From IMG/VR virus record IMGVR_UViG_3300047274_000223: a stretch of DNA of 64,000 nucleotides; one strand, written 5' to 3'. Under the pieces are notes generated by a model, which did no database searches, was not told the DNA's origin, and saw only the letters and a program-made list of their open reading frames with translations. Below are positions 1-64,000 of the stretch, piece after piece. How positions within the stretch are numbered: position 1 is the stretch's first letter; each line of letters opens with the position of its first letter. Made by a program: the position numbers and the translations under genes. Source of the DNA: a virus.

Positions 1-1
1 C

Positions 2-277
2 GTTGAAGATTATGTGGTAAGCACTTATGGCAGTCATTATTGTGGCCACGATGATGAGTATTCTGATATTCAAACAATTGATCTCATGGCAGCAAAAGGT
101 CTAGCAGCAGATTTCTGTCAAGCAAATATCCTGAAATATGGATCTCGATATGGTGACAAAGATGGTCACAATAAACGTGATCTTCTCAAAGTGATTCACT
201 ATGCTATGCTTCTACTTCACTTCGATAAACATTATTCTCGCACTAACAACGGTCTTCAGGAGTTTAAATCTGTATGA
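2..277 (+). CDS. DUF3310-like (T7 gp1.7/nucleotide kinase-like) protein, 5' truncated at window edge
   Basis: Frame is open from base 2 (VEDYVVSTY...); FCQANILKYGSRYGDKDG..DLLKVIHYA motif. Confidence 0.6.
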   Translation, partial: VEDYVVSTYGSHYCGHDDEYSDIQTIDLMAAKGLAADFCQANILKYGSRYGDKDGHNKRDLLKVIHYAMLLLHFDKHYSRTNNGLQEFKSV

Positions 278-951
278 GCATTTCTATCAGCACTACCACT
301 ATCGATGCATTGAAGAATTTTCTTTCTATCAATAAATCCATCAATATCAAACCTGGTAATGTTCTTTCTACTCTTTCGGTGAACAAGAACATCATGGCCA
401 GGTACGAGATTGAAGAAGAGTTTCCTAGGGAAGTTCCTATCTACGATCTCTCAGTTTTTATTGGTGCTCTTGGTTTGTGTCAAAGTCCAGAATTGGATTT
501 TACCAATGATACTTGCTTGGTAATCAAAGATTCTGGCACAAAGTCACGCAGTAAGATCTATTACTCTGATGCTGATATGATCCTAAGTGCTCCCGAGAAA
601 GATCTTGAGGTTCCTACTGCTGATGTGAGTTTTACTTTGACGTGGGAGAATCTGTCTCGTTTATCTCGTGCTTCTAGCACTTATGGTGTGCAAGATCTCT
701 GCCTTTATGGTTCCGAGGGTTCTATGCATATGTGTGTGACAGATAAGAAGAATGATACCTCAAACGTATATTCTATTGAACTTGGCGAATCTGATAACGA
801 TTTCTGCTTCTGCTTCAAGATGGAGAATCTGAAACTGATGCCGAACCATACCTATGATGTTTCCATTCATATGGGTAAGGTGGCCTTGTTTAAGTCTACT
901 ACATGCAATCTGAAATACTGGATTGCTCTGGAACCTAATTTGACCAAGTGA
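274..951 (+). CDS. g45: DNA polymerase sliding clamp (gp45)
   Basis: LKNFLSINKSINIKPGN..IYDLSVF..YWIALEP; directly upstream of gp44. Confidence 0.92.
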   Translation: MSISISTTTIDALKNFLSINKSINIKPGNVLSTLSVNKNIMARYEIEEEFPREVPIYDLSVFIGALGLCQSPELDFTNDTCLVIKDSGTKSRSKIYYSDADMILSAPEKDLEVPTADVSFTLTWENLSRLSRASSTYGVQDLCLYGSEGSMHMCVTDKKNDTSNVYSIELGESDNDFCFCFKMENLKLMPNHTYDVSIHMGKVALFKSTTCNLKYWIALEPNLTK

Positions 952-973
952 TAATCTGAGTGGAGGACTTATT

Positions 974-1918
974 ATGAAAGACCATTTTCTTTGGGTTGAA
1001 AAGTATCGTCCTCGTAAAGTTGACGATTGCATTCTTCCACTAAATATTAAAAAAACCTTTAAGGAGTTCGTGGAGAAGGGTGAGATTCCCAATCTCCTTC
1101 TTGCTGGACCTCCTGGTATTGGTAAAACTACTATTGCAAAAGCGATTTGTGAGGAATTAGGAGCAGATTATTATGTCATCAACGGATCTGATGAAGGACG
1201 ATTTTTGGACACGGTACGGAACCAAGCAAAAAACTTTGCTTCGACCTTATCACTTCAAGCAACTGGTAAACACAAAGTCATCATCATCGATGAGGCAGAT
1301 AACACAACCAACGACGTTCAACTCCTTCTACGGGCTAATATTGAGGCGTTTTATAGCAACTGCAGATTCATCTTCACGGCAAACTTCAAAAACAAAATCA
1401 TTGAACCACTTCATTCCCGTTGCTCAGTCATCGACTTCAGTATCCCAGGAAAAGAAAAACCTGCAATCGCAGCAGAGTTCTTCAACCGTGTCAGGTCTGT
1501 ACTTGCGGAAGAGGGTATCGAATATGATGCAAAAGTTGTTGCAGAAGTAATTCATAAACACTTCCCAGATTGGCGTCGAACTCTGAACGAACTTCAACGC
1601 TATTCTTCTAGTGGAACAATCGATAGTGGTATTCTCTCACAAGTATCTGACGTAAGAATCAATGATCTCATTAAACATCTCGCAGAGAAGAACTTCACAG
1701 AGGTACGAAAGTGGGTGGTCTCCAACTTGGATAACGATCCTTCTATCGTTCTTCGCAGGGTGTATGACGCCTGTTATGATGGCCTTTCACCCGCGACTAT
1801 CCCCGCTGCCGTTCTTATTATTGCTAAGTACCAATACCAAAGTGCGTTCGTTGCTGACCAGGAAGTAAATCTTCTTGCTGCCTTAACGGAGATCATGTGT
1901 GAATGTAATTTTAAATGA
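974..1918 (+). CDS. g44: clamp loader large subunit (gp44), AAA+ ATPase
   Basis: LWVEKYRP, Walker A GPPGIGKTT, IIDEAD, SRC motif. Confidence 0.96.
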   Translation: MKDHFLWVEKYRPRKVDDCILPLNIKKTFKEFVEKGEIPNLLLAGPPGIGKTTIAKAICEELGADYYVINGSDEGRFLDTVRNQAKNFASTLSLQATGKHKVIIIDEADNTTNDVQLLLRANIEAFYSNCRFIFTANFKNKIIEPLHSRCSVIDFSIPGKEKPAIAAEFFNRVRSVLAEEGIEYDAKVVAEVIHKHFPDWRRTLNELQRYSSSGTIDSGILSQVSDVRINDLIKHLAEKNFTEVRKWVVSNLDNDPSIVLRRVYDACYDGLSPATIPAAVLIIAKYQYQSAFVADQEVNLLAALTEIMCECNFK

Positions 1919-1926
1919 GGAACTAA

Positions 1927-2217
1927 ATGACTATTAAACTTATTCGTATGTCTTCTGGTGAAGACGTTGTGGCTACAGTATTGGAAGATGAAACCGATTC
2001 CATTAAAATTAAAGATCCTATTGTGATTGTTCCTACTGGTAATAATCAACTTGGATTTGCTCCTTGGTCTCCTGTACTAGATCGTGAAGTTGAGTCTATT
2101 ATCGTTTCAAAACGATTTATTGTATTCATGAGTCAACCAAATGAACCTTGCTCGGAAAATTATAAAGCAATGTTCTCTAACCTTGTAACTCCCCCAGAGA
2201 AAAAACTGATTCTATGA
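1927..2217 (+). CDS. conserved cyanophage small beta-barrel (Sm-like) protein
   Basis: IKLIRMSSGEDVVA..GFAPWSP; resembles the ORF at 11135. Confidence 0.6.
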   Translation: MTIKLIRMSSGEDVVATVLEDETDSIKIKDPIVIVPTGNNQLGFAPWSPVLDREVESIIVSKRFIVFMSQPNEPCSENYKAMFSNLVTPPEKKLIL

Positions 2218-2861
2218 AAACTCTAAATCTTTTTCCAGTAACTCTTCATAAATTTGATAACCCAGATCCAAGGACTGATGAAGTTATCTCTTTGATTGAA
2301 GAGTTTAAACCTGAACAAAGAACTGGTGATTGGGCCCAATGGGAAGAGATGCGAGTTCAGACTACGGATGGAGTTCTTCATACCGAACCAAAATTCAAAT
2401 TTCTAATGGATTGGTTTCGACAGTGTTTGAATGAATATCATGCTTATTATGAACTGGATTGCGATGCTTTAGACATTTCTGTCTGTTGGGGAAACAAATC
2501 TGCACCAGGTAGAATGGCATCTCACCATGTTCATAATCATAATCTTTCTTATGTCAGTGCTGTTTATTACGTCACAAAGGGATCTCCGACTGTGTTCTTA
2601 GATCCATTTGCAAGTAAAGGTGGTATTGCACTAGATATCAACTGGAAGAAAAATAGAGAACTTGAACGGGAAGTTTATCCAGATCCAGGAAGTTTGATTA
2701 TGTTTCCTAGTTGGTTACCTCATTGCTCTAGGCCTCACACAGGAAAGGAATCTAGATATACTATGAGTTTCAATGCCTTGCCAGTTGGCAATGTTCATGC
2801 TAATCTGTATGGGTTCCCGATGGCACACATTACTTTAAATCATTATGCAACTGAATCGTGA
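2214..2861 (+). CDS. 2OG-Fe(II) oxygenase (TIGR02466-like)
   Basis: HHVHNH..LSYVSAVYY..PGSLIMFPSWLPH..RYTMSFN. Confidence 0.85.
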   Translation: MKTLNLFPVTLHKFDNPDPRTDEVISLIEEFKPEQRTGDWAQWEEMRVQTTDGVLHTEPKFKFLMDWFRQCLNEYHAYYELDCDALDISVCWGNKSAPGRMASHHVHNHNLSYVSAVYYVTKGSPTVFLDPFASKGGIALDINWKKNRELEREVYPDPGSLIMFPSWLPHCSRPHTGKESRYTMSFNALPVGNVHANLYGFPMAHITLNHYATES

Positions 2862-3903
2862 AGATGCCATTTATGCTGCCGATAAATTCATAACTTATTA
2901 TACCCAGTTCCAGAGAATTGATGACTATCTTCGTTTTGTTAAACGAGACAGGATGAGTAATCAGTCTGGAACTTTGTTTGGTCCAGAAGATGATATCTTC
3001 TGTAAATTTGATATGCATCCTAATGATATGGATTTCAAAATTCATCAGGTGGATACATCAGCAAAACCAAAGAGTAAATACAATCAAAATTTGTATTCTG
3101 AGGTTCTACATCAGACTGCATCTAATGCTATTGAGGAAGCAATTCCTGGTAGAACTTTGAAGTGGATTGTCACCGAAGAGAATACAAAGAAGATCGTTGG
3201 TGTTGTCCGCTTTGGTTCACCAACTATTAATAGTAAACCTCGTAACGATTATTTCGGTGAAGTCCTTCCTCTCTCTAATATTAACGCTCATTTTGTCATG
3301 GGTTTCAATATTGTTCCTACTCAACCTTTTGGATTCAATTACTTGGGGGGAAAGTTACTGGCTCTTCTAGCATCTTCTACTGAGTTGAAGAAGCAGTTTG
3401 ATGAGAAGTATGGTACTGATCTGAAGTATTTTGAGACAACTTCTCTGTATGGAACTACTAAAGGAGTCTCCATGTACGATGGTCTCAAACCATTTGTTAG
3501 ACACATTGGTGATACCGAAAGTGATTTCTTACCATTGTTTCACGATGATGAGTTTCGGGATTTCTTTTGGTGGTTTAACGAACGTAATGGTGGAGAACGT
3601 TTGGTATCTGCTGATAAGTCTTCCAAGAAACTGAAGATTCAGCAGAAGATGATTTCCATCATTCGTAAGTCTTTGGATGATGAGAACAAACTAAAAGAGT
3701 TTAATGACTGCATTAATCATGCTAAGACTCTGACTGAGAAGAAGAGATACTATCTTGGTGATTTTCGTCATGCTGCTGATGAAGTAATTGCTTGGTGGAA
3801 GAAGAAATCAACTAAGAGGTATGAGAAGTTGAGGAGTGAAGATAGAGTTCGAACTGAACTTGAGTTGTGGAAACCTGGAGTCGAACTGGAGATTATCCGA
3901 TGA
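2845..3903 (+). CDS. DUF4338/DruA-like protein (predicted GNAT/Mom-related fold)
   Basis: GFNYLGGKLLALL..FETTSLYG..SMYDGL motifs recalled from DUF4338 proteins. Confidence 0.55.
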   Translation: MQLNREDAIYAADKFITYYTQFQRIDDYLRFVKRDRMSNQSGTLFGPEDDIFCKFDMHPNDMDFKIHQVDTSAKPKSKYNQNLYSEVLHQTASNAIEEAIPGRTLKWIVTEENTKKIVGVVRFGSPTINSKPRNDYFGEVLPLSNINAHFVMGFNIVPTQPFGFNYLGGKLLALLASSTELKKQFDEKYGTDLKYFETTSLYGTTKGVSMYDGLKPFVRHIGDTESDFLPLFHDDEFRDFFWWFNERNGGERLVSADKSSKKLKIQQKMISIIRKSLDDENKLKEFNDCINHAKTLTEKKRYYLGDFRHAADEVIAWWKKKSTKRYEKLRSEDRVRTELELWKPGVELEIIR

Positions 3904-4286
3904 AGTATGAACTGAAGCATTATCTAAACTCCATCAATTTTGACAAGAACAATTTGATGGATGCTGATGAAGAGGCAATCAAACAGTATCCCTCTTATAT
4001 TATTAACCGCTGCCTCTCTGGTTTTATGGACACAGTTCTGTATGCTAACGAGATGAACATGGCTTCGCATCTAGACAATAAGATGCAATACGACTTTTTT
4101 ATAAATACAATCAGGAAGAGAAAACGTTTCTCACCTTGGTTAAAGAAGGATTCCCTGAAAGACCTTGAGTTGGTTAAGCAATACTATGGTTATAGTAATG
4201 AAAAAGCTAAGACTGCTCTTGGGTTGTTAACCAAAGAACAACTAAAATTTATAGAGTCTAAGCTTAATGTCGGAGGAAAAAAATGA
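3900..4286 (+). CDS. g62: clamp loader small subunit (gp62)
   Basis: YIINRCLS..QYDFFINTIRKRKRFSPW..YYGYSNEKA; ATG at 3900 overlaps the upstream TGA. Confidence 0.93.
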   Translation: MKYELKHYLNSINFDKNNLMDADEEAIKQYPSYIINRCLSGFMDTVLYANEMNMASHLDNKMQYDFFINTIRKRKRFSPWLKKDSLKDLELVKQYYGYSNEKAKTALGLLTKEQLKFIESKLNVGGKK

Positions 4287-4699
4287 GTGAAATTGAAGTT
4301 AAGTGGTCTGAAGAGGACATGGTAGAAGTCCTTCTTAAAGAACCAGATGATTTTCTGAAAGTGCGTGAAACGCTGACTCGTATTGGAGTTGCTTCTCGCA
4401 AGGAAAAGAAACTATATCAATCTTGCCATATTCTTCATAAGAAGGGTAAGTATTACATTGTTCATTTTAAAGAACTGTTCGCACTTGATCGTAAGGATAC
4501 GAACTTTTCTTTGAATGATGTTCAACGTCGCAATCGTATTGTTCAACTCTTATCTGACTGGGGACTGATTACTCTTGTTAATGCAGACTCTATTACTGAT
4601 GCTGCTCCTCTCAATCAGATCAAAGTGATTGCGTATAAAGATAAGGGAGAATGGACTCTAGAATCCAAGTATAATATTGGAAAAAAGAAAGAGGCGTAA
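4283..4699 (+). CDS. regA: translational repressor RegA
   Basis: DDFLKVRETLTRIGVAS..LYQSCHILHKKGKYYIVHFKELF. Confidence 0.96.
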   Translation: MSEIEVKWSEEDMVEVLLKEPDDFLKVRETLTRIGVASRKEKKLYQSCHILHKKGKYYIVHFKELFALDRKDTNFSLNDVQRRNRIVQLLSDWGLITLVNADSITDAAPLNQIKVIAYKDKGEWTLESKYNIGKKKEA

Positions 4700-4726
4700 T
4701 AAATAGAGGGAACCATACCCTCTATT
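4697..4726 (+). promoter_or_regulatory. T4-type late promoter (ATAAATA) overlapping the 5' arm of a hairpin
   Basis: taATAAATAgaggg-aaccata-ccctctatt. Confidence 0.55.
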
Positions 4727-4735
4727 CCCAGACCG

Positions 4736-5110
4736 ATGGCCGATAACAGTAACAATAAGAAGGCACAATGTATGAGTACTATTGTTAGAATTTCAGTTTT
4801 GAGTTGGAGTGCTGCATTACTTACCGCTAGTTATGCTGGTTTACTTTCCAAGATGGATCCAACTTTTATTGCTACAGTCTTTACTGCCGCTGCAGCAACT
4901 TTCGGTGTAGATACACTGAAGAAGAACGAAAAGGATAAGGAAGAAGATGCCAAACCAGATTCCATCCCTGCCACAACAGCAGTTGAACCAATTGTCCAAC
5001 CAGTCTTCGATACCCCAGTTGCAGTCGAGCAACCTGCAGACGCTTCAACCATTGAAGAATCAGTCGCAGACGATACAGCGCCTTCAAGGTACTCTGATAC
5101 CGAGGCTTGA
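4736..5110 (+). CDS. hypothetical membrane protein (2 TM + acidic tail)
   Basis: Hydrophobic IVRISVLSWSAALLTASY and FIATVFTAAAATFGV. Confidence 0.7.
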   Translation: MADNSNNKKAQCMSTIVRISVLSWSAALLTASYAGLLSKMDPTFIATVFTAAAATFGVDTLKKNEKDKEEDAKPDSIPATTAVEPIVQPVFDTPVAVEQPADASTIEESVADDTAPSRYSDTEA

Positions 5111-5858
5111 ACCCCCTGCAGTTGATGCATTGCAAGTCCCTGTTACTCGGGGGCTTGCTTTGCCTGTATTTGAGGCACCTGATTCATCAATCAAGTATCC
5201 AGTTATAAATGTTCCTACACAGGAAGAATTTGATGCAGCCGTAAAAGCAGAGAAAGAAAAGCAGGCAGCGGAAAAAGAAGAGAAGTCTAGAGGTTTGCCA
5301 GATGCTAAGCCACCAGACCTCCCTGCTGCTGTTCAGGCACTCACCCAGACCCCTCCAGTCACCAAGGCAGAGATCCCAGCAGACAATCCTACTATCAACG
5401 TGGCAGGGGTCAAGGTGGACCTCCCAGACCCCTCTCTGGTGGCAACGGCAGGGGCAGTGGCAGTGGTGACGACTGCTTCCACCATGGTCGCAACTACAGC
5501 ATTTAACGCATTAAAGAATGCTGCTGAACCGATCATTAAAGAAGCAACAAAGAAGAAGTTTAAAATTAAGATCAAGCAAGTCAAACCTGTTCTACATTAT
5601 GTCTTAGCAGAAGGGGGACATATTGATATCTTTGAATACTCTGCAGATGGTACTAGACTTGTGGATCAAGTAGAGAACGTGGAGCAATATATTAGAGATC
5701 AAGTTGAGATCAATTCTCTCTATGAACTTGATAACAAGATTATTATTGATGATGTCATAGCAGAGAAATTTACAAAAGAGGGGCAAACGAGGTTTAAGCC
5801 CTTGTTTGCCCCTGCTAAGAAGATCGCTAAGAAATTATCTGCTAAGTTCTCAATCTGA
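4947..5858 (+). CDS. hypothetical Pro-rich protein with one TM segment (start uncertain)
   Basis: 303-codon ORF; VPTQEEFDAAV; hydrophobic LVATAGAVAVVTTAS. Confidence 0.65.
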   Translation: MPNQIPSLPQQQLNQLSNQSSIPQLQSSNLQTLQPLKNQSQTIQRLQGTLIPRLEPPAVDALQVPVTRGLALPVFEAPDSSIKYPVINVPTQEEFDAAVKAEKEKQAAEKEEKSRGLPDAKPPDLPAAVQALTQTPPVTKAEIPADNPTINVAGVKVDLPDPSLVATAGAVAVVTTASTMVATTAFNALKNAAEPIIKEATKKKFKIKIKQVKPVLHYVLAEGGHIDIFEYSADGTRLVDQVENVEQYIRDQVEINSLYELDNKIIIDDVIAEKFTKEGQTRFKPLFAPAKKIAKKLSAKFSI

Positions 5859-5981
5859 AAATTTATCTATAACCCAAGAAAAGATTAATACGGGAAGATA
5901 TACTATCAAGTTGTATAACATGTCAACAAAGATGTTGTCCTTCTCTTCTTTTCTTTTCTCTTTCGCTGGTGCTGAAGTCAT
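5850..5981 (-). CDS. 43-aa small membrane protein
   Basis: Manual translation MTSAPAKEKRKEEKDNIFVDMLYNLIVYLPVLIFSWVIDKFSD; GGGGAG RBS. Confidence 0.55.
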   Translation of the reverse strand: MTSAPAKEKRKEEKDNIFVDMLYNLIVYLPVLIFSWVIDKFSD

Positions 5982-6009
5982 TATAACTCCCCACATAATA
6001 TAGTATATA

Positions 6010-6096
6010 TTAGTTTAGTGTAGCAATATAAAGTTGTGCTTCTTGAAGTCTCCTCTGTTTGAGGATTTGCTGACGGATAACATTCAACCAATTCAT
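6010..6096 (-). CDS. 28-aa peptide resembling the N-terminal part of cyanophage DUF4278-type peptides
   Basis: MNWLNVIRQQILKQRRLQEAQLYIATLN; AAGGAGG RBS; ATGA overlap with upstream ORF. Confidence 0.6.
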   Translation of the reverse strand: MNWLNVIRQQILKQRRLQEAQLYIATLN

Positions 6097-6254
6097 TGTG
6101 TTACCTCCTTGTTATTGTTACAAGGACGATAAGCAACACCACGATATGTATTAGTTGGATGTGCTGGTGCATGTGTTTGTGAATACCAGTGCTGATATTC
6201 TTGCTTTGGTGTTTCAGTATCGTACTTTACACCACGGTAGGTTGCTTGTGACAT
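6093..6254 (-). CDS. DUF4278-family (YRG motif) small protein
   Basis: MSQATYRGVKYD...TNTYRGVAYRP, two YRG motifs; AAGGAG RBS; directly downstream of glutamine aptamers. Confidence 0.8.
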   Translation of the reverse strand: MSQATYRGVKYDTETPKQEYQHWYSQTHAPAHPTNTYRGVAYRPCNNNKEVTQ

Positions 6255-6285
6255 TAGGGTTCTCCTTAAGTGTTAGATTAAAGAG

Positions 6286-6457
6286 CGTTCCTTCAGTCGG
6301 CTTTTGCGTCTATCTTACATTCTTTTCTTGTCATTTGTTTGACCTCCCAGACAATATTATTCTTCTGTTGAAGTGATAGTTCTGGGTGTGTCATCACTCT
6401 ACCAACAATAAATTGTGCTTGGAGACAAGTTAATAAGAGTGCTTCCATAGATGAACG
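6286..6457 (-). ncRNA. glutamine riboswitch aptamer 2 (Downstream-peptide/glnA type) with a 133-nt P2 loop
   Basis: CGTTCA-TCTAT...ATAGA-CGCAAAAG-CCGA-CT-GAAGGAACG. Confidence 0.75.
6293..6448 (-). CDS. 51-aa hypothetical protein nested inside riboswitch aptamer 2
   Basis: MEALLLTCLQAQFIVGRVMTHPELSLQQKNNIVWEVKQMTRKECKIDAKAD; an in-frame upstream ATG at 6490 is also possible. Confidence 0.6.
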   Translation of the reverse strand: MEALLLTCLQAQFIVGRVMTHPELSLQQKNNIVWEVKQMTRKECKIDAKAD

Positions 6458-6460
6458 ATC

Positions 6461-6505
6461 CGTTCCGAGTCGGCTTACTTCCGTCTGCATTATAGCAGAT
6501 GAACG
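6461..6505 (-). ncRNA. glutamine riboswitch aptamer 1 (glnA type)
   Basis: CGTTCA-TCTGC-tataat-GCAGA-CGGAAGTAAG-CCGA-CT-CGGAACG. Confidence 0.8.
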
Positions 6506-6529
6506 TAAAATATATAGTGAAAATCTTTT

Positions 6530-6543
6530 GTAAAATGTGATAC
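6530..6543 (-). promoter_or_regulatory. NtcA binding site (GTA-N8-TAC)
   Basis: GTATCACATTTTAC, about 25-38 nt upstream of aptamer 1, overlapping the expected -35 region. Confidence 0.7.
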
Positions 6544-6547
6544 CAAA

Positions 6548-6718
6548 TTAATGTTTTCTTAGTGTTTGCAAGTATTCTATGACATGCCACCTGATTCCCA
6601 TCAATTCATTGTAGCATTTTTGATCATGTGCTTGTTGTCTTAGATCTGAATCTGGTTTGTAAATACTTTCAATGAATAGGTCTAGACCGTTATTCCATTT
6701 GTCGTCGTTGTTAGTCAC
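6548..6718 (-). CDS. 56-aa hypothetical protein (GTG start)
   Basis: Manual translation MTNNDDKWNNGLDLFIESIYKPDSDLRQQAHDQKCYNELMGIRWHVIEYLQTLRKH. Confidence 0.6.
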   Translation of the reverse strand: MTNNDDKWNNGLDLFIESIYKPDSDLRQQAHDQKCYNELMGIRWHVIEYLQTLRKH

Positions 6719-7031
6719 GCTGTCTCCAGTCCTCGGGTTTGTCTTGAGTGAACCAATCTACCATATCATCGATGTCATCAAATCCACGCTTTCCAAAGCG
6801 TTCGTGCCCAGTTCCACCGATGTCAAGTTGATTTAAGAAATCATCTAGATCACCTTCTTGCATTTCAGGATTCTCTGCCGTTCTTCTTGCTTGTCTAAGA
6901 ATAGTAGCCGCAGATCTATTTGCCTCAGCAAGTTTTTCTGCCCAGATCATGTCTTCGAGTTTTACTTCTTCTCCTTTTACAATGCGTTGACAAATAAACT
7001 CCAAACGTAAACGATACTGGGTAGATAGCAT
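6711..7031 (-). CDS. conserved cyanophage hypothetical protein
   Basis: MLSTQYRLRLEFICQRIVKGEEVKLEDMIWAEKL; minus-strand CTAAATA upstream. Confidence 0.75.
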   Translation of the reverse strand: MLSTQYRLRLEFICQRIVKGEEVKLEDMIWAEKLAEANRSAATILRQARRTAENPEMQEGDLDDFLNQLDIGGTGHERFGKRGFDDIDDMVDWFTQDKPEDWRQRD

Positions 7032-7058
7032 ATTATTATTTGTCGCAATTAAAGTTAT

Positions 7059-7148
7059 TTAGTTGGGATATGCATTGTTCAATCCCCAAAGTATAAACAG
7101 CGCAATGATCCCGAAGATTGTGATTGCGGTAAAAATTGTGTTAGTCAT
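7059..7148 (-). CDS. 29-aa single-TM peptide
   Basis: MTNTIFTAITIFGIIALFILWGLNNAYPN. Confidence 0.55.
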   Translation of the reverse strand: MTNTIFTAITIFGIIALFILWGLNNAYPN

Positions 7149-7390
7149 ATGCGATCATCCCATCCTGTGTGTTGTGCATATTCTGTGTATAGTCTTCTGA
7201 TATCACGATCAACATGATTTAAATCATCGAGAGGTGGTTTGTATCCTTGACTAATTAGATAGTCAATAAATTCATAAATGTGTGGAGTAATCTCTGCTTT
7301 CATTCTGACAAAAGAAGATAAGTAAAAGGCTCTTGCTTGCCATTTTTCGTCTCGTTCTCTCCAGTCACTTGGTCTTGTGTGTGTGATCAT
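7145..7390 (-). CDS. hypothetical protein
   Basis: 81-codon ORF in a tightly packed minus-strand array. Confidence 0.6.
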   Translation of the reverse strand: MITHTRPSDWRERDEKWQARAFYLSSFVRMKAEITPHIYEFIDYLISQGYKPPLDDLNHVDRDIRRLYTEYAQHTGWDDRI

Positions 7391-7499
7391 CCTTCATCTC
7401 CTCGTTTGCTAATCGTAAGATATAGTAGATGATGTATAAAGTGAATATCAATCCACTTCCTAAAATAACCATAACTCCCCATGGAAATTCACTCATCAT
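7365..7499 (-). CDS. 44-aa single-TM peptide
   Basis: MMSEFPWGVMVILGSGLIFTLYIIYYILRLANEEMKDDHTHKTK. Confidence 0.6.
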   Translation of the reverse strand: MMSEFPWGVMVILGSGLIFTLYIIYYILRLANEEMKDDHTHKTK

Positions 7500-7599
7500 C
7501 GTCCTCGTATGTACAAGGTTCCTCAAAGAGTTCATCCATTTTTTGTTTATAAACTCTTTCTCTTAATTCTTGTAGGTCTTCTTCTGTTAAAACAATCAT
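7489..7599 (-). CDS. 36-aa acidic peptide
   Basis: MIVLTEEDLQELRERVYKQKMDELFEEPCTYEDDDE. Confidence 0.55.
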   Translation of the reverse strand: MIVLTEEDLQELRERVYKQKMDELFEEPCTYEDDDE

Positions 7600-7775
7600 T
7601 TGTCCTTAAGTATATCTTCTATTCTTTTACGCATATTTGTACTATCTTGTTTCATATAGTCACGAAGAGAATATCCACGTTGGTTTCTTAGGATACATGT
7701 TCCTTGATAAAACATCGTGGCAGCAAATACTAATAGGAAAGCGATTCCTATTATTTCAGGGTAATGTTCAGCCAT
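7596..7775 (-). CDS. 59-aa single-TM protein
   Basis: MAEHYPEIIGIAFLLVFAATMFYQG... Confidence 0.55.
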   Translation of the reverse strand: MAEHYPEIIGIAFLLVFAATMFYQGTCILRNQRGYSLRDYMKQDSTNMRKRIEDILKDK

Positions 7776-7987
7776 GGTAGAAGTGGAGGAATAACACCAA
7801 TCAGTCGAAGAAGTCCTTCAGCAAATAAAGCAAGGACCACCCAACCAACACACATAGAAATAATGGAAGCATTCCTATTGTGCCTTCGTATAGCAGCATC
7901 AATCATCTCCTGGCACTCTTTCTGTGTCACTAGATGTTCTGGGTCTATTTGATTCATTCGGTGGCTCATGGATTTTAGCAATACCAA
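7751..7987 (-). CDS. conserved cyanophage small membrane protein
   Basis: KECQEMIDAAIRRHNRNASIISMCVGWVVLALFAEGLLRL. Confidence 0.7.
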   Translation of the reverse strand: MVLLKSMSHRMNQIDPEHLVTQKECQEMIDAAIRRHNRNASIISMCVGWVVLALFAEGLLRLIGVIPPLLPWLNITLK

Positions 7988-8069
7988 TAATCGGTAGTAT
8001 AATCAGAGCACCACTTAAGATGCCCAAACTAACAGTATTTGTTAAGATTTCAACTACCAGGTGTCTCAT
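7899..8069 (-). CDS. 56-aa single-TM protein
   Basis: MRHLVVEILTNTVSLGILSGALIILPIIGIAKIH... Confidence 0.5.
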   Translation of the reverse strand: MRHLVVEILTNTVSLGILSGALIILPIIGIAKIHEPPNESNRPRTSSDTERVPGDD

Positions 8070-8209
8070 AGATTTTGTTCTTTATAATTTTTCAATTTAT
8101 TGACGAGGTGTTGGTATTCTTGTTTAGCACTCTTATCAGTTGTTGACGCTGATTTCTCAGCACATAAGATGATCAAACGATTGATGTCTTTTTCTGAAAG
8201 TGAGTACAT
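8066..8209 (-). CDS. 47-aa hypothetical protein
   Basis: MYSLSEKDINRLIILCAEKS...; GGAGG RBS. Confidence 0.55.
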   Translation of the reverse strand: MYSLSEKDINRLIILCAEKSASTTDKSAKQEYQHLVNKLKNYKEQNL

Positions 8210-8221
8210 TTAAATACCTCC

Positions 8222-8335
8222 TTATCCATGCACAATAGTCATAAGAATAGTACCGTGTTTTCTAATAACATCCAAGTGAGATTTACCCCATGGAATTTCA
8301 AACCATTCAACTCTTTTGTTATGCCGTAAAAGCAT
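8222..8335 (-). CDS. 37-aa hypothetical protein
   Basis: MLLRHNKRVEWFEIPWGKSHLDVIRKHGTILMTIVHG. Confidence 0.45.
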   Translation of the reverse strand: MLLRHNKRVEWFEIPWGKSHLDVIRKHGTILMTIVHG

Positions 8336-8374
8336 GACTGATACATATCGCACGGTAGAATTACTTATTGTAGT

Positions 8375-8965
8375 TTATTTATTTTGATTACTTGGATTTG
8401 TAACAATTGTAGGTGAGGGATACCTGACAACCACATCTGCACAGATCTTATAGTATGGACTGTCTGGATGAAATGTAATACCAGACTTGATTGCCTCTCC
8501 ACACTTTAAAAGTCTTACTAGTTCGAAATCGAGACGTGCTTTATCTGCTTCTGCTTTTTGTCTTTCTATTTCTGTACGTGCTCTTGCTTTACAAAGTTCC
8601 ATTAGACCACCATCTAAGGGAACATTTATTCCTGCCGAGATACCCCAGTTTTCGTTTCTGGATGCGAATGTTTCTGGATCATCACTATTGTTTCCACTTC
8701 TTAGTAAGAATGGGGACACTGAGAACGTCGGGCCCTGGCAACTAACCCCCGCTCCGTAGGTATTAACTGCGTATGGACCTTGCAATACCTGTACTGCTTG
8801 ATTAGTAACATTGCCAGTGGCAGATGCACTAGGGCCAGCAATGTTAGTATTAGAAGGAGCGGGAGTACTTTGCGCGAGAACTGGTAATGTTCCACAACTA
8901 ATTACTGCGTAAAAACAGAGATTGATGTAGTGGTTGATTGAGTTTCTGTGGTGCGATCTATCCAT
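8375..8965 (-). CDS. secreted/envelope protein, Cys-containing (trio gene 3)
   Basis: Signal-like segment ending VLAQ; GVSCQGPT; C-terminal helical region with further Cys. Confidence 0.75.
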   Translation of the reverse strand: MDRSHHRNSINHYINLCFYAVISCGTLPVLAQSTPAPSNTNIAGPSASATGNVTNQAVQVLQGPYAVNTYGAGVSCQGPTFSVSPFLLRSGNNSDDPETFASRNENWGISAGINVPLDGGLMELCKARARTEIERQKAEADKARLDFELVRLLKCGEAIKSGITFHPDSPYYKICADVVVRYPSPTIVTNPSNQNK

Positions 8966-9261
8966 GTTTCTTTTGCCAATCCAGGACCGAGAGTAGTTTC
9001 ACTGAACTGGAATGGAGCACCTTGATTCATGATAGTATAGTTTGCTCCTGGTGTAGGAGTGCCAGGAATATTAATATTAGTTCCAGTGACAGTATAAGAC
9101 GTGCCAGTTGTATATTCAACTTGACGAATAGTTTCTATGATCTTTGTTGATGACTCTGTTGTAGAGTTAATAGTTCCTCTGGTAAAATTGGGAACAACTG
9201 ATTCTGCTAGGGCAGCATTATGAAACCCTAGCAGGAGTAAACCTGCTAGGATCTTTTTCAT
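8902..9261 (-). CDS. secreted Thr-rich beta protein (trio gene 2)
   Basis: Signal peptide MKKILAGLLLLGFHNAALA. Confidence 0.8.
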   Translation of the reverse strand: MKKILAGLLLLGFHNAALAESVVPNFTRGTINSTTESSTKIIETIRQVEYTTGTSYTVTGTNINIPGTPTPGANYTIMNQGAPFQFSETTLGPGLAKETWIDRTTETQSTTTSISVFTQ

Positions 9262-9725
9262 TTGAATACGCTCAACTCGATACTACGTTGTGCTGTTCCT
9301 GTGGTTCCTGGACCACCAGCAGTAATAGTTGGAACACCAGTGGCACTCAAAGTACCAGCAAGAGTTCCTTTGTCACCAGCTAACTGAGTAACAGAATCCC
9401 CATAAAGGTTGGGAGAAGCAATTGCTCCAGCACTAACCGTTTGAGAGGTGACAACTGTATCAGCAGCATTGAAACTTTCTGAGAAAGTAAATGCTTGCCC
9501 TGCTGTATTGACATCATAAGTTCCTGCCCCAGCAACTCCACCAAAAGAAGTTGCTTGAATATTTGTTCCTGATACGGAGTATGATGCTCCTATTCTCGTT
9601 GACTGAACTGCGGCACCTTGCACACCCAACTGAACTGAATCAGTAATTCTCGAAGTAATTTCAGCTGCGAATGATGATGGCATAACGAAAAAGGATGCCG
9701 CAAGTGCGGTGATTACCTTTTTCAT
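9258..9725 (-). CDS. secreted Gly/Ala/Thr-rich beta protein (trio gene 1)
   Basis: Signal peptide MKKVITALAASFFVMPSSFA; AGGAG RBS. Confidence 0.8.
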   Translation of the reverse strand: MKKVITALAASFFVMPSSFAAEITSRITDSVQLGVQGAAVQSTRIGASYSVSGTNIQATSFGGVAGAGTYDVNTAGQAFTFSESFNAADTVVTSQTVSAGAIASPNLYGDSVTQLAGDKGTLAGTLSATGVPTITAGGPGTTGTAQRSIELSVFK

Positions 9726-9762
9726 GTTCGGTTTCTCCTAAAATGTTTAAATGACGACCGTA

Positions 9763-9783
9763 GATATTTATGCTATAAATATC
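9763..9783. promoter_or_regulatory. palindromic pair of divergent late promoters
   Basis: GATATTTAT-gct-ATAAATATC; ATAAATA on both strands, + copy is a perfect TATAAATA. Confidence 0.7.
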
Positions 9784-9786
9784 TTT

Positions 9787-9839
9787 CGGATGCCTTCGGG
9801 GTCCACTACAAACAACTCGCTTATTTAAGGAGAAGTAGA
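9787..9839 (+). promoter_or_regulatory. structured hsp20 leader (candidate RNA thermometer)
   Basis: GGATGCC-TTCG-GGGTCC hairpin; CTCGCT can pair with the AGGAG SD. Confidence 0.45.
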
Positions 9840-10295
9840 ATGCTTACTACCACTACATTGGATACTTTTTGGAAAGAATACGCACCACACGCTGTAGGTC
9901 TGGATGATGTTTTTAATAGACTAAATGCTATGTCTGGTCACAACATCAACTATCCACCCTATAATTTAATCAAACATGACTCAAGTAATTTCACTATTGA
10001 AGTTGCGCTTGCGGGTTTTAAACGAGAAGAGATCGAAGTCTCTACTGAACAAAACATTCTCAGAGTTACCTCAAAAAATGAGGACAAAGATACTACAAGA
10101 ACTTACTTACACAAAGGCCTCTCCAAACGATCATTTATCAGAACTTGGCAATTGGCAGAAGATGTGAGAATTAAAGATGTTGTTTTTGAGGACGGGTTAC
10201 TGACAATTGATCTTGAGAAGATCATCCCCGAACACCAAAAACGCACAGTTTATGATATAATGGGAAAGTCGGAGAAGCAACTTTTAAATGGATGA
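9840..10295 (+). CDS. hsp20: small heat shock protein Hsp20
   Basis: NYPPYNL..IEVALAGF..YLHKGLSKRSF..DGLLTIDLEK. Confidence 0.95.
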   Translation: MLTTTTLDTFWKEYAPHAVGLDDVFNRLNAMSGHNINYPPYNLIKHDSSNFTIEVALAGFKREEIEVSTEQNILRVTSKNEDKDTTRTYLHKGLSKRSFIRTWQLAEDVRIKDVVFEDGLLTIDLEKIIPEHQKRTVYDIMGKSEKQLLNG

Positions 10296-10911
10296 TAGAT
10301 TTATTTGGATTGAAGAAGACAGTTTAACTCATGAATTTTGTGATCATATTATTCAAAAGTATGAAGTAGAATCTTTCAAATCTATTGCCACTACTATTGG
10401 CGGATATTCTAATGTCCTCCAAGCCACAGAAGTAAATATTACCAACTTAGAAGGGTGGATAGAAGAAGACACTCACTTATTCAAAACTTTAAATAAAGGA
10501 CTTGATAAGTACAGAGTATTCTTAAAAGACACTTTGATGATTGACTTTACCGCTGACATGCTAATTGACAGCGGTTATAAAATTAAAAGTTATTCTGGTG
10601 ATAATGGAGACCGATTTGATTGGCATCAAGACTATTGTTCTGATGATAGTTATGGACCAGGAGCCTCTAGATATCTCTCCTACATTTGGTATCTAAATAA
10701 TGTTGAAGGAGGTGAAACGGAATTCGTTAATGGATTCTCTGTCAAACCTGAAGTTGGGAAGTTATTGATTTTCCCTTCTACGTGGACTTATATACATCGT
10801 GGGAAAACACCGCCTCCAGGAACAACTAAATATATTTGTTCGGGATTTTTGTACGCACAGTCAAATCCTTATATCAACAACAATCAAAAACAGAATAACG
10901 GAGAAGGGTAA
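10288..10911 (+). CDS. 2OG-Fe(II) oxygenase (P4H-like)
   Basis: FDWHQD..LSYIWYLNNVEGGETEF..GKLLIFPSTWTYIHRG. Confidence 0.88.
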   Translation: MDDRFIWIEEDSLTHEFCDHIIQKYEVESFKSIATTIGGYSNVLQATEVNITNLEGWIEEDTHLFKTLNKGLDKYRVFLKDTLMIDFTADMLIDSGYKIKSYSGDNGDRFDWHQDYCSDDSYGPGASRYLSYIWYLNNVEGGETEFVNGFSVKPEVGKLLIFPSTWTYIHRGKTPPPGTTKYICSGFLYAQSNPYINNNQKQNNGEG

Positions 10912-10926
10912 TCCCTCTCCTTTTTT
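10900..10926 (+). terminator. intrinsic terminator
   Basis: GGAGAAGGG-taat-CCCTCTCC-TTTTTT. Confidence 0.75.
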
Positions 10927-10938
10927 ATTGGAGGAATT

Positions 10939-11169
10939 ATGCAATTTTATTATAATTTAAATCCACCTGGGTATGAAGGTGAATCTGATCTAGTTACACT
11001 AGAGGCACCTACTGAGGTTATGGATGTCTTGTTTACTTATGCAAAGGAAATTTCGGACTCCAAAAATATTCATCACAACAAAGCTGTAAGAGATTTAATT
11101 CAGCAATCTGTCAAAACACTTATGGAGAAAAATTATGAGCGTAAGAATCGCAAGACTAAGAAGCGGTGA
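10939..11169 (+). CDS. hypothetical protein
   Basis: GGAGG RBS, 76 codons. Confidence 0.7.
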   Translation: MQFYYNLNPPGYEGESDLVTLEAPTEVMDVLFTYAKEISDSKNIHHNKAVRDLIQQSVKTLMEKNYERKNRKTKKR

Positions 11170-11557
11170 AGATATCATCGCTGAGATGAAAGAAGTAATT
11201 GCAAAGGATACCGAGCAGGTTGTTGCAATTCAGTTTGAAGATCCTTACAGCGTTGCCTTGGTAGAAGATCCATCTGCAATGTTTGAGGAAGGACAACCAA
11301 TTAAAGTAAGTAACCCAAAAGTTCATATGCTATCATGGGTTCCTCTTTCGGCAAATCGAAATATTATGATTGAACCGTCAGAGATTATTTGTGTGTATGA
11401 TGCACATAGTCAAGTATTAAAACAGTATTCGGAACTAGTGGAGGCCGTAAATGGAGGAGGAGACAAACTTGGAGGTGGAGCAGAGGATGAGTCCCTCACC
11501 TTTGAAAATTCTTTTGTTGAAGCAACGGGAATCGTACCTGATTGGGAGGGTGACTGA
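11135..11557 (+). CDS. conserved cyanophage Sm-like protein
   Basis: VRIARLRSGEDIIA..SWVPLS; similar to the ORF at 1927. Confidence 0.65.
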   Translation: MSVRIARLRSGEDIIAEMKEVIAKDTEQVVAIQFEDPYSVALVEDPSAMFEEGQPIKVSNPKVHMLSWVPLSANRNIMIEPSEIICVYDAHSQVLKQYSELVEAVNGGGDKLGGGAEDESLTFENSFVEATGIVPDWEGD

Positions 11558-11861
11558 ACTCGATGAAGAACCAGCTATTCTGATCGAGAACTGTCACGAG
11601 ATTGTTGAGTGTGCTGAATATGGAACAGATGCAGAAGAGATTGAAAAACGTGCTCACTCATTAGAGGGAACACACTTAACAGTATCTGCTAAAAAAATTG
11701 ATGAAGGTGAAAAGGATTACTATGTTTATGAATATATCATCCTCAAACCATATCCGAAGTTCTCGGCTCAGCGGGATCTCTTCTTGACAAGCGACGCAAT
11801 TTTTACTATACTGGATCCTGAACCAGGTGTTCTGGACCTTTACCGTAAAGTTGCTGGATGA
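11487..11861 (+). CDS. conserved cyanophage hypothetical protein upstream of gp43
   Basis: Likely start ATG 11487 after GGAGG; KILLLK..YLIGRVTELDEEP. Confidence 0.65.
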   Translation: MSPSPLKILLLKQRESYLIGRVTELDEEPAILIENCHEIVECAEYGTDAEEIEKRAHSLEGTHLTVSAKKIDEGEKDYYVYEYIILKPYPKFSAQRDLFLTSDAIFTILDPEPGVLDLYRKVAG

Positions 11862-14347
11862 AATTTTATACGAGCGTTGAACAAGTAGGCGACAACATTC
11901 TTTATCGAGGATTCGACCAAGGGCGTCGGGTTCAATATAAAGAATCGTTCTCGCCTACTCTTTTTGTTCCTTGCCCAGGAGAGTCTAAGTACAAAACTCT
12001 TGAAGGTCACAATGTCAAACCGATGAAGTTTGCTGGACCTCGTGATGCACGAGAGTTCATGAAGAAGTATGAGAGTGTTCAGAACTTTGATGTTTATGGA
12101 TACGAACGTTTCGTGTATCAATACATTTCAGATCAGCATCCTGATGAAGTCGATTATGATTTCAAGAAACTTGAGATCTTCACGATTGACATTGAGGTTG
12201 CGTCTGAAAATGGATTCCCTGATGTGCAAAGTGCAGCAGAGGAAGTTCTTTGTATTACAATCAAGAACTTGAATACTAAGCGTGTGGATGTCTGGGCTAC
12301 TCGGGAGTTTAATGTTCCTGAAGGTGTGAACGTTCATTATCAGTGGGATGAATCCACAATGCTCAAAGACTTTGTTGCATTCTGGGTGGAGAATACTCCT
12401 GATATTGTGACTGGTTGGAACTGCTATCTGTACGATATTCCATACCTTTGCCGTAGGATGGATCGTATCATGGGAGAGAAGTGGGTTAAATCTCTTTCCC
12501 CATGGGAGAAGGTAACTGAACGAGAGATTGTGATCATGGGTAGGACTAATCTTGCCTATGACATCATGGGAGTTTCCTGTCTGGATTATCTTGATTTGTA
12601 TAAGAAGTTCACCTACACAAACCAGGAATCTTATCGTCTGGATCATATTGCAAACGTAGAACTTGGCCAACGTAAGTTGGATCACAGTGAGTTTGATACT
12701 TTCCGTGACTTCTATACGAATGGTTGGCAGAAGTTTGTGGAGTACAACATCTTCGACGTGGAACTTGTTGACCGTTTGGAAGACAAGATGAAACTAATCG
12801 AACTTGCTGTCACGATGGCATATGACGCAAAGACTAACTTTGAGGATGTGTATTCTCAGGTTCGTATGTGGGATACTCTTATCTTCAACTTCCTTAAAAA
12901 GGATAACATCGTTGTTCCTCCCAAGAAAGGAAGTAAGAAAGATGATAAGTATGCTGGTGCTTTTGTGAAAGAACCCAAGCCAGGTTTGTATAACTGGGTG
13001 GTGAGTTTTGACTTGAACTCCCTGTATCCTCACCTAATCATGCAGTACAACATCAGTCCTGAGACTCTGCTTCCTACTAGACATCCTCATGCAACTGTGG
13101 ATCGTCTTCTCAATCAGGAACTAGATCTTACAACTCTGGATGGTGAAACTGTCTGTGCTAATGGTGCAATGTATACCACTGCATCTCAAGGTTTCTTGCC
13201 TAAGATGATGCAGAGGATCTATGATGATCGCACTATCTATAAGAAGAAGATGCTTGCTGCTAAGCAAGAGTACGAGAAGAGTCCGAGTGAAAAACTTGAG
13301 AAGGATATTTCCAAGTTCAACAATATCCAGATGGCACGAAAGATTCAACTGAACTCTGCTTATGGTGCTATCGGAAACCAATACTTCAGGTACTTTAATC
13401 TTCAGAATGCTGAGGCAATTACTTTGTCTGGTCAGCTGTCGATCCGTTGGATTGAGATGAAGATGAATGAGTATCTCAACAAAATCTTGAAAACGGAGAA
13501 TGATGACTACGTTATTGCTGCTGACACTGATTCTATTTACCTCAACCTGGGTCCTTTTGTTGACGCGGTACTCGGAGGACGAGAGAATTCTAATGATCGC
13601 ATTGTGTCGTTCCTTGATAAGGTGTGTAAAGTGGAACTTGAGAAGTTTATTGAAAATTCTTACAAAGAACTGGCGGAATACGTGAATGCTTTTGATCAAA
13701 AGATGTTCATGAAGCGTGAGACGATTGCAGACAAAGGTATCTGGACTGCAAAGAAACGCTATATTCTCAATGCATATGATATTGAGGGTGTTCGATTTAC
13801 TGAACCTAAACTCAAGATCATGGGTATTGAAGCTGTCAAATCTTCTACTCCTGCACCTTGTCGTCAAAAGATTAAGGATGCACTGAAGGTTATTATGACG
13901 AAGACTAATGATGACCTTATTCAGTTCATTGAAGAGTTTCGTGATGATTTCAAGAAGATGAATCCTGAGGAGATCGCTTTTCCTCGTGGTGTAAATAATC
14001 TAGGTAAGTTCAGTAGCACGGTGACGATTTATGGAAAGAGCACGCCTATTGCTGTCCGAGGTTCACTACTGTATAATTACTATATCCGCAAGCATAAACT
14101 TACTAATAAGTACCCTATTATCCAAGAAGGAGAGAAGGTCAAGTTTCTCTACCTCAGAACACCAAACAAAATAAACGAGAATATCATCTCGTTCATTCAA
14201 GAACTACCCAAGGAATTGGGTCTTGACAAATCTATAGACTATGACTTACAATTTGAGAAGTCATTCCTAGAACCGCTAAAAACGATTCTGGACACAATTG
14301 GTTGGAAGACCGAAAAGATTAATACGTTGGAGTTTTTATTCGCATGA
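11858..14347 (+). CDS. g43: family B DNA polymerase (gp43)
   Basis: DIEV exonuclease motif, [22 protein letters not shown]; no intein evident. Confidence 0.98.
14223..14252 (+). promoter_or_regulatory. sigma70-type promoter inside gp43, upstream of uvsX
   Basis: TTGACA-N18-TACAAT. Confidence 0.55.
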
Positions 14348-15402
14348 ATTTTCTACAAGATGTTGTAAAGGAGATTGGAAATGAATACGCTGGCCTCGTT
14401 GCTGATGGTGTTGCGGCTGGTGACTGTGATACTTTTGTTGATACAGGTAGTTACATTTTTAACGCTCTGGTATCGGGATCGATTTACGGTGGAATCCCGT
14501 CAAACAAAATTACGGCTATTGCGGGCGAATCGTCTACAGGCAAAACTTTCTTTTGTCTCTCTGTCGTTAAACACTTTCTCGATAGTAATCCTAACGCGGG
14601 TGTTGTCTATTTTGAATCGGAATCCGCAATTACAAAATCTATGATTGAGGATCGTGGTATCGATTCCAAGCGAATGATTATTGTACCTGTTGTTACAGTT
14701 CAGGAGTTTCGTACTCAATCATTACGGATCGTGGATAAATACCTCGATCAGAAGGAGAGTGATAGACAACCTCTTATGTTCGTGCTAGATTCTCTTGGGA
14801 ACCTTTCTACTACCAAGGAAATCGAAGATTCATCTGAGGGTAAAGAGACCAGGGACATGACCAGAGCCCAGGTTACCAAATCCGTATTCCGTGTATTGAC
14901 ACTGAAGTTGGGTAAGGCAAATATCCCGATGCTGGTCACTAATCACACATATGACGTTGTAGGTGCTTATGTTCCAACTAAAGAAATGGGCGGCGGTTCT
15001 GGTCTTAAGTATGCCGCTTCTACTATTATCTACCTCTCCAAATCTAAGGAAAAGGACGGCAAAGAGATCGTCGGGAATATTATCAAGTGTAAAGCACAAA
15101 AGTCTCGCTTTACTAAAGAGAATTCCATTGCTGAGACGAGGCTTTACTATGACACAGGACTCGACCCTTACTACGGATTACTTGAACTTGGAGAGAAATA
15201 CGGAGTCTTTGAGAGAGTTGGTAATCGCTATAAAATCAATGGAGCGTCCGTCTATCCAAAAACAATTCTCGCGGATCCAGAAAAGTATTTCACTCCAGAA
15301 ATTATGCAAGCCCTTGATGAATCGGCAAGGAAAGAATATCTATACGGACAAGGCAATGTAACATCAAACGAGGAAGATTATGCAAGCGAAGAAACTGAGT
15401 GA
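14344..15402 (+). CDS. uvsX: RecA-like recombinase UvsX
   Basis: [28 protein letters not shown]. Confidence 0.95.
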
Positions 15403-15961
15403 TTTAATTAAGGTATATGATGATGTTATTGACGTAGAGCGTTGCGAAGGAATTATTAAGATGTTTGATAGTCATCCTGACTATCATGAAAGAATTGAAA
15501 GGGAAACAAAACCAGATTTTACACAGATGAATATCACTTCTTTTACTAGAGATAGTGATGAGCATTCTTCAAGAGACAGGGATAATCATCAATTCTTAGT
15601 TTCTGTCTTTACAAATTATGCTGCTTTATACTGTTCCGATCTTATGATTACAGATGAGCATCCTCCTCAGTATGCTCTTGAGGAACTTAGAGTTAAGAAA
15701 TATAATGTTGGTACAGATCAATTTTCTGAGCACGTTGATGTGGGGAATCATAACTCAGCTAGGAGATATCTTGCATTCTTCCTATATCTAAATGATATCG
15801 AAACGGGTGGGGAGACAAGATTTCCTTATCTGAACTTGTCAGTTCAACCAAAATCTGGTAGACTGATCGTGTTCCCACCAATGTGGATGTTCCCCCATGC
15901 GGGACTTCCCACTACAGAAACACCAAAGTACATTGTCGGATCGTATTGTCATTACTTATGA
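15380..15961 (+). CDS. 2OG-Fe(II) oxygenase (P4H-like)
   Basis: [37 protein letters not shown]. Confidence 0.88.
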
Positions 15962-17343
15962 TGGATAAACTGGAAGTTATTGTTCTTAAGAACCTTGTTC
16001 ACAATGAGAAGTTCTGTCGAAAGGTACTTCCTTTTATCAAACCAGAGTATTTCGAATCTCATGAAGAACGTGTAGTCTTCGATGAGGTAAATAAATACGT
16101 TCAGCAATATCAGACTCAACCTCCATTAAATGCAATTGCTATTGAGTGTGAGAGGAGAACTGATCTTAGCTCAGATGGATTTCAGAATATCTTGACTTTG
16201 CTCAAGACATTCACCGAAGATAAGATTGATTTTGAGTGGTTGATTAACACTACTGAGAAGTGGTGTAAGGATCGAGCAGTCTATCTATCTCTTCTTGAAT
16301 CGATTAAGATTGCTGATGGTAAGGATAAAACTAAGAGTCGTGATGCTATTCCTAGTATTCTTTCCGAGGCACTAGGAGTTTGCTTTGATGAGCATGTAGG
16401 TCACGATTACATTGATGACTTTGAGACTCGCTATGATTTCTATCACCGTAAAGAAGAAAAGATCCCGTTTGATCTTGAATTCTTTAATAAAATTACGAAG
16501 GGTGGTCTCCCTTCTAAGACTCTCAACATCGCTCTTGCTGGTACTGGTGTTGGTAAATCTCTCTTTATGTGCCATGTGGCTGCATCCTCTCTACTCCAAG
16601 GTAAGAATGTTCTGTACATCACTATGGAGATGGCAGAGGAAAGAATTGCAGAACGAATCGACGCGAACTTGTTGAACATTAATATTCAGCAACTTGTCGA
16701 TCTGCCTAAGCAGATGTACGAGACCAAGATTATTAAACTGGCACAGAAGACTGTTGGTAAACTTATTATCAAAGAGTATCCAACCGCGTCTGCTCATGCA
16801 GGACATTTTACATCTCTTCTAAACGAACTTGCTCTGAAGAAGGGATTCAAACCAGATATTATCTTTATTGATTATCTGAATATCTGTGCATCATCACGCT
16901 ACAAAGGATCTATTGTTAACTCTTACACTTATGTTAAAGCGATTGCCGAAGAGCTTAGAGGTCTTGCTGTCGAGTTTAATGTGCCTATCGTTAGTGCTAC
17001 TCAGACTACTCGTTCAGGGTATAGCAGCACTGACGTTGATCTTACTGATACCAGTGAATCTTTTGGACTTCCTGCTACTGCAGACCTTATGTTCGCTCTT
17101 ATCAGTACAGAAGAACTGGAGCAACTCAACCAGATCCTTGTCAAACAACTTAAAAACAGGTATAATGACCCTACGATGAACAAGCGGTTCATCATTGGTA
17201 TTGACAGAGCAAAGATGAGGTTGTATGATGTAGACCAGTCCGCACAGACAGATCTTGTTGATTCGGGGCAAGATCTAGATGAAGAACCCGAAGACCTTTT
17301 CAAAGGTAAAACCCGTAAAAATTTTTCTGACTTTAAATATTGA
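15958..17343 (+). CDS. g41: DnaB-like replicative helicase (gp41)
   Basis: AGTGVGKS, IDYLNI, SATQTTR, ESFGLPATAD; start taken at ATG 15958. Confidence 0.96.
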   Translation: MMDKLEVIVLKNLVHNEKFCRKVLPFIKPEYFESHEERVVFDEVNKYVQQYQTQPPLNAIAIECERRTDLSSDGFQNILTLLKTFTEDKIDFEWLINTTEKWCKDRAVYLSLLESIKIADGKDKTKSRDAIPSILSEALGVCFDEHVGHDYIDDFETRYDFYHRKEEKIPFDLEFFNKITKGGLPSKTLNIALAGTGVGKSLFMCHVAASSLLQGKNVLYITMEMAEERIAERIDANLLNINIQQLVDLPKQMYETKIIKLAQKTVGKLIIKEYPTASAHAGHFTSLLNELALKKGFKPDIIFIDYLNICASSRYKGSIVNSYTYVKAIAEELRGLAVEFNVPIVSATQTTRSGYSSTDVDLTDTSESFGLPATADLMFALISTEELEQLNQILVKQLKNRYNDPTMNKRFIIGIDRAKMRLYDVDQSAQTDLVDSGQDLDEEPEDLFKGKTRKNFSDFKY

Positions 17344-17351
17344 GGTAAACT

Positions 17352-17846
17352 ATGGCTGAAGGATTTGCACCTACTGAAGACCAGTTCCCCACTACTGGTA
17401 TGACTGATCAACTCCATCCTGATAATGAAGAGATTCCTGAGGATGAAGTCGATCTCCAGAAGTATCTGGAATTTGTTGACTTTGTGACTAGCAAACCATC
17501 CAAAGAATATGGTGAGTTTGCAGAGCGTCTGGAATCTCTTGCTGTTTCTGGATGTAATATTGAGCGTCTTCTGACTGCTGCTGTCGGTATTAATGCTGAA
17601 GGTGGTGAGTTCATGGAGATCGTTAAGAAGATGATCTTCCAAGGTAAACCCTGGAATGATGATAATCGTGAACATCTCATCATTGAACTTGGTGATGTTA
17701 TGTGGTATGTTGCTCAAGCATGTATGGCACTAAATATTTCTATGGATGAGGTAATTCATAAGAATGTTTCTAAGTTACTTAAGCGTTATCCCGAAGGTGT
17801 TTTTGATGTCGTCAGGTCCGAAGTCAGGAAGGCCGGAGACCGATGA
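17352..17846 (+). CDS. mazG: MazG-like pyrophosphohydrolase
   Basis: AEGGEFMEIVKK..ELGDVMWY. Confidence 0.9.
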   Translation: MAEGFAPTEDQFPTTGMTDQLHPDNEEIPEDEVDLQKYLEFVDFVTSKPSKEYGEFAERLESLAVSGCNIERLLTAAVGINAEGGEFMEIVKKMIFQGKPWNDDNREHLIIELGDVMWYVAQACMALNISMDEVIHKNVSKLLKRYPEGVFDVVRSEVRKAGDR

Positions 17847-17913
17847 TGATATAATCATCGAATACTTTCACATTTCGGAAATCATGGATGCTTGGTCTGA
17901 TGGTTACAATCAC

Positions 17914-17954
17914 AAGCCCCCTCTTCTCTAAATAATAAGGAAGAGGGGTTTTTT
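17914..17954 (+). terminator. intrinsic terminator with late promoter CTAAATA in its loop
   Basis: CCCCTCTTC-tCTAAATAataag-GAAGAGGGG-TTTTTT. Confidence 0.7.
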
Positions 17955-17958
17955 ACAA

Positions 17959-19101
17959 ATGTCAAAACTCGATAAGTCACAACTCAAAAAACGAAATAAC
18001 ATTGAAGTTCTTGTTGATAAGTTTTTTGGTCTCAGTGACTATGAAAACAGATTTATTGTTGAAGGCGAAGGAGTCTTCATTCCAGTTGCTCTAGTTATTG
18101 AAACTAAGGCTGGAGAATATGCATACGAAACTGACGATGATGATCAGCGTGAGTCTGCTATTTCTAGAGTTCTAGAATTTATTGATGACAGATCTGCAAA
18201 GTTATTCTTTACTGGTAAGTATGAGAATACAGGACAGATTAAAACAGTATCTCTTACTGATCTACAGAAGACTGTTGAATTTGGTGGACAGTCTGGTAAG
18301 GGTGCTAAGGTAAATCTCGGCATTCAGTTTGAGAAAGATTTATTTGCTGCTCTGGTTGACTACTATGAGACAGGAAAGGAAGTTGGTAAATATGGAAAAT
18401 ACGCAAAAGAAATTATTGCTGAGGTTGGTAAGGATTTAGGTAAACCATTGTCGGGTGTCATTGCAGTTGGAGAACTAAATCAGAAGAGACCGCTATCTAT
18501 CTCTGGTAATACTTTAAGACTCGGTAATGGTGGTATTGACATTGGACCTACTGTTACTGACATTACACTTCAATTTAATGGTGGTACTCAAGTATATTTG
18601 TCACTTAAGTATGGAAGTACATTAGCATTTGCAAATATTGGTTGCAGTACTTTGTTTGCGGCAAATGATATGAAGACCTATTCTCCAAGTAAAAATGCAC
18701 AAACAGTTCTTGACATCTTTGGTTTGAGTAAGACTGCTTTCTGTGATACATTTAATAACTATCCGCACTCCAAGAAGATTCAAAATCATCAAGTTGATGT
18801 TACTCAAACTTGTGATAAGCAGGCTCTTCAAAATCTTCTAGAACAGATGGTTGGTAAAGGATACTGGATGATTCATGGAACTACATCCAAAGTGAATATC
18901 TATGAAATGGATGATTCATATTTGAGAAGTGCTACTACTCTTACTGGAAAGATCACTGCATACTATGGTGGTACTACTGGGAAGGGTAAGAAAGTAATTG
19001 TTGCTTGCGAATCTGCCAAATATAAATTCCAATTCAATATTCGCAATAAGCAGTCGGGAGTTTACCCAACTCATATTATGTGCGATTATCAAAAGAAATA
19101 A
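17959..19101 (+). CDS. hypothetical protein, possible PD-(D/E)XK-like nuclease
   Basis: GIQFEK..VTDITL..YLSLK arrangement. Confidence 0.45.
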   Translation: MSKLDKSQLKKRNNIEVLVDKFFGLSDYENRFIVEGEGVFIPVALVIETKAGEYAYETDDDDQRESAISRVLEFIDDRSAKLFFTGKYENTGQIKTVSLTDLQKTVEFGGQSGKGAKVNLGIQFEKDLFAALVDYYETGKEVGKYGKYAKEIIAEVGKDLGKPLSGVIAVGELNQKRPLSISGNTLRLGNGGIDIGPTVTDITLQFNGGTQVYLSLKYGSTLAFANIGCSTLFAANDMKTYSPSKNAQTVLDIFGLSKTAFCDTFNNYPHSKKIQNHQVDVTQTCDKQALQNLLEQMVGKGYWMIHGTTSKVNIYEMDDSYLRSATTLTGKITAYYGGTTGKGKKVIVACESAKYKFQFNIRNKQSGVYPTHIMCDYQKK

Positions 19102-19129
19102 ATACTAAAGAAGGAAAAACCTAGGGTAA

Positions 19130-20257
19130 ATGAAAAGTTATAGGGATTTTTTAAGTGAAGGCAAGAAGAGTGGTGCTGCTGCTGAAGCAGAGAAGCTTGG
19201 ACTTGTCCATGTGGGATATGGAAAGTATGCTAATCCAAGAACTAAGAAAGTAGAATACCGATCTGAAGGTGGGATGAAACTTGTGAAAGTTTCTGCTAAG
19301 GATGCTGGACTTCCAACTGATCATCCAGCCGCACCAGAACAGGATGCTGCAAAAGCACCAGATCAGGGAATGTCAGTTACTCTAACTTTCGGTAGATTCA
19401 ATCCTCCTACAGTTGGACACGAAAAACTAATTCAGCAAGTTGCAAATTCTGCAAATGGAGATTTCCGAATCTATCCATCACGCTCTCAAGATCCCCAGAA
19501 GAATCCACTAGATCCAAATACTAAGATCGAATGGATGAAGAAGATGTTTCCCGACTATGCTGAGAATATTGTGGGCGATGAAAAGATGAGAAATATCTTT
19601 GATGTTCTCAAAGCAGTCGCGGCCGAAGGGTATACTGAAGTTAATATTGTTGTTGGATCGGACAGAGTTTCAGAATTCCAAAATCTTGCACAAAAATATA
19701 ATGGTTCTCTTTATAACTTCAATAATATCCAAGTCATTTCAGCAGGTGAAAGAGATGCTGATGCTGAAGATGTTAGCGGAATGTCGGCTTCTAAGATGCG
19801 TAAGGCAGCGATGGAAGATCAGTATGAAGTCTTCGCAAAGGGAATTCCAAGTACACTAAAAGATTCCGATAAAGAAAAACTTTTCAGAACCTTACAAGAT
19901 GCTATGCATGTAACTACTAAGGTTGAGACTTGGCAGTATGCACCAGAGTTAGATTACGAATTGCTAAGAGAAGCATATTACAATAATGAAATCTTCCAAG
20001 AGGGTGCAATCGTTCAGAATTTAGATACTGGTATCCTCGGTGAAGTAATTCATCGTGGTCCTAACTATGTAATCTATGCTGATGAATACGATAATACTCA
20101 TCGTGGTTGGTTGACACAACTCAGCGAAGGTGCAGATCCATCAACTCAGTTAGAGATTGGAACCGATAAGTATCGTGATTATGTTCAACAACTTACTCCT
20201 GGTCAACCAAAAGTTACCTTTGGTGGTTGGATGAAAAAAGTAAAAACAACTAAATAA
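19130..20257 (+). CDS. cytidylyltransferase-like (HIGH) nucleotidyltransferase
   Basis: TFGRFNPPTVGH, VGSDR, MSASKMR. Confidence 0.85.
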   Translation: MKSYRDFLSEGKKSGAAAEAEKLGLVHVGYGKYANPRTKKVEYRSEGGMKLVKVSAKDAGLPTDHPAAPEQDAAKAPDQGMSVTLTFGRFNPPTVGHEKLIQQVANSANGDFRIYPSRSQDPQKNPLDPNTKIEWMKKMFPDYAENIVGDEKMRNIFDVLKAVAAEGYTEVNIVVGSDRVSEFQNLAQKYNGSLYNFNNIQVISAGERDADAEDVSGMSASKMRKAAMEDQYEVFAKGIPSTLKDSDKEKLFRTLQDAMHVTTKVETWQYAPELDYELLREAYYNNEIFQEGAIVQNLDTGILGEVIHRGPNYVIYADEYDNTHRGWLTQLSEGADPSTQLEIGTDKYRDYVQQLTPGQPKVTFGGWMKKVKTTK

Positions 20258-20289
20258 TAGAAGAAAAGGAAAACTCGCAAGAAATTAAA

Positions 20290-22509
20290 ATGTTTACTAA
20301 CAACTTCAAACTCGATGGGATTGAAAACATCCTAGATGATATTGGTTATCTTGATGAAATGAAAGGTGCTGGTGAAGATCAAGAGCACAAGTATACTAAG
20401 AAGTCAGGAAAGAAGTCGAAGGACTTTGATGGGGATGGAACTGTAGAAGACGAAACTGATGAGTATGCGGGTGTAAAGGATCGCGCAATCAAGAAGGCAA
20501 CTGGTAAGTGTTCTAAGTGTGGCAAAGAGCCTTGCGGGTGTGATACCAAAAAAGAGTCTGTAGATTTTTCATCTGTTCTTGATGAACTAACTGATGAAGA
20601 CATCATCTTCCTTTCTGACACTCTAATCGAAGAAGTTGTTGAAGAGTTCTTCTACGAAACTCTAGAAGAAGGTTTTGAAATCGAAGAACTAGAAACCATT
20701 CTAATCGAGCATGTTGAGTCTGAACTCGCATACCTCGAAGAGGCAAAGGTAACTGTTGGTCACGATTCTGGTTCGGAAGTAAGCAGACCTAGCAGACTTG
20801 CAAAAGTTAAGGATGCTGTAAAGAAAGTTGCTTCAGGTGCAAAAGCAGTTGCTAAGAAAGTTGCTCATGGTGCTGGCGAAGTTGCTGGTTCTGCAGTTGC
20901 TGGTTATAAGAAAGCATCTGCGGCTGCAAAGGATGCTCCTAGCGCAACTAAGTCCGATAGCAATGATTCCAAGTCGGATTCACCTAGAACTGGTTCAGGA
21001 TCTTCAGGCAGTTCTTCTGGTGGTTCTTCTGCAACTGGAACTAAGCGTCCTGGTCTTCTAGGTAGAATTGCATCAGGTCTTAAGTCTGGTCTTAAGAAAG
21101 CAATTCATGGTGCAGGTAAGGCAGTTGGTAAGGTTGTAAAGACTGCTAAGGCAGGATACGATGAAGGTAGAGGTAAGTCTGCTCCTGCTCCAGCAGCAAA
21201 ACCAGCAGCATCTTCAGCAGCAAAACCAGCAGCATCTTCAGCAGCAAAACCTGCTGCACCTGCTGCTAAAAAAGCATCTGCGAAGAAGAAGTCTGGTGGT
21301 AATCTAGACAATCTCCTCAAGCAAATTCGTAGTGAGGAAGTTGAACTAGAAGAAGGTAAGAATAAAGCAGGAAAGGAGCAAGGTGCTGACGGCAAAGCTT
21401 GCTGGAAAGGTTACAAGTATGCTGGCACTGAGAATGGTAAGGATAAGTGCGTACCTATGGAAGAGTACCTGGATGTATATACATCCATGATTGAAGAAGG
21501 TTATACTATCGATCAGGTTCGTGAAGTTCTTGCTGCATATGAAGATGGTTTTGAAGTCATCTTTGAGGAAGATGGCGTAACTATTAATGAGAATCAAGAA
21601 GTTCTTGATGAGGAAACTGAATTCCTTGCTGATGTAGAGATGGTTGCAGACTGGCTTCATGCTGAGGGTGTAATCGAGAACGAAGATCAGTTCTTCGAAC
21701 TCATGGAAGATCTTTCGGAGGAAGAGATTCAGGAACTCTATGATCTAGTTCTAGAAGCAACTGCCATGGCAAAACGTGGTTATGATGAGACCAAACTACG
21801 TCAACGTGCTGGCGGTGGAGAAGCAGCAGATAGAGCAACTGCACTTGAGAAGAAACCAACCTTCGGTGATGCTAACAAGGCAAAGCAAAGACAGAATTAT
21901 GCGAAAGCACAAAGAGGTGATTTCCGTAAGACTGCTTCATCGAATCCTGGTCTCCATGGATATGCTCACAAGTCCGATGATCCTAAGGTGAAAGCAAAGC
22001 AAGCAGCAAGAGGAGCACAAAGAGGTGCTTTAACTCCTAAAGAGAGAAAGGATCTCAACATGGGTTATGAAATGATCGGCAACTCTTTAGAAGAGGGTGG
22101 TTTAGAAGTACAGAACATCCATGAGATCTCTGCTGATCTTGGTCTTCGTGCATCAAAAGCAGCAGATAAAAAGAGAGCCGAACTAGCTCGTGCTGGTGAT
22201 AGGGAAGGTGCAGCAGCAAAGGCAGCACAAGCAAAGAGACTTTATGGTAAGCAAGCTGCTAGGAGATTGGGTAGAGAAGAACAAACTGAAATGATTGGTA
22301 ATTCTCTAGAGGAAGGTGGTCTTGAAGTTCGTAATTACTCTTGGGAAGAAGTAAATGAAGCACAAGAGGCTCGTAACAATCCCGAGAAGTACGAAGCAGG
22401 ACAAAAGAAAAAGTATGCTCCTGTCCGTGGAGAGAAAACTCCTATGCCACCTAGAGGTGACAAGCGTAGAGAGGATTTTGAGAAGTGGTATGCTGCTAAC
22501 GTTCGCTGA
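20290..22509 (+). CDS. large low-complexity protein, putative internal head/scaffold-like protein
   Basis: Alternating acidic and K/R/A-rich blocks separated by (I/L/V)xE motifs. Confidence 0.55.
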   Translation: MFTNNFKLDGIENILDDIGYLDEMKGAGEDQEHKYTKKSGKKSKDFDGDGTVEDETDEYAGVKDRAIKKATGKCSKCGKEPCGCDTKKESVDFSSVLDELTDEDIIFLSDTLIEEVVEEFFYETLEEGFEIEELETILIEHVESELAYLEEAKVTVGHDSGSEVSRPSRLAKVKDAVKKVASGAKAVAKKVAHGAGEVAGSAVAGYKKASAAAKDAPSATKSDSNDSKSDSPRTGSGSSGSSSGGSSATGTKRPGLLGRIASGLKSGLKKAIHGAGKAVGKVVKTAKAGYDEGRGKSAPAPAAKPAASSAAKPAASSAAKPAAPAAKKASAKKKSGGNLDNLLKQIRSEEVELEEGKNKAGKEQGADGKACWKGYKYAGTENGKDKCVPMEEYLDVYTSMIEEGYTIDQVREVLAAYEDGFEVIFEEDGVTINENQEVLDEETEFLADVEMVADWLHAEGVIENEDQFFELMEDLSEEEIQELYDLVLEATAMAKRGYDETKLRQRAGGGEAADRATALEKKPTFGDANKAKQRQNYAKAQRGDFRKTASSNPGLHGYAHKSDDPKVKAKQAARGAQRGALTPKERKDLNMGYEMIGNSLEEGGLEVQNIHEISADLGLRASKAADKKRAELARAGDREGAAAKAAQAKRLYGKQAARRLGREEQTEMIGNSLEEGGLEVRNYSWEEVNEAQEARNNPEKYEAGQKKKYAPVRGEKTPMPPRGDKRREDFEKWYAANVR
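21192..21262 (+). repeat. 24-bp in-frame tandem repeat (AAKPAASS)
   Basis: cagcagcaaaaccagcagcatctt x2 plus a partial third copy. Confidence 0.8.
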
Positions 22510-22519
22510 GGTTAAATAA

Positions 22520-23602
22520 ATGAAAACATTCCAATCATTCATCTCCGAAGAAGGGGAAAAAGTAAAAAGAGGTAAGGAAATCTCTGTTGGTAAGAACACT
22601 GTTAAGATCAATCCTGACAGTGAAGAATTGAAGGAAGTCGCTCCTCCAACTGCAAAGGCGGAGCGTATGGTTAAGCATATTAAGAAGTCTTATTCTAAGG
22701 ATGGTAAATTAACCGACAAGGAAAAAGAAATTGCATATGCAACTGCGTGGAAACATCATAATACTGAATCTGCTGTTCCTGGTAAACCTGCAGAAAAACT
22801 CGGTGCTGTAACTGCCATCCCTAAGGATGAGCGTGATGCTGCAAGAGAAAGAACTCTTGCTAAAGCAAAAGCAGCACGAGCAGCAAGAGAAAAGGGAATG
22901 AAGGAAGAGATTGAAATTGAAGAAGGCATGACCATGAAGGATTTCAAAGCAAACCGCAGAAAACTCAAGCGTAGAGAAGCTTCTGCCGATGCCAAGAAGA
23001 GAGGTCATGTAGGTAAAGAATGGTATAACAGTGGTAGGACCTATTCTCCTGATGAAGCGAAGAGTGGTCGTGCAAATATGCCTGATCATGAAAGACAAAC
23101 AAGACATCGTAGTGCTGTAGATCCTGATAATGATAATGATGATATGTACTCAGCAGATAAGACGAAGAATCCTAAGAAACTTCGCAAGCAGAAGGCAATG
23201 GGAGAAATTGGTGAATCACTTCTTTCGTTCTCTAACTTCATGGAAGCACGTAGAATGGATCGTGAAGGTGTAGATCGTGGTGATGCTGGTCGTGAACAAC
23301 GTGCTGCTAAAGCAAAAGCATCTTTAGCAGCAAAGGCAAAGAGAGATACTGCAATCGACAAGTATGAGAAATCTTCTGGTCGCACTGTAGATCGTTCTAA
23401 GTCTGTAGAGTACAAAGCACACGCTAAGAATCATCCTGGTTCTCGTCAAGAACCTAAAGTAAAGGGTGCAAAAGAAACTCCTGCTGAAACTCACAGCAGA
23501 AGAGTTAATCGTCAGGTTGCTAGAGTTTTGAAGCACGGTCCAACATCTAAAGAAAAGCGTGAGAACGAGGCAATGTCAAAACACACATCTCGTTTTGACT
23601 AA
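22520..23602 (+). CDS. basic modular protein, putative internal head protein
   Basis: Starts MKTFQSFISE (T4 capsid-targeting-like); K/R-rich modules. Confidence 0.55.
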   Translation: MKTFQSFISEEGEKVKRGKEISVGKNTVKINPDSEELKEVAPPTAKAERMVKHIKKSYSKDGKLTDKEKEIAYATAWKHHNTESAVPGKPAEKLGAVTAIPKDERDAARERTLAKAKAARAAREKGMKEEIEIEEGMTMKDFKANRRKLKRREASADAKKRGHVGKEWYNSGRTYSPDEAKSGRANMPDHERQTRHRSAVDPDNDNDDMYSADKTKNPKKLRKQKAMGEIGESLLSFSNFMEARRMDREGVDRGDAGREQRAAKAKASLAAKAKRDTAIDKYEKSSGRTVDRSKSVEYKAHAKNHPGSRQEPKVKGAKETPAETHSRRVNRQVARVLKHGPTSKEKRENEAMSKHTSRFD

Positions 23603-23648
23603 ATAACTGGGGAGACCCATACGTTAAGTAAACATTAAGGAGGTTATT

Positions 23649-23867
23649 ATGGGAGGAATCGTAGCAGTAGTTAAGCCACTACTAATGCAAATTGCAACCC
23701 ATCCTGCTGTTAAGAAACTCGTTATTGATCTTCTTGAGAAGTATGTGAAATCAACCGACAACAGCATCGATGACATGATCCTAACAACTGTTAAGGCAGC
23801 AATGTTCAAGGATCAAGTTACTGGTGAGGTTGCTGGAGTTGCTTCAAAACTCGGCATTAAACTATGA
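23649..23867 (+). CDS. conserved hypothetical protein
   Basis: AAGGAGG RBS; VKKLVIDLLEKYVKSTDNSIDD. Confidence 0.7.
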   Translation: MGGIVAVVKPLLMQIATHPAVKKLVIDLLEKYVKSTDNSIDDMILTTVKAAMFKDQVTGEVAGVASKLGIKL

Positions 23868-24016
23868 TCACTTGTTTTCTAACAAACTGGGGAGTAACCA
23901 TTGTCTTAGGGTTACTCCTTTCTTTATCTGAATACTTGGCAAAGACCAATAAGACTAAGGCAAATGGTATTCTCGATTTCGTATCGGATACACTAAAAAC
24001 GATATTAAATAAATAA
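23864..24016 (+). CDS. 50-aa membrane protein
   Basis: MITCFLTNWGVTIVLGLLLSLSEYLAKTNKTKANGILDF... Confidence 0.6.
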   Translation: MITCFLTNWGVTIVLGLLLSLSEYLAKTNKTKANGILDFVSDTLKTILNK

Positions 24017-24052
24017 TATACAGGATAATTAAAGTTTATTGGAGAATAGCAA

Positions 24053-24679
24053 ATGTCTCTTTACGATAGAGTAGACTCAAACGCAGCGAAGACTGCAATT
24101 GAAAATCTTCGCAACGCAGTTCCTAACACTGCAACAGAAACAATCGTTTTCGTAGATGGTACAGAAGCATCACTAAACGAAAATGCTTCTCGTGGTATCA
24201 CTGGCCCAGGTTGGTGGTCATATCGCACCTATACTGATGTATCTGGTAAAACTCGTCATAAGGCAGAGCACCTAGTATTCATCAGCAATCCTGAGGCAAA
24301 CGCAGACGAAACTCAGTCTGATGACACTATCGCAGCAGACGTAGCATCGGCAGTAACCATCAGTGGTCAACCAGCAGCATCGACTTCTTCCTCTGGTGCT
24401 GGAACCTTTGCGGTTACTACTTCGACTACAGGAACTCCTGGAGCACTTTCATATCAGTGGCAGCGTCAGACTGCAACCGCAACTACTCGTTGGGTTGACA
24501 TCACTGCATCACTCGATAGTGGAATCACCTATGCAGACTTCACAACTGCAACTCTCGCATACAGCGGTCTTGCAGATGATAACCTAGATGGTTATAAGTA
24601 TCGCGTCAAGATCACTTCTGCTGGTGGTACTGAGGAAGTTATTTCTAATGGTACTGCAACTCTAACATTCGGAGACTGA
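24053..24679 (+). CDS. putative virion protein with C-terminal Ig-like domain
   Basis: PGWWSYRTYTD..TRHKAE; LSYQWQRQ..DGYKYRVKITS Ig-like signature. Confidence 0.65.
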   Translation: MSLYDRVDSNAAKTAIENLRNAVPNTATETIVFVDGTEASLNENASRGITGPGWWSYRTYTDVSGKTRHKAEHLVFISNPEANADETQSDDTIAADVASAVTISGQPAASTSSSGAGTFAVTTSTTGTPGALSYQWQRQTATATTRWVDITASLDSGITYADFTTATLAYSGLADDNLDGYKYRVKITSAGGTEEVISNGTATLTFGD

Positions 24680-24693
24680 TGAATAGGTAGATT

Positions 24694-25056
24694 ATGCATT
24701 TTGATGAATTAAATGAGGATAATTTTTTGTTATTTGCTATCAAGCATTACGAAAATCCTCAGTCCGTCACATATGAAGACTTTGAGGAGGATCTTAAGAG
24801 ATTTAAATACCTTAAGAGACTCCTGAAAAGATATCAAAAGGGTGGTGAACTGAGAACTCATTTAATTTTAAATCATATTATCATCCTATACAATGTATTT
24901 GGTGAAGCAGCAACTCCACTTATTCTTTATAAACTAGAACCAGAATATTGGTCATCGATTAAAACTTTTTTGATATTTCTCAATCGGTGGCCAATTGGTC
25001 TGTTAGAACAAATTGAGATTGATATAGAAATTGACATTATACTTCAGGACCTATGA
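24694..25056 (+). CDS. conserved T4-like cyanophage core hypothetical protein
   Basis: FDELNEDNFLLFAIKHYENP..LILNHIIILYNVFG. Confidence 0.8.
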   Translation: MHFDELNEDNFLLFAIKHYENPQSVTYEDFEEDLKRFKYLKRLLKRYQKGGELRTHLILNHIIILYNVFGEAATPLILYKLEPEYWSSIKTFLIFLNRWPIGLLEQIEIDIEIDIILQDL

Positions 25057-25592
25057 AAGAAGAAACTAATATATCTGCTGGAACCCCACCTACGAATTCT
25101 GTTGGTACTGGGGTTGAAACGTCTTTACCTCCTGCAGTAGAACCTCCTGGTATTCCTAGGGGATCTAAAGTAATTAAGAGGAAGAAGAGGAAAAAGATAT
25201 ATGAAGCAGCAATGGTTTATGCTTTTAGAGTAACAATTGCCGATCTTGGGGATATTGTCATCTATGCTAAAACCGAAACACAAGTTAGAACAAAACTTAG
25301 AGATTATCTTCGCAACTCAGGACAAATTATAAATATTCAAAGAATCTTTGCCACTGATGTTATAGATTTTTATACTCAGAAAAGAGCAAAGGCGATGAAA
25401 AGATTACCAGATGTGGTGTTAGAACAAATGGAACAAGATAAGGAACAAGCTAAAGACCAGCAGCAAGTAGCAAAACAAAATGCTACGCAAAGACTTGCGT
25501 TAGTAAAGAAGCAAGCAGCACAAAATTTAGCTCTTAAGAAGAAAGAACTGCAGAAGTCTGCCGCTACTGGCACAACTCCCCCAGCAATGTGA
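25053..25592 (+). CDS. hypothetical protein
   Basis: 179-codon ORF in operon context. Confidence 0.7.
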   Translation: MKEETNISAGTPPTNSVGTGVETSLPPAVEPPGIPRGSKVIKRKKRKKIYEAAMVYAFRVTIADLGDIVIYAKTETQVRTKLRDYLRNSGQIINIQRIFATDVIDFYTQKRAKAMKRLPDVVLEQMEQDKEQAKDQQQVAKQNATQRLALVKKQAAQNLALKKKELQKSAATGTTPPAM

Positions 25593-25600
25593 GGTGAGAA

Positions 25601-26029
25601 ATGGCATTTGGTCTCCAGAAGTTAGCGGTCCTTGAAAGCAAACTCGATATTTATGAAGACCTATCAAAAGAAATGCTTGATAAACTTGAGCGAGCAGTTG
25701 CTACGATTAGTGAAAACAGCAATAGAGTTGCTGTCATTCTAGAGCGTCATGAAAATCGCTTAAATGAAAGTGATAAGAATGACCAACTCATCATTAAAAT
25801 GCTAGAAGATGTGAAGACTGCTAATACTAAAGAGCATAAAGCAGTAATTGACAGACTTGATAAACTAGAAACAAGGGTAAACGACCTTGCTACCTTTCGC
25901 TGGATCGCCACTGGCATCGGCACTGCTGCTGTGATCGTCATTGGATCTGCAACATTCTTTGGCAATCTCTTGACAGTCGGTAGGACCCCTGGTAATATAG
26001 GTGGAGCGATCCCATCCCAATCTAGATGA
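25601..26029 (+). CDS. coiled-coil protein with C-terminal TM segment
   Basis: LAVLESKLDIYEDLS..; WIATGIGTAAVIVIG. Confidence 0.7.
   Translation: MAFGLQKLAVLESKLDIYEDLSKEMLDKLERAVATISENSNRVAVILERHENRLNESDKNDQLIIKMLEDVKTANTKEHKAVIDRLDKLETRVNDLATFRWIATGIGTAAVIVIGSATFFGNLLTVGRTPGNIGGAIPSQSR
25970..25998 (+). promoter_or_regulatory. sigma70-type promoter upstream of primase
   Basis: TTGACA-N17-TAATAT. Confidence 0.6.
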
Positions 26030-27021
26030 GTTACATTGACATTGAATATGTGAATCTGGTTTCATCCAGACTGGATAAATTCTCACGTAAAAAAGATAAT
26101 CTATATAACTTTCGATGCCCCTATTGTGGTGACTCTCAAAAGAAGCAGTCAAAGACACGGGGGTATTTGTATCTGAAAAAGAACGACATCCTGTTTAAGT
26201 GTCATAACTGTGGAGTTGGAAGGACTCTTGCAAACTTCTTAAAGGACAATGCAAACGATTTATATGACGAATACGTACTAGCAAGATACAAAGAGGGCCT
26301 GACTGGAAAGGCAACAAACACCCCCAACCCAAAACTAGAATTCGAGAAACCGAAATTCCAAAGTAATAAGAAAGGTGTGGTTCCTATTTCCATTCTTGAT
26401 GAGGTACATCCCGCAAAAAAGTATCTACTGGATCGAAAGATCCCCAAAGATAAACTAAATAAACTTTACTACTGCCCCAAATATAAAGCGTGGGTAAATT
26501 CTCAAAAGGAAACATTCAATAACATAGACGACGATCATGGTCGTATTATTATTCCACTGATTTCTAACGGTCAGTGGTTTGGTTTTCAAGGCCGATCCTT
26601 GACAAACAACACCCAATTAAGGTATATTACTACCATACTAGACGACTCTCATCCTAAGATCTATAATCTTGATGGAGTAGACTACACCAAAAATGTCTTT
26701 ATTACCGAAGGTCCTATTGACAGTCTGTTCTTAACTAATGCTATTGCTATGGTTGGTGCCGACGTAGATTGGGAATTCCTTTCCAGCAAAACTAATTTCG
26801 TATTTGTTTACGATAATGAACCACGAAATCCTCAGATTGTTGCTAGGATGCAAAAGGTAATAGATAGAAAACTACCAATCGTTCTCTTCCCATCAGATAT
26901 TCATGAAAAGGATCTAAACGATATGGTTCTTGCTGGACATGATGTTCAGCAAATCGTAGAGTCAAACATCTACGAAGGTCTAGAAGCACAACTTAAATTT
27001 AACACTTGGAAAAAAGTATGA
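26026..27021 (+). CDS. g61: DNA primase (gp61)
   Basis: FRCPYCGDS..FKCHNCG zinc finger; TEGPIDSLF; DNEPRN; KDLNDM. Confidence 0.96.
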   Translation: MSYIDIEYVNLVSSRLDKFSRKKDNLYNFRCPYCGDSQKKQSKTRGYLYLKKNDILFKCHNCGVGRTLANFLKDNANDLYDEYVLARYKEGLTGKATNTPNPKLEFEKPKFQSNKKGVVPISILDEVHPAKKYLLDRKIPKDKLNKLYYCPKYKAWVNSQKETFNNIDDDHGRIIIPLISNGQWFGFQGRSLTNNTQLRYITTILDDSHPKIYNLDGVDYTKNVFITEGPIDSLFLTNAIAMVGADVDWEFLSSKTNFVFVYDNEPRNPQIVARMQKVIDRKLPIVLFPSDIHEKDLNDMVLAGHDVQQIVESNIYEGLEAQLKFNTWKKV

Positions 27022-29321
27022 GCAACGGCATCAAAGTAGAAAAAAGAAATGGTTCAATCGAGTCTATTGACATTGAAAAGATTCATGTCATGGTTGAACA
27101 TGCTTGTGATGGACTGAGTGGTGTGTCTGCTTCACAAGTAGAAATGAACGCAAACATTCAGTTTTATGATGGCATCAAAACTTCCGAAATCCAAGAGATC
27201 TTGGTACGATCAGCTAGTGATCTTATCTCTCTTGATAATCCAAATTATCAGTATGTTGCTGCTCGTCTTCTCCTTTTCGGTCTACGCAAGCATGTCTTTG
27301 GACAGAATTGGAAGGTAGAGTTCCCAAATATTCATGATCATCTTGTCGGTGGAGTTTCCCTAAACATCTATGATGCTGATCTTCTTTGGAAATACTCCAT
27401 GGAAGAGTGGGATAAGATCAACACCTGGATTGATCATGATCGTGACTTTCTGTTTACATATGCTGGATTGAGACAGGTTGTAGATAAATATCTTGTACAA
27501 GATCGCAGTAACAGTCAACTGTTTGAGACTCCTCAATACATGTATATGTTGATTGCTGCTACTTTGTTTGCTACTTATCCCCAAGAAACTCGTCTATCTT
27601 ATGTCAAACGATACTACGACGCAATCAGCAAACACAAAATCAACATTCCCACACCTATCATGGCGGGAGTGCGAACTCCACTTCGACAATTTGCTAGCTG
27701 TGTGCTTGTTGACAGCGATGACACCCTCGATAGTATCTTTACTAGTGATATGGCTATTGGCAGATACGTTGCACAAAGGGCGGGCATCGGTATCAACGCG
27801 GGTCGCATCCGTGGCATCAACAGCAAAATCAGAGGCGGAGAAGTTCAGCACACAGGCGTTGTCCCTTTCCTCAAAAAGTTTGAAGCAACTGTCAGATGCT
27901 GCACTCAAAATGGCATCCGAGGTGGATCAGCGACTGTCCACTTCCCCATCTGGCACCAAGAAATCGAAGACATCCTAGTACTAAAAAATAATAAAGGAAC
28001 CGAAGATAACCGAGTTCGTAAGTTAGACTACAGCATCCAGATCAGCAAACTCTTCTATGAACGATTCATCAAGAACGAGACCATTTCACTCTTCAGTCCA
28101 CATGACGTTCCTCAGCTTAGTGCTAATTTTGGGCTTGATGGATTTGACGATTTATATCTGGCTGCAGAACGAGATCAGTCTATTCCAAGAAAAACTATTG
28201 CTGCTCAAGAACTCCTTCTGGACCTCTTGAAAGAACGTGCAGAGACTGGTCGTTTGTATATTATGAACATTGACCATTGTAACTCACACTCTTCCTTTAA
28301 AGATAAGGTATGGATGAGTAACCTCTGTCAGGAGATTACCCTTCCCACCAAACCACTTCAGCATATCGACGACCCTATGGGTGAGATTGCTCTGTGTATT
28401 TTGTCTGCTATTAACGTAGGTAAGCTTCATAAACTAGATGAACTGGAAGAACTTTGTGATCTTGCTGTTCGTGGATTGGATGAATTGATTGATTATCAAG
28501 AATATCCTGTTCTTGCTGCAGAACTTTCTACTCTTAATCGTCGTTCACTTGGCATTGGTTTTATTGGCCTTGCTCACTATCTTGCTCGTCATGGTGAGCA
28601 CTATGATGATCCTGGTGCATGGAAACTAGTTCATGATCTTACTGAGGCATTCCAATACTATCTCCTGAAGGCATCTAATCAACTTGCTAAAGAGTATGGT
28701 CCTTGTGGATACTTTGATCGTACTAAGTATGCAGATGGAATTCTTCCAATCGATACATACAAGAAGGAGGTTGATGAAATTGTTCCTAACGAATTAAATT
28801 ATGATTGGGATAGTCTCAGGGAGTCTATTAAACAGTTCGGTCTCAGGAACTCAACATTGTCCGCACAAATGCCATCGGAGAGCAGTTCCGTTGTGTCAAA
28901 TGAAACAAACGGAATTGAACCACCTAGAGATTACTTGTCCGTTAAGAAATCGAAGAAGGGTCCGCTTAAGCAAATTGTTCCCCAGTACCAATCACTTAAG
29001 AACAATTACACGCTTCTGTGGGATATGCCTAGCAATACTGGTTATATTAACATTGTTGCAGTTATGCAGAAGTTCTTCGATCAAGCGATTTCTGGAAACT
29101 GGAGTTACAACCCAGAGAATTATGAAAATTCTGAAGTTCCTGTGTCAGTGATGGCAACTGACTTCCTCAATACATATAAGTACGGTTGGAAGACCAGCTA
29201 TTATCAAAATACATATGATGCTAAACGTGATCCCGATGAAGAAGTAAAGCAGAATGTTGACGACTTGGTGAATGATCTGCTACAATCGGATGAAGAGGAT
29301 TGTGATTCCTGCAAAATTTAA
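27018..29321 (+). CDS. nrdA: ribonucleotide reductase class Ia alpha subunit
   Basis: ATP cone; PTPIMAG; SCVL; SNLCQEI; C-terminal CDSCKI. Confidence 0.97.
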   Translation: MSNGIKVEKRNGSIESIDIEKIHVMVEHACDGLSGVSASQVEMNANIQFYDGIKTSEIQEILVRSASDLISLDNPNYQYVAARLLLFGLRKHVFGQNWKVEFPNIHDHLVGGVSLNIYDADLLWKYSMEEWDKINTWIDHDRDFLFTYAGLRQVVDKYLVQDRSNSQLFETPQYMYMLIAATLFATYPQETRLSYVKRYYDAISKHKINIPTPIMAGVRTPLRQFASCVLVDSDDTLDSIFTSDMAIGRYVAQRAGIGINAGRIRGINSKIRGGEVQHTGVVPFLKKFEATVRCCTQNGIRGGSATVHFPIWHQEIEDILVLKNNKGTEDNRVRKLDYSIQISKLFYERFIKNETISLFSPHDVPQLSANFGLDGFDDLYLAAERDQSIPRKTIAAQELLLDLLKERAETGRLYIMNIDHCNSHSSFKDKVWMSNLCQEITLPTKPLQHIDDPMGEIALCILSAINVGKLHKLDELEELCDLAVRGLDELIDYQEYPVLAAELSTLNRRSLGIGFIGLAHYLARHGEHYDDPGAWKLVHDLTEAFQYYLLKASNQLAKEYGPCGYFDRTKYADGILPIDTYKKEVDEIVPNELNYDWDSLRESIKQFGLRNSTLSAQMPSESSSVVSNETNGIEPPRDYLSVKKSKKGPLKQIVPQYQSLKNNYTLLWDMPSNTGYINIVAVMQKFFDQAISGNWSYNPENYENSEVPVSVMATDFLNTYKYGWKTSYYQNTYDAKRDPDEEVKQNVDDLVNDLLQSDEEDCDSCKI

Positions 29322-29331
29322 GGAGAAGTAA

Positions 29332-30474
29332 ATGGTAGAAGGTATGACAGTTTTTAACCCAGTTAAAACAGACACTAAAAAACAACCGATGTTCTTCGGT
29401 GCTCCTCTAGGAGTTCAAAGATACGATTCATACAAATACCCAGACTTCGATAAACTTACACAAGCACAATTAGGATACTTCTGGAGACCCGAGGAGGTCT
29501 CCCTTCAGAAGGATCGTGCCGACTATGCCACTCTTCGCCCTGAGCAAAAGCATATCTTTACTTCTAATCTGAAGTACCAGATCCTTTTGGATTCTGTGCA
29601 GGGTCGTGGGCCTGGTATGGCATTTATTCCTTATTGCTCACTTCCTGAGTTAGAAGCATGTATGGAAGTGTGGGGATTTATGGAGATGATTCATTCACGT
29701 TCGTACACTTATATTATTAAGAATGTGTACTCGGATCCTACTGAGGTATTCGATACTATTTTAGATGATGAAAAGATTTTAGAACGTGCTAAGAGTGTAA
29801 CTGCTGCTTATGATGAGTTTATTCAAGCAGCACAACAGTATGGCAATTCAAATGACTGGATTCTTGCTCAAGAAGGTGCAGGAACTTTTAGGGAGCAAAG
29901 GTATGAACTCAAGAGAAAACTATATCGAGCGATTGCTAACGTTAATATCCTCGAAGGAATTCGGTTCTACGTATCGTTTGCCTGCTCTTTCGCTTTTGGT
30001 GAACTTAAACTCATGGAAGGAAGTGCCAAAATCATTTCCCTCATCGCCAGAGACGAATCCCAACATTTAGTTTTGACACAAAAAATCCTAAATAAATGGG
30101 CAGCTGGTGATGATCCAGATATGGTTCGTATTGCTGAGGAAGAGAAAGAAAATATTATTCGGATGTTTAAAGAGACTGTAGAACAAGAAAAGTCTTGGGC
30201 AGAGTATCTGTTTAAAGATGGTTCTATGATTGGTTTGAATACAAAACTTCTTTCGCAATATGTGGAGTGGGTCGCTAATCGTCGCCTAAAATCGATTGGT
30301 CTGAATCCAATCTATGATATTCCAGCAAAAAATAATCCTCTTCCCTGGACTGAGCACTGGTTGAATTCTAAGTCAATGCAGAATGCTCCCCAGGAAACCG
30401 AAATTGAATCATATGTTATCGGAGGAATTAAACAAGACGTAACTAAAAACACATTCGCAGGTTTTCAATTATGA
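29332..30474 (+). CDS. nrdB: ribonucleotide reductase class Ia beta subunit
   Basis: FWRPEEV, DSVQGR, EMIHSRSY, EGIRFY, RDESQH. Confidence 0.97.
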   Translation: MVEGMTVFNPVKTDTKKQPMFFGAPLGVQRYDSYKYPDFDKLTQAQLGYFWRPEEVSLQKDRADYATLRPEQKHIFTSNLKYQILLDSVQGRGPGMAFIPYCSLPELEACMEVWGFMEMIHSRSYTYIIKNVYSDPTEVFDTILDDEKILERAKSVTAAYDEFIQAAQQYGNSNDWILAQEGAGTFREQRYELKRKLYRAIANVNILEGIRFYVSFACSFAFGELKLMEGSAKIISLIARDESQHLVLTQKILNKWAAGDDPDMVRIAEEEKENIIRMFKETVEQEKSWAEYLFKDGSMIGLNTKLLSQYVEWVANRRLKSIGLNPIYDIPAKNNPLPWTEHWLNSKSMQNAPQETEIESYVIGGIKQDVTKNTFAGFQL

Positions 30475-31865
30475 CTTTACCAGCATCAGGATTAAAATTA
30501 ATCAAAGAGTTTGAAGGGTGCAGATTAACTGCTTATCCCGATCCTCTTTCTGGAGGTAAACCATATACATGTGGTTGGGGTTCCACTCGTAAGAGGGATG
30601 GATCCCCTTTTTCCTTAGGTGAAACTATCTCTCAGGTAGAGGCTGACTCACTCTTAGAGGAAGAATGCGAAAAGCATTTCCTTCCATCACTCACTAAAGT
30701 TCCATATTGGAACGAGATGTCTCCTGAGCAACAGGGGGCACTTTTGTCGTTTGCATATAACCTAGGAGCAGGATTCGTTGGAGATCGTTCTAACTTCAAC
30801 TCAATCAACACTGCTCTAGAGTCAAAAGCAAACTGGGTCAATGTACCAGCAGCACTCTATAAGTACCGCAACCCAGGATCGTCCGTAGAGGCAGGTCTAG
30901 CACGTCGTAGGACTGCTGAGGGTGATCTATGGAAGAAGGGCATGGCAGGTGGTTCTGCTGCCCCTGCAGCTGCTCCTGCTGCCCCTGCAGCACCAGTACA
31001 GACTGTTCCACCATCCAAGGTTCTTATCAACTTCTTTAAGTTCTATGATGAGAACAACGACAACCATGTTGCAGCAGTAGAACTACTTGAGGCATCGATT
31101 CCTGAGCACCTCAATCAGGATTCACCTTGGGTTGTAACCTATCGTGGTGGTAATGCTACTGGTGGCAAGCCCGATCTACACAAGTTCTTTGAGTTCTTCT
31201 CCGAGAGAAATTCAAATCATCTAACTGCTGTTGCTCAACTAGAAGCAGCAATGAAAGTTACTGATCCAGATTGTCTCGTTGATGACGGCGCTGGTGGTGC
31301 TATTGATTCTGCCTGGATTGAAAAGTATCGTAGCAAACCACCCATTCCACCTGTTCTTCCTGTACCATACTTCAATCAGGTGGACAACTACAGAGACGCA
31401 CATAGAACTTGCAACAGTTCCTCTTGTGCTATGTGTCTAGAGTTCCTCAAGCCTGGTACTCTATCAGGTCCTAAGGGAGACGATGCATATGTTACGAAGG
31501 TATTCCAGATCGGTGATACAACTGATCACGCAGTTCAGACGAAGGTTCTTGCGTCATATGGAGTCAAGTCCCATTTCTCATATAATCTATCCTTTGCTGA
31601 TCTGGATAAGTCCCTTGCTCGTGGTAAGCCCGTGGTTATTGGCATTCTCCACAGGGGTTCTCTTAGTGCTCCTACTGGTGGACACATGTGTGTAGTCATC
31701 GGTAAGAAGGGTGATGGATATGTCGTAAATGATCCATATGGTTCATGTAACGATAACTATACTGGTCCTGTAACCAACGGTAAGGGCACAGTATACAGCA
31801 GAGCAATGCTCAAGGCACGTTGGTGTCCTGGTGGCAATGATGGTTGGGGTCGTATTTTTGATTAA
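30471..31865 (+). CDS. endolysin: GH24 lysozyme + helical repeats + C39-like peptidase
   Basis: LIKEFEG..AYPD..TCGWG; QVDN..TCNSSSCAM..GGHMCV..NDPYG. Confidence 0.85.
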   Translation: MTLPASGLKLIKEFEGCRLTAYPDPLSGGKPYTCGWGSTRKRDGSPFSLGETISQVEADSLLEEECEKHFLPSLTKVPYWNEMSPEQQGALLSFAYNLGAGFVGDRSNFNSINTALESKANWVNVPAALYKYRNPGSSVEAGLARRRTAEGDLWKKGMAGGSAAPAAAPAAPAAPVQTVPPSKVLINFFKFYDENNDNHVAAVELLEASIPEHLNQDSPWVVTYRGGNATGGKPDLHKFFEFFSERNSNHLTAVAQLEAAMKVTDPDCLVDDGAGGAIDSAWIEKYRSKPPIPPVLPVPYFNQVDNYRDAHRTCNSSSCAMCLEFLKPGTLSGPKGDDAYVTKVFQIGDTTDHAVQTKVLASYGVKSHFSYNLSFADLDKSLARGKPVVIGILHRGSLSAPTGGHMCVVIGKKGDGYVVNDPYGSCNDNYTGPVTNGKGTVYSRAMLKARWCPGGNDGWGRIFD

Positions 31866-31871
31866 TTTACT

Positions 31872-32267
31872 ATGAAAAACTTTATTTTGGTTACATTATT
31901 ATTTCTACCGTTACCTGCATTTTCCCAGCAGGTAACAGATTTTGATGTTTGTACAAGGAACCGAGAGGTATATGTACCTGGACATTATGATCGCTACGGT
32001 CGTTATGTTCAAGGTCATGTGAAAACTGATACCTATCGTGTTCCTTGTGGATCTGTAAGTACTTGGCCACCAGAACCTGTTGGGTCTGCAGAACCTCATC
32101 CAGTACCCCCTAGGACCCGTTCTAGGGTTTATTGTGATCCTGCTAGGACACTCTTGGGGATGACAGCCGGAGGCGGTGCGGCCGCCGCTATGAGCAGGGG
32201 TGATGGATACAAGTGGTCTGTTCCACTTGGAGCTGTCATTGGTGGCGTTGCATTTGGATGTAACTAA
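31872..32267 (+). CDS. exported protein with C-terminal glycine zipper
   Basis: Signal peptide; GMTAGGGAAAAM..LGAVIGGVAFGC. Confidence 0.65.
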   Translation: MKNFILVTLLFLPLPAFSQQVTDFDVCTRNREVYVPGHYDRYGRYVQGHVKTDTYRVPCGSVSTWPPEPVGSAEPHPVPPRTRSRVYCDPARTLLGMTAGGGAAAAMSRGDGYKWSVPLGAVIGGVAFGCN

Positions 32268-32288
32268 ATAGTTTATATCGTCGGCGCA

Positions 32289-32328
32289 GGTTGTCAGGTG
32301 ACAAAGACCACTTGACAACCCCTTTTTT
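32289..32328 (+). terminator. intrinsic terminator whose 3' arm contains a -35 box
   Basis: GGTTGTCAgGTG-acaaagac-CACtTGACAACC-ccTTTTTTT. Confidence 0.65.
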
Positions 32329-32340
32329 TGCCTGTACAAT
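32312..32340 (+). promoter_or_regulatory. sigma70-type promoter
   Basis: TTGACA-N17-TACAAT. Confidence 0.75.
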
Positions 32341-32361
32341 AACTCTGTAAGGGTTCAAGAC

Positions 32362-32544
32362 ATGCTCTATAGAATTACTAAAGGACTTAAGGACAAATTG
32401 TATGCAAGACTGGAAAGAACTTTGTTTATCGAGAGAGAAACTGACAGACAAATACAAAGATGTATTGATCAACGGGCCAAAGAGTCTCAGTCAAGCATGG
32501 TTTCTTCAAGCAATGAAACTAAAATACCAGACCCATGGTTCTAA
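32362..32544 (+). CDS. hypothetical protein
   Basis: 60 codons directly after the promoter. Confidence 0.55.
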   Translation: MLYRITKGLKDKLYARLERTLFIERETDRQIQRCIDQRAKESQSSMVSSSNETKIPDPWF

Positions 32545-32572
32545 TAAATAACAACGGTTCACAAGGAGGCAT

Positions 32573-32731
32573 ATGAGTAAAGAACCAGTTCATCATGTAT
32601 ACGATTCTGCTAATCATGTACTAGCACATAATTTAACAACAGAAGAATTAGAAGATAAATTAAAAGATATTAATCAGGAATACGAAGTACTAACATTAGA
32701 TCCTCCCAATTATAAGGATGCTAGTTACTAA
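32573..32731 (+). CDS. 52-aa hypothetical protein
   Basis: AAGGAGG RBS; MSKEPVHHVYDSANHVL... Confidence 0.6.
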   Translation: MSKEPVHHVYDSANHVLAHNLTTEELEDKLKDINQEYEVLTLDPPNYKDASY

Positions 32732-32760
32732 CTAAATACCTCCATGACGGAGGTTTTTTA
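32732..32760 (+). terminator. late promoter CTAAATA fused to the 5' arm of a terminator hairpin
   Basis: CTAAAT-ACCTCC-atgac-GGAGGT-TTTTT. Confidence 0.6.
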
Positions 32761-32762
32761 TT

Positions 32763-33101
32763 ATGCGTCCACAATCGGCAAAAGCAAAAGGTCGTAGATT
32801 ACAGCAATGGGTAAGGGATCAACTTATCGAACATCTTGAGGTTCATCCTGAAGATATTGAATCTAGAAGCATGGGTGCTGGAGGAGAAGATCTAATCATG
32901 GCTCGTGCTGCTAGACAAAAGTTCCCACATAGTATAGAATGCAAGAACGTTGAAAAACTAAACGTATGGGATGCATACGATCAAGCAGCAACAAACTGCG
33001 GTGACTATGAACCCATTGTCGTTATGAAAAAGAACGGCAAAAAACCCCTGGTAGTTGTAGACGCAGAGTACTACATTAAATTGCATTCTCAGGGGGGTTG
33101 A
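32763..33101 (+). CDS. PD-(D/E)XK endonuclease / Holliday-junction-resolvase-like
   Basis: SAKAKGR..GEDL..SIECKN. Confidence 0.75.
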   Translation: MRPQSAKAKGRRLQQWVRDQLIEHLEVHPEDIESRSMGAGGEDLIMARAARQKFPHSIECKNVEKLNVWDAYDQAATNCGDYEPIVVMKKNGKKPLVVVDAEYYIKLHSQGG

Positions 33102-33131
33102 CAGGGCAGGGTCGTCCTGCTATACTAAATA
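33098..33131 (+). promoter_or_regulatory. sigma70 promoter with overlapping late promoter
   Basis: TTGACA-N17-TATACT followed by CTAAATA. Confidence 0.8.
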
Positions 33132-33152
33132 AGTCAAGCAAAGGAGGTTCCG

Positions 33153-33308
33153 ATGATCGCTTACGATTCCTATGACGATTCTAACGTTGTAGATATGACG
33201 GTTGAAGCACTCATCGATCAACTTCATTCACTTGCGAGTGAAGGCAAGATTGTTGAGGCAAAGAAAATTGCAGATCAAATTAAGGTCTTGCAAAAATCTG
33301 CCGCTTGA
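33153..33308 (+). CDS. 51-aa hypothetical protein
   Basis: AGGAGG RBS; MIAYDSYDDSNVVDMTVEALIDQLH... Confidence 0.65.
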   Translation: MIAYDSYDDSNVVDMTVEALIDQLHSLASEGKIVEAKKIADQIKVLQKSAA

Positions 33309-33316
33309 TGTAGAAT

Positions 33317-33390
33317 GTCTCAGTAGCTCAGATGGATAGAGCATCTGCCTTCTAAGCAGTTGGTCGGGGGTTCGAGTCCCTCCTGAGACG
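33317..33390 (+). tRNA. tRNA-Arg(TCT)
   Basis: Cloverleaf; anticodon loop CTTCTAA; GTTCGAG T-loop. Confidence 0.92.
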
Positions 33391-33409
33391 CCTTATTGAA
33401 CTATTCGTT

Positions 33410-33655
33410 ATGAAAAAACCTACTGTTATTATGGAGCGGTTTCCTTACCGCTATATTCAAGTTGGAATGCTTGAGATCAATGGCAAACCCGATTGCCGTA
33501 TTCAAAAAGTTGATTCCTACACTGGACGTTACCGAGATATGTATCTCTGTGACAATGAATCTCAAATGCTCCTAGCAATAGAAGACTTTGAGTATACTAA
33601 ATGGTTGGATCCAGACACGGTTCCATGTTATGTAAAAGGAGACGACGATGATTGA
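33410..33655 (+). CDS. conserved cyanophage hypothetical protein
   Basis: ERFPYRYIQVG..NGKPDCRIQK..YRDMYLCDN. Confidence 0.75.
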   Translation: MKKPTVIMERFPYRYIQVGMLEINGKPDCRIQKVDSYTGRYRDMYLCDNESQMLLAIEDFEYTKWLDPDTVPCYVKGDDDD

Positions 33656-33941
33656 CACAGTGAAATATCAATTAGAACGTGCTGAAGATGCACTTCGAAC
33701 AGCAATGAAACTGGGAGCAGAAACAGAAGATCCTTATCTTCTTAAAAATATTGCAGAAGTAATTAATACAATTAGTGGGTGGCAAAATAGTTATAGATAT
33801 AATGTAACTAAATTAACTACAGATGAGGGAATTAAATTTGATTTCACTTCCACTCAATATGGACTAGATGAGCTGCCTTACAGTTATATTTCTAGTGGAG
33901 TAAGAGGTGGAATGAGTGATGATATCATCACTTTCAGTTAG
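33648..33941 (+). CDS. hypothetical protein
   Basis: AAAGGAG RBS, 97 codons. Confidence 0.65.
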   Translation: MIDTVKYQLERAEDALRTAMKLGAETEDPYLLKNIAEVINTISGWQNSYRYNVTKLTTDEGIKFDFTSTQYGLDELPYSYISSGVRGGMSDDIITFS

Positions 33942-34155
33942 TCACGGAAAGACTTAAAAAGTACTGGTGGAGTCAATGACCCAAACTGTCTCGGGATGAC
34001 ATTAAAAGCGCCCTGGTCGGGTGATCCCCCTTCACGAGTTTCCAGTTTCTCTCAAAAACTGGTGGTGCGGATGGGGTAACTCCCGCCGAGATTCCTATTT
34101 ACTCGATAATTAAATAGGTGGCGTGCATGTGCTCGGGAGGATTGACCTCCTCCCA
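33940..34155 (+). ncRNA. large structured cyanophage RNA resembling the manA RNA motif (3' part could be called wcaG-like)
   Basis: Non-coding, GC-rich, multiple hairpins; GTCACGGAAAGAC..CTGGTGGAGTCA..GGTGGTGCGGATGGG..CCCGCC..GGTGGCGTGC recalled from these motifs. Confidence 0.5.
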
Positions 34156-34158
34156 CAA

Positions 34159-34240
34159 GTCGGTATGGCGGAATTGGTAGACGCGCTGGGTTTAGGTTCC
34201 AGTGAAGTAATTCGTGGAGGTTCAAGTCCTCTTACCGACA
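34159..34240 (+). tRNA. tRNA-Leu(TAG)
   Basis: Long variable arm; loop TTTAGGT; GTTCAAG. Confidence 0.9.
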
Positions 34241-34370
34241 TTGGTAGTCCTTAGCGATTAACTAAGTAGACGCCAAATGTAGGTGCCAAAACCGCTCCTC
34301 ATCCCTAGTATTCTGTGGGTGAGTGAATGTAAAGAGTGGGGACATAGGTAAAGTCCCCAACACCTACCAC
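34241..34370 (+). ncRNA. unassigned structured RNA between tRNAs
   Basis: CTTAG/CTAAG, GTAGGTG/CACCTAC, CTCATCC/GGGTGAG and TGGGGAC/GTCCCCA stems. Confidence 0.45.
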
Positions 34371-34373
34371 AAT

Positions 34374-34445
34374 CCTCTGTTAGTCTATTGGTAAAGACGG
34401 GTGGACAACACACATAGAAACTGGGTTCGATTCCCAGCCAGAGGT
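34374..34445 (+). ncRNA. tRNA-like element with atypical anticodon arm (CAA)
   Basis: CCTCTG/CAGAGG acceptor, GTCT/AGAC D arm, CTGGG-TTCGATT-CCCAG T arm; loop GACAACA lacks U33. Confidence 0.6.
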
Positions 34446-34494
34446 AAATAACACCCCCTATGCCTCTCAACGATGCACAAACCTGGGGGTCACT

Positions 34495-34566
34495 GCGGAG
34501 TTAGTTCAGCGGTAGAACGCTATCCTTCCAAGTTAGATGTCGTCGGTTCGATTCCGATACTCCGCT
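34495..34566 (+). tRNA. tRNA-Gly(TCC)
   Basis: Cloverleaf; loop CTTCCAA. Confidence 0.9.
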
Positions 34567-34588
34567 CTTATCCATTGAGGATAAATTT

Positions 34589-34744
34589 ATGTCACTTATT
34601 TCAAAAGCAGACAGAGACTTGGCACTGGAAGCACTTGATTTTTATCTTTTTAATAAACAGCATGATCTCACTGACGAAAAAAGAATGGAACTCAATGCCC
34701 TTGCCAACTGGATCAGATTGGAAAATTTCAAACATGAAAATTAA
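34589..34744 (+). CDS. 51-aa hypothetical protein
   Basis: GAGG RBS; MSLISKADRDLALEALDFY... Confidence 0.65.
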   Translation: MSLISKADRDLALEALDFYLFNKQHDLTDEKRMELNALANWIRLENFKHEN

Positions 34745-34904
34745 TCTATGGTATTGTACTCATATGCAACAGTGGAGATGGACACTTATAGATGATCATC
34801 GCCCTGTAGTTCGTCAAGAAAGTGGTCAACAACCACACTTGCGTGATGCTATGAATGATATTGCTAATACTGTAGAATACATGATGGACTGTAGACAGTC
34901 CTGA
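34734..34904 (+). CDS. 56-aa conserved hypothetical protein
   Basis: MKINLWYCTHMQQWRWTL..QESG..LRDAMNDIANTVEY. Confidence 0.7.
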   Translation: MKINLWYCTHMQQWRWTLIDDHRPVVRQESGQQPHLRDAMNDIANTVEYMMDCRQS

Positions 34905-34910
34905 TTTTAT

Positions 34911-34982
34911 TGCCTAGTAGCTCAGCGGTAGAGCTATCGACTGTTAATCGATTGGTCCCTGGTTCGATCCCAGGCTGGGCAG
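34911..34982 (+). tRNA. tRNA-Asn(GTT)
   Basis: ATCGA-CTGTTAA-TCGAT anticodon arm. Confidence 0.92.
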
Positions 34983-35002
34983 TTTTTATAGAGGAGGTCA
35001 GC

Positions 35003-35197
35003 ATGTACGAACATCAAACGGATTTTGAGGTTGTTCTGCTTGACTTCGGTAAGAAAGTCGAGTATATTCTTGCTGCAGAGATGGCAGGCAAGACCAATGC
35101 TGATGATGCTTACAAACAAATCAAAGAATTATTTGAGCATGTTAAGAAGTTTCGTAAGAAAGAAAAGAAACAAGACCATCCCCTTGACTTTGATTAG
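35003..35197 (+). CDS. conserved hypothetical protein
   Basis: GGAGG RBS; MYEHQTDFEVVLLDFGKKVEYI. Confidence 0.7.
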   Translation: MYEHQTDFEVVLLDFGKKVEYILAAEMAGKTNADDAYKQIKELFEHVKKFRKKEKKQDHPLDFD

Positions 35198-35321
35198 ACA
35201 ATGTTCCAAGTGTGAGATCGAGAAACCTCTTGACAGCGACCACTACCAGGTGGTAAGATCGTTCCGTAGTGGGTTTTCCTACTATTGTAATGAGTGTAAC
35301 AAACCCAAACCCAGAGACTAA
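35190..35321 (+). CDS. small CxxC..CxxC zinc-finger protein (start uncertain)
   Basis: CSKC..YYCNEC. Confidence 0.55.
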   Translation: MIRQCSKCEIEKPLDSDHYQVVRSFRSGFSYYCNECNKPKPRD

Positions 35322-35323
35322 CT

Positions 35324-35578
35324 ATGATTCGCGTGAAAATTGATCTTGAACCATATGGTATGACCATTGGTGGTAAACAACTTGCAGAGATTCGTATTTG
35401 GAATTCTACTGGTAGAGGATATACCAGCAAGCATAATTATGAATATGAAATGATGGAACCAAATCCTCTTGCAGGCGATCCTGTCATGTGCCGTGGTAGT
35501 ATTAGCGGATACGATAGAAAGCAACCAGTTTTAAATCTTGTCATGGAAGCCTTACAGGATGCACTTGACAAACCGTAA
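35324..35578 (+). CDS. hypothetical protein
   Basis: 84-codon ORF. Confidence 0.6.
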   Translation: MIRVKIDLEPYGMTIGGKQLAEIRIWNSTGRGYTSKHNYEYEMMEPNPLAGDPVMCRGSISGYDRKQPVLNLVMEALQDALDKP

Positions 35579-35593
35579 TATTTCCTATATACT
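35565..35593 (+). promoter_or_regulatory. sigma70 promoter of hli cluster
   Basis: TTGACA-N17-TATACT. Confidence 0.8.
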
Positions 35594-35619
35594 ATTGTTG
35601 TAATTCTTTACAAATCTAG

Positions 35620-35823
35620 ATGACTGTTACAAGCAACGAATTTGGTCAACAAAATATGTGGGCGAAAGAGCCTGAAATGGTTTACCAAGAATACTCACGC
35701 AAGGGTCTATTGACTCCTATGCAAATGACGGAGATGTACAATGGACGCTGGGCTATGGTCGGCATTATTGCTGGGCTCGTTTCTTATCTTGGCACTGGTA
35801 AACTCTTCTTCGGAATCTTCTGA
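35620..35823 (+). CDS. hli: high-light-inducible protein
   Basis: EMYNGRWAMVG chlorophyll-binding motif; GKLFFGIF. Confidence 0.9.
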   Translation: MTVTSNEFGQQNMWAKEPEMVYQEYSRKGLLTPMQMTEMYNGRWAMVGIIAGLVSYLGTGKLFFGIF

Positions 35824-35851
35824 TTAACTTATTACTTAAAGGAGAACTATT

Positions 35852-35971
35852 ATGAAATTCGGATTCACCCCTGAGGCAGAGATCCTCAACGCACGTCTGG
35901 CAATGCTTGGTTTCATTGCTGGTGTAGGTGCTTATCTCACCACTGGCCAGATTATTCCTGGCATTCTCTGA
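35852..35971 (+). CDS. hli: high-light-inducible protein (39 aa)
   Basis: MKFGFTPEAEILNARLAMLGF..TGQIIPGIL; AAAGGAG RBS. Confidence 0.92.
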   Translation: MKFGFTPEAEILNARLAMLGFIAGVGAYLTTGQIIPGIL

Positions 35972-35984
35972 CAATTAATTGACA

Positions 35985-36071
35985 ATGGTAGAACTTACGT
36001 TTACAATCACTAGTGTTGCCTTCTTTGTTTTGTTGGCAATTTCAGTAGAAAAACTTTGCGAAACTTACTAA
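35985..36071 (+). CDS. 28-aa single-TM peptide
   Basis: [28 protein letters not shown]; its TAA shares a base with the petF ATG. Confidence 0.55.
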
Positions 36072-36364
36072 TGACTACTTACAATGTTACTCTCCAGTCT
36101 CCTGACGGCACCGAAACTACTTTCGAATGTACAGAGGATCAATATATTCTCGAAGCAGCCGAGGAGGCAGGTATTGATCTCCCTTCGTCGTGTCGTGCGG
36201 GTGCTTGCTCGGCTTGTGCGGGAAAACTCCTCTCTGGTACAGTAGATAACGAGGAGCAATCGTTCCTTGATGATGATCAAATTGCTGATGGGTGGGTGCT
36301 CACTTGTGTTGCTTATCCTACCAGTGATGTTAAGATCTTGACTGAGCAAGAGGAAAATCTGTGA
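36071..36364 (+). CDS. petF: 2Fe-2S ferredoxin
   Basis: [21 protein letters not shown]. Confidence 0.95.
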
Positions 36365-36555
36365 GTGCTAATATGCTAGGGCAATTTAATCTTGCCCTTC
36401 AAGAACTGGTTGATAGTGGTGCCTGGGATCGAGATGTAGAACTAGAAGTCAAGATTGCTGGCACTCTCAAGAATGACAAATTCATTGTCATCAAACCAAT
36501 TAAAGAAAGACTAATTTGTAATCCTAATCCTGAACTGAAACAAAAACATGGTTGA
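36361..36555 (+). CDS. conserved hypothetical protein
   Basis: GTG start; [17 protein letters not shown]. Confidence 0.65.
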
Positions 36556-37066
36556 AACAATTCCTGAAGTAACTCTTATCTTTCGAGAAGATGGAGAATT
36601 TATTTACACAAAGTCCACAGAATTATTTGCTGGTAAGCGAGTTGTTCTATTTGGTCTTCCTGGTGCTTTTACTCCCACATGTTCTGCATTTCAACTTCCT
36701 GGATATGATGCAGAATTTGAAAAATTTAAAACATATGGTGTAGAAGAAATCTATTGTGTAAGTGTTAATGATGCATTTGTGATGAATGCATGGGCCAAAG
36801 ATCAAAATATCAAGAATGTAAAACTGATTCCTGATGGTAATGGAGATTTTACTGATGGTATGGGTATGCTAGTACAGAAAGAAAATCTTGGATTTGGATT
36901 CCGATCCTGGAGGTATTCTGCTCTAGTGGATGATGGTAAGATCACTAAGATCTTCATTGAAGATGGTCAAGAAGATAATGCCCCATCTGATCCCTATGCC
37001 ATCTCAGATCCGTATACGATGCTGAGTCATCTGGCACACACCACAGGGATTCCGATCCCAGCCTGA
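36548..37066 (+). CDS. type II (Prx5-like) peroxiredoxin
   Basis: PGAFTPTCS, SVNDAFVMNAW, DGNG, RSWRY. Confidence 0.9.
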   Translation: MVETIPEVTLIFREDGEFIYTKSTELFAGKRVVLFGLPGAFTPTCSAFQLPGYDAEFEKFKTYGVEEIYCVSVNDAFVMNAWAKDQNIKNVKLIPDGNGDFTDGMGMLVQKENLGFGFRSWRYSALVDDGKITKIFIEDGQEDNAPSDPYAISDPYTMLSHLAHTTGIPIPA

Positions 37067-37070
37067 TCTC

Positions 37071-37096
37071 AAGGAGTCTTACGAGACTCCTTTTTT
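37071..37096 (+). terminator. intrinsic terminator
   Basis: AAGGAGTCT-tacg-AGACTCCTT-TTTT. Confidence 0.8.
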
Positions 37097-37110
37097 ATTC
37101 TCAAAACCCC

Positions 37111-37144
37111 TTGACAGGCCAGGGCATTCGTAGTACTATAAATA
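37111..37144 (+). promoter_or_regulatory. psbA promoter: sigma70 plus overlapping late promoter
   Basis: TTGACA-N17-TACTAT overlapped by TATAAATA. Confidence 0.8.
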
Positions 37145-37182
37145 AGTGTTAAGGGATGGAAACAAATCTTAACATTCCAACA

Positions 37183-37290
37183 CCCGCTAACCGAGACCTA
37201 TGGGTGTCTAAATTACGTCTCTCATATCCCCGCTGAGGGTGCGGGGAGCATAGTAATAACCACCATTTCCCTGATGGTCTTACTACTCGA
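37183..37290 (+). ncRNA. PhotoRC-II-like RNA motif in psbA leader
   Basis: CCGAGACC..ACGTCTCTCAT..CCCGCtgagggtGCGGG..CCATTTCCCTGATGG upstream of psbA. Confidence 0.7.
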
Positions 37291-37298
37291 AAATCACA

Positions 37299-38378
37299 AT
37301 GACTGCTTCAATTGCTCAACAACGCTCTACTAACTCCTGGGAACAATTCTGCCAGTGGGTTACTTCAACGAACAACCGCCTTTATGTAGGTTGGTTTGGT
37401 GTGCTGATGATCCCTTGCTTGCTCGCTGCAGCAACGTGTTTCATCATCGCATTCATCGGTGCTCCTCCTGTGGACATCGACGGCATCCGTGAACCTGTAT
37501 CTGGTTCACTCATGTACGGAAACAACATCATCTCTGGTGCTGTAGTTCCTTCAAGCAACGCTATTGGTCTTCACTTTTATCCCATCTGGGAAGCTGCTTC
37601 TCTCGATGAGTGGCTATATAATGGTGGACCATTTCAACTGGTTGTCTTCCACTTTCTGATTGGTATCTATGCCTACATGGGTCGTGAATGGGAACTTTCT
37701 TACCGTCTCGGTATGCGTCCTTGGATCATGGTTGCTTACTCTGCTCCTGTTGCCGCTGCTTCTGCAGTGTTCCTTGTCTATCCTTTCGGTCAAGGTTCCT
37801 TCTCTGATGCAATGCCTCTCGGAATCTCGGGCACGTTCAACTACATGCTCGTCTTCCAAGCAGAACACAATATCCTTATGCATCCTTTCCATATGCTCGG
37901 TGTGGCTGGGGTATTTGGTGGCAGCCTCTTTAGTGCTATGCACGGAAGTCTGGTTACGTCTTCTCTCGTTCGTGAAACGACTGAAGTAGAGTCCCAGAAT
38001 TATGGTTACAAGTTTGGTCAAGAAGAAGAGACCTACAACATTGTTGCTGCACACGGTTACTTTGGTCGTCTTATCTTCCAATATGCTTCGTTCAACAACT
38101 CTCGTTCGCTACACTTTTTCCTTGCTGCTTGGCCTGTTGTCGGTATCTGGTTTGCTGCCCTGGGCGTTTCAACAATGGCGTTCAACCTCAACGGTTTCAA
38201 CTTCAACCAGTCGCTGCTTGACAACAACGGTCGTGTCATCAATACTTGGGCAGACATCCTCAACCGTGCTAACCTCGGTTTTGAAGTGATGCATGAACGT
38301 AACGCCCACAATTTTCCTCTGGACCTGGCTGCTGTTGAAGCAACTCCTGTTGCTCTCACTGCTCCTTCCATTGGTTGA
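37299..38378 (+). CDS. psbA: photosystem II D1 protein
   Basis: [39 protein letters not shown]; Q130; uninterrupted. Confidence 0.99.
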
Positions 38379-38398
38379 TACAAACTCAATAATCTCTG

Positions 38399-38423
38399 AG
38401 AGACCCGAAAGGGTCTCTTTTTT
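38399..38423 (+). terminator. intrinsic terminator
   Basis: AGAGACCC-gaaa-GGGTCTCT-TTTTT. Confidence 0.85.
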
Positions 38424-38456
38424 ATGGCTAAATAAATTGTAAGGTACTTATATACG

Positions 38457-41400
38457 ATGACCATTTACTTTCCCAATGGAAATTACGGACCTATCTGTGA
38501 CATAATTCCCGAGGTAACTCCAGAACCAATTGTCACTGTAATTGAGATTGAGGATCCAACTGAACGTGCAGCTCCAGATGATAAAGTACCAACTGTTTTA
38601 AAGAAGGCAGCAAAGTGTAGAACAGTTCGTACCATTCAAAGATATTCTCCAAATGGTCCATACGGTCCAATTTGTGATATTGAATCTGGTGGTGATGGGG
38701 ATGGAGGTACTGGAAGTTACTATGATTGTCCAGATGAACCAACTGATGTACCAACGAGAACTATTTACAAACCAGAACCAGAACTGTTAGATGCGATTGG
38801 GGATCCTGGTAATAATGGTGGACTTGTTTGCATTGAACTGGATGATGGATCTGAATTCTGTTATGATCCAAACATCCACAATGGTTGTGTAGGAACAGAT
38901 TTCAATGATATTATTGATGATCTTAAAGTTCTTTCTGATAGATGTGCTGGTTTTAGGAGCATTGCAGATACTACAGTTATACCAAATCAATTTATTGCGC
39001 CAACATTAATTTGTGGTTCTATTCAACGCTATAGTTCCCATGGAATCTATGAGCACACCACACCAACTGGAATTACTTACATGAATGTTATTCTCATTGG
39101 AGCAGGTGGTGGAGCAGGTGGTGGAGACGGGCAAAGGAATAAAACAAATGGAAATGTAACTGCTTCTGGTAGAGGAAATAATTCTGGAGGATGTGGTTCA
39201 ATTGTCAGACTAACACTTACACTTAATCCGAATAAGGCTAATAAGATTACTGCTATTGTTGGTGAAGGTGGTAAGGGAGGAATTCATTTCTCTAATACTA
39301 GAAAGAGATTAAGAAATTCATTTAATGGTGGGGCTCCAGGTGGAATACCAGGACCAGATGGTAAGTCTGGAGGAGGTGGTGGAGGTGGAGGAGCATCTTC
39401 TCTTTATGTTAATGGTCAATTAGTTGCTCACGTTGCTGGTGGCGGCGGAGGAGGAGGATCAGGATGTAATGCATTTGTTGATGATCCATCAAAATATATT
39501 AAAAATATTTTATGTTTCGCTACTGGCGGTAAAGGAGGATTTGATAATGTTCCAATAGGAGTACCTGGTCGAGTACATGTTGGTGTTGGCCGCCGAGGTG
39601 GTATTGGTGCTGATGATGATCCAATTACAGGTAAGTATGGTGGCGGAGCAGGTGGTCGTTTTACGAATGGTGATCGTAGGAATGCTGCTACTCAATCTGG
39701 GAAGGGTGGCGGAGGAGGACATGGAGTTGATCTGGATGGCAACAGACTGACCAATGGAGCGACTACTAGCACTGCCAACGGAGGCGCAGGGGGGGATTTT
39801 GGTGGTGGCGGCGGCGGTAATGCTCCTGGAGGTTCTGGCGGTGCTGGTGGCAAGGGTGCTGTACGTATCAAGTATGGATCTACAACCCTAACCTATACAA
39901 CACCAGGAACTTATACTCATACTGTACCTGGAGGTGTTACTAAACTAGATGAGATTGTGTGCATCAGTGGCGGCGGTTCTGGTCATAAAGATGTAAATGG
40001 TGATGATGAAGGGGGCGGCGGAGGAGGAGGGGCATATGCATATGACAATAATGTTCCTGTAACTCCTGGAGCAACTTTAACCGTTAAGGTAGGTGCTGGC
40101 GGAGCCACGAGAACTACCCAGGGATCTAATAATGGAGATCATAGTTATGTAATTAGTAGTAATGATGCTGATGGTTATGATCCTGCACCTTGGGGTAATT
40201 GGCAAAATCATAGAATAGAAGGGACTCCAACAAACCCAGTCACATATGAAGACAATACTGATAATGTTCATTATGGTCTTTTAGTGCAGGAGTTTCCTAA
40301 GTTCACTAATCCACCATTACTTCCTGTTCAAGATGGTCATGAACTCTGGAGTTACTACATGAGAAGAAACGCTGCATGGGTAAACGATGGGGAACCAAAT
40401 TACAATGGTTCTATACGAGATATTCGATTGAATCTGCAGTTTACTAGTTCTGGTACTCATTCCATGGATATTATGGTTGATGATATTGTTGCGGTTTATA
40501 TTGCACCTTGGTATGAGATTGAAGAAACTGCATATATTGATGGTGGTAGACTTTATAATGGAGAACCGACAGCAGTTAATGGTATTAATATTGAAGAATT
40601 GAGTTCATGGCCTTCTACAATAGATGCTGATATTTCTGGTGCTGCTAATTGGACACGAATTGCAGTGCAAGATTTCAATGCTAATAATAATACTCCAGCA
40701 ACTAAGACTTTTAGTATTTCTTCTCCTGGTAGATATGTCCTTAGATTTTTACTTTATAATGACTATGCTGGAGGTGGTGAATGGAAATCTAATCCAGCAG
40801 GTCTTGCTCTATCAATCTTCAGACCAGATGGTAAAAAAATTTGGGATACTAGAGGGTTTAATGGTAATTGGGGATCCCCTTTATTGGAATACGATGGAGG
40901 CGGAGGCGGTGGAGGAGGTGGACTTCGCGGCCGCGGCGGGGTAAATTCTTTTGATTTGGGATACTCCATGGGTTCTTGTGAGTTTGGAGACTCAACTGCC
41001 TGCGGCGGCTCTGCGGGAAAGACATATATTCTTCAGAGTCCTGGTGTAGAGATTACATATTTCAATCAAGCACCAGGAGGGCACATTAATGGATATCAGA
41101 GACCTGGAACTGGTGATGCTTCTTATCGTCATGGTACAGGTGGTTATGGTGGATCTAGACCAACTAATTTCAGTATAATTTTTAATGGAAATGAATACCC
41201 CCTTTACAATTCATCTGGTTCGTATTATGATGTATTGATACCTGGAATGGGTAATGGTGTTTGGACAGACTTTGCTAGCGGTAAAGAATTTCCATACCAT
41301 TATTTCTGGGGTGAGTCTGGGTCCAACCCAACCAATGCTGCTGCACTTCAAAGATTATCCAGAGGTACTTACGAGGGTGCTGTTAATAACAACATCAATA

Positions 41401-41903
41401 GAACTGGTTTTTATAAACCAAAATCTTTAGAACTTGCTTTGTGGTGGAATCCAGTTAAGGCTGGAAATAGTTGGAATACATATGTTAGACTGCGTGGAAT
41501 TCCTAAATGGGGATTAGGTGCAGGATGGGCAGTGAATGATACTGTAATAGGAAGATTTCCTCCATCAAAAGATGATGGAACTCAACCATGGTTGGATACC
41601 ACAGTTAGTGATAGTTGGTGGCAGAATGGAGTCCGAACTCAGTTTTGGATGGGTGAAAATATGACTATTCCTGGAACTTCGTTTAGTTTCCAAATTAAAG
41701 TAACTGAAGTTACCGATAATATTCTTGGAACCAAAGGAGATGCAGGTCATATTAGATATCAATATGGATATTCTTTAGCAGCAGCAACTCCAGGCCAGGT
41801 TCCTGGTGATCTCACTACAGGAACAACTTCAATTCCAAATACTTATCCATCTCCAAACCAAGATGCAGATGATCCTACAAGCGACGATAACACAGGAACT
41901 TAA
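38457..41903 (+). CDS. glycine-rich tail-fibre-like structural protein
   Basis: Multiple GAGGGxGG glycine-rich modules; late promoter CTAAATA at 38428. Confidence 0.6.
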   Translation: MTIYFPNGNYGPICDIIPEVTPEPIVTVIEIEDPTERAAPDDKVPTVLKKAAKCRTVRTIQRYSPNGPYGPICDIESGGDGDGGTGSYYDCPDEPTDVPTRTIYKPEPELLDAIGDPGNNGGLVCIELDDGSEFCYDPNIHNGCVGTDFNDIIDDLKVLSDRCAGFRSIADTTVIPNQFIAPTLICGSIQRYSSHGIYEHTTPTGITYMNVILIGAGGGAGGGDGQRNKTNGNVTASGRGNNSGGCGSIVRLTLTLNPNKANKITAIVGEGGKGGIHFSNTRKRLRNSFNGGAPGGIPGPDGKSGGGGGGGGASSLYVNGQLVAHVAGGGGGGGSGCNAFVDDPSKYIKNILCFATGGKGGFDNVPIGVPGRVHVGVGRRGGIGADDDPITGKYGGGAGGRFTNGDRRNAATQSGKGGGGGHGVDLDGNRLTNGATTSTANGGAGGDFGGGGGGNAPGGSGGAGGKGAVRIKYGSTTLTYTTPGTYTHTVPGGVTKLDEIVCISGGGSGHKDVNGDDEGGGGGGGAYAYDNNVPVTPGATLTVKVGAGGATRTTQGSNNGDHSYVISSNDADGYDPAPWGNWQNHRIEGTPTNPVTYEDNTDNVHYGLLVQEFPKFTNPPLLPVQDGHELWSYYMRRNAAWVNDGEPNYNGSIRDIRLNLQFTSSGTHSMDIMVDDIVAVYIAPWYEIEETAYIDGGRLYNGEPTAVNGINIEELSSWPSTIDADISGAANWTRIAVQDFNANNNTPATKTFSISSPGRYVLRFLLYNDYAGGGEWKSNPAGLALSIFRPDGKKIWDTRGFNGNWGSPLLEYDGGGGGGGGGLRGRGGVNSFDLGYSMGSCEFGDSTACGGSAGKTYILQSPGVEITYFNQAPGGHINGYQRPGTGDASYRHGTGGYGGSRPTNFSIIFNGNEYPLYNSSGSYYDVLIPGMGNGVWTDFASGKEFPYHYFWGESGSNPTNAAALQRLSRGTYEGAVNNNINRTGFYKPKSLELALWWNPVKAGNSWNTYVRLRGIPKWGLGAGWAVNDTVIGRFPPSKDDGTQPWLDTTVSDSWWQNGVRTQFWMGENMTIPGTSFSFQIKVTEVTDNILGTKGDAGHIRYQYGYSLAAATPGQVPGDLTTGTTSIPNTYPSPNQDADDPTSDDNTGT

Positions 41904-41905
41904 AT

Positions 41906-42268
41906 ATGGAACTACCTGATTTTAAATACGAAGATCTCCCAGAGGACATGAAAGAGAAACTGGGGCCTGGTGAATTTGTGATTGAACCACTAACACCACA
42001 AGATAATTATGAACCAAAAGAATATGATGCTGGTCGAGATGCATATACGAATAGGAAGATTATTAGAACCTTAGACGAATATGCTTCTCTGCAAAAAATT
42101 TATGCAGATAAGAAGACCAACAAAAAACAGAAGTGGAAAAAAGTGAAGGCAGTTTCAAGATACTATAAGTCTGCCTTATATGCGATCAAGGACCTTGACA
42201 GGGATCCCACAACGTACTATAATAATGATTCCCCTGAAGGGGAAATCTTAAATGATTCTGAGGAATAA
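41906..42268 (+). CDS. hypothetical protein
   Basis: 120-codon ORF. Confidence 0.6.
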   Translation: MELPDFKYEDLPEDMKEKLGPGEFVIEPLTPQDNYEPKEYDAGRDAYTNRKIIRTLDEYASLQKIYADKKTNKKQKWKKVKAVSRYYKSALYAIKDLDRDPTTYYNNDSPEGEILNDSEE

Positions 42269-42274
42269 ATTTCT

Positions 42275-42646
42275 ATGAAACAACTGATTGCTCTTGCTGC
42301 TCTCCCCCTGATGGCAGCACCTGCTATGGCTGCTCCTTACGTGGAGTCGAAGACTACTGCTGCTGGTGTTATTACCGAAGGTGGTGAGTTCTCTGGTGCT
42401 CAAACCGAACTTCGTGTTGGTTATCAACAAGAAGTTGGAACTGGTGTAACCGTGTTCGGTGAAATCGGTCCTGGTTATGAGTGGAACAACGGTGGCACCA
42501 ATGAGGGTGTTGCTGTTGGTGAAGTTGGTGTTAACTTCCCTATCGCTGAAAACCTGACTGGCAAATTCAAAGTTGCTGGTGAGTATGGTTTTGATAGCGA
42601 AGTGTTCGCTCTTGGTGGTGAACTGAAAGTTCGTTACTCGTTCTGA
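42275..42646 (+). CDS. predicted small outer-membrane beta-barrel protein
   Basis: Signal peptide (..APAMA), amphipathic strands, C-terminal VRYSF beta-signal. Confidence 0.7.
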   Translation: MKQLIALAALPLMAAPAMAAPYVESKTTAAGVITEGGEFSGAQTELRVGYQQEVGTGVTVFGEIGPGYEWNNGGTNEGVAVGEVGVNFPIAENLTGKFKVAGEYGFDSEVFALGGELKVRYSF

Positions 42647-42675
42647 TATATAATGTGGGGGGTAACCCCCTTTAT

Positions 42676-42763
42676 GGAAAGGTGGTCGAGTGGTTGAAGG
42701 CTCTAGTCTTGAAAACTAGCGATGTGAAAGCATCCGTGGGTTCGAATCCCACCCTTTCCGCCA
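42676..42763 (+). tRNA. tRNA-Ser(TGA), CCA encoded
   Basis: CTAGT-CTTGAAA-ACTAG; long variable arm. Confidence 0.93.
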
Positions 42764-42837
42764 CGGGATGTAGCTCAGTTTGGTAGAGCACTCGCTTTGG
42801 GAGCGAGGGGCCGTAGGTTCGAATCCTATCATCCCGA
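42764..42837 (+). tRNA. tRNA-Pro(TGG)
   Basis: CTCGC-TTTGGGA-GCGAG. Confidence 0.93.
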
Positions 42838-42853
42838 TTATGAATTGGAGAAC

Positions 42854-43018
42854 ATGGAAGAAGAAGATCTGTTAAAGCCAACAAAAGACTTGATGAGGGA
42901 AACTTTAATGGGTATTTTTGATATTATCGATAAAACGGTTGATGATCCTGAATTAAAACGACAAGCACTTGAAGATATGAAGAGACAACTTGAGGGAAAT
43001 TTAGGAGATTTTATGTGA
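42854..43018 (+). CDS. 54-aa hypothetical protein
   Basis: GGAG RBS; MEEEDLLKPTKD... Confidence 0.55.
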   Translation: MEEEDLLKPTKDLMRETLMGIFDIIDKTVDDPELKRQALEDMKRQLEGNLGDFM

Positions 43019-43527
43019 TGATTGATTATATTGATAATGTATTTGATCAGTTCTCTTACAATGCTATAGTTGAATATTGTTTAAGTTCACCATACTTCTT
43101 TGGGGAAACTGATAATCCAAGTACACCTCCGTGTGGAATGGTATCCGACTTCGATCCCCAGAGTGAAATCTGTGCAATGATGAACAATCATGTGTATAAT
43201 GTTGTTCCAAGTATTCGCAATTTGAATTTGTATGCATCATACATAAATCTTTTTACCCCATCAGAGAACCCAAGGTTCCATACCGATTGCGAAATCGGAA
43301 TAACTTGTTTATACTATGTTGGATTAATTGAAACTCGGGTCCAACAGTGGAGACAATTGGAATATCATCCAAATGAAGGAGGAGAAACTCAATTTCTTCA
43401 AGGAGAAAGTTCCATAAATATTCTGCCAATCGCAAATAGATTGGCCTTCTTCGATGCTAATATACTGCATCGAGCAACATCATTTAGAAATCACTACAGA
43501 TTTACAATCGCACTCAAGTATCGCTAG
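43015..43527 (+). CDS. 2OG-Fe(II) oxygenase
   Basis: RFHTD..LYYV..GGETQF..FFDANILHRA..RFTIALK. Confidence 0.82.
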   Translation: MMIDYIDNVFDQFSYNAIVEYCLSSPYFFGETDNPSTPPCGMVSDFDPQSEICAMMNNHVYNVVPSIRNLNLYASYINLFTPSENPRFHTDCEIGITCLYYVGLIETRVQQWRQLEYHPNEGGETQFLQGESSINILPIANRLAFFDANILHRATSFRNHYRFTIALKYR

Positions 43528-43536
43528 GAGATTAAA

Positions 43537-43773
43537 ATGAAATTAGCAGTTTACACAAAACCAGGTTGTCCATACTGTGATAAGATCAAGCAAGTATTTG
43601 ATATGAAAGGATGGTCTTATGCTGAGTATACATTAGACAAACACTTCAATAGAGAACAATTTTATAGTCAGTTTGGATATGGTGCTACATTCCCCAGAGT
43701 TCTTAAAGATGATCTTCAACTCGGTGGATGTACCGAGTCAATTCAATATTTTCGGTCACAAGGACTACTGTAA
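43537..43773 (+). CDS. nrdC: glutaredoxin
   Basis: CPYC, TFPRV, GGCTE. Confidence 0.9.
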   Translation: MKLAVYTKPGCPYCDKIKQVFDMKGWSYAEYTLDKHFNREQFYSQFGYGATFPRVLKDDLQLGGCTESIQYFRSQGLL

Positions 43774-43840
43774 TAAATACTTAAGTGTTCAAATATAGGA
43801 GGTTGGGCCCTTTATAATTGTTTGTATCTAAGGAGGACCC

Positions 43841-44080
43841 ATGGGAAGTTTAGAGTTTATTTACATTGCTTTTTTCCTAACAGTAGGAACGTTTATTGTC
43901 GCCTTTATGGCAGGTTGGTTTGCCAACAATTTATTTGATGCCTGGTACGACAAGGCTGGATATGCAAAACATATCCTACATCCAGAGATGTACGATGAAG
44001 ATGGTGAAATCTTACGAGATGAACTGACGTACTTGACACTCCTGGATGAAGATGATATGATCGATGAGGAAGATGAATAA
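43841..44080 (+). CDS. small membrane protein
   Basis: N-terminal TM; HPEMYDEDG. Confidence 0.7.
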   Translation: MGSLEFIYIAFFLTVGTFIVAFMAGWFANNLFDAWYDKAGYAKHILHPEMYDEDGEILRDELTYLTLLDEDDMIDEEDE

Positions 44081-44088
44081 AATCTACT

Positions 44089-44967
44089 ATGATCCTTATC
44101 GATATGAACCAAGTGATGATTTCCAATCTCATGGTTCAAACCAGAATCTCGGATGGAATCGATAAAGGACTAGTTCGCCACATGGTACTTAACTCACTTC
44201 GGATGTATGTCCAGAAGTTTTGTGGGGAGTACGGTCGTGAACTAGTCCTTTGTTATGACTCCAAACGCTATTGGCGACGAGAGTTTTTCCCTTACTACAA
44301 AGGGACCCGCAAGAAAGATCGAGAAAAGTCCAACTTTAATTGGAGCCAGATCTTTGAAGTTTTGAATGAAATTCGTGATGAAATCCGTGAGCACATGCCA
44401 TACACAGTTATGGAAGTAGATGGTGCTGAAGCAGATGACATCATCTCTGTCATGACAAAACAAATGGCAATGAAGAACATTCGTTTACAGAAAGATATGC
44501 AACCTGTTGAAAAGGTTCTGATTCTTTCTGGAGATAAAGATTTCATTCAGTTGCAGAAGTATCCTTGGTTGAAGCAGTACAATCCTGTAATGAAAAAGTT
44601 TGTTTCTGGTATGGATCCGAAGCAATATATCATTCAGCACGTACTCAAAGGGGATAAGTCTGATGGTATTCCTAACTACCTTTCTCCAGACGATACTTTT
44701 GTTGAGGGTAAACGGCAACGTCCTTTGATTAAGAAGACTCTTGATAAGATTATTAATCTGTCACCAGAGCAGTTCTGTAATGCAGAACAGATGGAATACT
44801 ACAAACGAAATTTGACCCTCATCGATTTCTCCTATATACCTGTAGAGGTCGAAGAAAAAATTATTGAATCATATGATTCCGTGACCCCTCCTCCTAGAAG
44901 TAAAATGTATACTTATTTCATGGAGAAGCAACTTATTAGTTTACTTGAAAAGATTGAGGAATTTTGA
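44089..44967 (+). CDS. rnh: T4-type RNase H / 5'-3' exonuclease
   Basis: ILIDMNQ, YKGTR, EADDII, SGDKDF, GDKSDGIPN. Confidence 0.93.
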   Translation: MILIDMNQVMISNLMVQTRISDGIDKGLVRHMVLNSLRMYVQKFCGEYGRELVLCYDSKRYWRREFFPYYKGTRKKDREKSNFNWSQIFEVLNEIRDEIREHMPYTVMEVDGAEADDIISVMTKQMAMKNIRLQKDMQPVEKVLILSGDKDFIQLQKYPWLKQYNPVMKKFVSGMDPKQYIIQHVLKGDKSDGIPNYLSPDDTFVEGKRQRPLIKKTLDKIINLSPEQFCNAEQMEYYKRNLTLIDFSYIPVEVEEKIIESYDSVTPPPRSKMYTYFMEKQLISLLEKIEEF

Positions 44968-44968
44968 A

Positions 44969-45421
44969 ATGTCCATGAATACCAGTAATCGACTACTTAT
45001 TTCTGAGGTGCTTCAGAAAGTATCGAATGCCAAAACCAAAACAGAGAAGATCAAGATTCTGCAAGAGAACAACACTCAAGCACTTCGTAGCCTTCTTATT
45101 TGGAATTATGATGACAGTGTAGTTTCTATGATCCCTGAGGGAGATGTACCTTTTACTCCTAATGATGCACCTGCAGGAACAGAGCATACTGTTTTAGAAA
45201 AGGAGTACGCTAAACTCTACTACTTTATTAAAGGTGGTAAAGATGATCTCAAGCAATTCAAACGCGAGGAGATGTTCATCCGAATGCTGGAAGGACTTCA
45301 TGTTTCTGAAGCACAACTTCTTGTTCTAGTGAAGGATGGTAAACTTCAGGACAAGTATCGAATAACCAAAGCAGTAGTACAAGAGGCATTTCCCCAAATT
45401 AAATGGGGAGGCCGTTCCTGA
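44969..45421 (+). CDS. conserved T4-like core hypothetical protein
   Basis: LLISEVLQKVS..LPEG-like IPEGDVPF..REEMFIRMLEGLH. Confidence 0.8.
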   Translation: MSMNTSNRLLISEVLQKVSNAKTKTEKIKILQENNTQALRSLLIWNYDDSVVSMIPEGDVPFTPNDAPAGTEHTVLEKEYAKLYYFIKGGKDDLKQFKREEMFIRMLEGLHVSEAQLLVLVKDGKLQDKYRITKAVVQEAFPQIKWGGRS

Positions 45422-45675
45422 TGAAGATTATATATAAAGATTGTGCTCCTGATATTGCTAATGACAGAACACTACCATACAATTCATACTTAGTTGAATA
45501 TAAAATGGACGGTTCTATTTGTTATGACCTTGTAATCACAGATAAAAAAGTTGATATCTTTGATTATTATTGGGACCGTTATCGTGAAGATCTTATTTCA
45601 TTTAAACAATCTGAAGGTAGGACTAATCCTAAATTATGGGACATGCCTAAAAAACAAGAAAAGAAAAAGAAATGA
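45421..45675 (+). CDS. conserved cyanophage hypothetical protein
   Basis: TLPYNSYLVEY..DYYWD..GRTNPKLW. Confidence 0.75.
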   Translation: MKIIYKDCAPDIANDRTLPYNSYLVEYKMDGSICYDLVITDKKVDIFDYYWDRYREDLISFKQSEGRTNPKLWDMPKKQEKKKK

Positions 45676-46121
45676 ACTTCAATTTCAACTTTGGAAAGAA
45701 GAAACCAGATAAGAAACAACTATTAATTTTAGGTGTAGTTGTTTCTACAATCATCGCAACTCTATCACAATGTACGGGGGTATCTGAGAATGGACTTTGG
45801 GATTTACTGGATGAGGTTCAAAGAAAGTATTTCCCGCAAAGTGTTCTTAATGACCTTCTACTACAAGATCCTGACAAAGTAAAGCGCAGGGTAGAAAGAG
45901 ACGTTGATAAAGCCTTATTAGATTATCAACGTCTCACTGGTGATACTGGAGAAGTCAAACTTCCACCACCACTTTATTCTGAAGTTGATGGTGTTATGAG
46001 ATTGTGTTCTCCTTGGATGGATGGATGTACTGGAGAACCTTTAGAGAAGTTGGAAGAACAAAAATTAAATTTTGAGTATGGGAAACCAGAAGACTATAAG
46101 ATTAAATTTTTTGGATTTTGA
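45672..46121 (+). CDS. membrane-anchored hypothetical protein
   Basis: LLILGVVVSTIIATLSQC TM segment. Confidence 0.65.
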   Translation: MNFNFNFGKKKPDKKQLLILGVVVSTIIATLSQCTGVSENGLWDLLDEVQRKYFPQSVLNDLLLQDPDKVKRRVERDVDKALLDYQRLTGDTGEVKLPPPLYSEVDGVMRLCSPWMDGCTGEPLEKLEEQKLNFEYGKPEDYKIKFFGF

Positions 46122-46124
46122 TAA

Positions 46125-46406
46125 ATGACTAACAAAATGACAGTGTATCTGGATCCTAGAGGTCCAGCTAAAGATGAAGAGGAAGAACTGCAACAGCAAC
46201 TTGAAGAGCAGGAAAAACAAGAAAATATCGAGAAAGGAATGGCAATCATCAATGGATTGATTGCTTACATAGTAATCCTTCCCCTGCTGTTCATGTTTGC
46301 CTTCAACGTATCCTTGACAAAAATGTTCAGTCTTGATAGGATAGGTTACGTTGAATCCCTAGGGATTGTAATCGTTGCAAGAATTTTGAGAGGAGCAAAG
46401 AAATGA
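46125..46406 (+). CDS. membrane protein
   Basis: Two hydrophobic C-terminal segments. Confidence 0.65.
   Translation: MTNKMTVYLDPRGPAKDEEEELQQQLEEQEKQENIEKGMAIINGLIAYIVILPLLFMFAFNVSLTKMFSLDRIGYVESLGIVIVARILRGAKK
46314..46342 (+). promoter_or_regulatory. sigma70-type promoter upstream of thyX
   Basis: TTGACA-N17-TAGGAT. Confidence 0.6.
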
Positions 46407-47089
46407 GTAAAGTTTGTCTAGTATCTGTCACCCCCGATGCAGAAAAGACAATGGCATACATCGCACGGGTTAGTAATCCTGCGAACCAGGAGAACCCTAA
46501 CTATGCTAAACTTCTAAAGTATTGCATCGAACATAATCACTGGAGCGTGTTTGAACAGTCTACTATGACCCTGGAAATTGAAACCAATCGTGGCATCGCA
46601 GCACAAATTCTTCGTCATCGTTCGTTTACTTTTCAAGAGTTTTCGCAACGATATGCAGATGCTTCTCTTTTGACTGAAGAGATTCCTGTTCCTGAACTTC
46701 GTAAGCAGGATACCAAGAATCGTCAGAACTCTACTGATGATCTTGACCCAGAACTCAAGAGGAGTTTTGAACGTCGTGTGAAGCATGTCTTTGCAGATAT
46801 TATGGATCTGTATGATGATATGCTTTCTGCAGGAGTGGCAAAAGAGTCTGCTCGTTTTGTACTCCCTCTGGCAACTCCGACTCGTATCTATATGACTGGC
46901 TCATGCCGCTCATGGATCCATTATATTAATCTTCGCTCTGCGAATGGCACTCAGAAAGAGCATATGGAAATTGCTGAAGCAGCAAAGAAGATCTTTATCT
47001 GTCAGTTTCCTAGTGTTTCCGAAGCACTTGGATGGTGTCCTGGAGAATGCGAATGTGAAGATGTACAACCTTGTATTAGGATCGATTAA
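46403..47089 (+). CDS. thyX: flavin-dependent thymidylate synthase
   Basis: HWSVFE, QILRHRSFTFQEFSQRY, ARFVLP, HYINLR. Confidence 0.96.
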   Translation: MSKVCLVSVTPDAEKTMAYIARVSNPANQENPNYAKLLKYCIEHNHWSVFEQSTMTLEIETNRGIAAQILRHRSFTFQEFSQRYADASLLTEEIPVPELRKQDTKNRQNSTDDLDPELKRSFERRVKHVFADIMDLYDDMLSAGVAKESARFVLPLATPTRIYMTGSCRSWIHYINLRSANGTQKEHMEIAEAAKKIFICQFPSVSEALGWCPGECECEDVQPCIRID

Positions 47090-47090
47090 A

Positions 47091-47237
47091 ATGAACAATC
47101 AAGAAGTAATTAGTATCGCAAAAGAATGCGGACTAGTCTATAATAACAATCATGATATTTTAGAGTTCTATCAAAAGATTCGTAAAGAATTGAAGAGAGA
47201 ATTTACTGAACTGTCAGAGGTTCATAACACTAAATAA
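47091..47237 (+). CDS. 48-aa hypothetical protein
   Basis: MNNQEVISIAKECGLVY... Confidence 0.5.
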   Translation: MNNQEVISIAKECGLVYNNNHDILEFYQKIRKELKREFTELSEVHNTK

Positions 47238-47250
47238 GAGGAGGTGCATC

Positions 47251-47481
47251 TTGCCAACATATCCCGTTAAAAACACCAAGACTGGGGAAACACAAGAACT
47301 CTACATGTCTATGGCTGACTATGACCAGTGGCGGAAAGATAATCCTGACTGGGAAAAAGATTGGTCTGCTGGAATCGGTGGAGTTACATATGGTAAACCC
47401 AAACAATCTGATGGTTTTAAAGAGGCGATGTCTAGAGTACAGTCGCACCACCCAAGAGCAAACCTATCTCGTTTCACCTAG
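47251..47481 (+). CDS. conserved small protein (TTG start)
   Basis: GGAGGT RBS; MPTYPVKN..TGE. Confidence 0.75.
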   Translation: MPTYPVKNTKTGETQELYMSMADYDQWRKDNPDWEKDWSAGIGGVTYGKPKQSDGFKEAMSRVQSHHPRANLSRFT

Positions 47482-47482
47482 T

Positions 47483-48238
47483 ATGCCAGTAAAAAAGAGG
47501 AACAATAATGCAGTAGTACCTGCAGGAATGAGTGCAAAGCAAATGAGAAGAAAGAAGCCCATTAACAATGAGCATCTTCTTAACATTGAACCATTAACAG
47601 ACAGTCAAAAGTCTGTGTTTGATTGTTGGGCAGAAGACAAACATTTAGTTCTTCACGGTTGTGCTGGTACAGGTAAGACCTTTATCAGTCTCTATCTGGC
47701 TTTAAGAGAGGTATTGAATCCCAATACTCCTTACGATAAAATTTATATCGTTCGCTCTCTTGTTCCTACCAGAGAAATTGGTTTCCTTCCTGGAGACCAT
47801 GAAGATAAATCAGCACTGTATCAGATTCCTTACAAGAACATGGTCAAGTTCATGTTCGAAATGCCAGATGATAATGCATTCGAAATGCTGTATAATAACC
47901 TGAGAACACAGGAAACTATTTCATTCTGGAGTACATCCTACATTCGTGGTGTTACTCTTGATAATTGCATCATCATCGTTGATGAATTTGCAAACCTCAA
48001 CTTCCACGAACTTGATTCTATGATCACTCGTGTTGGCCAGGATGCTAAAATTGTTTTCTCTGGGGATGTTTCTCAGTCTGACCTGGTGAAGCAAAACGAA
48101 AAGAACGGTGTTCTTGACTTTATGAAAATTCTTGAGACGATGGAAGAGTTCTGTTGTATTGAGTTCGGTGTTGATGACATTGTTCGTTCTGGACTTGTAC
48201 GCAACTACATTATTAGTAAATTGAATTTAGGTTTCTGA
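47483..48238 (+). CDS. phoH: PhoH-like ATPase
   Basis: GCAGTGKTF, IGFLPG, RGVTLD, DEFAN, IVRSGLV. Confidence 0.95.
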   Translation: MPVKKRNNNAVVPAGMSAKQMRRKKPINNEHLLNIEPLTDSQKSVFDCWAEDKHLVLHGCAGTGKTFISLYLALREVLNPNTPYDKIYIVRSLVPTREIGFLPGDHEDKSALYQIPYKNMVKFMFEMPDDNAFEMLYNNLRTQETISFWSTSYIRGVTLDNCIIIVDEFANLNFHELDSMITRVGQDAKIVFSGDVSQSDLVKQNEKNGVLDFMKILETMEEFCCIEFGVDDIVRSGLVRNYIISKLNLGF

Positions 48239-48912
48239 TGTTTAATTTTGTTGATCTTCCTGTAACACTTTCCGATATTGAGTCTATTGATAGAGACGGA
48301 CAACGATTCTATCCTGTACCAAACGGAAAGTTTTATCCTTCTATCACCACTGTCACCTCATTTAACAAAGCAGCATTCTTTAAGGAGTGGAGACAAAGAG
48401 TTGGTGCTGAATTTGCAGACAGGAAGACAGCAAGAGCAACAGGAAGAGGTACTGAATTCCATAGTATTGTTGAACATTATTTGAAAAATGAGCACTTTTC
48501 TTCTGATACTTTTAGGCCTCTTCCTTACACGCTATTTCAAGTTGCGAAACCTATTCTTGATCGCATTAATAATATTCATCTGCTTGAAGGGGCTCTATAT
48601 TCCGATTATCTGGGTGTTGCTGGTAGGGTTGATTGTATTGCTGAGTTTGATGGGGATTTAGCAGTCATTGACTTCAAGACATCTGACAAGGAAAAGAAAG
48701 AAGAATGGATTGAAAACTATTTTGTACAGGCAACTGCTTATGCAGTTATGTTTTATGAATTGACTGGTATTCAACCAAAGAAGATTGTAATTATCATTGC
48801 AACTGAAGAAGGTCATTGTCAGGTGATTGAAAAAACAAACCTAGATTATTATTTTACATTATTAAAGGAGTATATTGATGCTTTTACTAGGAGTACCGTT
48901 GATGCAGAATGA
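48238..48912 (+). CDS. PD-(D/E)XK exonuclease
   Basis: YPSITTV, RGTEFH, AGRVD, IDFKTS, QATAY. Confidence 0.85.
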   Translation: MFNFVDLPVTLSDIESIDRDGQRFYPVPNGKFYPSITTVTSFNKAAFFKEWRQRVGAEFADRKTARATGRGTEFHSIVEHYLKNEHFSSDTFRPLPYTLFQVAKPILDRINNIHLLEGALYSDYLGVAGRVDCIAEFDGDLAVIDFKTSDKEKKEEWIENYFVQATAYAVMFYELTGIQPKKIVIIIATEEGHCQVIEKTNLDYYFTLLKEYIDAFTRSTVDAE

Positions 48913-49153
48913 ATCCACAGAAGATAAATTTTTGACCGCGGCCAAGTTCTCTGAAAAGATTGAACGATTGGTCAAAGAATCTGGTGGATTAGTTAATTAC
49001 ATTGAGGCAATAGTTACATATTGCGATGAGAATCAAATTGAATACGAAACCGTATCCAAATTAATCTCTAAACCATTAAAAGAAAAATTAAAGTATCAGG
49101 CACAGAGTCTGAACTATATGAAGAAAACCTCTAGAGGAATCTTACCGTTATGA
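48902..49153 (+). CDS. g33: late transcription coactivator (gp33)
   Basis: FSEKIE..NYIEAIVTYC..KPLKEKL. Confidence 0.88.
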   Translation: MQNESTEDKFLTAAKFSEKIERLVKESGGLVNYIEAIVTYCDENQIEYETVSKLISKPLKEKLKYQAQSLNYMKKTSRGILPL

Positions 49154-49761
49154 CTGGGTTTGAAGTTTATCAGATGTATCTGTCTCTTAAACTTCACTTC
49201 ACTAAAGATGACTACGATTACTTTAGATTCAATGGAAAAACTAGAGCAAGTCAAGCGTCATTCGAGAAACGGAATGACGCTTATTTTTTTAAGAAGCTTG
49301 CATCTAAGTATGACCATGCTAGAATTGAAGAGTATTTCGTGTCGAACTTTGTAAGTGACAACAAGGGATACATCAAGGACATCATTCGTCCTTCGGGTGA
49401 AACCATCTATGCTGAATGGAAAAAGAAACAAGAGAGTTTCCTATATAATTTTAGGGAAGAAATTAGTAGTCTATTAGACAATATTGAAAGTCCCTATGAG
49501 GAAAACTTTGATCAGTTATTTGCCTGTTCAAAGGGTCGTCATCCAATCATCCTTACGTCCTATTTGAGGAAAGAGATAAGTGTAGAGACCTTAATTATTT
49601 TTGAGAATTGTCTGGGATATGTTAAAAGAATCGATAAAACGTTAACAGATCCAGTTTGGAAACAAGTTAGAACTCAAGTAATAAAGTATGCTCCCTTTCT
49701 AAAGATTGATTGTAAGCGATATAAGTCAATCATATTAAGAATAGTTAGAGAGAAAGTATGA
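49150..49761 (+). CDS. g59: helicase loader (gp59)
   Basis: YQMYLSLKLHFT..YDYFRFNGK..FEKRND. Confidence 0.9.
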   Translation: MTGFEVYQMYLSLKLHFTKDDYDYFRFNGKTRASQASFEKRNDAYFFKKLASKYDHARIEEYFVSNFVSDNKGYIKDIIRPSGETIYAEWKKKQESFLYNFREEISSLLDNIESPYEENFDQLFACSKGRHPIILTSYLRKEISVETLIIFENCLGYVKRIDKTLTDPVWKQVRTQVIKYAPFLKIDCKRYKSIILRIVREKV

Positions 49762-50090
49762 GCTTTTTTAATTCTGAAATCGTTCAGGAACAACTACAAT
49801 CAATCTACGACACCTATGTAGATTTACAAAAAGCAGCAGAAGCAATCGGAGATATGCCTAAGGATAAGGCTATCAAACATATCAACAAGACTAAACAACT
49901 TATCGAAAAGCAGAAACTCTTTTATACAAGACTTCAACTATCTTCCATGGAAGATGAGGATGCTGCTGATATGAAGCATCGCATCGATTTAATTACAAAT
50001 ATGTTCGGGTACAACACCCTGTCCGAGTCCCTGGACTCCATGACGGTCTACCTGGACAACGTGCTGGCCTCCCTTGACAGGGGCGACTAA
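49758..50090 (+). CDS. DUF1825-like protein
   Basis: MSFFNSEIVQ..KQKLFYTRLQLS. Confidence 0.7.
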   Translation: MSFFNSEIVQEQLQSIYDTYVDLQKAAEAIGDMPKDKAIKHINKTKQLIEKQKLFYTRLQLSSMEDEDAADMKHRIDLITNMFGYNTLSESLDSMTVYLDNVLASLDRGD

Positions 50091-50102
50091 ATAGGTTATG
50101 AT
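50074..50102 (+). promoter_or_regulatory. sigma70 promoter of gp32 with CTAAATA in the spacer
   Basis: TTGACA-N17-TATGAT. Confidence 0.75.
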
Positions 50103-50170
50103 ATGATGGTTCGGGTGAGGGGGTAACGCCCCACCAATCCAAACAAATACAACAAATACGGAGAATACAA

Positions 50171-51121
50171 ATGTCTTTTGCAACCCTCAAGAAGCAGTCT
50201 AACTCTGTCTTCGAGAAACTGACTAAGGAAGTCGAGAAGATTTCCAATCCTGAATCTGGTTCTAGTGGAGATGAACGTCTCTGGAAACCTGAAATGGATA
50301 AGTCGGGTAATGGTTATGCAGTTATTCGATTCCTACCTGCACCTGAAGGTGAAGATCTGCCCTGGGCAAAGGTTTGGAGTCATGCGTTCCAAGGTCCTGG
50401 TGGATGGTATATTGAGAACAGTCTGACTACTCTCAATAAGAAGGACCCTGTTGGTGAAATGAATCGCCAACTGTGGAACAGTGGAAGTGATGCCGATAAA
50501 GAAATTGCTCGTAAACAAAAGCGTAAACTGAGCTACTATGCTAACATCTATGTTGTGGAAGATCCAGCACATCCCGAGAATGAAGGACGAGTCTTCCTCT
50601 ATAAGTTTGGCAAGAAAATCTTTGATAAAATTATGGCAGCAATGCAACCAGAATTCAAAGATGAAACTCCCATCAACCCCTTCGACTTCTGGCAAGGAGC
50701 AGACTTCAAAGTAAAGATCCGCAAGGTTGATGGTTACTGGAACTACGACAAGTCCGAGTTCTCTCGCCCTGGTACTCTTGGTAACATGAGTGATGATGAA
50801 CTGGAAGCAGTGTGGAAGAAGCAGTATTCTCTGACTGAGTTTACTGATGAGAAAAACTTCAAGACCTTTGAGGAACTTGAAGCACGTCTGAACACTGTAC
50901 TCAATACCCGTGCTCCTGCTCGTCGTGTTGATCAGGAGACTGAAGAGGATGAGATCGTGTCCCGTCCTGCTGCTGCTCCTTCTAGTTGGAATGAAGAGGT
51001 TAGTTCCTTCCGTTCCTCTATGAGTTCTTCTGCTCCTGCTCCCGCACCTTCTCTTCCTACCTTCAGTGAAGATGAGGATGATGACCTGAGTTATTTCGCT
51101 CGTCTGGCCGAAGAAGACTGA
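50171..51121 (+). CDS. g32: single-stranded DNA-binding protein (gp32)
   Basis: DERLWK, AVIRFLP, YKFGKKIF, acidic tail DDDLSYFARL. Confidence 0.96.
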   Translation: MSFATLKKQSNSVFEKLTKEVEKISNPESGSSGDERLWKPEMDKSGNGYAVIRFLPAPEGEDLPWAKVWSHAFQGPGGWYIENSLTTLNKKDPVGEMNRQLWNSGSDADKEIARKQKRKLSYYANIYVVEDPAHPENEGRVFLYKFGKKIFDKIMAAMQPEFKDETPINPFDFWQGADFKVKIRKVDGYWNYDKSEFSRPGTLGNMSDDELEAVWKKQYSLTEFTDEKNFKTFEELEARLNTVLNTRAPARRVDQETEEDEIVSRPAAAPSSWNEEVSSFRSSMSSSAPAPAPSLPTFSEDEDDDLSYFARLAEED

Positions 51122-51150
51122 CAAAAAATCGCCCAGTAAAATAGGCGAAG

Positions 51151-51170
51151 GAATTGTTAAGAATTGTTAA
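51151..51170. repeat. perfect 10-bp direct repeat
   Basis: GAATTGTTAA x2. Confidence 0.8.
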
Positions 51171-51193
51171 AGAGGGTTAACGCCCTCTTTTTT
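51170..51193. terminator. probable bidirectional terminator between gp32 and gp53
   Basis: AAGAGGG-ttaacg-CCCTCTT-TTTT. Confidence 0.7.
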
Positions 51194-51881
51194 ATTCTAG
51201 TTGTGGATCTCCTTCTATATCTAGAACTTTAACATAGTAGAACTCATCATCGTCACCACTCTTCTTGGTATCATCATTGATGGAATCTTCACTAAATTTG
51301 TATGATAAGAGTTTCTCCATCTCATTAATGAAACGATTTACCACGGCTGGATCTAGTAGATAGATTTGTCTCTTTGCTTCATTCTTTTCGTATTCATACT
51401 CATAGTTGGATACTGGTCTTACTAATTGATTACCCGAAATTCTCTGTCCATCTGGCCTTAGAACTGAGTAGGTTCTTTCAACAATTAAACCAGGTTTTAC
51501 AATCTTCACACCATTAAAAATGACTTCTTTTGTTTCCCAATGGTGATTATCGGATAGTCTAGTTCCGTACTTTCTTCTGAGCAAATCTTGGAACTCTGAC
51601 TGCGATAGAGGCCAGTCGGTATATACATTTGTGATATTATTTACTAGTAAAATTATCCACTCATATTCTGGAGTTTTATAAATTCTCTGTGATACTTGAT
51701 ATGGTTTCTCATCTCCTGGAACAGTATACCTTTCAAAAGACATGAATGATTTGATCTTTGTAAAGTCTGCTTTAATTCGCCTAAAGAAATTTTTCATCAG
51801 GACGTATTCCTGATCAAAAGTGTCTTTTGAACCAGGGAATCCAACTCTTACGTTTGGTACGATTGAAAAATAGTTTGCCAT
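51192..51881 (-). CDS. g53: baseplate wedge subunit (gp53)
   Basis: MANYF..KNFFRR..EWIILLVNNI..DWP..HHWET..YEYEKNEAKRQI. Confidence 0.88.
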   Translation of the reverse strand: MANYFSIVPNVRVGFPGSKDTFDQEYVLMKNFFRRIKADFTKIKSFMSFERYTVPGDEKPYQVSQRIYKTPEYEWIILLVNNITNVYTDWPLSQSEFQDLLRRKYGTRLSDNHHWETKEVIFNGVKIVKPGLIVERTYSVLRPDGQRISGNQLVRPVSNYEYEYEKNEAKRQIYLLDPAVVNRFINEMEKLLSYKFSEDSINDDTKKSGDDDEFYYVKVLDIEGDPQLE

Positions 51882-51882
51882 A

Positions 51883-52908
51883 TTAGTAACCGTTAGCTGC
51901 GTCTTCTGCTGTAATATATGATGTTTCTTTGAATGAACAGTCAATTTGAACTGCAGGGACCAGTCCATCACTAGTTGAAACATACTGACCATCTGGTGTA
52001 TAACTTACGTTTAATGATTCCAAAATGCAATCTTTAAACTTGTAGATGTTATTACCAAGAGTTCCTCCACTAGTAAAACCATTATTATTATAGTTTACTC
52101 TCACAATATCAATTCTAAATCTATTTGGGACAGTGAGATAACGTGCTCCGCTACCATTTCCAAATGGTACAGCACCCGCTGCTTGAGCATTTGTCGCTGG
52201 TGCAGCAGCTGCTTGCCCTGCTGCATTTTCTGGGGTGAGTGAACTATCACTATAGTTTGGAAGCATATTCACTTTGAAGAACTTAATGATGTTGTTAATG
52301 TTCTGCGCTTCAATTCTATTTCTTGCCACCATCTTCCACTGGAATGGGTGAGATCTAAAACCAATACCTTGGAAGATCATTTCCTCAAATGGGTTGAAAA
52401 TTTTTCCTTGTGCAGCTGCAGATAGTTGACTTCCAGTTGCTCCTCCAGCAAGACCAATTGTGTTACCTAAATCAGAAGCACCTTTGGCAATAGTGTTAAA
52501 CAATGCTTCTGGCGTAGCATCTCCAGCAGCTGCTTGAATTTCACCAACAACTGCTGTACCAGATTTCCCCAACCCTTCTGCTGCTAGTTTACCAGTTACT
52601 CCAAATGCAACGTTGCTGTAGGTTACGCCATAACTTGAAGCAACATTTTGAGGCATGTATAAAAATACACTATCACCTAGTTTAACTTTATCTTCAATTC
52701 CCTTTGCACCTGCTGCACCTACAGATTGACCTGCATTTGATAAGACTGCTCCTTTATTGTAGTTAATGCTAACAGCAGTGATCTTTAAAAAATCAATGTA
52801 CTCCGTTGGGAATGCTGATCCAGTATTAAAAAGAGTACCCAATCCCATCAATCCTGCATCAGAGGATCCTGTTACTGGTGGTTGTGATGGATAGTAAAAA
52901 TTTGCCAT
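51883..52908 (-). CDS. g48: baseplate tail tube cap (gp48)
   Basis: LYMPQ..NPFEEMIFQG..FR..PNRF..YTPDG..F.E. Confidence 0.85.
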   Translation of the reverse strand: MANFYYPSQPPVTGSSDAGLMGLGTLFNTGSAFPTEYIDFLKITAVSINYNKGAVLSNAGQSVGAAGAKGIEDKVKLGDSVFLYMPQNVASSYGVTYSNVAFGVTGKLAAEGLGKSGTAVVGEIQAAAGDATPEALFNTIAKGASDLGNTIGLAGGATGSQLSAAAQGKIFNPFEEMIFQGIGFRSHPFQWKMVARNRIEAQNINNIIKFFKVNMLPNYSDSSLTPENAAGQAAAAPATNAQAAGAVPFGNGSGARYLTVPNRFRIDIVRVNYNNNGFTSGGTLGNNIYKFKDCILESLNVSYTPDGQYVSTSDGLVPAVQIDCSFKETSYITAEDAANGY

Positions 52909-52909
52909 C

Positions 52910-53344
52910 TTATACCTTTAATTCGTTTTCTGTGAGTATAATGAATTCCCATTGTCTATCATGACAAAATTCTCTTGCTGCCTCCCATTTTGCTTGGTTG
53001 ACTGCATAGGTCATAACCTCAGTGATGTAACGTTTCGTCTTACGCTGTTGTGGTTTAGGGCCATCAACTTGATATTTTGGTTTCACTTCAACTAAGAACT
53101 TTTTCACTTGGTTAGTTTTTGTTCTTACCTTAATGAAGAAGTCTGGAAAGTAACGATGACGTTTCCCATCGACGGGAGAGATGTATGGTATAATTAATTC
53201 TTCACTACCCCACTGCAAAACATTATCATTGGCATCACAGTATTTCATAAATTTTAGTTCCCAGGATGATCTAAAAACTATATTATTTGGATCACCTAAA
53301 TATTTTTTCGGTTTCTGTGGGGTATACTTACCTTTATAGGTCAT
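52910..53344 (-). CDS. g4: head completion nuclease (gp4)
   Basis: YKGKY..FRSSWE..WGSEE..RYFPDF..VEVKP..NQAKW. Confidence 0.92.
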   Translation of the reverse strand: MTYKGKYTPQKPKKYLGDPNNIVFRSSWELKFMKYCDANDNVLQWGSEELIIPYISPVDGKRHRYFPDFFIKVRTKTNQVKKFLVEVKPKYQVDGPKPQQRKTKRYITEVMTYAVNQAKWEAAREFCHDRQWEFIILTENELKV

Positions 53345-53372
53345 AAATAATCATGAGCATACTTTTATTTAT
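53343..53372. promoter_or_regulatory. face-to-face late promoters for gp4 and the tube-initiator gene
   Basis: ATAAATA on + at 53343 and on - at 53372-53366. Confidence 0.55.
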
Positions 53373-53380
53373 CTAAAAAC

Positions 53381-54223
53381 ATGCCAGTTTCAGTAACAGG
53401 ACTATCTGGTGCTAATAGCTATCAAGGATTCAGAAGCCTTGCTGGAAGAGAAACACCATCATTTAATAACCTATATTGGATAAGGTTTAGAACTAAACCA
53501 AATGCATTACCCGCAGGTTATTTTAATGACTTTTTTGTGAATGGAAATACTTCTGGACCTGGACATGATAAGTCTAGATTACTGACATACTATGCTACTG
53601 ATGTAACAATTCCTAGCAGACAGATTACAACTGGAGAGATTAAATCTGTTGGATCTATGTGGAGATATCCAACCTCAACCACCTTCAGTGAGATTAGTAT
53701 TCAGTTCATTGTATCGAGAACATACAAGACTAGAACTTTGTTTGAGAGATGGATGAACTATGCTGCCAACGATGCTAGTCAGAGAGTATCATGGTACGAT
53801 GATATCGTTACTTCTTATATCGATATCTTTAAGTATGAAAGGGGTGGACAGATTCCGTATGATGCGAATGCAATAACTTCATTAGTAAATCCATCTCAAT
53901 TTAATGTATCAACTACCAGTTGGAACAAGATGGTGGGATGCTGGACAATGAAGAATGCATTCCCATTTAACATTAGTAACATGCAACTTCAGGCTGGGCC
54001 CGCAAACTATATGACGATGGAAGTGTCCTTCTATTTTGAAAGGTATAGATTCTTTAAACCTACAAATGAAGGTAAGGAATACACTGCTGTCAATCTTGGT
54101 TCTGTGGGAACTAATGCTTCTCAGGCTGCACAAGCACAAGCAAATACTCAGCAACCTGGTCCAGGGGGACAGACTCAAACCATCACAGCCAACTCAAATG
54201 GAAACGTCACAACTGGTCCATAA
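53381..54223 (+). CDS. tail-tube-like baseplate protein (gp54/gp19-like)
   Basis: IPSRQITT..YP..FSEISIQF..FERWMN..YDD..NAFP. Confidence 0.75.
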   Translation: MPVSVTGLSGANSYQGFRSLAGRETPSFNNLYWIRFRTKPNALPAGYFNDFFVNGNTSGPGHDKSRLLTYYATDVTIPSRQITTGEIKSVGSMWRYPTSTTFSEISIQFIVSRTYKTRTLFERWMNYAANDASQRVSWYDDIVTSYIDIFKYERGGQIPYDANAITSLVNPSQFNVSTTSWNKMVGCWTMKNAFPFNISNMQLQAGPANYMTMEVSFYFERYRFFKPTNEGKEYTAVNLGSVGTNASQAAQAQANTQQPGPGGQTQTITANSNGNVTTGP

Positions 54224-54267
54224 ACATAGATAAATAATTTTATCGATATTATTACTTTGGAGTAATT

Positions 54268-54981
54268 ATGCCTTTACCTAAATTAGTGGTTCCTGAATAT
54301 GAATTGGAATTACCATCTTCAAAAGAAACTGTCAAGTATCGTCCCTTTCTAGTTAAGGAAGAGAAACTTCTTCTTACTGCCATGCAACTCGGTGAAGAGA
54401 AGGATATGATGAATGCAGTTAAAACTATTATTAAAAACTGTACCAATCTCAAGTCTAGAGTTGAAGAACTTTCGACCTTTGATATTGAATATGTGTTCCT
54501 AAAGATTCGTTCGAAGTCTGTCGGTGAAGTTTCTAAGGTTATGGTAACTTGCCCTGATGATGGTGAGACTGAGGTTGAAGTTGAAATTGATCTGGAAGAA
54601 ATTGAAGTTAAGTTCCCAGCAGATCATACCAACAAGATTGAATTGACCGATGATGTTGGTGTGATTATGAAGTATCCCTCTCTTGATACTTTCATTAAAC
54701 TCAATTTTGCTGGTGAAGATATTACTGTAGAGAATATGTTTGACCTTTCTGTTCAATGTATGAGTCAGATTTATGAAGGTGAAGACATTCATGACTGCCG
54801 TACATATTCCAAGAAAGAACTGATGGACTTCTTGGAGAGTCTAAAGAGCGATCAGTTCCAGAAACTACAGAACTTCTTTATGACGATGCCAAAACTAGAG
54901 CATGATATTGAGATTGAGAATCCTAAGACCAAAGTGAAGTCTACTGTTAAATTAGAAGGATTAGGAAGTTTTTTCGCGTAG
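54268..54981 (+). CDS. g26: baseplate hub subunit (gp26-like)
   Basis: MPLPKL..YRPFLVKEEK..FDIEYVFLKIRSKSVGE..CPDD..MKYP..LEGLGSFF. Confidence 0.88.
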   Translation: MPLPKLVVPEYELELPSSKETVKYRPFLVKEEKLLLTAMQLGEEKDMMNAVKTIIKNCTNLKSRVEELSTFDIEYVFLKIRSKSVGEVSKVMVTCPDDGETEVEVEIDLEEIEVKFPADHTNKIELTDDVGVIMKYPSLDTFIKLNFAGEDITVENMFDLSVQCMSQIYEGEDIHDCRTYSKKELMDFLESLKSDQFQKLQNFFMTMPKLEHDIEIENPKTKVKSTVKLEGLGSFFA

Positions 54982-55184
54982 CCCTTCTACATTCGACACT
55001 AGAGAATCACCTGGAGACTAACTTTGCATTAATGCATTATCATAAGTGGTCTTATTCGGATTTAGAAAATATGGTGCCTTGGGAAAAACAATTTTATGTT
55101 GATAAACTTCTTGGACATCTTAAACAAGAGGAAGAGAGGTATAAGAAACAACAACAGACAACACAAGGTAGGACAAGTCTATAA
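54981..55184 (+). CDS. g51: gp51-like hub assembly ORF (first ATG at 55032; upstream part possibly reached by -1 frameshift)
   Basis: NFALMHYHKWSYSDLENMVPWEK; absent from the ORF track. Confidence 0.75.
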   Translation, partial: ALLHSTLENHLETNFALMHYHKWSYSDLENMVPWEKQFYVDKLLGHLKQEEERYKKQQQTTQGRTSL

Positions 55185-58100
55185 TGTCTATTAGTGCCAT
55201 TAAACCATATAAGTTTGTAAATCCAAATATGATCACTGGTGGGTTGTCTGCCAGAGTGAAAAAGGATGGCGAGAAGGGTGGTGCTACAATCATTGCTGCT
55301 GGTAAGAAGATTACTGGTCCAAAAGAAGAGGGCCCAGCAGCAGTAAAGGCTGGACGTACCACCCTTTTAGCATTCAATAGAATAGGTTTTACACTATATT
55401 CAATCGGCAAGGCACAAAGTTCTTGGGCAAAACTGGTTGTCGGTGAAGGCAAACTAATCAAAGAAAATACAGCATTTCGTAGAAGAAAGAAGCAATATCT
55501 AAGAGATCAAGAAGCAGAAGCAAAACAAGAATCTTCTCCTGGTTTAAAACCAATCAAGGAAGAAGGTAAGAAGGCTGTTGATAAGAAGGAAAAGAAAGAA
55601 CAGTCTTGGTTAGAAAAATTATTTGCTCCCTTTAGGGGACTGATTGAATTTGCTCTGAGGATAGCAATCACTCAGGGAGTTTTGAGATGGGTTGCAGATC
55701 CAAAGAATTACGATAAGATACAGGTATTTGTTGATAACGCTGCAAAAGTATTCAACTTCCTGTTTAATATTGCATACAAGTCTATTGACTTTTTCCTGAC
55801 AGGTGTATCTAACGTTTTAGGTAACGGGGAAGCGCAGGGATTTGATAGATTCAAACAGGTGATGACTGGTTTAGGCCAGATCTTAATTGGTATTGCGGGA
55901 TTTAAAGCACTAAGTTATCTCAATCCATTTAATCTGGTTGGGGATCTTTTAAAATTAATTGATTGGTTCTCTGGTAATACTGGTGCTCAGGAGGTACTAC
56001 CTCAGGGTGATATTTCAGATGGCAAACCAGATGCTCCTGGAGCAAAACCAAAACCAAGAGCAGCAACACAAAAGATTGCCGAGAAGTATGGTGATGATGC
56101 TGCAAAGTATTATGATGATCTTATCAGCAGAGGTAAGTCTCCTGTACAAGCACTCCAAACAGTAAGAGGCAAGTTTAAACCAATTCCACCTAAACCAAAA
56201 GGTGCTTTAGCAAAGATTGGTGATAAGTTCGCTGACATGAAGAAAGGATTCATGGGAGGACTTGAATCTGGAAAGAAAGGATTGCTTGCTGGGTGGGAGA
56301 ATGTAAAGAAGATTGGTGGTAGTATTAGTAAGAGCGTTAGAGATAAACTGGCAAGGTCTGCTGAGTGGGCTAAGAAAGGAGTTACAGATAAACTAAAACC
56401 AATTGCTAAGGGTGCTTACGACATCCTAGAGAAGAAAGGTATTGTTAAGAATGTCAAGAAACTTGGTGTCGTAGCAAAGGAAAGTATCCAAAAAGTTCCT
56501 GGATACAGCAAGGTAATGAAGAAGGTGTCCGAGGAAGGCGGACAGGCCATGCTGAAGAAGATAGGTGGGAAAGCAATTCCAGTTATCGGTGGACTTGTAA
56601 ATCTATACTTTGCTTATGATAGACTTAAGAGTGGTGATAAGTCTGGTGCTGCACTAGAAGCACTGTCTGCTATCTTAGATCTATCTGGATTGTTTGGATT
56701 TGCACCAGGACCAGCACTCTCGATGGCACTGGATGCGTATCTATTTGGTAGAGATTTCTTCCCTGATGTTGTCAAGAAAGAGAATGAATACCTTGATAAG
56801 ATGATCAACGGAATTCTTGCTCCTATCAAGTCTATTCAGGACATGCTACCTAAGATTCCTATGCTTGCTGAAGGTGGCATTATCAAAAAACCAACTTTAG
56901 CAGTCTTGGGTGAAAGAGGTCCTGAAGCAGTTGTACCTTTGGATGGAAGTCGATCTTCCTCAGATCAACTTGCGGCAACAATAATATCATCTATCCAAGG
57001 ATCTATGGATAGGATGGGCCCAGGAGGAGAGGTTGCTAAGCAACTTCTTGCTGGACAATTGGGTGGTATTAAGAATTCTCTTGGTGTTGGTAATGTATTA
57101 TCTGTTGGCGGCGGAGAATCTATTTCGAAAACAGTTTCTATTGCACAACAGAGATCTGGTAAGGATACTACTATAGATCCAGCAGAAATTCTAGTTGGAA
57201 CTAAAAATCCTTCCTTTGGTATTGGTCAGACTAGTAACACCATGGATAATCTTCGTGGAGCACTTGCAAATGTTCTTGGTGTCTTTGCAGCAATAACAAC
57301 AAAGAACTTTGATGTTGGTGGTAGTTCGACTATTTCTGGACCTCCTGGCGAAAATGATTCTAATACTGGTGGAGACGTTGATACTTCTGGAGTAGAGGCA
57401 GCATCTGGTTCTGTAGTAGATAAAGGTGTAGCAATTGCCAAAAAGTTCATGTCTAATCTTAGCATGACAAAAGAGGCCGCTGCTGCTATTGCGGGTAACT
57501 TTGCACATGAATCTGGTGGATTTATTCCTGGTATTCGTGAAGGTGGTCCCTTTGGTAGAAGTTCTAAACCTTGGCCAAAAGGTACTGTTAGAAGGGGATA
57601 TGGATGGGCTCAATGGACTAACTCAGTTCCTGGTGATAGGTATGATAAGTTTATTGAAAGTTATGGCGGCGATTATAATAAAATACCTACAAATGAGGAT
57701 AATTTGAAATTTGCAGTCCAAGAGATGAGGACTACAAATAAACTACCAGATAGATTTAAGAAGATGACTGATACTGCGAAAGCAGCAGTATGGTTTAGAG
57801 CAAACTGGGAAAGAGCGGGTGTCCATCACGATGGTCCAAGAATTTCATATGCTAAGGGAATCTTGGCTAAGATGGCTCAAGGTGGAAGTATCAATTCACC
57901 AGAAAAGGACAGGAAGAAACCAGGAAGAGATACCGATGCTGGTGTTGGTAATAAAATTTATCAAAGAACTACCTCTCAATTAAAAGGAGAAGCAATCGGT
58001 GGTGTTGTTAAACTATATGCTAATGGTGGAAAATTTCAAAATGGAAAAATACCAGAATCTCAACTGACTAATATTGGACGAGGCCATAAGGTTAGATCTG

Positions 58101-59161
58101 GTGAAGTTGCCGATTCTGTTAAGTCTATGATCGACGCGGCAAAGAAAGACAAGGTTGATCTTGTTTCTGGAATAACATCATCATATAGAAGTTATGCTGA
58201 TCAAGAAAGAGTTAAGAGGGAGTTACCGCATCTTGCTGCACAACCAGGAACATCAAAGCACGGTTGGGGAATTGCTTTAGATATTGGTGTTGCAAAGCAA
58301 CAAGATTGGATGCACAAAAATAGTAAAAAATATGGATGGGTTAATCCTGCATGGGCAAAATCTTCTCCATATGAACCATGGCACTTTGAAAAAACTGGAG
58401 TACCAACGGGATCCACAACTTCATCACCTTCTGGTAATGGAACAGAACCAACTGGTTCTGGTGATGATACTTCAAGTGGAGCAGATACTGAAGAAAAATC
58501 CAAAGAACAGATTCTTGCCGAAATGGCAGCTGCTATTGATAAAGTAAATAATATGCTTTATGGAACTCCGATTCCGAACTCATCGGAGAATGCACAACTA
58601 CCAGATAAGGTATGGATCAACAAGAAGACGGGAGAAGTATCTCTAAAAGAACCTCCAGCAGATAAAAAATCCGAGTATGAGGAGAAGAAGACTGCAGAAC
58701 TGAGTGCAGAACAAAAGGAAAAGGCACAAAAGTTACTACCAAAAACTCCACCAAAAACAACTCCTTCTGGAACTAAACCAACTCCAACACCAGGACAGCA
58801 AACACCACCAACACCAGGAATGCCACCAGGAGCATTAGTTGCTGGACAGAGACCAGATAAAGCACTTACTAGAGAACAGTTCAGAGCAGTTCAACAAGCG
58901 AGAGCAGCAGCTTCTCAGATGGGTCTTACTGGAATGGATAAAGAGAGATTCATTGCTAAAGCAGCAATGAATGCTGGTTCTTCTGGAGCATCTCTTTCGC
59001 AAGCATCTCAGTCTGCTCAAGTAAGTCAGACTATTGAAGACTCGGCCGTAACCACTGTACCTGTACCAATAAATACTGGTAGTAGTGTTACTATGGTTGG
59101 TGGACATACTCAGACTCAGGTGATCAGACCCCAATCTCAAATCACCCGTGGTTTTGGATAA
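55184..59161 (+). CDS. tape-measure/hub-like protein with phage tail lysozyme and M15B (VanY-like) peptidase domains
   Basis: AAIAGNFAHESG..GYGWAQWT; SSYRS..PGTSKHGWGIALD..EPWHFE. Confidence 0.75.
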   Translation: MSISAIKPYKFVNPNMITGGLSARVKKDGEKGGATIIAAGKKITGPKEEGPAAVKAGRTTLLAFNRIGFTLYSIGKAQSSWAKLVVGEGKLIKENTAFRRRKKQYLRDQEAEAKQESSPGLKPIKEEGKKAVDKKEKKEQSWLEKLFAPFRGLIEFALRIAITQGVLRWVADPKNYDKIQVFVDNAAKVFNFLFNIAYKSIDFFLTGVSNVLGNGEAQGFDRFKQVMTGLGQILIGIAGFKALSYLNPFNLVGDLLKLIDWFSGNTGAQEVLPQGDISDGKPDAPGAKPKPRAATQKIAEKYGDDAAKYYDDLISRGKSPVQALQTVRGKFKPIPPKPKGALAKIGDKFADMKKGFMGGLESGKKGLLAGWENVKKIGGSISKSVRDKLARSAEWAKKGVTDKLKPIAKGAYDILEKKGIVKNVKKLGVVAKESIQKVPGYSKVMKKVSEEGGQAMLKKIGGKAIPVIGGLVNLYFAYDRLKSGDKSGAALEALSAILDLSGLFGFAPGPALSMALDAYLFGRDFFPDVVKKENEYLDKMINGILAPIKSIQDMLPKIPMLAEGGIIKKPTLAVLGERGPEAVVPLDGSRSSSDQLAATIISSIQGSMDRMGPGGEVAKQLLAGQLGGIKNSLGVGNVLSVGGGESISKTVSIAQQRSGKDTTIDPAEILVGTKNPSFGIGQTSNTMDNLRGALANVLGVFAAITTKNFDVGGSSTISGPPGENDSNTGGDVDTSGVEAASGSVVDKGVAIAKKFMSNLSMTKEAAAAIAGNFAHESGGFIPGIREGGPFGRSSKPWPKGTVRRGYGWAQWTNSVPGDRYDKFIESYGGDYNKIPTNEDNLKFAVQEMRTTNKLPDRFKKMTDTAKAAVWFRANWERAGVHHDGPRISYAKGILAKMAQGGSINSPEKDRKKPGRDTDAGVGNKIYQRTTSQLKGEAIGGVVKLYANGGKFQNGKIPESQLTNIGRGHKVRSGEVADSVKSMIDAAKKDKVDLVSGITSSYRSYADQERVKRELPHLAAQPGTSKHGWGIALDIGVAKQQDWMHKNSKKYGWVNPAWAKSSPYEPWHFEKTGVPTGSTTSSPSGNGTEPTGSGDDTSSGADTEEKSKEQILAEMAAAIDKVNNMLYGTPIPNSSENAQLPDKVWINKKTGEVSLKEPPADKKSEYEEKKTAELSAEQKEKAQKLLPKTPPKTTPSGTKPTPTPGQQTPPTPGMPPGALVAGQRPDKALTREQFRAVQQARAAASQMGLTGMDKERFIAKAAMNAGSSGASLSQASQSAQVSQTIEDSAVTTVPVPINTGSSVTMVGGHTQTQVIRPQSQITRGFG

Positions 59162-59198
59162 TGGCGTTTCTGAACCGCGCCAAAAAATCATGAAAAAA

Positions 59199-59217
59199 GA
59201 ATGTTAAGAAATGTTAC
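59199..59217. repeat. imperfect 10-bp direct repeat
   Basis: GAATGTTAAG-AAATGTTAC. Confidence 0.6.
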
Positions 59218-59225
59218 AAAAATAA

Positions 59226-62200
59226 ATGGCAGTCACCGTACCAACTTCTAAACCAAAAACCATCTTCTATAAGATGGTCACCGTACCTAAGGTAAAGACT
59301 ACACCGCAGAATGCTGCTACGGTGACATCTTATAAAGCCTTTACTACGGGTCTTAATAGATTAGGTGCTACATTAAATTCTATGCTTGTGGTAAACAAGC
59401 AACTATACGAAAATCTTTCACAAAACCTAAAATTAAAGATTAAGCAAAACGAGGAAGAAAGGAAGGATTTAGACGAAGAGAAGGCAAAGAAAGGTAAAGG
59501 TGGAAAGTTAGATAAATTAGCATCTAACTTTATGTCAACTATGGTCCCAGTGTTGGGAGATTTCTTCGAATCTCTTATGGGACTCTTTGGCACCATTATG
59601 AGGGCCATATTCACACAAGCAATATTACGATGGATAGCAAATCCAGCAAATCAGGAGAAGTTAACAGTAATATGGAATGCTCTGGTTAATTTCTTTAAAT
59701 TCCTGTGGAACTTCGTAAGTACAAATATCGCAAAAACCTTAAGTGGTCTTTCCGATATGCTCAACAGCAATTTGAGCTTCTGGGACAGACTTAAGGGTTT
59801 TGGAACATTCTTGAGTGGTTTTGGTGCATTACTGCTTGGATTTGTTTTCCTCAAAAAACCAAAATTACTCTTAGATGGTGTTAAGTTTGTTCTTAAGACT
59901 ATTTGGGATTCCGTAACTGGACTGATTAAAGTCCTTAAGGGTAGAAAAGGTAAAGGTAATCTTCCATCTTCGTCAGGAAAACCAGGAGCTCCTGCTGCTG
60001 GAAAACCAGGTGCTGCCCCCGCCTCCCCTGCAGGCAAACCTAGAGGACGTGCAGGAGCACTTCTAAAGGGTATTGCTGGTGTATCCATGATCGCTGCTCC
60101 CATCGTCGTGGGGGGGATGCTAGGCGGCGGAGAAAGTGAGTTCCAAAAGAGTGTTACTGGAGATACTTCTGGTGGACAATCGGGCCCAACACCTGCTGCG
60201 CCAACTGATGATGCACCTAGACTGAAAGACGGTGGTATTGTAACCAGACCAACGAGAGCAGTTGTTGGTGAAAGAGGACCAGAGGCAAGAATTCCCTTAA
60301 CTGGTCCTACCCCAGGTGATAATGCCAAGAGAATGGTATCCGCTGGTATTCAACCACTTCCTTCGGGAATGGGTGGCTCTGGTGGAGTAGATAGGAAGAA
60401 AGCGAAAAGTCTATCCGATCTATATCTAGCACCGTTCCAAGGTATTGGTGCAGGTATCCTTGCAAATATTTCTAACGTTGTTGGAAGTATGCCAGGAGCA
60501 CAACAAATTACACCAGTTATCGGTGATATTGTTGCTCCAATTGCTAATAGTTTTGGTGTTCCGCCATCTCTAGTCAAGAAACTCACTGGACAAAGTAAGT
60601 CAAAAGCAGGCGGAACCAAGAAAGACGAAAGAACATCTAAACTTGCATCCCAATTTGGTAAAGGAAGAGTATCAAATGTAACTGGAACTAAATTTGTTCG
60701 AAAGGGTGATAATAGTGTTCTTGGTTTACTAACTGATTTGGTTGGCGCTGGCCAAGTTATAGTAAATAAACTTGGAGGAGAAAAGAAAACAGATACTCCA
60801 ATACCAGGACCAGCAGGTACTGGTCCTGCAGGAACTAAGACTGAATCTTTAGATCCAACTTCAGCATCTGCTCAAGCAGCTGCTGCAGCGGGTGCTGGAA
60901 GTGTTGACTTGAAAGCCAAAGGTGCTACTAAAGCAATGGAGGCAGGTCAAAGTTCTGAAAATAGACAACAATTTAGTTCTAAGGCGGGAGATGCAAAGAG
61001 AAGGCATCTATCGTTGAAGAAAATTGATGGTAAGGAATATGAAGCTCTTTTAAATACGACAAATGGAGATTATGAGGTATTTGAAAAAGGATTTTTAGGA
61101 ATAAAAGGCAAGCAAATTGACATTAAAGCGGATAAAAATAATAAAATCCAACAAGAAGCATTGAATCAAGTTAGAGCATATTATATTAATAATGATAAAT
61201 CCCGAGGAGTTGCTCTAAATTACATCACGCAGCAAGATGTTGCTAATAAATTAGCACAAGATAAGAAAAATAATAAAAAAGCCGGTGGTGGATGGATTTC
61301 TGGTCCTATGTCTGGATATCCAGTTTCTTTAGATGGAGGTCAATCAACTTCATTTATTGGACATGGTACAGAATGGGTTGGTTTCAAAAAGGCAGCTGGT
61401 GGATTTAGTGATTCTAGTGCTTTTGTTATACCTTATGATACTCCAGCAACCAAGAACAATCATGGATTAACTAATTCTAGATTTAAACAAGCAAAATCTG
61501 GTGGATATGCTTTACCAACATTTTCTACTGGTGGAGAACTAGAGAAAGCAGAGAGACTTCAGGAAAAGTCTAGTGGAGATGGAAGACCATACTCTAAGTT
61601 TGCTGCTGGTGGTAAGGCTATCCTAGAAGGTGCCAAGAAAGTTGTAGGTATGGGCAAAGGTGAAGGTAATATGTGTGCATATACTACTAGAGCAGCACTG
61701 AAAGCAGCCGGTCATTCGGCAGCAGAAAAGAGAACATCCAAAGGTGACTTAGACTCTAAAGGAACAGCATACAATGGAAGAAATTATGCTGCATCTTTTG
61801 CTGGTAGTGATATGGGATCTGTTATTAAAAGTGCTGGTTCTCTAGAAGCAGGTGATATTGTTCTATGGAAAGGTGGCGGTGGATACGGTCCTGGTGAAAT
61901 TACTCACGTTGGTATTAAAGGAGAAGGTAGCGATCTCTGGCACCATGGTAGATCTGCTGGATGGAGAAAAGCATCCATGTACACTAACTATGGTGGTCAG
62001 CAATTTGCTGCAGGTATCAGATTAGATGGTAAAGCGGGAGAAACAGTTGGTTCTGGAGATACTACAACTGGTGGAGACACTACAACTGGTGGAGACACTG
62101 AGGCAAAGACAGCGGCAGACATTGCTAAGTCTATGGCGGAAGCAATTGATAAACTCAATGTGCAGTTAGGTCTTACTCCAGCACCTTCATTGCAGGCTCC

Positions 62201-62729
62201 ACCAACTGAAGTCTATGTGAACAGTAAAACTGGAGAGGTCATGGTGAATGATCCATCCAAGACTGCTGGTGCCAAACCCGATGAATGGGTCAAGAAGAAA
62301 GTTTCAGAACTGAAGCCAGAACAGAAGCAACAATTAGATAAGATCTTAACTAAGAATTCTGTCAATGCTGCTGGAAATCAAGCAGGTGCTGAACTCAATA
62401 AGATTGGTGCTGGAACTGCAGCTGCTGGATTTGGAGCAGCTGCCTCTGGTGTGAATCTTGCTCCTGCGCCAAAAGGTACTGATGTCACAAGTGCCACAAC
62501 TGCAGTCAATGCAGAGAAAGATAAGTTGAAGCAGACATCTAAAGCAGCTGCTGCAGTTGCAGCAGGATCTGTTGCAACTACTGGAGCATCCACACAAAAA
62601 GTTGTGGCTCCAGCAACAAATGCTCCACCTGCACCGATTATCTTACCTGGACCACCTAGAAGCCTAGATATAGCAGCATTAAATCCAAGAACATCTATTG
62701 TCGCATACCAAATTGCAGGAGTTTATTGA
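59226..62729 (+). CDS. paralogous tape-measure/hub-like protein with NlpC/P60-CHAP-like domain
   Basis: NMCAYTT..GDIVL..THVGI..WHHG; shared blocks with the upstream gene. Confidence 0.7.
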   Translation: MAVTVPTSKPKTIFYKMVTVPKVKTTPQNAATVTSYKAFTTGLNRLGATLNSMLVVNKQLYENLSQNLKLKIKQNEEERKDLDEEKAKKGKGGKLDKLASNFMSTMVPVLGDFFESLMGLFGTIMRAIFTQAILRWIANPANQEKLTVIWNALVNFFKFLWNFVSTNIAKTLSGLSDMLNSNLSFWDRLKGFGTFLSGFGALLLGFVFLKKPKLLLDGVKFVLKTIWDSVTGLIKVLKGRKGKGNLPSSSGKPGAPAAGKPGAAPASPAGKPRGRAGALLKGIAGVSMIAAPIVVGGMLGGGESEFQKSVTGDTSGGQSGPTPAAPTDDAPRLKDGGIVTRPTRAVVGERGPEARIPLTGPTPGDNAKRMVSAGIQPLPSGMGGSGGVDRKKAKSLSDLYLAPFQGIGAGILANISNVVGSMPGAQQITPVIGDIVAPIANSFGVPPSLVKKLTGQSKSKAGGTKKDERTSKLASQFGKGRVSNVTGTKFVRKGDNSVLGLLTDLVGAGQVIVNKLGGEKKTDTPIPGPAGTGPAGTKTESLDPTSASAQAAAAAGAGSVDLKAKGATKAMEAGQSSENRQQFSSKAGDAKRRHLSLKKIDGKEYEALLNTTNGDYEVFEKGFLGIKGKQIDIKADKNNKIQQEALNQVRAYYINNDKSRGVALNYITQQDVANKLAQDKKNNKKAGGGWISGPMSGYPVSLDGGQSTSFIGHGTEWVGFKKAAGGFSDSSAFVIPYDTPATKNNHGLTNSRFKQAKSGGYALPTFSTGGELEKAERLQEKSSGDGRPYSKFAAGGKAILEGAKKVVGMGKGEGNMCAYTTRAALKAAGHSAAEKRTSKGDLDSKGTAYNGRNYAASFAGSDMGSVIKSAGSLEAGDIVLWKGGGGYGPGEITHVGIKGEGSDLWHHGRSAGWRKASMYTNYGGQQFAAGIRLDGKAGETVGSGDTTTGGDTTTGGDTEAKTAADIAKSMAEAIDKLNVQLGLTPAPSLQAPPTEVYVNSKTGEVMVNDPSKTAGAKPDEWVKKKVSELKPEQKQQLDKILTKNSVNAAGNQAGAELNKIGAGTAAAGFGAAASGVNLAPAPKGTDVTSATTAVNAEKDKLKQTSKAAAAVAAGSVATTGASTQKVVAPATNAPPAPIILPGPPRSLDIAALNPRTSIVAYQIAGVY
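62055..62099 (+). repeat. 18-bp in-frame tandem repeat (GDTTTG)
   Basis: ggagatactacaactggt ggagacactacaactggt ggagacact. Confidence 0.75.
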
Positions 62730-62732
62730 TAA

Positions 62733-64000
62733 ATGTCTAACAAAACAGGATCTTCAGTACAAACAAAAATAAGATCAGCAAAATTCAAAACGGAAAATGC
62801 AACGTCTGACGATTTTCAGACCATGATTACGGAATTGAATATTATTGAGACTCTGGATTTTCCTTGCATGAGGATGACAATTGCAATTAATGATTCTACG
62901 GGGATGATTAACCTCATGAGAGGTAATGAAATGGTTGAGATTGTATTGGAAGACGCAATCTCAAGTAAAGTTTACACATATAATATGAGAATTTTCAGAC
63001 TAGGACCAAGAATGCGATATGAGAAAAACGATCAGTACGTTTTGGAGTGTGTGTCTAATGAATTTATGGTGAATGAAATCATTAACTTATGCAAATCGTA
63101 TAAAGATAAGAAAGCAAGTGCCATTGTTAAGGACTTACTCAAAGATACTATCTCAACACAAAAGAAACTTTTTATCGAGAAGACAAAGGATAATATAAAG
63201 TGTGTTGCTCCAAATTGGAGACCATTTGACTTTATTAATTGGCTTGGTTTAAGAGCAGTTCGTGACGCAAATGCTAGACAAGCAGGATTTCTTTTCTGGG
63301 AGAATATTAAAGGATTCCATTTTAAATCATTTGATAAAATTATTCAAGATGGTAAGAATCAGAGTAAGGTTTTCAAATATAGTTACAATATGAAAAATGT
63401 CGGTGAAAGAAATAAAGGAAGGGACATTTTTACAATACAATCAATTAATTACCCAAATGTCTTTGATTCGTTACTTGGAGTTCGAAATGGTCATTGGGCT
63501 GGAGCATTTTGTGGTGTGTCATTGGACTACACAAACAATTCTAAATTGAATAATACAGGTGATGAAATTCCCTATAGCGGAAAGACTTGGGATATTGTTA
63601 AAGTCTACAGTAAGATGGAACATCTTGGAAATAAGAAACCCTTTTTAGATCAAGATCCTGCAATTAAAGCATTATTGGAGACACCAAGAAGAATTAGATA
63701 CAGACCCAACCAGTTACACCTTTGGGATACTACTAATGCTGAGTCAAGTCCTCCAGATCAGGGTGAATATGAAGAAAGATCGGAGGATACTGCAATCTAT
63801 GCACACTGCCGTAAAGTGTGCTTTGAGATTATTAAATTGAGTATAAAAGTTCCTGGAAATTTATCTCTAAATGCAGGTGAAGCAATTGATGTTGAGATTC
63901 CCAACCCGATAGCCAAAAAAGATAAGATTGAATTGGATAAAACTTATAGTGGTAGATATATTATTGCTGGAATTAGACATAAGTATTCTGGTGGTGTTGC
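62733..64000 (+). CDS. baseplate hub protein (gp27-like), 3' truncated at window edge
   Basis: Open to the end of the window; PNWRPFDFINWL..FLFWEN..GFHFKS..VPGNLSLNAG..SGRYII. Confidence 0.7.
   Translation, partial: MSNKTGSSVQTKIRSAKFKTENATSDDFQTMITELNIIETLDFPCMRMTIAINDSTGMINLMRGNEMVEIVLEDAISSKVYTYNMRIFRLGPRMRYEKNDQYVLECVSNEFMVNEIINLCKSYKDKKASAIVKDLLKDTISTQKKLFIEKTKDNIKCVAPNWRPFDFINWLGLRAVRDANARQAGFLFWENIKGFHFKSFDKIIQDGKNQSKVFKYSYNMKNVGERNKGRDIFTIQSINYPNVFDSLLGVRNGHWAGAFCGVSLDYTNNSKLNNTGDEIPYSGKTWDIVKVYSKMEHLGNKKPFLDQDPAIKALLETPRRIRYRPNQLHLWDTTNAESSPPDQGEYEERSEDTAIYAHCRKVCFEIIKLSIKVPGNLSLNAGEAIDVEIPNPIAKKDKIELDKTYSGRYIIAGIRHKYSGGV

Follow-up and report, generated by a model that had tools for sequence, protein, structure and literature searches.

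The locus described here raises the question of whether a cyanophage has placed small proteins of its own under the nitrogen signals of its host, and of what these proteins might act on. It lies in a viral sequence of 64,000 nucleotides (IMGVR_UViG_3300047274_000223; the whole of this stretch is called the window below), for which a first-pass annotation had proposed a phage copy of host-style nitrogen control, with 2-oxoglutarate read through NtcA and glutamine through a riboswitch for the expression of peptides that tune glutamine synthetase (GS). Picocyanobacteria are nitrogen-limited in large parts of the ocean and in many lakes, and phage yield is tied to the nitrogen status of the host. 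The host circuit, the glutamine riboswitches of cyanophages (Rfam and genome papers) and predicted phage NtcA sites are already known; what appears to be new, judging from profile comparisons, is the correspondence of a 28-aa phage peptide to the N-terminal helix of a host helix+DUF4278 family, together with a shared promoter layout.

Anatomy of the cassette

The window derives from a T4-like cyanomyovirus and contains PhotoRC-II and wcaG RNAs as well as six tRNA genes; the closest relatives of the region are the Synechococcus phages DSL-LC03, DSL-LC02, S-SRM01, S-CREM1 and S-PM2. All elements of the cassette lie on the minus strand, and those described in the first-pass annotation are located where it had placed them. 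An upstream ORF of 56 aa (phrog_495 in PHROG) ends at 6548, and four nucleotides past its stop codon begins a perfect NtcA-type box, GTA-N8-TAC (6543-6530; GTA at 6543-6541, eight bases, TAC at 6532-6530). The box is followed by the -10-like hexamer TATATA (6516-6511; alternatively the TAN3T-compliant TATATT at 6514-6509) and by a first glutamine riboswitch aptamer, each of which was found just as it had been annotated.

Aptamer 1 (6457-6507) is a type 1 glnA RNA that matches RF01739 over its full length, with a marginal score of 35.9 bits against a gathering score of 35. The same RNA is known from the same cassette in cyanophage genomes (RF01739; S-CREM1 paper, PMC9964418), and in the main text of the S-CREM1 paper the annotation ends at the RNA and mentions neither NtcA nor DUF4278. 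A GAU linker separates aptamer 1 from a second aptamer, which is split by an ORF of 156 nt and was not detected by Rfam. Its 5' half (6447-6457) comprises the P1 strand CGUUC and the 5' strand of P2, its 3' half (6286-6313) the 3' strand of P2, the conserved core and the P1 3' strand GGAACG, and the two halves align to the unsplit second aptamers of S-CREM1 (33.5 bits) and S-PM2 (33.3 bits), both of which score below the cut-off. The nested ORF (51 codons, 6293-6448; phrog_504, E 1.7e-6) occupies the P2 loop, with its ATG in the P2 strand and its last codons and TGA within the 3' half of the aptamer. Because the P1 strands of the two aptamers are identical, a competing hairpin (GAACG-GAU-CGUUC) is permitted, and both tandem and nested folding are possible.

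The split aptamer is followed by a predicted expression platform (6262-6285), in which the arm CUCUUUAA (6285-6278), adjoining P1, pairs with UUAAGGAG (6269-6262), which holds the Shine-Dalgarno (SD) sequence of the DUF4278 gene. This SD-sequestering hairpin is the predicted minimum-free-energy fold of 6312-6240, and its sequence recurs in many related loci. By analogy with the host riboswitch studied by Klahn 2018 (PMC6212724), it is expected to act as an ON switch in which glutamine frees the SD.

Two small genes follow, one encoding a 53-aa DUF4278 protein with two YRG repeats (6093-6254; phrog_5049, E 1e-12) and the other a 28-aa basic helix peptide (6010-6096; match to phrog_545). They overlap in an ATGA, the second with an AAGGAGG of its own, which suggests that their translation is coupled. 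Further downstream is a small hydrophobic ORF of 48 aa (5850-5996; 43 aa from the ATG at 5981), for which family searches returned no match; we infer that it belongs to the unit, of which it is probably the final gene. Short single-helix ORFs are also found 3' of the helix peptide in many related loci. A terminator-like hairpin (5772-5812), made of a GC-rich stem of 9 bp, a loop of 15 nt and a T-rich tail, probably closes the unit, the small hydrophobic ORF included. This hairpin was read directly from the sequence; the automated scan, which considered loops of 3-8 nt, missed it. In related phages, a clear terminator is located directly 3' of the helix-peptide gene.

Conservation of the NtcA-type box and its promoter context

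GTA-N8-TAC occurs 15 times in the window, where 10.1 copies are expected, and a count of 15 was reached by 10 of 100 shuffles. The motif is not enriched and, taken alone, is therefore not evidence of a site, so that the motif count was rejected as an argument. The other 14 copies stand in a coding-like context. One of them (6217-6230) was considered as a second site and judged to be due to chance, as it spells the codons V-K-Y-D-T and is common only to the closest relative.

It is the comparison across phages, not the motif count, that identifies the box upstream of aptamer 1 as real at the sequence level. Viral contigs were scanned with the 3' half of aptamer 1 as a query, which is blind to the box, and a perfect box in a fixed register was found in 57 of the 76 distinct upstream regions with an ordinary aptamer 1; among the remaining 19, several have a box with one mismatch, or an N6 or N7 box, in the same place. 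The same register was observed in 14 of 17 further loci with an ORF inside aptamer 1, which brings the total to 71 of 93 distinct related phage loci, compared to a background rate of 4e-4 per base within the same loci. In an alignment anchored on the downstream TTG...A.A element, and thus independent of the box, the arms are conserved at 78-89% and the inner positions at 30-74%, with the flanking T and A conserved too; the extended flanks (as in the form TGTA-N8-TACA) read G...A in the window and mostly T...A in its relatives. The layout box-N8-TTG is present at the cassette in five complete phage genomes. As a general phage promoter this layout was rejected, the other raw matches being few and scattered (1-5 per strand and genome, versus 0-2 in the control).

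Between the box and the aptamer, the phage loci take one of two forms. In the long form, found in most phages, the box is followed by 8 nt, TTGACT, 17 nt and a TATAAT-like hexamer located 7-8 nt before the aptamer; by its sequence, TTGACT-N17-TATAAT is a near-consensus sigma-70 promoter between box and aptamer. The hexamer is held in a hairpin loop, the stems of which vary with compensating changes. Relative to this promoter the centre of the box falls near -50.5 and does not overlap the -35, so that neither classical activation nor occlusion would be expected there. This extra promoter may render expression largely independent of NtcA, or may leave NtcA the role of a modulator. The short form was found in six loci (the window, DSL-LC02, S-CREM1 and three metagenomic loci). 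It is without the segment of about 21 nt that comprises the hairpin and the TATAAT, and its former -35 has decayed, but it keeps the box-N13-TATATA spacing that is common to loci of both forms, with TATATA 4-6 nt before the aptamer.

In the window, TATATA lies 13 nt after the box (15 nt in case of TATATT) and 5 nt before C6505, the first paired base of aptamer 1, and the distance from box to aptamer is 24 nt. As the window is without the long-form segment, TATATA is the sole plausible -10; transcription would then begin roughly where aptamer 1 does, with the box extending from about -39 to -26. The first-pass annotation had the box overlapping the -35 position, which agrees with the window, where the box stands 13 nt before the only -10-like hexamer, but not with most related phages, in which it is centred near -50.5. 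TATATA was also considered as a late promoter of the T4 type and rejected, since the late motif in the window is ATAAATA, with 20 occurrences, and CTATATA is not recurrent. Some relatives have CTAAATA or CATAAATA at the position of TATATA.

Repression by NtcA has been reported for sites that lie near -28.5 or cover the -10 or the start site (PMC6316151, PMC6212724), the gifA-type repressor position being centred at -28.5 (PMC6316151). If TATATA is the -10, the window fits this gifA/gifB-type geometry with a box centre at about -32.5, from which the long form differs. Given that the box covers the -35 zone in the window, NtcA would therefore most likely repress, as at gifA, gifB and the homologous host genes described below. 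Several observations count against this leading model: with TATATA as -10 the predicted start removes one base of P1, the box is separated from the -10 by 13 or 15 nt in the window, compared to 8-10 nt in the hosts, the score of aptamer 1 is marginal, and in the long form the box lies near -50.5.

The opposite sign, which we consider unlikely, would have infection drain nitrogen, 2-oxoglutarate rise and NtcA activate the cassette, while the riboswitch holds translation until glutamine recovers. In a class II NtcA-activated promoter the box is centred near -41.5, about 22 nt separate it from a TAN3T -10, and there is no -35. The window has no recognisable -35 either, and in six of six short-form loci a TAN3T is found exactly 22 nt after the box, the canonical activator spacing. 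However, this TAN3T is made up of the aptamer's own first bases, and transcription beginning 6-7 nt downstream of it would cost the RNA the 5' strand of P1, a conserved element. The canonical spacing is, moreover, missing from the long-form majority, and the class II layout is not a conserved feature among the phage loci compared. The homologous host genes all show the repressor geometry, and a gate asking for high 2-oxoglutarate as well as high glutamine would combine opposing signals and rarely open. The usual reading of NtcA sites in phages has been that of promoters (PMC3037559, PMC8115048). The relevant passages of Sullivan et al. 2010 (PMC3037559) describe NtcA promoters in T4-like cyanophages from genome-wide motif prediction and read them as activating; they share with our reading of the window the idea that phages read host 2-oxoglutarate through NtcA sites. 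The word riboswitch is absent from the main text of that paper, and its passages on this subject do not include an analysis of conservation or position.

Parallel circuits in host genomes

A model built from the phage 28-aa peptides matched four host loci located directly behind glutamine riboswitches. In three of these the basic helix is fused to DUF4278, or stands alone; the weakest match, L274, has two helix repeats and is without a YRG repeat. For one of the host fusion proteins, 68 homologues were retrieved from Cyanobium, Synechococcus and 'Prochlorococcaceae', annotated solely as DUF4278 or as hypothetical. The resulting host helix+DUF4278 family comprises picocyanobacterial proteins of 57-62 aa (e.g. 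P0121). The phage helix profile aligns with its residues 1-27 (probability 95.9%, E 5.5e-9) and the phage DUF4278 profile with its residues 24-60 (90.6%, E 1.3e-6). In addition, a single family, phrog_545, is matched by both peptides of the window, at profile positions 1-24 by the 28-aa peptide and 23-43 by the 53-aa protein, and fused phage forms occur in both orders (S-CREM1 and L088). On the basis of these profile matches, the shared phrog_545 and the fused phage forms, the two phage genes can be taken to correspond to one host helix+DUF4278 protein.

The 53-aa protein reaches 25.5 bits for Pfam DUF4278 (PF14105), just above the cut-off of 25.3, and the phage DUF4278 profile matches the host IF17 profile with a probability of 96.6% (E 6.5e-10), indicating that this protein is homologous to the N-terminal part of IF17. 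The first-pass assignment of the gene to DUF4278, like that of the RNA to the glutamine riboswitches, was thereby upheld. With respect to phage DSL-LC03, the 28-aa ORF shows 11 synonymous and 4 non-synonymous codon differences, a pattern that points to purifying selection. This conservation at the amino-acid level and the fusions in both orders argue for a protein product rather than a leader peptide.

The promoters of the host helix+DUF4278 genes show the same elements in all 25 loci (25/25), namely a perfect box, N8-10, a TAN3T -10, N6 and a glutamine aptamer. Box and aptamer are 19-24 nt apart in those 20 loci in which a pattern located the aptamer start, and the box falls near -28 to -30. 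This layout coincides with the published gifA repressor position and, together with the conservation among phages, makes the regulatory reading well supported. Within the Cyanobiaceae, the host family of the phages, 27 of 28 type 2 riboswitch/DUF4278 loci have a perfect box that covers the start site and leaves 4-7 nt to the aptamer, which on sequence grounds generalises the single MED4 case of Klahn 2018 (PMC6212724). For gifB/gifA-type loci of other cyanobacteria, genome contigs were sampled with the pattern CGTTCA-N8-30-ACGGAAGTA, which yielded five usable cyanobacterial loci; four of the five have a perfect box, with 9-19 nt between its end and the glnA aptamer, and by our reading it overlaps the -10. 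The matches of this pattern in a genome-wide scan are mostly due to chance and come from unrelated bacteria, and the scan itself was rejected as evidence. Three glnA-type aptamers that are apparently outside cyanobacteria had no box.

These counts bear on the possibility that the palindrome is no NtcA site at all and is either recognised by a different factor of host or phage origin or part of the promoter as a conserved upstream element. In favour of this, so short a motif is often met by chance, and the conserved A-tract behind the box resembles an UP element. We nevertheless regard this explanation as very improbable, as the palindrome fits the extended consensus TGTA-N8-TACA with only the arms conserved, and as it accompanies glutamine-riboswitch/DUF4278 genes of cyanobacteria at three different positions, in the proportions given above, and is absent from the three aptamers apparently outside this group. 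Such a pattern points to a cyanobacterial nitrogen regulator.

Taking the box as an NtcA site, the cassette can be set beside three known or newly described host systems. With gifB (IF17) of Synechocystis sp. PCC 6803 (PMC6212724) it has in common a DUF4278 protein and, as predicted for the phage, an NtcA box in a repressing position and a type 1 aptamer acting as a translational ON switch that frees the ribosome-binding site. It differs in having two aptamers, the second split by an ORF, in the position of the box (over the -35 zone in the phage, over the -10 in gifB), and in that the phage protein is without the IF7-type C-terminal GS-binding domain, a separate 28-aa helix peptide being present instead. 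With PMM1846 (Yfr6) of Prochlorococcus MED4 and the other picocyanobacterial DUF4278 genes it shares a perfect NtcA motif, a glutamine riboswitch and a short protein that consists of DUF4278 only. In those genes, however, the aptamer is single and of type 2 (Downstream-peptide), as opposed to tandem and of type 1 in the phage; there is no helix peptide, and the box covers the start site, with 4-7 nt left to the aptamer. Genes of the PMM1846 type belong to the phages' own host group. The host helix+DUF4278 proteins resemble the phage cassette in that both halves have a homologous phage peptide and in that box, -10 and aptamer lie within 19-24 nt. The host version is one gene, helix first and DUF4278 second, behind a single type 2-like aptamer, whereas in the window the order is reversed and divided between two coupled genes, preceded by type 1 aptamers in tandem. 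The contrast between type 1 aptamers in the phage and type 2 in the hosts speaks against the first-pass description of the cassette as a phage copy, if this is understood as a simple copy of a present-day host locus. Klahn 2018 (PMC6212724) described the host trio in a main text without phages. Literature searches retrieved no paper linking phage, NtcA, riboswitch and DUF4278, nor one on the helix+DUF4278 host family and its promoter.

Proposed regulation and target of the peptides

The explanation that we favour, and hold to be rather probable, is that this cyanomyovirus cassette places two small host-derived proteins under the two nitrogen signals of the host, with NtcA as repressor, the riboswitch as a glutamine ON switch and a joint target of the two proteins, for which the GS node is a candidate. 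It builds on the anatomy, the conservation, the homologies and the host-phage parallel as observed. From these observations we infer that NtcA binds and with which sign it acts, where transcription starts, how the cassette responds to glutamine and what it targets, as follows. NtcA is active when 2-oxoglutarate is high, that is, when the cell is nitrogen-poor. Under these conditions a host NtcA dimer would bind the box and occlude the -35 zone of the weak TATATA promoter. When nitrogen is ample the promoter would be free, and transcription would begin with the first bases of aptamer 1. Glutamine would then open the SD hairpin, according to the model proposed for gifB, allowing translation of the DUF4278 gene and, through coupling, of the helix peptide. 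Both inputs would signal a nitrogen-replete cell, which is the same coherent logic as in the hosts. The 53-aa and the 28-aa peptides would most likely act together on the target of the corresponding host protein, with GS, or the nitrogen-assimilation node, as the best single candidate. The phage might plausibly gain from this by substituting for host regulators that are short-lived, and so keep a host-style feedback after host shut-off.

If this explanation holds, T4-like cyanophages sense 2-oxoglutarate and glutamine through host machinery and use them for timing two small effectors. They would then possess an auxiliary metabolic function that is regulated and acts where nitrogen assimilation begins. 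Direct testing is feasible, as the peptides are only 28 and 53 residues long and the pairs S-PM2/WH7803 and S-CREM1/CB0101 can be cultured.

Of the nitrogen control proposed in the first-pass annotation, the regulatory part is well supported by comparison of the phage (71/93) and host (25/25) loci, and the GS function of the peptides stands on analogy. Their designation as 'GS-inactivator-like' was not confirmed at the level of homology. The IF7-type helix domain carries the GS-binding arginines, and neither phage peptide matches the NCBIfam model of this domain (NF052599) with E values up to 10, whereas the same model scores 31-89 bits against the C-termini of host IF17 proteins. Homology of the 28-aa helix to the IF7-type GS-binding helix was likewise rejected as unsupported by profile-profile comparison (hhalign P 0.21 with phage sequences only, and 0.087 with the host helices added). 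The best local alignment of the helix with the IF17 profile nonetheless lands on the IF7-like helix; no solved structure of IF7 or IF17 was found. In IF17 the DUF4278 part is described as dispensable for GS inactivation and beneficial for stability (PMC6316151). What the cassette has in common with IF17 is therefore its architecture (DUF4278 and a basic helix) and its regulation by the same two inputs, and not a demonstrated homology in the active part.

A serious alternative, to which we give appreciable weight though less than an even chance, keeps the regulation as described and directs the peptides to something other than GS, such as PII, PipX, NtcA, GOGAT or a transporter, or has the DUF4278 ORF act mainly through its own translation. 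It is in line with the lack of an IF7-type domain in the peptides and with the literature, where GS control by inactivating factors is reported to have been ruled out earlier in marine picocyanobacteria and the role of DUF4278 is called open (PMC6316151). It also accords with our search of 201 Cyanobiaceae genomes, in which the IF7-type domain was not found, the positive control Synechococcus elongatus being matched. On the other hand, DUF4278 has so far been known only within a GS inactivating factor, and IF17 offers a parallel for DUF4278 being combined with a basic helix and governed by both of these inputs; the version in which translation itself is the function is disfavoured by the amino-acid conservation and the fusions in both orders. 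GS is accordingly kept as the best single guess for the target, a tentative one with roughly a third of our confidence. Inhibition of GS would limit glutamine, which is needed for nucleotide synthesis, and this counts against GS as a target.

The most specific form of the GS proposal is a two-part viral GS inactivating factor: the two peptides would jointly attach to GS type I of the host and inactivate it, taking the part of IF17 where the host is without IF7/IF17, and their expression would follow an AND gate of low 2-oxoglutarate and high glutamine. We find it doubtful; if true, the GS regulators that have long been sought in marine and freshwater picocyanobacteria would be the host helix+DUF4278 proteins. 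The host-phage homology also makes the helix+DUF4278 protein a candidate for the post-translational control of GS or nitrogen assimilation in picocyanobacteria without IF7/IF17. The result for the 201 genomes implies that these hosts are without canonical IF7/IF17, yet they keep the module of NtcA box, riboswitch and DUF4278.

Origin of the phage leader and promoter architecture

Aptamer class separates the phage leaders from the host leaders compared: picocyanobacterial phages carry type 1 (glnA) glutamine aptamers, whereas the host-family loci examined, all retrieved with the RF01704 model, carry type 2, the only type reported for marine picocyanobacteria (Klahn 2018; PMC6212724). Judged by this difference, the phage leader was not copied recently from a leader of the kind now found in the hosts, although both proteins of the cassette have host homologues.

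Many DUF4278 promoters of the host Cyanobiaceae (loci L249-L272) present, besides a perfect GTA-N8-TAC box over the start site, a second and imperfect box of the GTATC-N4-TGAAC type, located some 60 nt upstream of the type 2 aptamer. In the two loci in which the distance was counted (L253 and L256), about 22 nt separate this imperfect box from the -10 element that follows it, which is the classical activator position. Such host promoters may receive a dual NtcA input.

In phages with the long-form promoter, the TATAAT-like -10 element is located within the loop of a hairpin, observed in the 25 nt that precede aptamer 1 in L007, L012, L015, L028, L005 and other phage loci. The stems vary between lineages while their complementarity is kept, which suggests that this hairpin also functions in RNA started upstream, perhaps by stabilising its 5' end. 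This TATAAT hairpin segment is absent from the window.

A second perfect GTA-N8-TAC was found in the window at 6217-6230, inside the DUF4278 gene, where it is generated by the codons for V-K-Y-D-T. Since it is common only to the window and its near relative, Synechococcus phage DSL-LC03, this coding-derived motif was rejected as a real site and probably occurs by chance.

Tandem aptamers and nested reading frames

On the minus strand of the window (6457-6465), a competing 5-bp hairpin could form across the GAU linker, between the 3' strand of the aptamer 1 P1 stem and its 5' counterpart in the P1 stem of aptamer 2; when the whole leader is folded, the minimum-free-energy structure contains this hairpin. 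On this basis the aptamers may not be independent of each other, but coupled or nested.

The P2 loop of aptamer 2 holds a complete nested ORF (6293-6448, minus strand), and an ORF within aptamer 1 was found in at least 17 other loci. Nested ORFs, noted besides the window in phage loci such as L010, L014, L016, L018, L043 and L121, vary by lineage, comprising families of 50-67 aa and a 196-aa protein (L043 and L121). The final codons of every nested ORF are supplied by the 3' half of the aptamer.

Other features of the window

Downstream of the helix-peptide gene, the window (5850-5996, minus strand) and many other phage loci, including L007, L037, L079 and L064, have a short hydrophobic ORF with a single helix; several of these ORFs end in a YIQWL-type motif. 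This ORF matched no family in Pfam or PHROG, and may belong to the unit as its third member.

Elsewhere, the window contains a wcaG RNA (34034-34132; 75 bits), an abiF RNA (34454-34490; 52 bits), a PhotoRC-II RNA (37170-37261; 77 bits) and six tRNA genes (33317-34982 and 42676-42837).

Follow-up and report, generated by a model that had tools for sequence, protein, structure and literature searches.

A candidate glutamine riboswitch of cyanophages that appears to fold as a core within a core around a small protein-coding gene

We analyzed a 64,000-nucleotide stretch of DNA (the window) from the IMG/VR virus record IMGVR_UViG_3300047274_000223. The window belongs to a T4-like cyanophage, with Rfam matches to PhotoRC-II, wcaG, abiF, and six tRNAs. 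The nearest records come from Synechococcus myoviruses of fresh and estuarine waters; among them, DSL-LC03 is 90% identical over the locus.

The minus strand from 6505 to 6286 reads directly as two glutamine-riboswitch units of the glnA type, and the second unit holds a 51-codon open reading frame (ORF) in its expanded hairpin loop (Table 1). The ATG of this nested ORF (6448-6446) lies within the 5' arm of unit 2, and its TGA (6295-6293) lies within the core, CCGAC-UGA-AGGAACG. Its last six codons and stop coincide with the 3' arm of the hairpin, the inner joining strand, and the 3' strand of the helix that we call P3; the residues IDAKAD are thus encoded by the 3' arm and the core. An SD-like GGA lies in and beside the loop of the junction hairpin, and it is only weak in junctions of the window's type. 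An initial annotation of this DNA had described both units, the ORF, which begins in the stem and ends within the core, and the encoding of IDAKAD by aptamer nucleotides. The two units proved exact to the base, and the sequence agrees with the rest.

Table 1. Features of the double unit and of the genes that follow it.
Feature	Positions	Strand	Description	Basis
Unit 1	6505-6461	minus	CGTTCA-TCTGC-TATAAT-GCAGA-CGGAAGTAAGCCGACTC-GGAACG; GAT linker next	sequence
Unit 2	6457-6286	minus	CGTTCA-TCTAT-(133 nt, 6446-6314)-ATAGA-CGCAAAAGCCGAC-TGA-AGGAACG	sequence
Outer P1, 5' strand CGUUC	6501-6505	minus	followed by A6500	sequence
First hairpin P1a(1), UCUGC-UAUAAU-GCAGA	6484-6499	minus	without insert here	Rfam alignment
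Joining strand CGGAAGUA	6476-6483	minus	consensus glnA E-loop 5' half	Rfam consensus
X1	G6481	minus	long-range "linchpin" base within joining strand CGGAAGUA	
Shared helix P3, 5' strand AGCCGACU	6468-6475	minus	pairs with 6302-6295	
Junction hairpin GAACG-GAU-CGUUC	6453-6465	minus	putative inner-core P1; present in MFE fold	
Y1	G6460	minus	junction-hairpin loop base; part of weak SD-like GGA before nested ATG	
P1a(2), 5' arm UCUAU	6447-6451	minus	pairs with 6313-6309; includes A and U of nested start codon	
Nested gene, 51 codons and TGA	6293-6448	minus	two-Cys mini-protein, phrog_504	
P1a(2), 3' arm AUAGA	6309-6313	minus	codes Ile-Asp(1-2)	
Inner-core joining strand CGCAAA	6303-6308	minus	X2 = C6306; identical in insert-free relatives	
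Shared helix P3, 3' strand AGCCGACU	6295-6302	minus	last U is the stop codon's first base	
GAAG, E-loop 3' half	6294-6291	minus	consensus glnA 3' half	
Outer P1, 3' strand GAACG	6290-6286	minus		sequence
Expression platform of downstream gene	6262-6285	minus	anti-SD, loop, SD	
Anti-SD CUCUUUAA	6285-6278	minus	begins with Y2 = C6285, directly 3' of outer P1	
SD UUAAGGAG of DUF4278 gene	6269-6262	minus	strong SD	
DUF4278 (YRG, IF17-like) gene, 53 aa	6093-6254	minus	PF14105, phrog_5049	
28-aa ORF	6010-6096	minus	overlaps DUF4278 stop (ATGA, 6096-6093); same small operon	

Directly downstream of the glnA-type element is the DUF4278 gene that the initial annotation had placed there. Its product (6254-6093) matches PF14105 with 25.5 bits (the cut-off is 25.3) and also phrog_5049. 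The downstream gene contains the YRG motif in 83 of 86 relatives with a nested ORF and in 33 of 34 without one, or 116/120 in total. The 28-aa ORF matches phrog_545 (E = 6e-5) and shares homology with the N-terminal portion of fused proteins from marine relatives. In the MFE fold, the anti-SD and the SD of the DUF4278 gene form an 8-bp hairpin. Relatives have equivalent pairings, such as CCUAAA/UUUAGG, with or without a nested ORF, and the expression platform matches a published model (PMC6212724).

We scanned IMG/VR with DNA patterns for the junction between the two units and parsed 128 cyanophage loci. The second unit is long (160-230 nt) in 93 of these and short in 35, so about 70% of the sampled cyanophage double units carry a nested ORF. 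Because the same layout recurs in 93 of the 128 loci, it is not a chance arrangement. Start, stop, frame, and closing stem are all kept across relatives; conservation of the aptamer halves that flank the ORF had been suggested as a check. The layout spans freshwater Synechococcus phages to Prochlorococcus phages; across relatives the loop that holds the gene is 130-190 nt, and the aptamer helices are under selection. In 26 relatives, P1a(1) also encloses a two-Cys ORF, of 61-68 aa, which this window does not have. The core type is essentially phage-specific: we found only 9 matches in 185,579 species genomes, and several of these are on contigs of ~190 kb, which is a cyanophage-like size, or in MAG bins. 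No host origin or host copies were found among these genomes.

Several lines of comparison indicate that the nested ORF is a real gene. Its product matches phrog_504, a cyanophage family of unknown function, over most of the protein (E = 1.7e-6; residues 6-49 align to positions 10-52 of the 53 in the profile), which makes it a member. Using tblastn, we found homologs in P-SSM2, P-SSM5, Syn19, Syn2, S-SSM7, ACG-2014d, S-SRM01, and DSL-LC02/03. Two annotated homologs, Syn19_187 and SSSM7_289, carry the remark "T4-LIKE GC: 430" in the Syn19 and S-SSM7 records. The 91 distinct inserts come in 16 different lengths, and in 89 of them the distance from the ATG to the stop is divisible by three. Within every length class, entropy by codon position follows the order 3>1>2. 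In comparisons with the closest relatives, dN/dS is 0.31 and 0.47. A search across cyanophages, dN/dS below 1, and conservation at the codon level had all been suggested as checks of the ORF, and all three point to a coding sequence. Two cysteines, C8 and C44, are invariant among relatives. AlphaFold2 gives a confident model of a two-helix hairpin (pLDDT 85.8); confidence falls at the last residues, the tail dictated by the RNA core, which is predicted to be disordered.

Start and stop are also held in place. In 92 of the 93 ORF-bearing loci, the first ATG is 9-11 nt after the C of CGTTCA, and 85 of 93 share the position of the stop, a TGA or TAA at one core triplet. In six of the 93 the ORF closes 15-18 nt sooner, either within the 3' arm or immediately before it, which shows that the C-terminal tail is dispensable. 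S-SRM01 has lost the stop by a change of the last U of the P3 3' strand to G; the partner A is changed to C, which is compensatory, and the ORF extends 5 codons further, into the anti-SD. S-CAM7 has a free-standing homolog with no aptamer nearby (hhalign probability 92%).

The nested protein had no match in Pfam or among PDB sequences, no significant match in a fold search, and no named entry in the protein atlas. A profile built from 75 nested-protein sequences retrieved 1,157 metagenomic protein clusters at E <= 1e-3; these are named "hypothetical protein" where the source gives any name, and they have zero Pfam domains. The element brings to light a small protein family that is new, is represented by more than 1,000 sequence clusters from oceans and lakes, and may be tied to nitrogen sensing while globally important cyanobacteria are infected.

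We considered three other readings of the insert and rejected each of them. It does not appear to be a structured RNA domain: its fold has z = -1.0, and the codon evidence is that of coding sequence. An upstream ATG at 6490, which would give a 65-aa ORF, was rejected as the start because it falls within the P1a(1) loop, which is variable, and relatives do not conserve it. Nor does the ORF resemble a regulatory leader peptide of the attenuator or mgtL type, because it has a conserved two-helix fold, two invariant cysteines, dN/dS below 1, and a free-standing homolog.

Because the hairpin P1a(2) covaries, we conclude that the RNA still folds around the nested gene. Among 66 distinct combinations of the two arms, pairs 1 to 5 are kept in 65, 65, 65, 66, and 55, and individual pairs vary among CG, UA, UG, and AU. 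Compensatory arms include UCUAU/AUAGA, UCCCA/UGGGA, UCCUA/UAGGA, UCCUC/GAGGA, UCCUU/AAGGA, and UCUUA/UAAGA. When partners were shuffled, the observed pairing was reached in 0 of 10,000 shuffles. The residue before the final Asp of the protein varies among relatives (Ile, Trp, and others) because its codon keeps pairing with the start region. Once the interior of the ORF is masked, each base of the element in the window aligns with its counterpart in the riboswitches of S-CREM1 and S-PM2, which have no insert and are recognized by Rfam. All four pairs of P1a(1) covary among relatives as well.

These observations bear on the possibility that the gene is a passive hitchhiker, which sits in an insertion-tolerant loop and gains only co-transcription from a nitrogen-responsive early promoter. 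Start and stop would then overlap the RNA for compactness, the riboswitch would control DUF4278 only, and translation of the nested gene would have no regulatory meaning. It is true that the hairpin loops of the glutamine riboswitch vary freely in length, that the S-CAM7 homolog works as a free-standing gene, that the tail can be lost (the 6 early-ending ORFs among 93 relatives), and that the loop of the relative L067 contains an SD of its own. Also, the stop may have been found rather than built, because a core UGA or UAA is present in ORF-free relatives too. However, the AUG is held within the stem, at its fixed distance from the P1 strand, in 92/93 loci, and an SD-like GGAG at the junction is exclusive to ORF-bearing loci (59/93, versus 0/35 ORF-free loci). 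The layout persists from freshwater Synechococcus phages to Prochlorococcus phages, and 26 relatives have an ORF in the other hairpin. Neutrality is also physically hard to achieve because a ribosome must melt P1a(2), P3, and the outer P1. We consider it unlikely that the gene is a mere passenger.

The Rfam model RF01739 scores unit 1 at 35.9 bits (the gathering score is 35), and it has no match to unit 2 in the region 6150-6650, even at E <= 10. We judged the effect of the insert against natural insert-free relatives. Their second units score 31-40 bits, with many below threshold at 31-35; those of S-CREM1 and S-PM2 score 33.3-33.5 bits. The ORF-bearing unit and the full outer core go without an Rfam match because of the 133-nt insert. 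RF01704 scores are also below threshold, at 18-28 bits. Our own covariance model of the nested fold, trained on 31 insert-free relatives, recognized the 5' half of the element alone (31.8 bits). It failed to span the 133-nt ORF, and the whole element in the window is therefore covered by no covariance-model match. The authors of the S-CREM1 genome annotated its riboswitch as glnA, with 44 bits over 99 nt (PMC9964418).

The initial annotation had called the units tandem homologous aptamers. They are indeed homologous, but covariation argues that they do not lie side by side. Instead, the element is probably a nested double core: an outer, canonical glnA core, and an inner core that shares helix P3 with it. 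In this fold, P3 is formed by the segment after AAGUA in unit 1 and the segment before GAAGG in unit 2 (6475-6468/6302-6295), and it is capped by the inner core, not by a loop.

The evidence from P1 comes from its innermost pair. We collected P1 haplotypes with a 3'-anchored scan of IMG/VR and a variant scan. In the order 5'(1), 3'(1), 5'(2), 3'(2), the innermost bases are C,G,C,G; C,C,G,G; U,G,C,A; or U,C,G,A. Only the pairs 5'(1):3'(2) and 3'(1):5'(2) are Watson-Crick in all four; side-by-side P1 helices are broken by C,C,G,G, by U,G,C,A, and by U,C,G,A, while the nested P1 is kept. Accordingly, the innermost base of the outer P1 covaries with the 6290-6286 strand (C:G to U:A), and the junction hairpin has a compensatory change to CAACG/CGUUG in relatives. 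IMG/VR contains no variants at the P1 positions A56 and A57, so only the innermost pair informs the topology.

The long-range pair gives the same answer. In crystal structures, the pair that closes P1 is G23:C60 (PMC6212724, PMC6698751). The corresponding bases (X1, Y1, X2, Y2) have two haplotypes, C,G,C,G and G,G,C,C, and the window has the second, in which X1 does not pair with Y1. Only X1:Y2 and X2:Y1 pair in both haplotypes; side-by-side pairing would give G.G and C.C. Among 31 insert-free relatives, X1:Y2 is paired in all 31 (CG in 20 and GC in 11), and Y1:X2 is G:C in all 31. The side-by-side model achieves 64.5% pairing at both long-range pairs. For the window, the Watson-Crick long-range pair of glnA is available only with nested pairing, as G6481:C6285 and C6306:G6460.

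For P3, the 31 insert-free relatives have cross-unit pairs that covary, and the local P3 stems of the side-by-side model are only 61-66% paired. P3 variants include AGUCG/CGACU, AGUCA/UGACU, and GGUCG/CGACU, and position 8 is U:A, G:C, or A:U. The observed pairing occurred in 0 of 5,000 partner shuffles. The local mini-hairpins are not maintained in insert-free relatives. In those relatives, the best Rfam alignment takes its 5' half from unit 1 and its 3' half from unit 2, with a local insertion of 46-48 nt between them; this outer alignment scores 40.3 and 42.9 bits. Each unit alone lacks one half of the consensus E-loop, and the outer combination has both.

Given these five lines of evidence (P1, the long-range pair, P3, the pairing counts, and the Rfam alignment), we predict an outer glnA three-way junction and an inner one. 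The outer core has the features of glnA: P1 at 6505-6501/6290-6286, the hairpin at 6499-6484, and the strands at 6483-6476 and 6294-6290. Side-by-side tandem riboswitches would be two complete aptamers with their own P1s and their own platforms; this element has one anti-SD/SD platform only. The nested fold is well supported but not proven, because only a small number of evolutionary events in related phages underlie the covariations (two haplotypes of the long-range pair and three variant haplotypes of P1).

Could the inner core be degenerate? Only the outer core, or neither, would then bind glutamine, and P1a(2) and the junction hairpin would be a plain translational operator or stability element. 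The inner core has no E-loop, its joining strand is CGCAAA instead of CGGAAGUA, and its closing stem is only 5 bp around a 133-nt loop. Also, many second units score below the Rfam threshold (31-35 bits) even without an insert. Against this, CGC and the following G are how glutamine-II builds the same pocket (PMC6698751). C6306:G6460 is invariant, the inner P1 is identical in sequence to the outer one, and other P1 positions do not vary across IMG/VR. A degenerate inner core therefore strikes us as very improbable.

Sequence and comparison together establish the layout, the coding status of the ORF, and that every helix is conserved and covarying. From these, we propose that 6505-6262 is the leader of an early operon and acts as a nested double glutamine riboswitch with an enclosed gene, whose reciprocal outputs are gated by translation. 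We assign this reading a probability of about 0.55.

At high glutamine, both predicted pockets would lock the fold. C6306:G6460 would then take a base of the SD-like GGA and the AUG would be paired, which would turn the nested gene off; G6481:C6285 would remove the first base of the anti-SD, which would free the SD and turn DUF4278 on. Release of DUF4278 would occur as has been proposed for gifB. At low glutamine, the fold would be loose and ribosomes would load on the nested gene. Each ribosome would unwind P1a(2), P3, and the outer P1, and there would be no sensing during its passage. One sensor would have two opposite outputs, gated by translation.

The gating itself follows from geometry. 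A translating ribosome unwinds P1a(2), the inner joining strand, and the 3' strand of P3, so translation of the ORF excludes the folded sensor on one RNA. Furthermore, a ribosome at the nested stop codon covers the 3' strand of the outer P1. The initial annotation had suggested such mutual exclusion, and the two states are indeed physically incompatible.

Several points weigh against the proposed reciprocal switch. We infer glutamine binding, folding, and translation from sequence, and the topology is drawn from few evolutionary events. Glutamine binding by the inner core is unproven because it has no E-loop. The junction in the window has only the weak SD-like GGA. Also, a ribosome that terminates at the UGA covers the start of the anti-SD and could open the SD of DUF4278, which would blur or even reverse the reciprocity.

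That last point can be made into an explanation of its own. Glutamine might set the loading of ribosomes on the nested ORF, and termination at the UGA (6295-6293) might melt the anti-SD (6285-6278) and turn DUF4278 on, so that the two genes rise and fall together. From the stop it is 8 nt to the anti-SD strand and about 26 nt to the SD, distances that the footprint of a terminating ribosome can reach. The position of the stop is fixed in 85/93 loci, and the ATGA overlap at 6096-6093 is a further sign of coupling in the operon. But ORF-free relatives also have this anti-SD/SD platform, equally far from P1, and do without any ORF, and the folded state pairs the AUG and the SD of the ORF, which predicts the opposite response to glutamine. 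Nor is the position of the stop strictly required, because the ORF of S-SRM01 runs 5 codons into the anti-SD. We think it quite unlikely that the two genes are coupled in this way.

Returning to reciprocal outputs, a more specific version can be offered tentatively, and we would give it less than even odds. The two interlocked cores would repress the gene in their own hairpin and activate the IF17-like gene, ribosomes would erase the sensor, and the two-Cys mini-protein would be a so far unrecognized partner when the phage takes over nitrogen control (GS/PII) in its host.

In its outer core, the element resembles glutamine-I riboswitches (glnA, RF01739), such as the leader of gifB (IF17) from Synechocystis (PMC6212724). 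Both have P1 strands CGUUC/GAACG, with a hairpin that follows A6, the strands CGGAAGUA and GAAGG, a G:C pair over long range beside P1, an anti-SD directly 3' of P1, DUF4278 downstream, and a presumed translational ON logic. In contrast, here P3 is apparently capped by a second core, the inner hairpin surrounds a gene of 51 codons that both starts and stops within aptamer nucleotides, and the element is borne by phages. The inner core is reminiscent of glutamine-II (Downstream-peptide, RF01704; PMC6698751): CGC and a G follow a P1-like helix, and there is no E-loop. Association with YRG peptides is common to both. Unlike glutamine-II, the inner core has no pseudoknot with a separate P2, and its RF01704 scores are sub-threshold.

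Two glnA-like units in one leader are also known from "pseudo-cooperative" tandem glutamine doublets (PMC9481103, PMC2864571). Published work on tandems treats the units as complete side-by-side riboswitches and excludes arrangements with intervening ORFs (PMC9481103, PMC2864571). Here, covariation supports a nested fold with a shared P3, there is a single downstream platform, and ~70% of the double units hold an ORF. In the 2022 review that covers tandem riboswitches, 157 glutamine doublets are classed as pseudo-cooperative; arrangements with an ORF in between were left out, and the term "nested" does not occur. Our insert-free phage relatives probably belong to those 157. In the alignment of Weinberg et al., about 150 columns are gaps at the loop of the gene-bearing hairpin. 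Their set therefore probably included members with long loops, though these are not discussed. Klähn et al. 2018 mention neither phages nor insertions.

We found no published description of a protein gene nested in a hairpin of a glutamine riboswitch, in line with the initial annotation's suspicion that the architecture was undescribed. As an architectural variant of the glutamine riboswitch the element is new, and its proposed mechanism is plausible. Aptamers are usually regarded as compact non-coding modules, and tandem glutamine units as independent; this widespread phage element departs from both views. Its aptamer nucleotides double as the start region, codons, and stop of a real gene, and it appears to fold as a core inside a core. 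It offers a natural system for the competition between ribosomes and ligand-dependent RNA folding, and it could explain why Rfam under-reports such units in cyanophages.

Tandem glycine riboswitches likewise have two homologous coupled cores and one downstream platform. However, the glycine aptamers lie side by side and dock by tertiary contacts, with no exchange of P1, no shared helix, and no gene. For mgtL in the Mg2+ leader of Salmonella mgtA, and for attenuation peptides, translation of an embedded ORF also competes with alternative RNA structures. Those ORFs are short, and it is the act of translation that matters; here, the ORF encodes a conserved, foldable family that also occurs free-standing. 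Genes in the loops of group I and II introns, such as I-TevI in T4 td, are likewise carried by a functional RNA, with the start drawn into structure. But the host RNA is then a ribozyme rather than a 60-nt sensor, and its core nucleotides are not reused as codons.

As for transcription, marine relatives have a sigma-70-type promoter, TTGACT-17-TATAAT, that ends a few bases before the outer P1; the window has a weaker match.

P1a(1), the first hairpin of the nested double glutamine riboswitch, also encloses an ORF of 61-68 amino acids with two cysteines in 26 related loci (these include L010, L117, L128, L150, L166, L169, and L178). These ORFs lie upstream of unit 1's CGCAAGUA; an example product is MLSILLALTLAHH...SCERF...GQC. 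In the window, the 51-codon two-cysteine gene is instead within P1a(2), so either hairpin of the nested riboswitch can house genes. A distant homologue of the nested protein is free-standing in Synechococcus phage S-CAM7 (locus L007), and no aptamer halves are present around it. The sole glnA-like match in the S-CAM7 genome is ~27 kb away and is sub-threshold (26.3 bits).

The layout of the element varies in other ways as well. In some relatives (L010, L017, L055, L061, L117, and L164), the expression platform contains an additional conserved inserted module of ~25 nt, located after the outer P1 and ahead of the DUF4278 Shine-Dalgarno sequence. This module consists of ACGGAUCC, a stem, a GNRA-like loop, the other side of the stem, and GAGAAGGUU. 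L165 has a ~60-nt insertion (…CGTCGCTG-AAAAA-TCACTCTAAT) between the 3' strand of unit 1 and the 5' strand of unit 2, which would give the junction hairpin a large loop. The same upstream sequence replaces unit 1 in L158, L184, and L194.

Upstream of the element in the window, an NtcA-type box (GTA-N8-TAC) overlaps a weak -35-like TTTACA. GTA-N8-TAC boxes are also found upstream of the riboswitch element in DSL-LC02, DSL-LC03, S-CREM1, and S-PM2.

Behind the DUF4278 (YRG) gene of the window is a 28-aa ORF. Marine relatives carry a homologous segment (MNTLNLIRKQI...AQI) as an N-terminal fusion to the YRG protein. Since both window proteins are matched by phrog_545, the pair looks like a split or reordered gene.

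Coordinates of features in the window and of the free-standing homologue
Feature	Location	Strand	Basis or remark
NtcA-type box GTA-N8-TAC (GTATCACATTTTAC)	window 6530-6543	-	sequence motif
-10-like TATTTT	window 6512-6507	-	sequence motif
28-aa ORF (MNWLNVIRQQ...)	window 6010-6096	-	overlaps DUF4278 stop by ATGA
Distant homologue of nested protein, free-standing	L007:471-650		Synechococcus phage S-CAM7
wcaG RNA	window 34034-34132	+	Rfam
abiF sRNA	window 34454-34490	+	Rfam
PhotoRC-II	window 37170-37261	+	Rfam
tRNAs (n=6)	window		Rfam

The wcaG, abiF, PhotoRC-II, and tRNA features listed from Rfam fall in window 33317-37261 and 42676-42837, both on the plus strand. The phage-type riboswitch core was also seen on three contigs of ~188-194 kb (L136, L137, and L141, from the genome_contigs set) that belong to assemblies catalogued as Synechococcus, Prochlorococcus, and Nonlabens xiamenensis. 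These are probably cyanophage genomes within bacterial assemblies or SAGs.
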